A stretch of 63,604 bases of DNA, counting the filler, from Octopus bimaculoides (lineage: Eukaryota), in assembly GCF_001194135.2 (NCBI RefSeq). It is 8 parts of 8 records of this genome, joined end to end, with 100 filler letters (N's around TTAATTAATTAA, not from the genome) between each part and the next. Parts side by side here need not be neighbours in the genome. Positions count along the whole stretch, not along the records: positions 1 to 15,101 come from NC_068981.1; 7 more parts are not named here. One strand, 5' to 3'. The notes beneath the pieces were generated by a model. That model saw only the letters and a list, made by a program, of their open reading frames with translations. It ran no database searches and was not told the origin of the DNA. Below, piece after piece: positions 1-63,604 of this stretch (within the stretch, counting starts at the first letter, position 1; every line of letters begins with the position of its first letter). Position numbers and translations under genes: made by a program.

Positions 1-1142
1 CTATATATATATATATAAAACCACATAATTTATTTTAATTTTAAATGCAGTTTATTTATTAGGAATTATTCAAATTATTTATATGGAGCTTTCATGTTTG
101 TCTTGAATGTTTGATAGATTTCGTCCTCCTCCATTCTGTTTCTTTTAAGAGTTCATTAATCATTTTCAGCTCATAACTTTGAAAGTTAGTTTGAACTCTA
201 AATGTCTTTCCATTTGGTTATTTTAATAGAGTAACAGATTTGTTTAATTTGTGGAAAGTTTCCACTGAATTGTTCATCCATTCATTGAATAAATTTTGTT
301 ATTTTTTGTTAGTCTTCTTATGAGTAGCATATGGTGAAAGCACATAGCTTACTTTATTTTGTATAATAGAAACTCTTCAATTATTCACCAACCTTTTGTT
401 GCATTTTTTATAGAAATATAAAGCATCACATGATATTAAAAACAATAAGCTATAGAAAAATGTTTTCCTCAAAGGAAACATTTTTCAAATGACTATTACT
501 ATTTTGCAAAACTTATTACATTTAGATTTTGTCGCTATATCCTTGTTCATGTAAAAAATAATGGATTCTGCTTTTATCCAACTATAAAGTAGTAAATATT
601 TACAGTATGGTATCTAAATTTAACATTTTATTCTGTGTTTTTTTTAAACTATTGTTTACATGTTAATTTTAATAAATATAAAAATTGACACCTTAAGGTC
701 CTATACAATAGGAATTAACCCTTCATATTAATCTAACTTTTTACAAAGCCAGATGTCAAATAGTTTGATAGAAATGTCACAGTTTTGTTTATTTAATTGT
801 TATACAAACTATATTTATCTGACTTTGTTTTGCTCACTACCTCCCCCACTCTTACTGTCAAGGTTATTCCTAGTGGGTATAGCAATACATAAATAAATTC
901 ACAATTTCCATGTTTGTTCTAAAATGATATTATACATTGCTACTTACTTTCATTGCACTCAATTCAGAAAAAATGAATCAGTCTTAAAATGTGAAATTTT
1001 ATATAATTTCTAGGGAATGCACTTTGTGTTCATCAGTTATTTATAGAATAATAATATATTGAACTAAAGGGGCAAAAATCTATCTTTTACTTGTTTCAAT
1101 CACTTGCCTGTGGCCAATCAACTTCAGAACTTTTTTTTTTTA

Positions 1143-1372
1143 ATCCTAGTACCAATTCTACTGGTCTCTTACAAACTGCTAACTTATGGGGATGTAAACA
1201 CCCCAACACCAGTTCTCAAGTTTCAGTTTCTATCTACCAAATCCACTCACAAGGCTTTGGTTGGCCTGAGGCTATTGTGGAACACACTTGCCCATGATAC
1301 CACACAATGGGACTGAACCCTGAATCATTGGTTGGGAAGGAAGTAAGCTTCTTATCACAGCCATGCATGTGC
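1143..1372 (-). mobile_element. tRNA-type SINE family A, degenerate copy
   Basis: Reverse complement of the family core (ggttcagtccca...gggcaagtgt...gccttgtgagtggatttggtaga) seen in many copies in the window. Confidence 0.8.
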
Positions 1373-1902
1373 CAGATCAGAAATTTATATTAATCTTATG
1401 GAATCTGAGGGATGAATTTAGAACATACATGGTCATAACACTATACTATAAAGCAATTAGGCCTCACATTTGACTTTCTGCCATTTATAATTACTCTCTA
1501 TTGTTTTAAAACTAGAAATTTACTCTAGTAATATTTCATTTCTTTTCTAGCTAGGTTTTCACAATAAAGAATTACTTTTTGAATCAACTTTGTTTTAAAT
1601 TCATTTTTACAAACAAAATTAGCAAACCTGGGTGATAAATTGACTAATCTAAATTTTATCTCATTGAAAATGTTTTCAACTACAATGGAAAGCAGTTAGT
1701 GTTCATTTTAGGATCAATCCTTTTTACTAACAATAACCAGTTACAACATTATCCATTATTATAAGTGTGTTTTAGACTTTTTCTTTAGTGTCAACAAAAC
1801 AAGTTTCATGTATTGTCCATTTAAATCTTAAATATATTTGATTGAAGATTTTTGTATTTCATTAACTATTGAAATTAAAATAACTTTGTTCTTTTATCAC
1901 AG

Positions 1903-2028
1903 AATAATGTTGAAGATGCGCAAGAAGCATTTGATGCTTTCTTTGATCATTATCCATATTGTTATGGTTACTGGAAAAAGTTTGCTGATATTCTAAAGAA
2001 AAATGATGAGGTGGATAAAGCAATTGCA
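1903..2028 (+). CDS. PRPF39: PRPF39 internal coding exon (first in window)
   Basis: cttttatcacAG acceptor and GTAAGT donor, 126 nt, phase 0/0. Encodes NNVEDAQEAFDAFFDHYPYCYGYWKKFADILKKNDEVDKAIA, containing the PRPF39 hallmark HYPYCYGYWKK. Confidence 0.97.
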
Positions 2029-3064
2029 GTAAGTTCTAATTTTTTCTTAAATTTGGAGAAATTAATTTCAACAATCCTCTATTATGTGTACATTCTGAAA
2101 AATAATTGCATAACAAAATTAGTTTTTAAAAATGCTTTCTAATTACTAAGTTCAAATATTTATTTTATTTAGAAAATAGTCTTTAGACAATATTTACATT
2201 GATTAACCACTGAAGTGTTTATATACACAACTTCATTTCAAATAAGTGTATTTATATAGTATATAACTGATGATATGGGGATAGATTTTCCTTCATATCT
2301 AACCCCTGTTAAACAACTGGGTACCCCATCTTTTATGCTAAAACAAAGGCTGGTTTCACCTCAGATGTACTATATCTTGTCTAGTGAGATTAATTTTTGA
2401 TATAATTTTACAAAATAACACGACTTTTTTGTATTATTTATATCTTATAAAAATAATTCTTACCATCTGCAGTGTAGAAACATCAGTAGCCTTCAATTTC
2501 AATGAGTTAAGTAGTTTTACAAATTAGGTGGTGCATAAGTAGGAATCTCTTATTTTATAGTTCTAACCTTTATCCTGTTGCTCTAATAATTCTGTTTTAG
2601 TACAGAAAAATGTGATATTCAAGTCTTCAGTTTTTCATTCTTATATACTGGCCTTGAGTGGTTGCTCTTTTTGTTTGATGCCTAACAGTTGCAACCAAGA
2701 TTGTATTCTTTATAAGTAGTCAAACTCTGTTGCAGAGTTTAAACTTTTAGGACATTGCACTAATTGCTAGCCTTGTAAAATATACATTATAGTAATATCA
2801 TAGCCATTTTCATCTACGGAATGGAATTTTTTAAAAATAGAATTTATGCAGTAATTGTTTATTTACCATGTAAGTTTTAGTTAAAATAAATTGGTTCCAC
2901 TATTTCAGATGTTTCTCTTTGAAATTGAAAAAGAGAATTCCCCTTTTCCTGGTTATAGTCACTGAGCTATGGCCATAATGTGGACAACTTCAGTATTTTA
3001 GTCACTCATCTCCCCAATATTTATTTTATCAATCTTTTTCAATCAGATAGCACACACACACACC

Positions 3065-3220
3065 TGGACTTTTACATAGTTTCTGCCAATTAAATTCCAC
3101 TCAAAAGACATTGGTCAATCTGAAGCTAGACTAGAAGTTACTTGCTCAAGTGTGTTGCACAGTAATTGCACACAAAACTGTGGTTTTGAAGCAAATTTTG
3201 TAGCCATATGGCTATGCCTA
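3065..3220 (-). mobile_element. SINE family A, highly degenerate copy
   Basis: ttccactcaaaagacattggtc...acttgctcaagtg aligns loosely to the family A head. Confidence 0.5.
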
Positions 3221-5275
3221 AAATTATTCTGTAAGTTTTTTTTAAACATTAGTTTCAAAGAAACTGAGTAAAACTGGGTTGATAAATAATGTCATAGCAG
3301 AGAATTAGTAATCCTGTGATATTCATACATCTGCTTTCCTTGTTAACATGGGTTGGATGGATTGTCATGATCCAATTTAGTTTTTTATTTAGAGTTCTGA
3401 TACAGATAGGTTAAAAGCACACATCTTGTTCATAAATTTCATTTTTGGCTTGTCTTCTACTGTTGGATGCCCTTCCTAACACCAACAACTTTATAGATAT
3501 GTAAATATATGAAAATTATTTTTACAAACTTCCTTGTTGAATATCCTTGATTAGATATCTAGTTTGTCAAATTAAACTGCATTTCTACATTCTATTAGCT
3601 GTCTAGCTGTGGCTCACCATTATTTAGTGTATGCCTTAAGCATTAACCCTTTTGTGATCTAATTTCAAACAAGAATACTTTCTACTTTCTAAAATAATCA
3701 ATTATGTGAAGGTTTGCAAAATAAACTTTCTAATTAATAAAAGACAAAAACTTACATTTAAATATTACAGAGCCTCTCAGTGGGTCAGATAAAAATTAAG
3801 TTCTAAGCTACTGATGGACCATTTTGTGGTTTGATGGCTGCATTCTCAAAGAAGATGCACCCAGTCTCCTACAATTAGTAGCTCAGCTCAGCTGCTTATA
3901 TACAGCACTCAAATTATGCTTATTTATTCACATTGTTTTGAATTGATCATGTCTTGTAGCTTTAAGATTTTAAAGATGCAACAGAATGACATTGTAGGTT
4001 AAGTTTGAGAGCTTGATCTGGCTGACTTAAACATGGAATAGGTAGAATATTAGGGTCAGATAAGGCTGGTTTAAATGCTAAGGAGTTAATTTGGTGAGTT
4101 GGTGTTGAAAAGGATAATGATAGTGAAGAATTTATCAGAAAACATTGTCATTCAGTAGATCAACAGTTGGTAGAATGCTTTTTCTATTCTTAGTAGTCAA
4201 GTTTTATTATGTTTTATTCAGTAGCTTTTGTAAAGATTTCCTTTCAATTGTTAATTAGTAAAAATTTTCAATAGATATTATTACCTGCAATTATGAAATT
4301 GTCTCAATCCGGCATTTATTCAGTTGTTGTGTTTCATTATTATCCTTTTTGTAATCTTAGTTGCCTTCAATATTAGCAATATTAATGTTCAAACCAGTTA
4401 CACTGGATTGGGATTTTCTCTTTTTTCTAAATTCCGAGTGGAAGTATTGGTCTCGGTGATTTTATTGACAGGCACTATATAGTTTATTAGATTCACTAAT
4501 GTAAATGAATACTATTTAGTCTTGTGATATTTCTTCTAGCTTTTTCTGAAATCTGATCTTCATAATTGATTTTATTATTTTATTTTAATAGGTTAAATTT
4601 TTGACTATTCAATGTATAGAGATCTTTTTTTTTTATAGCTATTTTTCTTGATAGGTGGGTTAATCTTTCTTTTTTTTAGTTTCTTTCTTCACATTTTTTT
4701 TTAATATTGACTAATCTAAATTTACACTTAACCTTAATCAAGAATCTGTTTACATTTGATTTTGCAATTTCTCAACCTGAGGTTAATGAGCAGATTTCCA
4801 CTAGAATTGCTCGTTGTGATTAGAAATATGGAAATATTACATTTAAATTTATAATTTGTTTAATGGAAGACTTAACAGAGACTATTGACTTTAAATTATA
4901 GTGACAAAAATAAAATAATGTCCATGATTCTGTACCATATAGTTGTATACATATTAAATGTAGATTTTGATACATAGTGAAATGTTCTACAGTTTCCAAA
5001 TACCAAAAAAAGTTTTAATTAGTACATACCACTCATGACTAAATATTTGAATAACATTTTTATATTTCTAATTTCACTCTTGACTTTTTCAATCCTAGAT
5101 TAATCCACACCAATATTGTAAATGAAACTATCTTGTTCCAAGGTTTGCCACTCTAAAGTTGAAAGTAAACAAACATTTCAAGGGAGATGATGCATGCTTG
5201 ATGAAATAATCGGAAAAGTAGACTTGCAGTTGTGTAAATTCTGGCATAGTGTTTCATACAACAAGGAATCAAATA

Positions 5276-5454
5276 CAGTGGGTCTCAATTTTTTGCCTAT
5301 GAACCCCTCTGATTCCTATTTTCTCTACTGGACCTCCATAACCATTCGCTGTAGATAAAAAAATTAAAATATTTTGTGTATTGTAGAAGTAAACCAATTT
5401 ATTGCACATAAATTTTAACAAAATCTTATATCGACCCCTAGTTGAGAACCACTA
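5276..5454. mobile_element. hAT (Charlie-like) MITE
   Basis: TIRs CAGTGGGTCTCAA and GTTGAGAACCACTA. Internal sequence (tatgaacccc...ggacc) is shared with the copy at 49811-50719. TSD not clear. Confidence 0.65.
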
Positions 5455-7279
5455 CTCTAGATAGTCCTGCATCATCATGATAATTCCTTTAAGCAAAGTT
5501 AAGCCATTCTCTTTCATTCCTTTTCTTACTCTCTCTCTCTCTCTTCTGAGGTGAGACATAAGCAGTTTCCTTCTATGTCTGCTGGTTTTTCTGTCAAATG
5601 TTTGTCAGCATTTTACATCTAATTTTCCATACTGGTATAAGTCAGATGGTTTTCCACACCTTGTACCTATTCTGAAACTAGGATATATTCATTAATGCCT
5701 CTCTTGCAAATATTTTTGGATCCTTTTCAGCCCTATTTTGTGTACTTTCCATTGTTGTTTGTCAGAAATATGTAAGTAGTTTGACAGCACTCATGAATGA
5801 GCTATTCAGTTTACGTGACACAACTTCTATTTCTGAATGATCATCTGGCAAATAAGTTTGTCAAATGTGATCAATCCAGAATACTTGGAGCATTCAATCA
5901 AGGTATCCCATCTGAAATTACTCTGGAATAATGTCCATGATTCTGTACCATGTAGCTGTATAGATATTAGATGTAGGTTTTGGTATGTTTTGCATTTTCC
6001 AAATGCCTGCTAAAGAGACCAGCGGCTGAGGATACTAAATCAATTCGGCTCTTTCATTTTCATATTATCCAAGTTAATTAATTACAATGAATTAGTTCAA
6101 TTATATCCCATCTAATATGACATTGACTCATATACCATCTCACAAATACTTTTTATAATTTTATCAGCATGGATGTTTGCATTCACTTTAATGTGTCTGT
6201 GCTGAATCCTAAATTAACCTTCAACAAATATATATTCATAGTACAGTGTATTTAGGAAAACAAGAGTGGAGATATGTTTATTCAGTATACCCTTACACAT
6301 GTTTTATAAATGAATAAATCTATTATACAAGGGTTACCTTACAGTCTGATTACATCATCAAATCAACTGATTATTGTATAAATTTTATGATTGATGAATG
6401 AATGAAACACATTGAAGAATGTATTGAATTAACATATGAACATATTTCCTTTCTTGTTTGTCCTCTCTATGTACTTTGTGTTCTGAATATGTCATGCTCT
6501 AGATACTGCACTATGCAAGTATATTTAATTTCAATGGAATTTTTATTGAATATCTTAATCAAATGAACTACAACTTGAACCTCAAGTGTGTGAACAGTAT
6601 TAATAACCATAGTTATATGTACAGTTATATTTGAACCATTTCAGTATTTTGTAGGGGAGGTTTAATCAGCAAAAATAATCAGCTTACCTAAATCTTTTTT
6701 ATATCCTGGCCTAGAAGGGAGTAAAAAGCCTGAGTACTAATGTTGTGTATTTACACATTCTGTTATTTATTAGCAGTAGGGGGGCAGATTAGATGCTTTG
6801 TTATATATTGTTTGGTACCTTGTAGATTTGAGTTGAAATTCTTCAATTTTCTCTTCTGTCTTTCATCCCTTCAGACTTGACAAAAGATTTATTGGTAGTT
6901 TTTATATCCCCTGAGCATTTCTGATCAAGCAGCATTTTTTTTTTTCTGGCATATGTGTCTCCAAGGGAAGCTTAACAGCTATTTTTAGGCAATTGAGTGA
7001 CTGCATAAAGGCTCTTTTAATACAATTGATTAAACCACCTCTTTGACTCGTTTAAAGAAAACGTACTGTGCATGTAAAAAAGAAAATAGTAATTTGGCTT
7101 TGTTGTAAAAAGGTTTCCTGTTGAATGAAATGAGTATTAAATATGCTGGATAAGTGAACAAACTTTGATCTAGCTATAATTTATTGAAGATCTGTATAAA
7201 ATAACCATTAATGTATTGTTTTGAAACTTGAAATTGTTGAAGCAAGTCATGTGGTTGGATGCCCTTGGTAAATGAAATC

Positions 7280-7480
7280 TATTATTCTTTAGCTCAGTGT
7301 CAGCCCTGATCAAGTAGACTCCAAGTAAAAAACCTTCCAGCTGTGTACATCTCATCTTGTGATTTTCAGACAATGCACCATCCGAGACTATTGTCCAGTG
7401 TGTTTTCCCATTTTTTAAAACAGCAAGGTGCAGTTTGATGGAAATTTGGTTGGTAGTTTTAGCAGGTTGATCAATCACAT
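7280..7480 (+). repeat. Interspersed repeat family C
   Basis: The tag gatttgga...gatttggctgctatttctag recurs at ~26370, ~36340-36505 (-), ~38860 (-), ~39060-39190 (-), ~41490-41645 (-) and ~42990-43120. Confidence 0.55.
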
Positions 7481-8990
7481 AACAGCTTTTTTGTTGGTTT
7501 ATTTTTTTTTTTTTTATGAGAGAGGGTAGTCATAATTCTGATAATAATTAAATATTTTTTATCCATAAGTAATTTCTCTTGTATATTATTATTTACATGA
7601 CTGAAGACATAGATTTCCAGTTTCACATTTCTAGTTAACAATATCAAACTCTTTCTCCATTTATCTCTGATTTAGACTATCTTGAACTTTGAATTTTAGA
7701 AAATTCGACTCTTGAAAATATACGCGAGAGACCTAAAAATCCTCAAACAGCTTGAAACAGTATTTACAATAGAAAACATTTACTCCTCTTCCAAATCCTT
7801 TAGTGCAAGTTCTCATTTTCAGTTATGTAATAAATCTTCTGATTTCATTTGAATGTGATATTAGTCTGTTACTTAAAGGTGTTTTTCCTGGTTTCTTGAG
7901 AAAATGCTAGTAATGACAAATGACAGTACTTACATATCTGTTCATTTGTACTTGTCTGTAGTCTTTAGATTCTTTTAATTGCTCTGTCAAAGGTAATAAT
8001 CTTGTATTTTAAGATCCAACAACAACTCTTTATACTTGAAACATAATTCTAAATACTATTTTAGTAAGTTGTAATCATGTAGGTTATATGAATTATTTTG
8101 CATAATCACCACTGACTTTTTTCTTTTCAAATTTACACAGAAATAACTGTATAAAGAAATACTTAATGTATTTATATATGCATATTTAAAAGCTTGAGGA
8201 TAAAGGAGAGCAGAGTCTCAGGCTTCTGAGATCAGTACATCTGATGCCATGTCTAACATGTAGATCAATGTCTGCAGGAAAAATCTGGACAGAGAGTGAA
8301 CTGGTGGTGGTGATCTGGTTTGAATGCTTGCAATCCAGTAAACTTTGCTAAAGGCACCCAAGAACTCACATCATGTCTAAACACTCCAAATATATGAAAA
8401 AGGTGCATAGGAATAAAGAAAAGTTTTTACCATTTAGAATAATATGCAAGAAGATTATAATACTAAAATAGAAACTCTAGTACAATTCCATTGACATTTA
8501 GAATGCATTTATAGGAATATTAAATCAAGTCTAGTACTGGACTGGTTGGTATTTTTTTTAATGACCTCAGAAGTACAAAAAGCAAAATTGACCTCAGTGG
8601 GATTTGAACTTAGAACATAAAGGATTGTACTTAAAATGCCACTGGCATTTTGTCAAATGCTCTGAGTCTTCTATTTTACTGCCTAAATATATCACATAGT
8701 ACAAAAAGATGTTAAGGTTTTTAGAAATGCTGACATCGATAGAGTAAAGTTCAAAGACACATCTTTTGGTTTTAAAATGGTTTTACGTTTTTTAGCATAC
8801 AATGTTTCTAAAAGTATTATTATTATCTAGTTCCTCAGAACTGATGCATTCTATTCTAAACTTAATAACTTAAACATATTTTCACATGCTGTTTTACATG
8901 TTTACACACTTAGTTTCAAGTAACTTGATATTTGCCACCCACTTCATAACTTTAATATTTTTTAGAGAATGCCCAATTTATAATACATGA

Positions 8991-9023
<33 letters not shown>

Positions 9024-9108
9024 TCTTTGATTATTTCCTGCTTCATGCCAGGTGCCTAGTTTAGAATCAAGCTCTCACTGTGTTATTATGTAATATTTTT
9101 CTTTGCAG

Positions 9109-9139
9109 ACATAATGAATCTACTGGAGACCTGGCAGAT
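9109..9139 (+). other. PRPF39: Candidate 31-nt poison cassette exon in PRPF39 intron
   Basis: CTCAC branch-like motif, atttttctttgcAG acceptor (9107-9108) and GTGAGG donor (9140). In phase 0 it reads ACA TAA, an immediate stop. Confidence 0.55.
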
Positions 9140-9209
9140 GTGAGGGTCTCTGAAATCGTGATTTAGATTTTTTGTGAGATTTCACAATTTTGAACTTGTC
9201 CACTGCTAG

Positions 9210-9324
9210 GGAGGGCTATGGATTTGCAGCAAGAAAATCCCTAATACTACAGGGTCAACAACAGATGAACGTCAACTGTCCCTGTTTGACTGTGCCAGTC
9301 GCCAGGAGAGCTTCGTTGACGACG
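9210..9324 (+). other. PRPF39: Candidate 115-nt frameshifting cassette exon in PRPF39 intron
   Basis: cttgtccactgctAG acceptor and ACG|GTAATC donor. Open in phase 0, but 115 nt shifts the frame so the next exon reads GGT CTT TGA (stop at 9478-9480). Confidence 0.45.
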
Positions 9325-9472
9325 GTAATCACGTGGTTGTACTTCCAATTGTTCGGCTTGCTCGACTTTACCCCATTTACTTTTCAACATTTTACAACTA
9401 CTTTATTCTATTCGGTCCTGTTTGCAGGGCTTGATTTATCTTGGTTTGTAACTGTTACTTATTTTTCTCCAG

Positions 9473-9582
9473 GTCTTTGAGCGTGGTGTAAAGGCTATTC
9501 CTCTAAGTGTAGAACTTTGGCTTCATTACATCTCTTCTGTTACTGAATCAAGAGAGTGTGAAAATGTTGAGAGAATTCAGGA
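9473..9582 (+). CDS. PRPF39: PRPF39 internal coding exon (second in window)
   Basis: tttttctccAG acceptor and GTAAGT donor, 110 nt, phase 0/2. Encodes VFERGVKAIPLSVELWLHYISSVTESRECENVERIQ(E), matching human VYRRGLQAIPLSVDLWIHY. Confidence 0.97.
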
Positions 9583-10250
9583 GTAAGTAGTGCTAATCTT
9601 AAGTTTCATGACTTTGCAGTATGATTTTTCAAACATTGATATTTTTAATTCTCAGTAAAATTGCTTTCTCTTCAATACTTTTAATGTAATATATATTTTC
9701 TAAGATATTTTAACTGTATATCATTTTGCATCTACTTTCCACACTGGCATGAGTAGAACAAGTTGCAAGTCGGAGATGAGTTGGAGACCATATTTCACTC
9801 ATGTTTTATTTTGGCATAATTTGTATGGTTGGATACCCTTCCTAACACTAGTCATGTAACAGCATACAGAGTGCATTTTATTGTGGCACCAACACTAGAA
9901 GTTGCCATGTTTTCAACAAAATAGGAGTATAAGGTTCTCTCAACTTTGTTATCTCTGCCTGTTCATCAATCACTTTACAGAGTTTCCAAGAGATGTTTTA
10001 TCATTGCACCTGCACTTGTGCGGTCTTGTATCCTGCAAGATGAAAGGAAAGCCTCACCTTTGTACGAGGTTGACTGCAATAGATACTCAGAGTAGGAAAT
10101 AAGAGTGTCAAGTGCCAGTGTGGAGAGAAGGAGACAATGATAGGAGTAATGAAAAAGGATGGTAACAGCAGGGAGACATTTTAATGTAATAACCAAAACA
10201 ATGGTGCATAAATTTCTTTGCAGTTAATCTTTTTGGCTTTTGTTTTACAG

Positions 10251-10418
10251 ATTATACAGAAAAGCTCTGAATGCTGCTGGTACTGACTTCCGTGCTGATC
10301 GCTTGTGGGATTCAGTTATTCACTGGGAAAAACAACAAAAAAACTTGCAAAATGTAATGCGCTTATATGATGAACTGCTGAAAATTCCTCTCCAACTATA
10401 CAGTCATCATTTTGACAA
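10251..10418 (+). CDS. PRPF39: PRPF39 internal coding exon (third in window)
   Basis: tgttttacAG acceptor and GTAAAT donor, 168 nt, phase-compatible with the previous exon. Encodes LYRKALNAAGTDFRADRLWDSVIHWEKQQKNLQNVMRLYDELLKIPLQLYSHHFD, matching human AAGTDFRSDRLW...IPTQLYSHHF. Confidence 0.97.
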
Positions 10419-10458
10419 GTAAATCCATTTATTCTTGCATTTTGAAAAAAAAAAAGTC

Positions 10459-10495
<37 letters not shown>

Positions 10496-10839
10496 TAATC
10501 ACATGCATTTAGTAGTTTGATCTTCAAACTCTCAAAGTAGGAATTTTGATAATTAAAATAGACTTTTTCCTGGCTAGTTAAAAATAATGATTTGTTAAAT
10601 AGTCTTATTCTTGCTTAAGTGATTATGTATCAAGCTACTAAATTTCTTACTAATGTCTCCTTGTTGCATTTTTTCTTTCCTCTCTTCCTCTCTTTGCATT
10701 GTTATGTATGTGTTCTAATTGGCTAAGTTTTCAGATTATTTATTTCTTTGTTTCTAATGACTTTTGATTTTTCACTTGTTTACTAAACTGTGTTTCACCA
10801 TCATTTTTGTCTTCTTTCTCCATGCTTGCATGGGTTGGA

Positions 10840-11900
10840 CATATGTGAACATGTGTTTATGTGGATATACACACATACAAAACGATGTGCAAGTGTCATA
10901 AGACCATTTTCATATTGGGCTTAGCTTGCAGGCCCATTGCAATCTTCAAGTCTTCATTTTGCTCTGTCTTCTACATCTTCTGTCTTGTCTTCAATTCTTT
11001 CTCCATTCCTTTATATCTTTCTCGGTCTTCCACTTTCATTTTCATCATTCCTCTCACCAAGTCACTTTAATCCTTCTTGAGCTGATGACTCAGCTATTTC
11101 ATCCCATTTCTATTCACAACACCCTTTGCTGGTTCTATTCCCATCTACAACATACACCATTACTTCCAATTTCAGTGACACACCCCTCCTCATTAGTACA
11201 CCACTCTGTTCATAGAAGTTGTTCCTTGTTCATCTCGTTTTAATCACCATCACTGAGTTATATCCCACATTGTCTATTTAATGTCTTCTAGGTAACCAAA
11301 TATTCTCACACTTTCCATCTGAATGCAGTTTCTAAAATCTAGGCCATCATTCACTCTATCTTTGCAGTTTCTCTCAAAACACCTTACATTTCAGTGCAAC
11401 AGCTACATCAGTTACAAACCCTCTCCTATGACTACATATTTAATTAATCCACCCAGTACTCTTCCTGCACGCTGCCACTTCCCTGATATTCACTTTCAAA
11501 CCTTTTGCCTTCATACATTTCTTTCACCTATTCATCTTCAATCCATTCATACACTCGACTATTGATATGAAGTTATCTGCATAGTACAACTCTCATGATA
11601 AACTTTTTTTTAATGCTTTGAATGAGCACCATCACAATCACTGACAGTAGTTGGCTTAATACTAACCTTTGATGTACTCCAATTTTCATTTCAAATTCAT
11701 ACTTGACCACTCTAAACTAACCATTCTTCCACTCCTGACTCTTAATATACATGTCACCACTGCACATAGATGGTATTGAAAACTTTCTCTTGATCAACAA
11801 GCTTAACCATTTCTGTCTCTTGTATTTCACCTGTGACTGAATTGTCTTACACTAAAAATTTATATTAAGTGTTCCTTTCCATCACATAAATACAAACTGC
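10840..11900 (-). mobile_element. Heavily decayed LINE (RTE-like) remnant
   Basis: Pyrimidine-skewed block. Minus-strand translation gives fragments such as FGYLEDI resembling the RT F.YLG motif, with many stops. Confidence 0.3.
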
Positions 11901-11956
11901 ATTTCATCTTCATTTTCTTCCATGTCATCATCTCTAAGATTCTTTTTAATACATTT

Positions 11957-12330
11957 CTGTATTTTCCGGTCTATAAAACACAACTATGAGATGTTATGAT
12001 TTTATCTTACTATAATCAATAACAAACACATTTCGTCAATATTAAAGTCTTTGTTAGATTAAAAATAACAATATCAAAACATGATGGTAAAACAAAACAA
12101 ATATGCTTTGTTTTCTTCCGGGCACCAATGTACTGTAGCAGTAAGTCTTTCATGTTGTTCACCAACTGACCTTTCCTCTGAAAAAAATCAGTGGAGTCAT
12201 TTGATCTTCAGACATAAATTATTTTCCTCTTGAAACTTATAAAAAATGCACACATTAGGCGCACCTTTCTATAAGCCACACACTTAATTTCCCAGGTAAA
12301 ATATAGCAGCTTATACACCGGAAAACACGG
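11957..12330. mobile_element. Tc2/pogo-type MITE, short derivative (374 bp)
   Basis: TIRs CTGTATTTTCCGGTCTATAA and TTATACACCGGAAAACACGG followed by TA. Internal sequence closely matches 50021-50565. Confidence 0.8.
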
Positions 12331-13245
12331 TAATTTGATGCTCCAATAACTTAATTACTCTATATGAGCCACAGTGGAGGGAAGGGGATTGTGTTTTCCT
12401 TTATACAAAGACATGACAGTACTCACCTCTTAATCCACAGGATTACTACCATCTTTCAACATCAGTCTACAGATCTGTCATTTTCTTCATACTTTAACTT
12501 CATGCAGCCTATTCTTTTACCTTTCCATTCTTCACTTATCACTTCATCTTCTTGGTTATCTACTCTACTGCTTCTAGAATGGTTCTGTATGTTGCCATCC
12601 ATTCTCCAAATTCAACAACTTTTCTATATAGTCATTGCACCTTGTCTTAATTTTACCTGGATCCATAACTATTTGTCTTACTAAATTATTTTAGTAGCTC
12701 ATGCCTGTTACATTGGAAGAGTTTATTTTTCTATAGCACCCTAGTTCTCATTATGCTGTTGCGTAGCATAAATTTGTAGCTGTACATAATTTACTTGTAA
12801 GATAAATAACATAACATTTCCAAACCTTACTCTTGTTCAGTCACTGTTTGCTGTGTTTTTGAATGGTCACTTGGTCATTGGTGCCAGCTGTCATTTGTTA
12901 TGCATTATGAAGGTCTTGTTTTAATTTTAATAATAATTTCAGTATCAGTGTGTAGTTTGAAAAGTGTTTGATGCTTTTGTTTACAATTGGAGTAGAATAG
13001 CAGTTATAGTTTCTTTGTTAGGCAGCCACAGTACTTTGATGTACTAAATAAACAAAAAAATTATACATATATGTATATATTTTTACTGGTTTCAGTCATT
13101 AGAGTGTAATCATACTGGAGCATCACTAGATATGTGTGCGTGTGTGTAATTGATAAACTTCAAAGAATAAATCCATAGTAATTAAGAGCTCAGTTATTAA
13201 TAGATCATTACATTGCAGTAAATCCAAGTGGGACCAACTTGTATG

Positions 13246-13319
<74 letters not shown>

Positions 13320-13581
13320 TACATATACATATATATATATATATAAAGTTAAAATGATCTTTAATAGCGACATACTTAGCACAGAAAAGCTTAATTTTCT
13401 TATAATTCATAATTTGTGCTCAACAGCTGTTTCAATAACATAAACACTGCCAAATATATAATTACAATAATTGTAATATATAATTTAAATTAAGTCAGCT
13501 AGCTAGCTAATTATTTTATAAGTGTACGCCTAAATCATCAGGAATGTTATATTAATCAGAAATCTGTTCCTGGTTTAAATA

Positions 13582-14463
13582 CAGGGTGCAGTAAATATAC
13601 TATCTAAATTACACCAAAATGAAAGTACCACTGACATCTCTTTTTAACAGATGTATTTACCAAAATTACATAAAAATATCTTGAAATAGAGTAAATTTAT
13701 TCAATAAAATTGCCATTGGCTTTAACCATGGCCTCCAGACGACTTCAGAATCTCCTGCAACTCTTCTGGATATTCTCCTTGTTTAAGTTGGTGAATACTG
13801 CCATAATCCTTGCCTTCAATTCGTCTTTGGTGTTACAAGGGGTTTTGTAGGTCTCTCATTCAACTGCACCCCACACATAATAATCAAGAGGGTTGTGGCT
13901 TGGGGAATTAGATGGCCAGGTGTTAGGGAGGTTGTGGTTGCAGAAATTGTCTTGACAGCTGTGACTGGGTTCTCCCGCTTGTGTGGCATGGTGCCGAGTC
14001 CTGTTGCCAGATGTAGGGTTTTCGAGCAGCCACCCTCTTGACCCAGGGCAACACTACCTCCTCCAAACACTTGATGTAGGCCTCCATGTTGAGTTTGAGG
14101 CCGTGTGGGAAGATAAATGGAGGCATTATGTCACCATCATTAGTGATCACTCCAAACAACATGATGTTGACTGGATGTTTGATGTTCATCACTCTCGATA
14201 CCTGTTTTGGGAACATGGCAAACCAACAGTTGTTCTGTGTATTCACCATCTGTTCATATTGGAGCTTCCGGCACGAATACCAAGCAGTACAGCATGTTGT
14301 GTCCAAATTTCTTGCAGAGTGAATTGCATCATGGTGCTGTGTTTTTCACAGGTGGTGTCCAACTCACCCTGCAATACTCTGTAGTTGACAAAACCAAAAA
14401 GAAACAATGCGCATGTGCGAAATTAAAAATATAAAATGGCAACGATTTACCCATTGCACCCTG
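13582..14463 (-). mobile_element. Internally deleted DD37D (maT/mori) Tc1-mariner element, 882 bp
   Basis: TA-flanked CAGGGTGC TIRs. Minus-strand transposase remnant KHPVNIMLFGVITNDG...YIKCLEEVVLPW...WQQDSAPCH. Confidence 0.9.
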
Positions 14464-14639
14464 TACATTGTGACGAAAAGGACAGACAATAGTAAAAAGC
14501 AAAAAATCCTAAATATACAAAAGCGTATAAATATCTCTATATATGTGAATGCACATATATACATATCTAATATCATTAATGCGCAAACTAATTTCTGTGT
14601 GTTTGTGTCACACTTTGACCTCCTGTCACTGTTCAATGA

Positions 14640-14885
14640 CACTTTTTCGTGCTGGGGTGAGAGTAATAATAGGCATAGAGACGGTGAGGGTGGTGGGAAA
14701 GACTGACAGGGAGAGAAAGAGAGACAAAGAAATTTAGGAAGTGTTGATGATGTTTTATTAAAAGTAGTAGTGTTGATAGTGGCAATGGGAGTAATGAGAG
14801 AGAGAGAGAGAGTGGTTGTGAGAGAAAGAGGGAGATGATGTACAACTTTCTTGGACAGAAATTCTTGTAGCCAGCATACTGAACC
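14640..14885. repeat. Interspersed repeat, homologous to inverted copy at 33370-33610
   Basis: aggcatagagacggtgagggt...gtagtagtgttgatagtggcaatgggagtaatga matches the reverse complement of 33370-33610. Confidence 0.7.
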
Positions 14886-14927
14886 AACTGTTGAATACTA
14901 ACATTTGTTTTATTTTTGTTTTCTTTA

Positions 14928-14974
<47 letters not shown>

Positions 14975-14976
<2 letters not shown>

Positions 14977-15101
14977 GGGGTTGGACAAAATAATGGAAAC
15001 ACCTTTAAATTTCAAACAAATTTATTTTAATATGGGGTAGGACCGCCTTTGGCAATAATTACAGCTTGAATTCTACGAGGTATGGATTCATACAAAGTTT
15101 G
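14975..15101. mobile_element. Tc1-like element terminus truncated by assembly gap
   Basis: TA|CAGGGGTTGGACAAAATAATGGAAACAC is a typical Tc1 TIR; it is inserted at the TA ending a (CA)n run. Confidence 0.7.
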
Positions 15102-15201
15102 NNNNNNNNNNNNNNNNNNNNNNNNNNNNNNNNNNNNNNNNNNNNTTAATTAATTAANNNNNNNNNNNNNNNNNNNNNNNNNNNNNNNNNNNNNNNNNNN
15201 N

Positions 15202-15545
15202 ATGTCCCCCTTGTTTGGGTCCTTTCTTAGCAAAGCCACCACTCCTCGACAAACAAAAGCAGGAATTCTCCCGTTTTGTTGCCAGTTGCAGTAGACATTT
15301 GTCAAGACGCCCGCAAACAAGTCTGGCATTGACGTATAAAGTTTGTAAGGCAGACCATCCAAACCCGGCGATCTACCTCTCGTGCAGCCTTTCATCGCTT
15401 CCTGTACTTCCCAGGCAGATATGGGTCCTTCGCAGCACTCGGCTTCGCTGGTCGAGAGTTACGGCAGGCCGTCTAGGTACACACCGAAGTCTGTTCCGTC
15501 GTCCGTCCTACTGTTCGTCCCGACACAAGGTCAGTTATTTCAGGG
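15202..15545 (-). mobile_element. L1/Tx1-clade LINE ORF2 fragment (linker/RT N-terminus)
   Basis: LDGLP*LSTSEAECCEGPISAWEVQEAMKGCTRGRSPGLDGLPYKLY...GVVALLRKDPNKGD includes the SPGLDGLP motif. Confidence 0.9.
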
Positions 15546-15715
15546 GAGGAGCTAAGTCAATTACATCAACTCCAGTGATCAACTGGTACTTATTTTATTG
15601 ACCCCGAGCGGATGAAAGGCAAATTCGATCTCAGCAGAATTTGAACTCAATACATGAAAATGGATGAAATGCCACGAAGCATTTTACCTGGTGTGACAGC
15701 TTGCCACCCATAACA
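15545..15715 (-). mobile_element. SINE family B copy
   Basis: ctggtacttattttattgacccc...ggatgaaaggcaaa...gaatttgaactca core. Confidence 0.75.
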
Positions 15716-15754
15716 ACAGTAACAGTATTATTCAAAATAGTTTACTTCTACTAC

Positions 15755-16908
15755 TACACACATCTCTATATATGAGAGTAACAGCTGAAGAAATTACAGC
15801 AGCTAAAGAGTTAATTATTTATAAATTTATTTCTAAACGAGGCCCTGGTAAAGATTCTTTATTATAGCTAGCTAAGTCTCCCCATACACAGACATCAGAA
15901 TAATAGTTGGTAATCAATGAGAAGATTTGACTGAAGTACTGATAACAAAAACCTCGTGTGAGAAAGTAAGCTAATAAGCCAAGTACATATGTAGGCTGCA
16001 GCTGTGAGCTATTTCCTACAAGTTGAACCCAATCCTAGTGACAAACCACCAGGGATAGATTATGAACTGTTAACCTTTAATCTAATGACAGAGCATGGCA
16101 CATGGTGAGATGCTGACACCAATTTTTTGGCAATATTACAAATGGAGTATCTACTGAATTTGTCTGCATGATTAATTTCTTCCATACCCGCTACCCCTTC
16201 ATAGAATTTCATTAGCTATTTTTGAAACCAGGTCATTTGAGGTGCATATAGTTGTATGATACAAAACCTCTAATTTTAAAGTGTTCATATATGAATCTAA
16301 AATTTCTGTCATTTTATGGAGTAAAAATCAAAGTGAGACACAGAAACAATATGTGTAAAAGGACAATGCACATAGAGAAGCTCTCACCAGCCATGGAAAC
16401 AAGAATATGCATAATTTCTGTGTGTTTAAAGTCCAATAACTTTAATTCCTTGGGACTACTTCTCAGGACATTTTAGTGATAGTAAATATAACCAAGATGA
16501 TAAACATCACAAAAAAAAAAAAAAGACTTAGAATGAGTGAAGTAAAAGAAAAAAACTAGTTTCATGTAATTTCATTAGGTTATATTATGCTACAAGCATC
16601 AGCTTGAAATTGAATGACAGTTATTTTACTAAATCCCTCCAAAAATTCTTGATTTTTTTTTTACCAAAATTAATTGAAACACGTAGTATATTTCATAGGA
16701 AATATTATTAAAAAAGAGTTAAGGCACTGTATCCTGCTGATAGTAAGAGTGAACTATAACTAATTTCAACAAGGTAGACTTAGCCAGCTATAATAAAGAG
16801 CCTTTACCAAGTCCTCATTTATAAATAAATAAATATATGTATAATTAACTCTTTCACTACAGCAATTTCTTCAACTGTTACTCTCATATATGTAGATGTA
16901 TGTGTGTA
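15755..16908. repeat. Long inverted repeat pair (~130 bp arms at 15755-15880 and 16775-16908)
   Basis: tatatgagagtaacagctgaagaaatt...ctttattatagctagctaagtct matches the reverse complement of agacttagccagctataataaagag...tcttcaactgttactctcatata. Confidence 0.8.
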
Positions 16909-18019
16909 CATTGTAGACAGTAATTTGTGATCAATATACACAGACATCCATTGGGATGTATGTGACTATATTGTAGACATTATAAAGATCAATAAATGTA
17001 AAACACTGCGTGTGTGCGCACACATGCATGTCTAGTTATTCATCTGTTTTTGTAAATATCTGCCCAGAACCTGTACTGTGTGTAAAATCTATATAAGTCT
17101 AATCAATCTTAAGCATCTGTTTATTGATTTCTACATCAAAGCCTGCCCAAACTACAATGTTTATAAATATCACACTGATCTATTTTAGGAATGTATATGA
17201 ATGGCATTAAATCCAGGTATAAAACTGCTGACATTCAATGGTTAAACAGAAAAATGAGTGCCCTCATCACCAACACTGCCACTACCATCTGAAATTTATA
17301 ATGTGTCATAGAGTACTCATTAATACTTAGGTCTTTTAAACTAACTATTGAGTCAATAGTAGCAATAAGAGGTGGGGGACCAATTAGAACATGACCCTGG
17401 CCGCTCTGTGGAAACTGTCTGAATCTATAAATATAAACAGGAAGTAAAGAGACCACCCCTACCACCACTCCTTAAACAAGCAATACCCAGAAGAGAATGA
17501 ATGGCCGAGTGAATTTCAGGTGTATAAACTGACCTGGTTTTAGTTCAGTGCAGCAAAAGAATGTGTTTATAGCATTAAAAGTTTTGTTTTTGTTAGTGAA
17601 TTTAAATTGTCTTTTTATTTGTATTGCCCTCATTGTAAACAACATCATTATTCATTATTTCTATGGGGTGAAGGTAGGCAAGATAATTATATCAGTAGAA
17701 AAAACGCTGCATGGTATTTCTTCCAGTTCTTTACATTCTAAGTTCAAATCCTGCCAAAGTTAACTTTGCCTTTAGACCCCCACCATGATTAATAAAATTA
17801 TGAAAGTTTCAGGCAAATTTGTACTGCATCACCTGCTACACCTCCATGTTGCTGGGGTGTGTATACAACATTGTATTTTTTTTGTTGTTGAGAGTGTGCA
17901 AACTCTTCCTGGTATTGTATCGCATCAGTTTTTTTTTTTGAGGTGTTTTGTTGTATTAGTGTCTGTATTGTGTTGTGTGTGTAATGCATTCGGTATCCAG
18001 CCTGCTTCTTCTGCATCTT

Positions 18020-18245
18020 TTTATTATCATAAAGGTGGCGATTTCGCAGAATCATTAGCATGCTGGGCAAAATGCTTAGCGGCATTTTGTCTGATCTTAC
18101 ATTCTGAGTTCAAATTTTGCTGAGGTAAACTTTACCGTTCATCCTTTTGGGGTCAATAAATTAAGTACCAGTGAAACACTGGGGTTGATGTAATCAACTA
18201 GTCTCCAACCCCCAAATTTCAGGCCTTGTGCTTTAGTAGAAAGGA
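18020..18245 (+). mobile_element. SINE family B copy with (ATT)n tail
   Basis: aaggtggcgatttcgcagaatcattagc...ctgagttcaaatt...ggggtcaataaattaagtaccag...aaaggattattatt. Confidence 0.8.
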
Positions 18246-18279
18246 TTATTATTATTATTATTATTATTATTATTGTTGT

Positions 18280-18690
18280 TGTTGTGTAAGAATGAGGACA
18301 GCCATATAAAGAAGTGCTGATTGCTAAATGTGGAAGGAACATGTTGATGACGTAGACCAAGGAAGACATGGGACATAGTGGTGAAGACTGACCTAAAGAT
18401 TTTGAGTCTCTCAGATGAGATAAAAGGGGGACTGAGATAAATGAAATTGCGCTGCACTTGAGAAGACCTGTCTTATTTTGTGGATACTTGGTGATCTTAC
18501 TGGTGTTGGTAGCCAGTAAAAACCACCCAATACACTCTGTTAAGTGGTTGGTTTCAGGAAGGTCATCTTGTTGTGGAAACCATGCCCAAGCAAACACAGA
18601 ACTTGATGGAGCCCTCTGGTTCATCTGTTCTTGTCAAACTGTCCAATCCATGCTAGCATGAAAAAAAGGATGTATGATGATGAAGATGAT
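18280..18690 (+). mobile_element. RTE-type LINE 3' end and tail fragments
   Basis: RPRKTWD.VVK.DL-like coding remnant, followed by a caatccatgctagcatggaaaa...(gat)n tail. A similar remnant occurs at ~20260-20360. Confidence 0.45.
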
Positions 18691-18699
18691 GAATGCTGA

Positions 18700-19400
18700 G
18701 GGTGATGCATCTGGAGAGATTCTTGGACAACTGTGATGACATCAACAGTGAACATTTTTGTGTGACAAGGCTTTTTGCAATGATCTTTTTTGATTGAGTT
18801 AATCCCAGATGAAATGTAGAGCAAGGTCAGGCATTCACTGCACTCTAACAGCTGGACAATGCAAAGCCAGACTTTGTATTCCATACAAATACAGCTTGAG
18901 AATGTTTCTGGGTGTTGATGAGGACGTTCAGAACATTTTCTCCCAGGGAATTTTCAGATCAAGGATTATGGATTACTTTCAAAAGACTTTGCAGTACTGC
19001 ATGTAGCAGGGATGAAGGATTGCCTGTTCAGGGTAAGCTCTACAGACACGAAAGTGCCAGCAACTAAACCTGTCTGACATGCATGCAGGTACTGAAGCCA
19101 TTTTGATCAACTGATCAGTGTCTGTGATTTGTTGACTTGGGGACTTATTGTCAAATACTTGCTATCAAATACCTGATAAATCTGACTAACAAGTGAGTCA
19201 GTTGTAAAGAGTGACACCACCTTACTTGGGGAAGGAAGAGAAACTGGTCATCTGCTTTGTGTGTATGGTGAAAGAAGTTGAGCATTGAACACAATTAAAA
19301 GGTTTTAAAACAGAGTGTCTCCTCTCAAGCCAAGTTCCCATCAGCTTCTTCATGTACTGCTTAAAGAGAAAAATGAGGGTGGAAAGGAAGGTAGTGTGAT
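18700..19400 (-). mobile_element. Decayed RTE-like LINE RT C-terminal fragment
   Basis: Minus-strand LKIPWEKNVLN resembles the ILKIKWQDKVPN motif of RTE ORF2; many frameshifts and stops. Confidence 0.3.
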
Positions 19401-20398
19401 CTAGTGTGTTTTACAAAAAGTGGTTCAGAGCAATGAAACTGACAAAGCTAAGTCATACATGACTATAGACAAGCAGCAAGAAACTTAGAGAGGACACTAT
19501 TGAGGTTTCAGATGTGTGAAAGTAATTGTGTAAGATCTTCAACTAGAATTTTCTCAAGTAGTTTTTTTCCTCCTTCATGGAAACTTTTATTGCTGGTAAC
19601 TTATCTATTGTTTTTGTTAATTTCACTTTTTTACTTGATGTAAAGTCCCACTATTTTGTATTTCATACCATTCCCAACTTCTTGGGTCATTGGGCCAATA
19701 AAAATTATCATTATTGGCATATCTTCTGGTTCTTTTACACTCTGAGTTCAAACACTGCCAAGGTCAATTTTGCCTTTTATCCTTTTGTGGTCAATAAAAG
19801 AACCAGTCAAGTAAAAGGTTGATGTAATCAACTGCATCCCTCCTCAATTGGCCTTGAGCCAAAATTTGAAATTATCATCATCAAAAATATCAGAATGACC
19901 ATCCTCAAAGCCTGTGGCTTATGTTCTGTCATGGTTACTGTGCTATGTTTTTGGTTGATGCATTTAAACTGACTACACCCCTGGTTTTAAAGAGGTAAGA
20001 CGTTGTGATTATAATTCACTGCTGTAAGCAAGCACTAGCAACACTGTAAACCTGATGAATGTTTCATTTAACTTTTATGATTTCAAACTATTTGAAATCA
20101 CCTGTGGTTTGGACACAAAAAACATCTTGTTTTAAAAGGGTTCCTGATCAAATTAATTGTAAGAAAACATCAGCAACGACAAAGTTATTTTACTGAAACC
20201 TTTCAAATTCTTGATTTTCTAAACTAATTGAAACAGTATGGTCATGTGATGCATATATGGACGAGGACAGTTGAGTAAAGAAGTGCTGATCTCTAATTGT
20301 GGAGGGAACCTGTGGAAGAGGTAGACTCAGGAAGATGTGGGATGAGGCAGTGAAATATTGAGTATTTTAACAGTCATCAAAACAGTGATAATAATAAT

Positions 20399-20611
20399 CT
20401 TTTCTGCTCTAGGAACAAGGCCCGAAATTTTGGGGGAGGGGCCAGTTGATTACATCGACACCAGTACACAACTAGTACTTAATCTATTGACCCCCAAAAG
20501 GATGAAAGGCAAAGTCAACCTCGGCGGAATTTGAACTCAAGAACGTAAAGACAGACGAAATACCACTAAGCATTTCGCCCGGTATGCTAACGTTTCTGCC
20601 AGCTCGCCGCC
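20399..20611 (-). mobile_element. SINE family B, near-intact copy
   Basis: Minus strand reads GGCGGCGAGCTGGCAGAAACGTTAGC...GAGTTCAAATTCCGCCGAGGTTGACTTTGCCTTTCATCC; pol III-type head (GTTCAAAT B box) and (ATT)n tail. Confidence 0.9.
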
Positions 20612-20617
20612 TTAGTG

Positions 20618-20657
<40 letters not shown>

Positions 20658-20659
20658 TA

Positions 20660-21222
20660 GCAATTGTTTTCAAAGTAGGCACAAAGTCAACAGTTTTGAG
20701 GGGAAGGGGTTAGTTGATGAAATCAACCCCTGTTCTTGACAAGTAACTTTATGTTATCGACCCAGGAAGGATAGAAAGTAAAGTTGACTTTGGTGAAATT
20801 GGAACTCAAAATATAAAAAACTGAAAGGAATACCATGCAGCATTTTGTTTGATATACTAATGATTCTGCTAAAACAAATAATAATAATGGTTTCAAATTT
20901 TGCCACAGGGGCAGCAACTTTGGGGGAGGGGATGAGTCAATTACATTGACCCCAGTGTTCAACTGGTACTTACTTTATCGATTCCGAAAGGATGAAAGAC
21001 AAAATCAACCTCGGAGGAATTTGAACTCAGAACGTAAGGACAGGCAAAATGCCGCTATGCATTTTGCATGCTAAAGGTTCTGCATAGGCATGCTAAAGGT
21101 TCTGCTAATTATAATAATCCTTTCTACTATAGGCACAAGGCCTGAAATTTTGGGGCCTGGGAACTAGTCAATTACATCGACCCCAGTGTTTCACTGGTAC
21201 TTTATTTATAGACCCCAAAAGG

Positions 21223-21230
<8 letters not shown>
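20660..21230 (-). mobile_element. Three further head-to-tail SINE family B copies
   Basis: Repeated cores at ~20660-20880, ~20890-21110 and ~21120-21230, separated by (TAA)n. Confidence 0.8.
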
Positions 21231-21254
<24 letters not shown>

Positions 21255-21258
<4 letters not shown>

Positions 21259-21502
21259 TGGACAGGAAGACAAGAAAGCTCCTAATGATGCATGGAGCCC
21301 ATCATCCACATGCAGACACTGATCGCCTATACATGAAGAGAGCAAATGGAGGAAGGGGAATGCATACATACCAAACTCGGGAGCTTAATGAGATACCTAT
21401 TCCAAAGTAAGGCTTAATTGCCGTGGAAGAGAGTATAGAAGATGGAAAGAAAATGCCTACTAGAATATTTTCAGAACAGCCCAGAGAAATTACTGAAGGC
21501 TG
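21255..21502 (+). mobile_element. R4/Dong-clade LINE fragment
   Basis: ELDRKTRKLLMMHGAHHPHADTDRLYMKRANGGRG...GLIAVEESIE...LLEYFQNSPEKLLKA matches the R4/Dong post-RT motif. It begins directly after an (AAT)n run. Confidence 0.8.
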
Positions 21503-22699
21503 TTCTGTAAATATTCTGGTGAGTTTTAATCTCACCTAGGTCAACTTTGCCTTTTATCCTTCCGTGTTTGTAATAATAATGTTGATGTCTAATTTAGGTA
21601 CAAGGTTAGCAATTATCAGAGGAGGGGATAGTCAACACTACCACCCCTACTACTTGACTGGAACTTTTTATTTTATGGACCCTGAAAGAATGAAAGGTGA
21701 GTTAACCTTGGTGTGATTTGAACTCAGAATATAATGAGCCAGAAAAAATACCACAGGACATTTTTTATGGCAGCAACAATGACAAAATAACAACAATGAT
21801 AATTGTTTCTAATTTAGGCACACAGCCAGCAGTTCTGAGAAAGTGAAAGGCAGAATTTGAACTCAAAAGTGTCAGAAGAAATAGCACAAAGTAATTTTTC
21901 CAATGCTCTAATGATTCTGTCATTTCTCAGGATTAAAATTTAAAGGATTTAAAGGTAGCAGAACACTTTGAACCCAGGATTTGACTGATACTTTATTTTA
22001 TCAACCTTGGAAGGATGAAAGACGAAGTTGACTTCTATAAAATAATATTGATTTCTTTTTGACAATTCCTCGTCAAGTAAAACAACTAAAGGTTCGTTAT
22101 TTTGCTCATCATTGATGTGCCTCCCCACTACCTCTATCAAGTTTCTTATGCACTTGCAATTTTCCCGTTGTACTAAAAGATTCCTCACCTCTGGCACAGT
22201 TACTCTTTTGTTGGCTCATTATGATGTTCATAGTGTAAATGTATGAAATGAAAGTTCCATAGAAATAAAAGTACAATGTGAGTGTGTGTGACCTAATAGG
22301 TTTAATGGATGTATTTTTAATATATATTCATTAATAATATAGCTGACCATGGAGTCATTGATTGGAAGTGCACATAGTAACTCTTATTCTTCCTTTCTCT
22401 GTCTCTGTATATATTTGGGTGTGAATGTGTGTAGGAGCACCACTGTGTAACACGAGTGCTGTTGTATAAAAGAGAGGAGAGAGATAGAGATGCATTACAA
22501 AGGAGATGAGGAAACAGAAGAGAGAGACAAGAAAAAGAGAAATGGTGCGTGTGTGTGTGTGCACATGCATAAGTGTGTGACTGTTGTGCGTGTGAGAATG
22601 AAAGATTGGTGCAGCATTTTATGAATGTGAGAAGACAAAGAGAAACTGATTGGTATCCATTATCTATACTGCAATCATGTCTATATTTTAAGTAGGTAT

Positions 22700-22701
22700 G
22701 T

Positions 22702-22735
<34 letters not shown>

Positions 22736-22761
22736 GAGAGAGAGAGAGAGANNNNNNNNNN

Positions 22762-22810
<49 letters not shown>
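22700..22810. repeat. (AG)n microsatellite with small gap
   Basis: Direct inspection. Confidence 0.95.
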
Positions 22811-22811
<1 letters not shown>

Positions 22812-23264
22812 ATGTGTGTGTACACACACACACATACAGATAGATATAGAGAGAAAGGGAGAAAGATAGTATGGTAAGTGCATTAGTGAAATCAAATTGG
22901 GCAGAAAAAACAATAACAGAATTCACACATTAACAAAACCTGTGGAAACCACTGTGTGGTCACTCTTGAAGCTAGATTGAATGCCTTGCAGTATTTGATC
23001 CAATTCTCTGTGCTTTGACTTCAAATCATGTTAAGATCAATTGTTTTTCATCCTTTCAGACGTTGATAAATAAAACTAATTTCGGCTGGGAGGCTATGTG
23101 ATATCTGTTTATTTTGATTTCAAATCTCACTTCATGTTACTGGTAAACTGGCACCTCAGGACCTGGCAAAATCAGTGATAAACTTGAGAAATATGTAAGT
23201 ACCCAAGTATTTTTACTCTATCATTTATGTCCAGTCCTGGAAACGAGTGAGCATATTATATATA

Positions 23265-23662
23265 GGCACAGACGTGGCTGTGAAATAAGAAGTTTGCTTC
23301 CCAACCACATAGTTTCAAATTCATTCTCATTGTGTGGCAACCTGGGCTAATGTCTTCTACTATAGCCTTGGGCCAACCAAAACTTTGTAAGTGGATTTGG
23401 TAGATGGAAACTGAAAGAGGCCTGTGTATGTGTGTATGAGTGTGTGTGTGTGTGTGTGTAATTGTATCTGTGTTTGTCTTCCACCACTACTTAACACCTG
23501 GTGTTGGTGTATTTACATCCCTGTAACTTAGTGGTTCAACAAAAGAGACCAATAGAATAAGTAGTAGGCTTAAATAAAATAAGTATTGTGGTTGATTTAC
23601 TCAACTAAAACTTCTTGAAAGTGGTGCCCAGCATGGCCACAGTAAATAAAATGAGTAAAAGA
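23265..23662 (+). mobile_element. SINE family A, full-length CpG-decayed copy
   Basis: ggcacagacgtggctgtg head, internal (TG)n and ccagcatggccacagt...gtaaaaga tail. Confidence 0.85.
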
Positions 23663-23794
23663 TGAAAGACATATATATGATGGACTCTCCTGTCAAAGAC
23701 GATGTATGAGTGTTCAGTGAGAAGACAGAAAAAAAGAACCCAACCAAACAAACAATCAACAACACACATTACTATTACTACCATTCACCCATGT

Positions 23795-24085
23795 TTACAA
23801 TTCACTCCACCTGGTGACTCCTCATGCAAGTCTTCAGGCCACCAAAAGCAAGATGGATATGAGTATGAGCATGACTTATTAAACTAGAATGTGATCTAAC
23901 TGAGAAATCTATGTGGATGAGAGTGATTTGCAGGAAGACTGTTGTTCTCTTGGTCTCTTTTATTGATTTCCTGTAACTGTTCTTGATGAAGTACCCTTTC
24001 AGTTTCAAAATTTTGAATCTAGAAAAAGCACTCTCTCCTCCAGTCTGCATAGTTTCTCGCAAGACTCTCAAAGTTTTCTTTCCTA
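23795..24085 (-). mobile_element. RTE-clade LINE ORF2 3' end remnant
   Basis: ENFESLARNYADWRREC (compare WE.LA.DR..WR) and LAFGGLKTCMRSHQ (compare the terminal GL.SH.R.H zinc-finger tail). Confidence 0.5.
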
Positions 24086-24243
24086 ATACTCAGGTATTTC
24101 AAGCATTTTATATACACACACACACACACACATACACATGCAACAGGAGTAGTATATGTATATATGTTCATTAATACTTTTTATATGTGCAAATTGAATG
24201 TCTCTTACAATTAGCTCAATGACTGCATGCGAACACACATATA

Positions 24244-25523
24244 AGATGGTGGGCTGAAAAGTTCATAGGTTGACAATGAAGGAGTGATACTAGAACTGTG
24301 AAATCCTGCATGCATTAATTTCAACTCCTAATAACTACATTGTTTATTTCCAGGTAAACTGACAGCTAACTGTTCAAAGACCTCAAAAGTAACTAGTAGT
24401 AACTTCTTTTGAAAATGGACAAAATTTGACATTGTGCTGTTATCAAGTATCTGCAAAAAAGGCTTTAGCCCTCAAGGATATACCTGCTGACATGGTTACT
24501 ATATTAGGGGATGATGACCCAACTTTATCAACAGTGCAAAAATGGGAAGCTGAATTTAGGGGATGAATGGAGAGTCTTGAGGATGACCCAAGGTCTGGAC
24601 ATTCTGCAACTGCTAGCACCAAGGAAAGCATTGATTATGTGCACCACATGGTGATGGATGACAGATGATAGATTATATATCTAAGAGCCAAAGCTATTAG
24701 CATATCTCATGAGAGAGCTGAGAATATTCTGCTCAATGAACTTGACATGATGAAGGATTCTGCTCGGTCAGTGCCACATCTTACACATGAAAAACAAACA
24801 AACAAACACCAGACTGATCACCTCAAAGGAAAATCTGACATTGTTTGAGGAAGATCCAGCTGGTTTTGTAACCCAGGATGAGGGTTAGGTTCTTCACTCT
24901 CAGCCAAATACAAATAGAGACAACCTATGCAATGGAAACACCTCTCCTCACCAGTTCCAAAGAAGGCCAAGGACGTTTCATCTTCAGGGAAGGTGATAGC
25001 CTCAAATTTTGGGGATGTAAAAGTATTTTGTTTATTGACTCTCTTCAAAAAGGGTCACACCATTAATGGAGATTGCTATGCCAACTTGCTGAGGTAGTTA
25101 TGAAAGATTATCAAGGCCAAATGCCCAGGAAAACTGATGAAAGGGTTCTTGTTTCATCAGGACAATGCTGTAGTACACAAGTACTTGCTTTCAATGGCTA
25201 CTGTATATGACTGTGGCTTTGAGCTGGTTGATCACCCTTCCTTTCTCCTGATTTGGCCCCATCTGACTACTATCTGTTCCCCAACATGAAGAAACACTAG
25301 GCTGGAACCAGCATCACAATGATGATGATGATGTCATATCTGCTGGTGATGACACTTTTGAGCAACAGGATGAAAGCTTCTTCACCAATGGGATTCAAGT
25401 ATTGCAACACTGACAGAAGAAGTGTGTGGACTGCAAGGGGGGCTAGGTTGAAAAATAAACCTCATTTGTTCACATTTAATGAGAATATCTTAGTCAGCCT
25501 ATGAACTTTTCAGCCAACCCTCA
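24244..25523 (+). mobile_element. Full-length (1280 bp) DD34D mariner, inactive
   Basis: TA-flanked TIRs (GGTGGGCTGAAAAGTTCATAGGTTGAC and GTCAGCCTATGAACTTTTCAGCCAACC) enclosing a transposase pseudogene. Confidence 0.95.
24415..25458 (+). pseudogene. Mariner transposase pseudogene
   Basis: MDKI*HCAVIKYLQK...SLEDDPRSG, VTQDE, LFHQDNA and SPDLAPSDY (34 residues between D2 and D3 after correcting a 1-nt deletion), ending VEK*. Multiple stops and frameshifts. Confidence 0.92.
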
Positions 25524-25994
25524 TATAATGAAATTTATACATGTACACTGAAGCTCTGCATTGACAATTACACTAACAGTTTTTATTCTGCTTCCATTTT
25601 CCCTATATTTTTTGTGTTTTAGAACTGAATTCAAAGCACATATTTAATAGCTTCATACTTAATATCAATACAGCACTTTTAATTGAAAATAATTCACATT
25701 ATACATTTAATAAGTAATAAGATATATAGCTCATATACATATATAGACTCAAGAAAATATGCAAACACCATTTTAAACTAAAGAGATTTTAAAAACTTCT
25801 TAGGTACAATTTCATAGTATAAAGCAGAGAGATAATCTCCTGTATAGAATGCCAACATAACACAAGTAAGATTCTTAGTAAATCTGATAATTATTCCAGA
25901 AACGTAAGTGAATTGAGGTAATGTAGAATAAATGCTAGGAGTAAATTGGAGCTTATGGCCAAAATCCAAGACATGCTAACACATATATGTATCT

Positions 25995-26031
<37 letters not shown>

Positions 26032-26280
26032 NNNNNNNNNNNNNNNNNNNNNNNNNNNNNNNNNNNNNNNNNNNNTTAATTAATTAANNNNNNNNNNNNN
26101 NNNNNNNNNNNNNNNNNNNNNNNNNNNNNNNAATACAGTCAGTGCTTGCCGATCATAAAAATGTTATTCCCTGTGACATATTTCATCCGGTTTAATCGTA
26201 ATTTATACGCATATATTGTTTATATAATAAATTACGCTGTGCGTACCTGTGTGTGTATATTTTTCCCATAACCTCACTCA

Positions 26281-26365
26281 TAACCCTAACCCTAACCCTA
26301 ACCCCAACCCTAACCCTAACTCTAAGACCCGAACCCTAACTCTAAGACCCGAAACCTAACCCTAA
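26281..26365. repeat. Short interstitial telomere-type (CCCTAA)n tract with variant 20-nt units
   Basis: About six TAACCC units, then TAACTCTAAGACCCGAACCC twice (second copy imperfect). Confidence 0.85.
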
Positions 26366-26930
26366 ACTAGAGTTTGATTTGAAGAAGATTTGGCTGCTAT
26401 TTCTAGGAAATGAAGCACTTGGTGGAGGTGCATTAATAATTCTGGTAGCTCCAATAACAAGTGCAGGCAATATTCAAGTATTTTGATGGCTTTTTCCCCT
26501 TTGTTTACAAACAGTCTAGTTAATCGGAAATGTCAGAACTAACGGGGATTAATACCATATACACCGTCACAGCAGTTACTGTATTCAACTGAATAGACGT
26601 CAGTGATTAGTTGAAATTATCGAAATAAGACAATTTTTAACGTGAAATAACTTCGAATACAAAATTTATTATCTGTTCTATACCACAAAATATACAAGTA
26701 TACGAAGTTTGAAAGTGTTTCGGTACCAAAAACACTACATAAAAAAATGTTGCCCGTCAAATCACAAGGGTCCCATCGGTACCCCATCATGGCCGCAGCC
26801 TAATGACTGAAACAAGTAAAGGGTAAATGAAAAGATATACATAAATAAATATACAAACCGTGAGCGCGCACTCAGACACACACACACGAATATACATACG
26901 CACAATTCATATATAATCATATGTACATAC

Positions 26931-27008
<78 letters not shown>

Positions 27009-27536
27009 ATTAAATACAAATGCAATCTAAATACATTGACACATACATACACTCACACACATGCACACGCAAATATATACATTAAGCCGCACACAGAAAC
27101 CATACAAATAACTGATGCACAGACACACTGACACTTAAATATACACTCATACAGATACACGCAAATACATATATACATACACACCTCTCCTCCTCCACCA
27201 GCAACAACAACAACAACAGCAACACCATCAACTCGGGTCTATGTTGTGACTGGAGGAAAAGATTGACAGACAATTCCATTTATCTTTCTACAAAATCAAT
27301 TTAGGTCAAGATCGTTTATCAACGAAAACTTGAATTATATATATGAGCATGAATGTGTGTGCGCGCACACACAGACACACATACACACAACACACACACA
27401 TACACATACACACACATATATACACATTTATATATACACACATGCACATAAACCTAATGATCTATAAATACCTAACTATTAAAGTGGGAAAATTATCAGA
27501 AAATCTATTTCTATTCATCTGTTCATATATATATAT

Positions 27537-27737
27537 CTTTTTTACTTGTTCCAGTCAGGACTGCAGCCACGCTGGGGCACCGCATCGAAGAATCTTTAGC
27601 CGAATGAATCGACTCAAGTACTTAATTTTTTATTTTTCCTAGACCTGGAACTTATTTTATCGGTGTATTTTGCTGAACCGGGGACGTAAACACATCAAGA
27701 CCGACTCTAAAGCAGTGGTAGGGGACAAACACAAACA

Positions 27738-27778
<41 letters not shown>

Positions 27779-27785
27779 CCATACA

Positions 27786-27824
<39 letters not shown>

Positions 27825-27976
27825 CAGGCTTCTTTCAGTTTCCGTCTACCAAATTCACTCACAAGGCTTTGGTCAGCCCGAGGCTATAGTAGAAGACACT
27901 TACCCAAGGTGCCACACAGTTGGACTGAACCCAGAACCATATGGTTAGGAAACAAGCTTCTTACCACACAGTCATG
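27537..27976 (-). mobile_element. SINE family A, full-length copy
   Basis: Reverse complement of the family consensus, including internal (CA)/(TG) tracts. Confidence 0.85.
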
Positions 27977-28007
27977 ATTAAATATATATGTTTAAATATA
28001 TAAGTAT

Positions 28008-28118
<111 letters not shown>

Positions 28119-28129
28119 TGTACAGTGTA

Positions 28130-28235
28130 TGCGTATGGCAAAGTGGTTAGGATGTTCGACTAACGATCATAAATGTCATGAGTTCAGTTCTTTGACCGTG
28201 TACATCCTTTCACGAGGATCCAGTCAAATGGGACG
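28130..28235 (+). mobile_element. tRNA-derived SINE head (third type)
   Basis: TGGCAAAGTGGTTAG A-box-like and GAGTTCAGTT B-box-like motifs, without a full cloverleaf. A similar head (GGCGCGTGGCTAAGTGGTCGG) runs into the gap at ~53454-53474. Confidence 0.5.
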
Positions 28236-28469
28236 AAGAGTGAAAGAGTCGAGGTGTCTATATCTCCTTGTGACTTCATAGGCGCCTAAAATAATTAGTG
28301 AATGCATGGTACATGATACGAAGACTTACTCGTTCATTGATAATGACTGGCTCTTTTCATATGAATGTATGTAGATATATATGTATGCATACATTCATAT
28401 ATGTATTAGTGAATGTGTGTACACATATACATGTAGATATACGGATGTGTTTATTAGTTTATTATTACG

Positions 28470-28600
28470 GAAGGCGGTGAGCTGGCAGAATCGTTAGCAA
28501 GCCGGATAAAATACATAGCGGCATTTCGTCCGTCTTTATGTTCTGAGTTCAAATGCCACCAAGGTCGACTTTGCCTTTCATCCTTTCGGGGTCGATAAAA
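28470..28600 (+). mobile_element. SINE family B copy (5' part)
   Basis: aaggcggtgagctggcagaatcgttagc...gtcgactttgcctttcatcctttcggggtcgataaa. Confidence 0.85.
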
Positions 28601-30882
28601 TAAGGATTACTATAGACATGTTGTATAGTCGCTTTAAAGCTCGAGAAAATAACAGATTTGTTAGTGTTGGACAATAAATACCTCGTGATAATCGATAATA
28701 ATAACTTTGAGTTCTAATTCTTCCTAGGTCGATTTTGTCTTTTATCTTTCCGAGGTCGGTAAAAATAATGTACCAGCCTCTAGAAGTCAACTGGCTGATA
28801 TAATCGACTCAGCCACAGAAGGCGAGGCCCCAGTATGGCCATATGAAACCAGTAAAAAGATATAAATTTAACCTGCGCAACTACTGAAGCAGAAATACGT
28901 GTCCTCTTGTCTTCCCACGAAAGAAACATACCGTTTTCACTCTTGTGTGTACACATATATATAAATATAAATCTCAATTTCGAAGAATTCTTGATTCTTA
29001 AGATTATCACCCCTCTCATTCAGAGTCCGTCGCACATGCTTCCGGACGTTTGATTGCCATCTCTCGAACCGAAGATAACTTCAATAAATCAAGAATTTAG
29101 CTTGTGCTGTATTTAATATACCATTATTTATATTTGCTATCTAAATTCATGTCCGTTAGCTCATTGATTCATTTCTCTATATTCCATTTCGTTTTCATAC
29201 AGACGTACCAACAGGCATATACATAGGTGCAAGTGTGGCTATGTGGTTAGAAGCTTCCTTCCCAACTACATTATTCCGGGTTCAGTCTCACTCGGGCCGA
29301 CCAAAGACTTTTGAGTGTTTCTGTAGACAAAAACTGAAAGAAACCCGCCATGTGTGTGTGCGTGTGTGATTACGCACCTATATATGTATAAGGGGTAAGT
29401 GAGAACCACACGCAAAATATCATTTTGACTTTGCAAACAAAGCCAAATAAAAAGGCATTCCATATAGGTAAGTGTTCCAAGCGTCCATCATGCATTTTGT
29501 GTAATTCAATTCCTAGCATTAGAAGCGTGTCATTAATTTCAGATGAAACACACGTCTAGCACTGCTTCTCATTATTGCAATGCAACTTCCCGGAACAGTG
29601 AGTTCTCAAAGAAAATAAGCTATCAATCTGTATCTAATCTTCCAGAGCGCATAAATAAGAAACGGAATATCATGTGACACAATACTGCTTACAATGTAAA
29701 TGTGATAATAAACATCGCTAAATTGTTCTTTAATTTAATCTTCTTTCGCTTTCCAGTGAACCATAAATGCCACCAAATCATTAATAGAAATCTGATTAAG
29801 GTTACCTGCACTGCATATTAAAACTTTGAAAGTTCCATTAGAAATTACAATGCTTAATGGCTTTCTAATGCAATTTATTCGTATTATGCGATCTACTATA
29901 TCAATCGTAATAATAATTGCGCTTTTGATGATAAAAGTTTGAAGTAATTAGTGCTCAAAGCTAAAGTACACCTGGACAACAATTCTGAGCAGAAACCATT
30001 TCTGTAATTAACCAAAGACGCTTAACCAAAGACGCTTTCAAGGTTCGCCTTCATTAGCACAGACATCCTTTTAGTAACCCGCAAATGCACAACAAATTTA
30101 TCAAAGTATACTTAGTTTCCCAGAGAGACTAACTCACAGATGACTATTGCTAGAATTTGTATCTTTGTACGAAGTAGTTTTTAAAAAAGCTTTTTAGTCA
30201 AAATGGGATTATCTGAATCTAAGAAGCTGCTTATTTTGTCTTCTGAAGATTAGAAATTTTGTCAACTTGAATAAACGCTCCAAAGTCTTCATTATATATT
30301 ATCAGCTCTGCACCTATAAGCATTTACAAATTGTCGAAAACTGTTATATCCAGCAGCCATCTTTTTTAATGCTTACTGTCTCCATTTTAATGCTTACTGT
30401 CTTCCTCATCTTTATTATTTAAGAACTTTTTTTGCTCATTATTATCTCCTTGCATGCTCCATGTAATTTTTATGATTTTCTTACACCATTGGCTATTTAT
30501 TCCATACACACAATATACCTATTTATTATTACACGTTTATTTTCATTTTCTTTTTATATGTACATTTTGTTATCCGACTCCACATATTTCTTAACTTTTC
30601 TTCCCTGCATTTGTTCACATGATAGTTGCTTTATTTTAATGAAGTAATTTAACTGTTCTTCGGCATCTATTCAGGATTTTCACTGAAGAGAAAACTACAT
30701 AAGGCAGGAGGACTTGTGTAGCTGACTGATTAAGCTATGGATTCTAAAAGCAATGTGTGTGTGTATGTGTGTGTGAGAGAGAGAGAGTAATATACATTTG
30801 TAAAACTTACCATAACGGAACAGGGTAGTGTGTGTGGGTGTGTGTGTGTGTGTATGTGTGTGTGTGTGTGTGTGTGTGTATA

Positions 30883-31765
30883 CAGGGTGCGATGAGTATA
30901 TTGTCGTCTAAATTACGCAAAAATGAAAATAACACTGACATCTCATTTTAACAGATATATCTAATAAAATTACATAAAAATATCTTGAAATACAAATGAG
31001 TAAATTTATTCAATAAAATCGCCATTGGCTTCAACCATGGCCTCCAGACGACTTCGGAATCTCCTGCAACTCTTCTGGACGGTCTCATTGTTTAAGTTGG
31101 TGAATGCTGCCATAATCCTTGCCTTCAGTTCATCCTTGGTATTACAAGGAGTTCTGTTGGGCTCTCGCTCAACTACGCCCCACACATAATAATCAAGGGG
31201 GTCGTAGTCTGGGGAGTTAGGTAGCCAGATTTTAGGGGCGATGTGGTTGCAGAAATTGCTTGACAACCATGACTGAGTTCTCTTGCTTGTGTAGCAAAGT
31301 ACAACGCCCTGTTGCCAGACATAGGGTCCTCCAGCAGCCACCTTCTTGACTCAGGGTAGCACTACCTCCTCCAGGCACTTGATGTAGGCCTCTGTGTTGA
31401 GTCTAAGGCCGCGTGGGAAGATGAATGGAGGCATAAGGTCACCATCACTAGTTATCACTCCAAACATCGTGATGTTGAACGGATGTTTGATTTTTATCAC
31501 TTTCGGTACATGTTCTCTGATTGCACTGTCTTCAGATTGACACCGAAACAGACTGGAATGTTCGTATTGGAGCTTCCGGCGTGAATGCCAAGCAGTAGAG
31601 CATGTCGTTTCCAAATTTCAGGTACAGTGAATTGCGTCATGGTGCTGTTTTTCTCAGAGCGCAACTGATCCTACGCTACTGTGTAATCGAGAAAATCAAA
31701 AACAAACAACGCTCATGCGCGAAATCAAAAATATTAAATGGCAACAATTTACCCGCCGCACCCTG
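30883..31765 (-). mobile_element. Internally deleted DD37D (maT/mori) element, 883 bp
   Basis: TA-flanked CAGGGTGCG TIRs. Encodes WLPNSPDYDPLDYYVW with 37 residues between the D2 position and D3; same family as 13582-14463. Confidence 0.92.
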
Positions 31766-31779
31766 TATGTATGTATCTT

Positions 31780-32010
31780 TTCTTTCATCTTTTACTTGTT
31801 TCACTCATTTGGTTGCGGCCATGCTGGAGCAACGCCTTTAGTCGAGCAAATAGACCCCAGAGCTCATTCTGTGTAAGCTTAGTACTTATTCTATCGGTCT
31901 CTTTTGCCGAACGGCTAAGTTACGGAGACGTAAACACACCAGCATTGGTTGTCAAGCGATAGTGGGGGGGGACAAACACAGACACACAAACATACACACA
32001 CACACACATA
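31780..32010 (-). mobile_element. SINE family A 3' half, running into gap
   Basis: ttttacttgtttcactcatttggttgcggccatgctggagc...atcggtctcttttgccgaac. Confidence 0.85.
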
Positions 32011-35000
32011 NNNNNNNNNNNNNNNNNNNNNNNNNNNNNNNNNNNNNNNNNNNNNNNNNNNNNNNNNNNNNNNNNNNNNNNNNNNNNNNNNNNNNNNNNN
32101 NNNNNNNNNNNNNNNNNNNNNNNNNNNNNNNNNNNNNNNNNNNNNNNNNNNNNNNNNNNNNNNNNNNNNNNNNNNNNNNNNNNNNNNNNNNNNNNNNNNN
32201 NNNNNNNNNNNNNNNNNNNNNNNNNNNNNNNNNNNNNNNNNNNNNNNNNNNNNNNNNNNNNNNNNNNNNNNNNNNNNNNNNNNNNNNNNNNNNNNNNNNN
32301 NNNNNNNNNNNNNNNNNNNNNNNNNNNNNNNNNNNNNNNNNNNNNNNNNNNNNNNNNNNNNNNNNNNNNNNNNNNNNNNNNNNNNNNNNNNNNNNNNNNN
32401 NNNNNNNNNNNNNNNNNNNNNNNNNNNNNNNNNNNNNNNNNNNNNNNNNNNNNNNNNNNNNNNNNNNNNNNNNNNNNNNNNNNNNNNNNNNNNNNNNNNN
32501 NNNNNNNNNNNNNNNNNNNNNNNNNNNNNNNNNNNNNNNNNNNNNNNNNNNNNNNNNNNNNNNNNNNNNNNNNNNNNNNNNNNNNNNNNNNNNNNNNNNN
32601 NNNNNNNNNNNNNNNNNNNNNNNNNNNNNNNNNNNNNNNNNNNNNNNNNNNNNNNTATATATATATATATATATATATATGGGGGCAGCTGATGAAGGAA
32701 AATGTTCTCTATGTGGCCTGTGTGTTTTCTGTACTCTGGTTATTATTATTTTTTTTGTCTACGTTTTGTTTGCAATGTCCTGTACCCAGATATGCACCTA
32801 TATATGCAGGTAGATGTAGGTATGCACATACTTGTACGTATATATGCATATACTCATTTATTATTTGTTTTATATATATATATATATACTTACATATATA
32901 TATACATACTAGCTTAAAACCGCTCGATAGGGCGGCTTTTAAGCTAGCTCCTGTGAAGGGCTCCTCACTAGGCTTTGGGCCCAACAATGGCACTTCATGT
33001 ATTGAGTACATATTGAATTTTATTAAACTTGAACAATATTTTTCAAGCATGAACAATTTTCATCAAAATAATATAATTTATCGACTTGGAACTTATTGAA
33101 AAGCTGCGTGAAAACAACAGTACCACCACCAACGCCACGATATCTGTCATATTCACCATTCAGACTTCTGACACCACCACTATCAATACTTTTGACTTCG
33201 CCGCCTTCCCTTCCACCACCTTCACCTCTGTCTTTCACATCGCTTACTCTTACGTCATCCCTGACCGTCTCGGCTACAACCACCACCAGCACCACCATCA
33301 TCACCGCTGCCTCGGTGTCTACAGCTCATACTATTACCACCACCCCATTATCATCAGTGTTCAGTATGTAAGTTTAGCATGTTGGTTCAGTGTTCAGTCC
33401 GTCTTTCTCTCACATAACCATTCTTTCTCTCTTTCTCTCTTATCATTACTCCCACTGCCATCATCAACACTACTACTATTAATAAAACATCACCCTTAAA
33501 TTTCTTTGCATCTCTTTCTCTTCCTCTCTTTTTCTTTCTCTTTCTCTCTGTCTGTCTTCGCCACAGCCCTCACCATCTCTATGCCTACTATTACCCTCAC
33601 TTCAACAAGAGCATACATACATACATACATGCATACATGCATACAAAGAAAGAAAGAAAGAAAGAAAGAACAGTGCACTACGCTTTCAGAAAACGCTTCA
33701 GTGTGCGTTCTATATAAACATGTAATTTTCCGTTGACTGTTTAAACACGTTACTTCACCTCCTATATAAACACGTTAAACACTACAACAATATAGGTTCC
33801 TATATAAACACTTTCAGCCGCGCTCTACGTTTAAACACACCGTTTTGGGGCGGGTGTATACATATTTACACACTCACGCAGACACACAAAAACCTCTATA
33901 TAGTTATAACCATATATTGACTTTTATACACACTCACACACATACCACAAACATTCATATATACAAAGACATGCGGACACGCGCACGCCCAAACACAGAT
34001 ACACATGCACGCAGACACACGCACATATATACACGCACGTTAAAAAGGATAATACCTTATCGGAAGTTTGAAACTGTATATGTATATAGTGGAACACACC
34101 CACAAACGCCGCATATCACTCACACGCACGCACGCACGCACACACGCACACACGCACATATACATGCTCGCATATATGAGTGTATATATATCTATATCTA
34201 TACATATGCAACAGTGGCTGTGTTATAAGAAGTTTGCTTCCCAATCACATGCTTCTTGGTTCAGTCCTACTGCGAGGCACCTGCAAGATACTTGCGAGAC
34301 CCCTGCAAGGGCACCTACTAAATCCTGAGGTCGACCAAAGTTTTATGGTGTGTGTGTGTATGTATGTGTGTGTGTGTGTGTGTGTACACCTATATCCATT
34401 TATATGAATATATAAATATATGTATGTATATATGTATGTATATATGTATGCGTATATGTGTTTATGTGTATGTATGTGTATATGTACGTATGTATGTATG
34501 TATGTATGTATGTACTGTAGTAATTAACATTGTATAAACGCAGCGGTTTTTTGCAATGGGTTAATTTGAAATATAAGGTCAATCTTTATAACAAATATAG
34601 TTTTAGCCTCCTGCTACAATAAAAAATTACTATTTTCATCCCCCCATGAGGCAGGAAAGGGAATCGATCTGGCAAGTGTCTAGACTTGTTCGGCCTTCAG
34701 CAGCGAAAGAATACCAATTTTTCTGTCCACAGAGAGTTTATCAGCTATTTATTATTTATATTGTATACATACTAAAACGTGCCTAATCTGGTCTGTGTAA
34801 TTATGCGTAACAACGCTTGCAGTGACAAGCATTATTATGTAAACAGAGAACGGTATTAATGAACTAACAAGCTCTTTGTGGACACAAGATAGGTATTTTT
34901 ACTCTGATAAAAGTCTAAGGTTAGAAACTATCAAGTTTGACCCTTTTTCTGTCTACAGAGAGATAAAGTTTGCGTCGCAACCAGTTTCTTTGAGCGAGAG

Positions 35001-35031
35001 TAAATTTTGTATTTATCAGAAAGCTATACCT

Positions 35032-35096
<65 letters not shown>

Positions 35097-35181
35097 NNNN
35101 NNNNNNNNNNNNNNNNNNNNNNNNNNNNNNNNNNNNNNNNNNNNNNNNNNNNNNNNNNNNNNNNNNNNNNNNNNNNNNNNN

Positions 35182-35218
<37 letters not shown>

Positions 35219-35329
35219 GTATGTGTATGTATGTATGTATGTATGAGTGTATCTCTATGTGTGCATAAATGCTTGCATGTATGTCTGTATTGTGTATACG
35301 TGTGTGTGTGAGAGAGCATGTGTATTATG

Positions 35330-35363
<34 letters not shown>

Positions 35364-35946
35364 TAAATTCTGTATTTCACTTCCAAATAATTAGCAATTA
35401 ATAACCAAGTCAACGTATGAAAGTCAAAATTAACAGTATTCATCACAACCATCACTACCACCAATACCACCACTACGATTACCCCCACCGTCATCATCAT
35501 AAACATCATCATCACCACCACAAACATCATCACCGCCATTACCACCAACATCATCATTTTCAACATAATCGTCATCATCATCTTTCACTATCACCACCAC
35601 CATCCTCATTCCTCGTCATTTCCTGGAAGCCGGGCGAGACAAAGCTTTACCCAGGTTTAGTGTGGGCCCAGTGTCCGGTTACAGAAGGAACGCCCAGGAC
35701 GTTATGCTAGTGACTGATTCGTTGTCTTGAGACATATGTTCCACAGATGTCTTAGACTATAGAGATGACAGTAATTGCAACATCTAACTCATTACACCTA
35801 CTCACACTTGCACTCACACACCCATATACACATATACATGCGCGCGCACACACACACACACACACATACGCACATACATGCATGCGTACATACATACATA
35901 CATACGCACATACATACACACACACGCACACGCACACATACATACA

Positions 35947-35979
<33 letters not shown>

Positions 35980-37766
35980 GCATGCATGCATGCGTGGCTT
36001 TCCTCCCTGTTTTCCAATGGCACCTGTTACATGTTCCGTCTCCCAGCTCCACGCCATAACTTGGTACCTCCAAACAAATTTCCCACCGCCATCAAGACTT
36101 TAAAACAAAGAACCTATCCGATCGCCATCATCGCCGCCACCATTTTATCTCCGACCGGTACCAATGCCACCACCAAAATCAACTGACATCGACACAACCA
36201 CTATCACCACCACAATTACCTCAGGCCACCAACACCCACTGCTACTACTACAACTACCATTACCACAATTACCTCAGCTCACCACCGCCACCACAACAAC
36301 AATCGTCACATGCCACCACCACCACAACTACCACTACAACCACCACTAGCTAAATCTCACTGCTAAAACACTCTTATAATCTCACTCCATCATTTTTAAA
36401 TAGAGATACGTTTAACTATATAGTCAGTTGTAAACAAAATAGACGGGATGATCACAGCTGGAACTTCTTAGTATATATTTCTGTTCGATCAAGGCTGGCC
36501 TGGGGCTACACAACATGATCATCGACATCGCCATCTGTACCATCAACACCATCCTCACTCTCTTCGGCAATATTAACGCTACCAACAACAATACAATCAT
36601 GACCACCAACAACACCAACAACACCAACACATACAACAGTAACAAGAACCAACAAAGGAGTCTCTATGTGGTCATTATGCCCGCTAGAAATAGAAGTCAA
36701 GTGGCTTTAAAATTGCATAAGACGTTTCCATGTGCATCGTGCCAAAGAAAGTCAGGATGTTCATGGCTGAAGAGCCTAAGGTCATAGACCTCGATAAGAG
36801 CAGACTCAGGATAAAACAACAACTAGGCACTCAGGGACAAGCAGAAAAGTCTTTAAGTGGTCGCACGTCCAACAAGAAATCGCAGCCAAAATGTCCTTCC
36901 AATCACATCCTACTCTCTTTAAACAAAGATTACTTTGAATAATGTACGGGTAGTTATGTATATATACACACATATATATACATATATATATATATATAAA
37001 TANNNNNNNNNNNNNNNNNNNNNNNNNNNNNNNNNNNNNNNNNNNNNNNNNNNNNNNNNNNNNNNNNNNNNNNNNNNNNNNNNNNNNNNNNNNNNNNNNN
37101 NNNNNNNNNNNNNNNNNNNNNNNNNNNNNNNNNNNNNNNNNNNNNNNNNNNNNNNNNNNNNNNNNNNNNNNNNNNNNNNNNNNNNNNNNNNNNNNNNNNN
37201 NNNNNNNNNNNNNNNNNNNNNNNNNNNNNNNNNNNNNNNNNNNNNNNNNNNNNNNNNNNNNNNNNNNNNNNNNNNNNNNNNNNNNNNNNNNNNNNNNNNN
37301 NNNNNNNNNNNNNNNNNNNNNNNNNNNNNNNNNNNNNNNNNNNNNNNNNNNNNNNNNNNNNNNNNNNNNNNNNNNNNNNNNNNNNNNNNNNNNNNNNNNN
37401 NNNNNNNNNNNNNNNNNNNNNNNNNNNNNNNNNNNNNNNNNNNNNNNTGGATACAGATTATTATGGGAAAGAATACATCATCATGATGAGGATCATCATC
37501 ATCATCAATGAAGAAGCAATAACAACAACAATAATTAATACCTATTATTCCTCTGAATAAGTTTTTCATTGTATGGTGTTATAAACTAAAGTGAGAAAAC
37601 AACTGGATCGAAGCTCTGATTGCGAACAAATAAAACTACCAGTCATGTTATTAGGTCCTTCAATCGATTAACTCCACCATCTCTATGAATGAGTGTCAAT
37701 ATGAGAAATCAATACAATTCTCATTATCATTAGTGAAAATAATACTAAAAATGGTTTCTAATTTTT

Positions 37767-63126: not shown

Positions 63127-63210
63127 AAGAGAGAAAGAGAGAGAGAGAGAGAAAGAGAGAAAGAGAGAGAGAGACGGACGGACAGACAGACGAGCAGACA
63201 GACTGATAGA
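63030..63210. repeat. Compound (GATA)n/(AG)n/(GACA)n microsatellite
   Basis: Direct inspection. Confidence 0.95.
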
Positions 63211-63566
63211 TTGAGTATTTGACATTCAAATATATTGCATTACAAAATAAAAATTTGCCATAATGAGTTCCCGATTCAAAAAGAAACATTAATTGTATTG
63301 TTTACATTAGACTGAGAAAGAAGACATAAAACTTAAAAGAAGACATGTTGACAGTTGTATACAAACATTAAGGTGTTAAAAATAATGCAAGACAATCAAC
63401 AAAGGCAGATCGGTGGGAACCGTTTTAGCACTGGCCTAAATACATTGCAGTATTTAGTTACAAACCTCATAATCTCAATGAAAATTTCAGTAGCCGGGTT
63501 TGACTGTCATTTTATCTGTTCGATTAATGCTCCTATCATACTCTGGGATTTATTCAGTAGGCAGCA

Positions 63567-63604
<38 letters not shown>

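What the first reader, a model, noticed from the sequence alone, without database searches (positions are those of the whole stretch)
9070..9472. Candidate poison-exon / NMD autoregulatory module in a PRPF39 intron
Seen: the ~400 nt before the exon at 9473 offer three separate routes to a premature stop. (1) A 31-nt exon at 9109-9139 (tttgcAG...GTGAGG) reads ACA TAA. (2) A 115-nt exon at 9210-9324 (ctgctAG...GTAATC) shifts frame to TGA at 9478-9480. (3) An alternative acceptor at 9426-9427, at the end of a long pyrimidine tract, adds 45 nt with an in-frame TAA at 9449-9451. Known: splicing factors often autoregulate through AS-NMD, and NMD-coupled alternative splicing controls mammalian PRPF39 (De Bortoli et al. 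2019). Inference: a cephalopod PRPF39 may carry an analogous or deeply conserved circuit. I cannot tell whether it is the same intron as in mammals.
Basis: partly seen in the sequence, partly recalled or inferred. Interest (0 to 1): 0.8.

Follow-up and report, generated by a model that had tools for sequence, protein, structure and literature searches.

The report
Conserved stop-carrying exon in octopus PRPF39
An intron of the octopus splicing-factor gene PRPF39 holds an extremely conserved alternative exon that carries stop codons and is seen spliced into transcripts, so it is most likely a switch that turns down the gene's own output, and a similar exon sits in the same intron in scallops and in chicken and lizard.

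Summary
The window is Octopus bimaculoides PRPF39, and the finding lies in intron 3. All three described routes to a stop are in the sequence at the stated coordinates. On their own they are not above chance. About 11 other pseudo-exons in this 7.4-kb intron score as well by a rough splice-site matrix.

The region itself is real. Positions 9022-9415 differ at 1 of 394 bases from O. sinensis (background 4.3%). They are the only part of the intron that aligns to Argonauta, with a core of 144/147, better than the coding exons.

The donor at 9324/9325 is joined to exon 4 in RefSeq isoform X2 of three Octopus species. The same junction occurs in an RNA contig of a distant cephalopod.

ORF logic and that contig favour one 216-nt exon, 9109-9324, which opens with TAA TGA in frame. 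They do not favour separate 31-nt and 115-nt exons. The alternative acceptor at 9426 is not conserved.

The human PRPF39 poison exon lies in intron 8, a different intron. Scallops (a stop-carrying cassette) and chicken and lizard carry an alternative exon in the intron homologous to this one. RefSeq N-termini suggest the same for mussels and a snail.

NMD and autoregulation are untested.

The parts
1903..2028 (+). PRPF39 exon 3 (aa 56-97 of XP_014790338.1). It ends in phase 0, with donor GTAAGT at 2029.
   Evidence: Translation and join to exon 4. Exon map against P0004.
9022..9415 (+). Ultraconserved intronic block: the alternative exon plus about 90 nt of flank on each side. It starts right after an (AC)n microsatellite.
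   Evidence: 1 mismatch in 394 nt against O. sinensis, with a 4.3% background, P about 5e-7. It is the only part of intron 3 that aligns to Argonauta hians: 87.6% over 580 nt, core 9260-9406 at 144/147.
9109..9324 (+). Best-supported poison exon, 216 nt.
   Evidence: RefSeq X2 (570 aa, MNVNCP...) is the longest ORF only if the exon ending at 9324 runs uninterrupted from upstream of about 9187. RNA contig L009 carries 35 nt upstream of the inner AG contiguous with the exon. It is 200/217 identical to Argonauta.
9068..9108 (+). Pyrimidine tract and AG (9107-9108) of the likely 3' splice site.
   Evidence: The roughly 41 nt before the exon are identical in Octopus and Argonauta. A weak 18/20 match to the chiton intron lies at a similar distance from exon 4.
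9112..9117 (+). Tandem in-frame stops TAA TGA, codons 2-3 of the exon after exon 3.
   Evidence: Kept in Argonauta as ACT TAA TGA.
9050..9051 (+). Alternative upstream acceptor AG. An exon starting at 9052 stops at a TAA after 13 codons.
   Evidence: High matrix score. The AG is conserved in Argonauta. No transcript evidence.
9140..9145 (+).
   Evidence: Conserved in Argonauta. Use is not shown. The models 'c1 only' and 'c1+c2 spliced' do not reproduce the annotated isoforms.
9208..9209 (+).
   Evidence: Conserved in Octopus, Argonauta and contig L009. In L009 the sequence upstream of it is retained, and the 'c2 only' model predicts a 597-aa ORF that is not annotated.
9265..9267 (+). ATG in frame with exon 4. 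This is the annotated start of RefSeq isoform X2.
   Evidence: P0128 and P0125 begin MNVNCPCLTVPVARRASLTT|VFERG. Frame checked.
9325..9330 (+). 5' splice site ACG|GTAATC of the alternative exon, 148 nt upstream of exon 4.
   Evidence: The junction 9324 to 9473 is implied by RefSeq X2 of O. bimaculoides, O. sinensis and O. vulgaris. The homologous junction is read directly in RNA contig L009. It matches CAG|GTAAGT at 5/9, against 6-7/9 for seven constitutive donors.
9426..9427 (+). Probably not part of the module.
   Evidence: Not conserved in Argonauta, and identity over 9416-9472 falls to 28/57.
9473..9582 (+). PRPF39 exon 4 (VFERGVKAIPLS...), with donor GTAAGT at 9583.

Best explanation
Positions 9022-9415 hold a conserved alternative 'poison' exon of PRPF39 intron 3, together with its flanking splicing-control sequence.

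The exon is most likely 9109-9324 (216 nt). When it is spliced between exons 3 and 4, the reading frame meets TAA TGA at its second and third codons. The message then encodes only a 98-residue stub. These stops lie more than 200 nt before the next of 11 downstream exon junctions, so the message should be a target of nonsense-mediated decay.

Inclusion therefore lowers the output of productive PRPF39 mRNA. The exon ends in a suboptimal donor (ACG|GTAATC) in a locally G+C-rich setting. Human PRPF39 promotes weak donors of this kind, so the likely logic is negative feedback: more PRPF39 gives more inclusion, which gives less PRPF39.

Shown here:
- extreme conservation of the block;
- conserved splice signals and stops;
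- use of the 9324 to 9473 junction in annotated Octopus transcripts and in an RNA contig of a distant cephalopod;
- a stop-carrying cassette in the same intron of scallops.

Inferred:
- the exact 5' boundary of the exon;
- decay by NMD;
- control by PRPF39 itself.
For: Identity of the window:
- It is 100% identical to O. bimaculoides CM046601.1 within the PRPF39 gene.

Conservation:
- Against O. sinensis and O. vulgaris there are no differences from 9009 to 9405. There is 1 mismatch in 394 nt against a 4.3% background, P about 5e-7.
- Against Argonauta only the exons, this block and one other block align anywhere in the gene.
- The 3' half of the exon is 65/65 identical. The core 9260-9406 is 144/147. 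Coding exon 4 is only 96/110.
- Both AGs, both GTs and the stops are kept in Argonauta.

Transcripts:
- RefSeq X2 proteins of three Octopus species start at the ATG at 9265 and read across 9324|9473.
- Logan RNA contig L009, whose PRPF39 is about 77% identical to octopus, joins a homologous 110-nt stretch directly to exon 4.
- The homologous stretch differs by 6-nt and 11-nt indels, so it is not under coding constraint.
- ORF modelling favours the 216-nt form.

Other species:
- Scallop RefSeq X2 of Pecten and Ylistrum reads through exon 3, then an alternative exon, then exon 4. In the Argopecten genome that cassette (79 or 121 nt) stops the main frame after 5 codons.

Mechanistic precedent:
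- Human PRPF39 promotes inclusion of its own poison exon (PMC13408128).
- Human PRPF39 favours weak 5' splice sites near GC-rich RNA (PMC9808567).
- Here G+C is 0.50 in the 100 nt before the donor, against 0.30 for the intron.
- The donor matches the consensus at 5/9, against 6-7/9 for constitutive donors.
Against: - No read or contig shows the junction from exon 3 to the alternative exon in a cephalopod. The 5' boundary is inferred, and an internal transcription start is not excluded.
- The RefSeq models are computational. Their exon tables could not be read here.
- No test of NMD or of PRPF39 dependence is possible with these tools.
- The donor is only modestly weaker than the constitutive ones.
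- The splice-site matrix was rough and built from memory.
- No stable or covarying RNA structure explains the conservation. Fold z-scores are -0.06 and +0.64.
Confidence: 0.7

Rival explanations
1. The block is an internal promoter plus alternative first exon, or a site of re-initiation. Its purpose would be to make an N-terminally truncated PRPF39 (570 aa, starting at the ATG at 9265). This protein lacks the first HAT repeats but keeps the C-terminal dimerisation domain, so it could act as a modulator or dominant negative.
For: - RefSeq X2 is annotated exactly so.
- A model with no upstream exons also gives the 570-aa ORF.
- Contig L009 starts inside the block.
- An ATG in frame with exon 4 lies in or at the end of the alternative exon in octopods, the distant cephalopod, scallops and lizard. 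It is also implied by the RefSeq N-termini M|V... in mussels, a snail and chicken.
Against: - A textbook acceptor (long pyrimidine tract plus AG at 9108) is perfectly conserved, followed at once by conserved tandem stops in the frame of exon 3. A first exon would not need either.
- Scallop models place the homologous-position exon between exons 3 and 4.
- The peptide upstream of exon 4 is not conserved in length or frame.
- The lizard copy has a stop in that frame.
- Seeing M|V isoforms is biased by how annotation pipelines pick the longest ORF.
Confidence: 0.17
2. The conservation reflects something other than an exon. Candidates are an intron-hosted small RNA, an enhancer, or (cephalopod-specific) a double-stranded partner for A-to-I editing of a neighbouring exon. 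On this view the splice-like sites are incidental.
For: - Cephalopods conserve sequence around editing sites (my own knowledge, not tested here).
- The conservation is at the nucleotide level and exceeds that of coding sequence.
Against: - There is no Rfam match in the block. Only a 18.6-bit, E = 0.53 hit on the other strand touches its edge.
- No tRNA was found.
- The block folds no better than shuffled sequence.
- Only 10-16-nt inverted repeats link it with exon 4.
- The donor is demonstrably spliced to exon 4 in RNA.
- Alternative exons occupy the same intron in scallop, chicken and lizard.
Confidence: 0.05
3. The three routes are chance pseudo-exons of a long AT-rich intron and mean nothing.
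For: About 11 other AG...GT pairs in the intron score as well as route 2, and any insert here meets a stop. For route 3 this reading probably holds, because its AG is absent in Argonauta.
Against: For 9022-9415 this is excluded by the conservation statistics and by the spliced transcripts.
Confidence: 0.02

Closest known systems
Human and mouse PRPF39 poison exon (De Bortoli et al. 2019, PMC6582350; the four-loop TRNAU1AP/PRPF39 circuit, PMC13408128)
   Same: It is the same gene. It is an alternative exon carrying a premature stop, and the exon and its flanks are highly conserved. In human, PRPF39 promotes inclusion of its own poison exon, which is the feedback logic proposed here.
   Different: The human exon lies between exons 8 and 9. 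The octopus exon lies in intron 3, homologous to the vertebrate intron at mouse residues 153/154. No conserved intronic block was seen in the corresponding later octopus introns. So this is not the orthologue of the characterised mammalian exon.
Ultraconserved poison exons of splicing regulators (SR proteins and hnRNPs; Lareau et al. 2007 and Ni et al. 2007, as cited in PMC9808567)
   Same: A splicing factor gene carries a cassette with stops. Nucleotide-level conservation exceeds that of neighbouring coding exons and extends about 90 nt into both flanks.
   Different: The known cases were defined in vertebrates. This one is defined in cephalopods, and NMD coupling and feedback are not demonstrated.
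Alternative exon in the same PRPF39 intron of scallops and of chicken and lizard; the same is implied for mussels and Biomphalaria (uncharacterised RefSeq isoforms)
   Same: It occupies the same phase-0 intron before V[FY][ER][RK]G. In the genomes I could read, the donor is G|GTAAT[CG] at 116-148 nt upstream of the next exon. The scallop cassette (79 or 121 nt) shifts the frame and stops it. The chicken peptide matches the lizard intron at 27/29 residues, with a stop in lizard.
   Different: No significant sequence similarity to the cephalopod exon was found by blastn, local alignment or nhmmer. Chiton gives two collinear hits at E = 1 and 5.5 only. Common descent is therefore suggested by position but not shown.

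Membership tests
Poison exon (alternative splicing coupled to NMD) | The exon is actually spliced into mature RNA as an alternative to skipping. | tested here: inconclusive
   The 3' junction (9324 to 9473) is supported by RefSeq X2 in three Octopus species and by RNA contig L009. The skipping isoform is the canonical X1, seen also in L007 and L008. The 5' junction with exon 3 was not observed in any cephalopod. It was seen only in scallop models.
Poison exon (alternative splicing coupled to NMD) | Inclusion introduces a premature stop in the main reading frame. | tested here: met
   TAA TGA at 9112-9117 for the 216-nt form. Every other tested configuration also stops early. The stops are kept in Argonauta.
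Poison exon (alternative splicing coupled to NMD) | The stop lies more than about 50-55 nt upstream of a downstream exon-exon junction. | tested here: met
   The stop at 9112 is 213 nt before the 9324|9473 junction, with 11 more junctions downstream. Whether cephalopod NMD uses this rule is not known.
Poison exon (alternative splicing coupled to NMD) | The inclusion isoform is stabilised when NMD or translation is blocked. | not testable with these tools
   This needs cycloheximide or SMG1/UPF1 inhibition followed by RT-PCR or RNA-seq.
Poison exon (alternative splicing coupled to NMD) | The exon and its flanking intron are conserved beyond neutral expectation. | tested here: met
Autoregulatory poison exon of a splicing factor | The gene's own protein changes inclusion of the exon. 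| not testable with these tools
   There is only indirect support. The donor is suboptimal and sits in a GC-rich setting. Human PRPF39 acts on such sites and on its own poison exon.
Orthologue of the mammalian PRPF39 poison exon | It is located in the homologous intron (human intron 8). | tested here: not met
   The octopus exon is in intron 3, which corresponds to the lizard intron between coding exons 2 and 3 and to mouse residues 153/154.
Intron-hosted small RNA (snoRNA, scaRNA, miRNA) | A match to a known RNA family, or a fold more stable than shuffled sequence. | tested here: not met
   Rfam at E up to 1 found nothing inside the block. Fold z-scores are -0.06 and +0.64.

The most novel reading that the evidence does not exclude
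The exon may be one copy of a very old poison exon that has sat in this same PRPF39 intron since before protostomes and deuterostomes split.

- Octopods, a distant cephalopod, scallops and lizard (with chicken by peptide homology) have an alternative exon whose weak donor G|GTAAT[CG] lies 116-148 nt upstream of the V[FY][ER][RK]G exon. The total intron length ranges from 0.7 to 8.3 kb. A chiton candidate with no transcript support sits at 128 nt. RefSeq N-termini imply such an exon in mussels and a snail too.
- If this is true, vertebrate PRPF39 has a second, overlooked regulated exon besides the intron 8 one.
- The recurrent ATG in frame with the next exon might also give a conserved N-terminally truncated protein.
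Probability: 0.35. Interest if true: 0.8.

Novelty: new member of a known kind. Interest (0 to 1): 0.62.

Why it matters
PRPF39 helps U1 snRNP choose weak 5' splice sites, so its dosage shapes many splicing decisions. In human it is held in check by a poison exon in intron 8.

A different, ultraconserved stop-carrying exon in cephalopods shows that this gene is under splicing-coupled dosage control outside vertebrates. An exon in the same intron in bivalves and sauropsids, and by implication in a gastropod, supports that view.

It gives a concrete and easily testable case for two questions. Can poison exons be conserved across phyla, or do they arise again and again at the same spot? And do birds, reptiles and perhaps mammals have a second PRPF39 control exon that has been missed?

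It also shows that many 'isoform X2/X3' entries in RefSeq for this gene are probably unproductive transcripts and not protein variants.

Tried and rejected
- **Small RNA.** The Rfam scan of the whole piece found only (TA)n-driven miRNA look-alikes at 13.2 kb and two sub-threshold SCARNA7 hits. No tRNA was found.
- **Stable RNA structure.** The block and its core fold no better than shuffles. A local hairpin, CGUCAAC...GUUGACG, ends 4 nt before the donor. It is unexceptional, and three lineages give no power to test covariation.
- **Editing partner for exon 4.** Only 10-16-nt inverted repeats were found. The one helix that spans the acceptor (9046-9060 with 9122-9136) is not kept by compensatory change in Argonauta.
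- **Coding exon or transposon.** The 96-aa ORF at 9190-9480 has no Pfam match. It had no relatives in a concatenated-ORF search. No exact copies of it are in the collection. The block is single-copy in the gene.
- **Sequence homology beyond cephalopods.** blastn, local alignment with shuffles, and nhmmer against the chiton, scallop and lizard introns were not significant. The exception is an 18/20 match at the acceptor in chiton (0 of 200 shuffles reach it), which could be convergence on the acceptor consensus.
- **Clam 'MQ|IFEKG' protein.** Its contig L016 is intron retention with a TTG start called by a prokaryote-style gene caller. It is not an alternative-exon junction and was withdrawn as evidence.
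- **Contig L001 (a distant cephalopod).** Exon 4 lies more than 10 kb downstream and could not be reached.
- **Transcript contigs L007 and L008.** They show only canonical 3-4 splicing.
- **Metagenome scan.** A scan for the conserved core found nothing.
- **Position of the mammalian exon.** The De Bortoli supplement is not held as text. The position came from PMC13408128.

Full report
**What the window is.**
- The 15.1-kb piece is 100% identical to Octopus bimaculoides chromosome CM046601.1, inside the PRPF39 gene.
- The exon at 1903-2028 is exon 3 and the exon at 9473-9582 is exon 4.
- The two join in phase 0 to give ...DKAIA|VFERGVKAIPLS. This aligns to mouse PRPF39 (PDB 6g70), with the intron falling between residues 153 and 154.
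- The finding lies in the last 400 nt of the 7,444-nt intron 3.

**Check of the observation.**
- All three routes are in the sequence exactly as described.
  - AG 9107-8, then 31 nt, then GTGAGG, reading ACA TAA TGA.
  - AG 9208-9, then 115 nt, then GTAATC, open in phase 0 and shifting the frame to the TGA at 9478.
  - AG 9426-7, adding 45 nt with a TAA at 9449.
- The downstream exon ends at 9582.
- On their own these patterns are not evidence. I scored splice sites with a rough matrix built from remembered consensus frequencies.
- By that matrix, 16 AG...GT pairs in the intron score at least as well as route 2 on both sites. About 11 of them lie outside the region.
- Any insert in this AT-rich intron would meet a stop.

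**Conservation.**
- G+C rises to 0.41 over 9001-9450, against about 0.30 for the intron.
- Against O. sinensis and O. vulgaris the intron is about 95.7% identical. Yet there is no difference at all from 9009 to 9405.
- That is 1 mismatch in 394 nt over 9022-9415, where about 17 are expected (binomial P about 5e-7).
- Against Argonauta hians, blastn across the whole gene aligns only the exons, this block (87.6% over 580 nt) and one further block upstream of exon 6. The rest of intron 3 is unalignable.
- Identity to Argonauta by part:

| Part | Identical / compared |
|---|---|
| 9052-9108 | 55/57 |
| 31-nt stretch 9109-9139 | 26/31 |
| 9140-9209 | 66/71 |
| 5' part of the 115-nt stretch (9210-9259) | 43/50 |
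| 3' part of the 115-nt stretch (9260-9324) | 65/65 |
| 91 nt after the donor (9325-9415) | 84/91 |
| 9416-9472 | 28/57 |
| Coding exon 4 | 96/110 |

- Both AGs (9108, 9209), both GTs (9140, 9325) and the tandem stop are kept in Argonauta. The AG at 9426-7 is not.

**Transcript evidence.**
- The 90% cluster of the octopus protein contains RefSeq 'isoform X2' of O. bimaculoides (XP_014790339.1). It also contains X2 of O. sinensis and O. vulgaris (XP_029635355.1, CAI9715355.1).
- These are 570 aa and begin MNVNCPCLTVPVARRASLTT|VFERG.
- That peptide is the ATG at 9265 read to 9324 and continued at 9473. The annotated transcript models therefore use the donor at 9325 and the exon 4 acceptor.
- Independently, a Logan RNA-seq contig (ERR4009535, L009) comes from a cephalopod whose PRPF39 is about 77% identical to octopus. 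For scale, Argonauta is 89% and a chiton 58%.
- The contig reads ...TTTCACAATTTTGAACTTGTCCACTCTACTAG GGAGGGCT...TGTGCCAGTCGCCAGGACCGCCTTGTTGACGACG and is joined directly to GTTTTTGAACGAGGA, the first bases of its exon 4.
- The homologous stretch is 110 nt there and 115 nt in octopus, with 6-nt and 11-nt indels. It is conserved as nucleotides, not as a reading frame.
- Read in phase 0, the homologous stretch has its own in-frame TGA in that species (my reading of the sequence).

**Which exon.**
- I modelled mRNAs with each possible insert and asked which one reproduces the annotated protein.
- 'c2 only' and 'c1 spliced to c2' both predict 597-aa ORFs with other N-termini (MMRWIKQLQEGYG... and MNLLETWQMEGYG...).
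- 'c1 only' predicts 569 aa.
- The 570-aa MNVNCP... protein is the longest ORF only in three cases: the exon ending at 9324 runs unbroken from 9109, it runs unbroken from 9052, or the transcript starts inside the block.
- The pipeline does take upstream ATGs in an open frame. The Pecten X2 model shows this.
- Contig L009 also carries the 35 nt upstream of the inner AG contiguous with the exon.
- The flanks point the same way. Conservation runs 87 nt upstream of 9109 and 91 nt downstream of 9324.
- The best model is therefore one 216-nt exon, 9109-9324. Its length is a multiple of three, but it opens with TAA TGA.
- The inner GT...AG pair may be an optional 70-nt intron. That is not shown.
- The 478-aa O. 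vulgaris isoform (CAI9715356.1) fits several other events and is uninformative.

**Relation to the mammalian exon.**
- De Bortoli et al. do report a conserved mouse and human alternative exon with a premature stop, and describe it as a weak NMD target (PMC6582350).
- A 2026 paper places it between exons 8 and 9. It also shows that PRPF39, together with TRNAU1AP, promotes inclusion of its own poison exon (PMC13408128).
- The octopus intron corresponds to the intron between coding exons 2 and 3 of a lizard.
- So this is not the same intron, and the octopus exon is not the orthologue of the described mammalian one.

**The same intron in other animals.**
- The phase-0 intron before V[FY][ER][RK]G is shared by octopus, chiton, scallop and lizard.
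- RefSeq isoforms starting M|V... exactly at exon 4 exist in three scallops, four Mytilus species and Biomphalaria.
- In the Argopecten genome the intron has ...CCGATG|GTAATG 116 nt upstream of exon 4.
- Pecten and Ylistrum X2 read through exon 3 in the +1 frame, then through SCSSQARNPRRQLEGETWSPQQKRNTK, then into exon 4.
- In Argopecten that is a cassette at L013 3262-3340, or 3262-3382 with the distal donor. It is 79 or 121 nt long and stops the main frame after five codons.
- That is a bona fide stop-carrying cassette between exons 3 and 4.
- Chicken X7 and guineafowl X2 begin MQGPLRFEDQDSARGDQNIAMFYPTSTRM|VYRRG.
- The lizard intron encodes MQGPLRFEDQDSARGDQSIAMF*PTSTQM followed by GTAATG, 143 nt upstream of the next exon (tblastn E = 1.6e-16).
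- Donor-to-exon distances are 148 (octopus), 142 (Argonauta), 116 (scallop) and 143 (lizard).
- A chiton candidate sits at 128 and a clam candidate at 155, both without transcript support.
- GGTAAT occurs only 1-3 times per intron.
- Sequence similarity between phyla is not significant.
- Common descent is therefore a reasonable but unproven reading. Repeated origin at the same site is the alternative.

**Mechanism.**
- Shown: a conserved alternative exon with stops, and its donor in use.
- Inferred: inclusion yields an NMD substrate, or at most a 98-aa stub, and lowers productive mRNA.
- Inferred: the feedback loop. Human PRPF39 favours weak 5' splice sites in GC-rich surroundings (PMC9808567).
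- Here the donor ACG|GTAATC matches the consensus at 5/9, against 6-7/9 for seven constitutive donors. G+C is 0.50 in the 100 nt before it.
- The difference in donor strength is modest.
- The main rival is an internal first exon, or re-initiation giving a 570-aa N-truncated protein. It is not excluded, but it does not explain the conserved acceptor followed by tandem stops in the frame of exon 3.

**Verdict.**
- The region is a real, very conserved, stop-carrying alternative exon of a kind already known for splicing factors and for this gene in mammals.
- It lies in a different intron, has a different exon outline from the one proposed, and its third route is unsupported.
- Its possible antiquity is the most interesting open point.

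Noticed in passing
L005 33485-33888 (O. bimaculoides, upstream of exon 6; would be window 22344-22747, outside the piece): This is a second intronic block conserved between Octopus and Argonauta. It is about 400 nt directly upstream of exon 6, within an alignment of 83% over 600 nt. It is the only other non-exonic alignment in the gene. It could be another regulated exon or a splicing-control region.
   Followed up: no
window 8993-9021 and 10462-10493: These are perfect (AC)n microsatellites. The first abuts the 5' edge of the conserved block and is absent in Argonauta.
   Followed up: partly
window 13240-13345: A (TA)n / TGTATATATG array produces the spurious sub-threshold mir-297 and mir-3149 Rfam hits.
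   Followed up: yes
window 13923-14306 (-), within the G+C-rich stretch 13800-14250: A 127-aa ORF contains ...YIWQQDSAPCHTS..., which by eye resembles the end of a mariner/Tc1-type transposase. Pfam gave no hit at E <= 0.01, so this is unconfirmed.
   Followed up: partly
window 10950-12000: A stretch of about 1 kb has strongly negative GC skew (down to -0.59), C-rich on the + strand, inside intron 5. It may be a repeat or transposon remnant.
   Followed up: no
L012 4881-4900 and 5151-5186 (chiton Liolophura sinensis, homologous intron): An acceptor, ATATTTTTCGTTGCAG|AGATTTTAG, has a stop in frame. A donor, TACG|GTAATCCAGTGGTATAC, lies 128 nt upstream of exon 4. They are collinear with the octopus acceptor and donor. 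Each is weak on its own (nhmmer E = 1 and 5.5).
   Followed up: partly
Proteins P0130, P0131, P0132, P0135 and contig L007 (Logan RNA contigs of other cephalopods): Several assembled PRPF39 transcripts retain parts of introns 1-2 or are frame-shifted at the exon 2/3 junction. The 5' part of this gene may be prone to incomplete or alternative processing in cephalopods.
   Followed up: no
L013 3341 and 3383 (Argopecten irradians): The scallop cassette has two alternative donors 42 nt apart, AAA|GTTTGT and ATG|GTAATG. Each is used by different RefSeq isoforms.
   Followed up: partly
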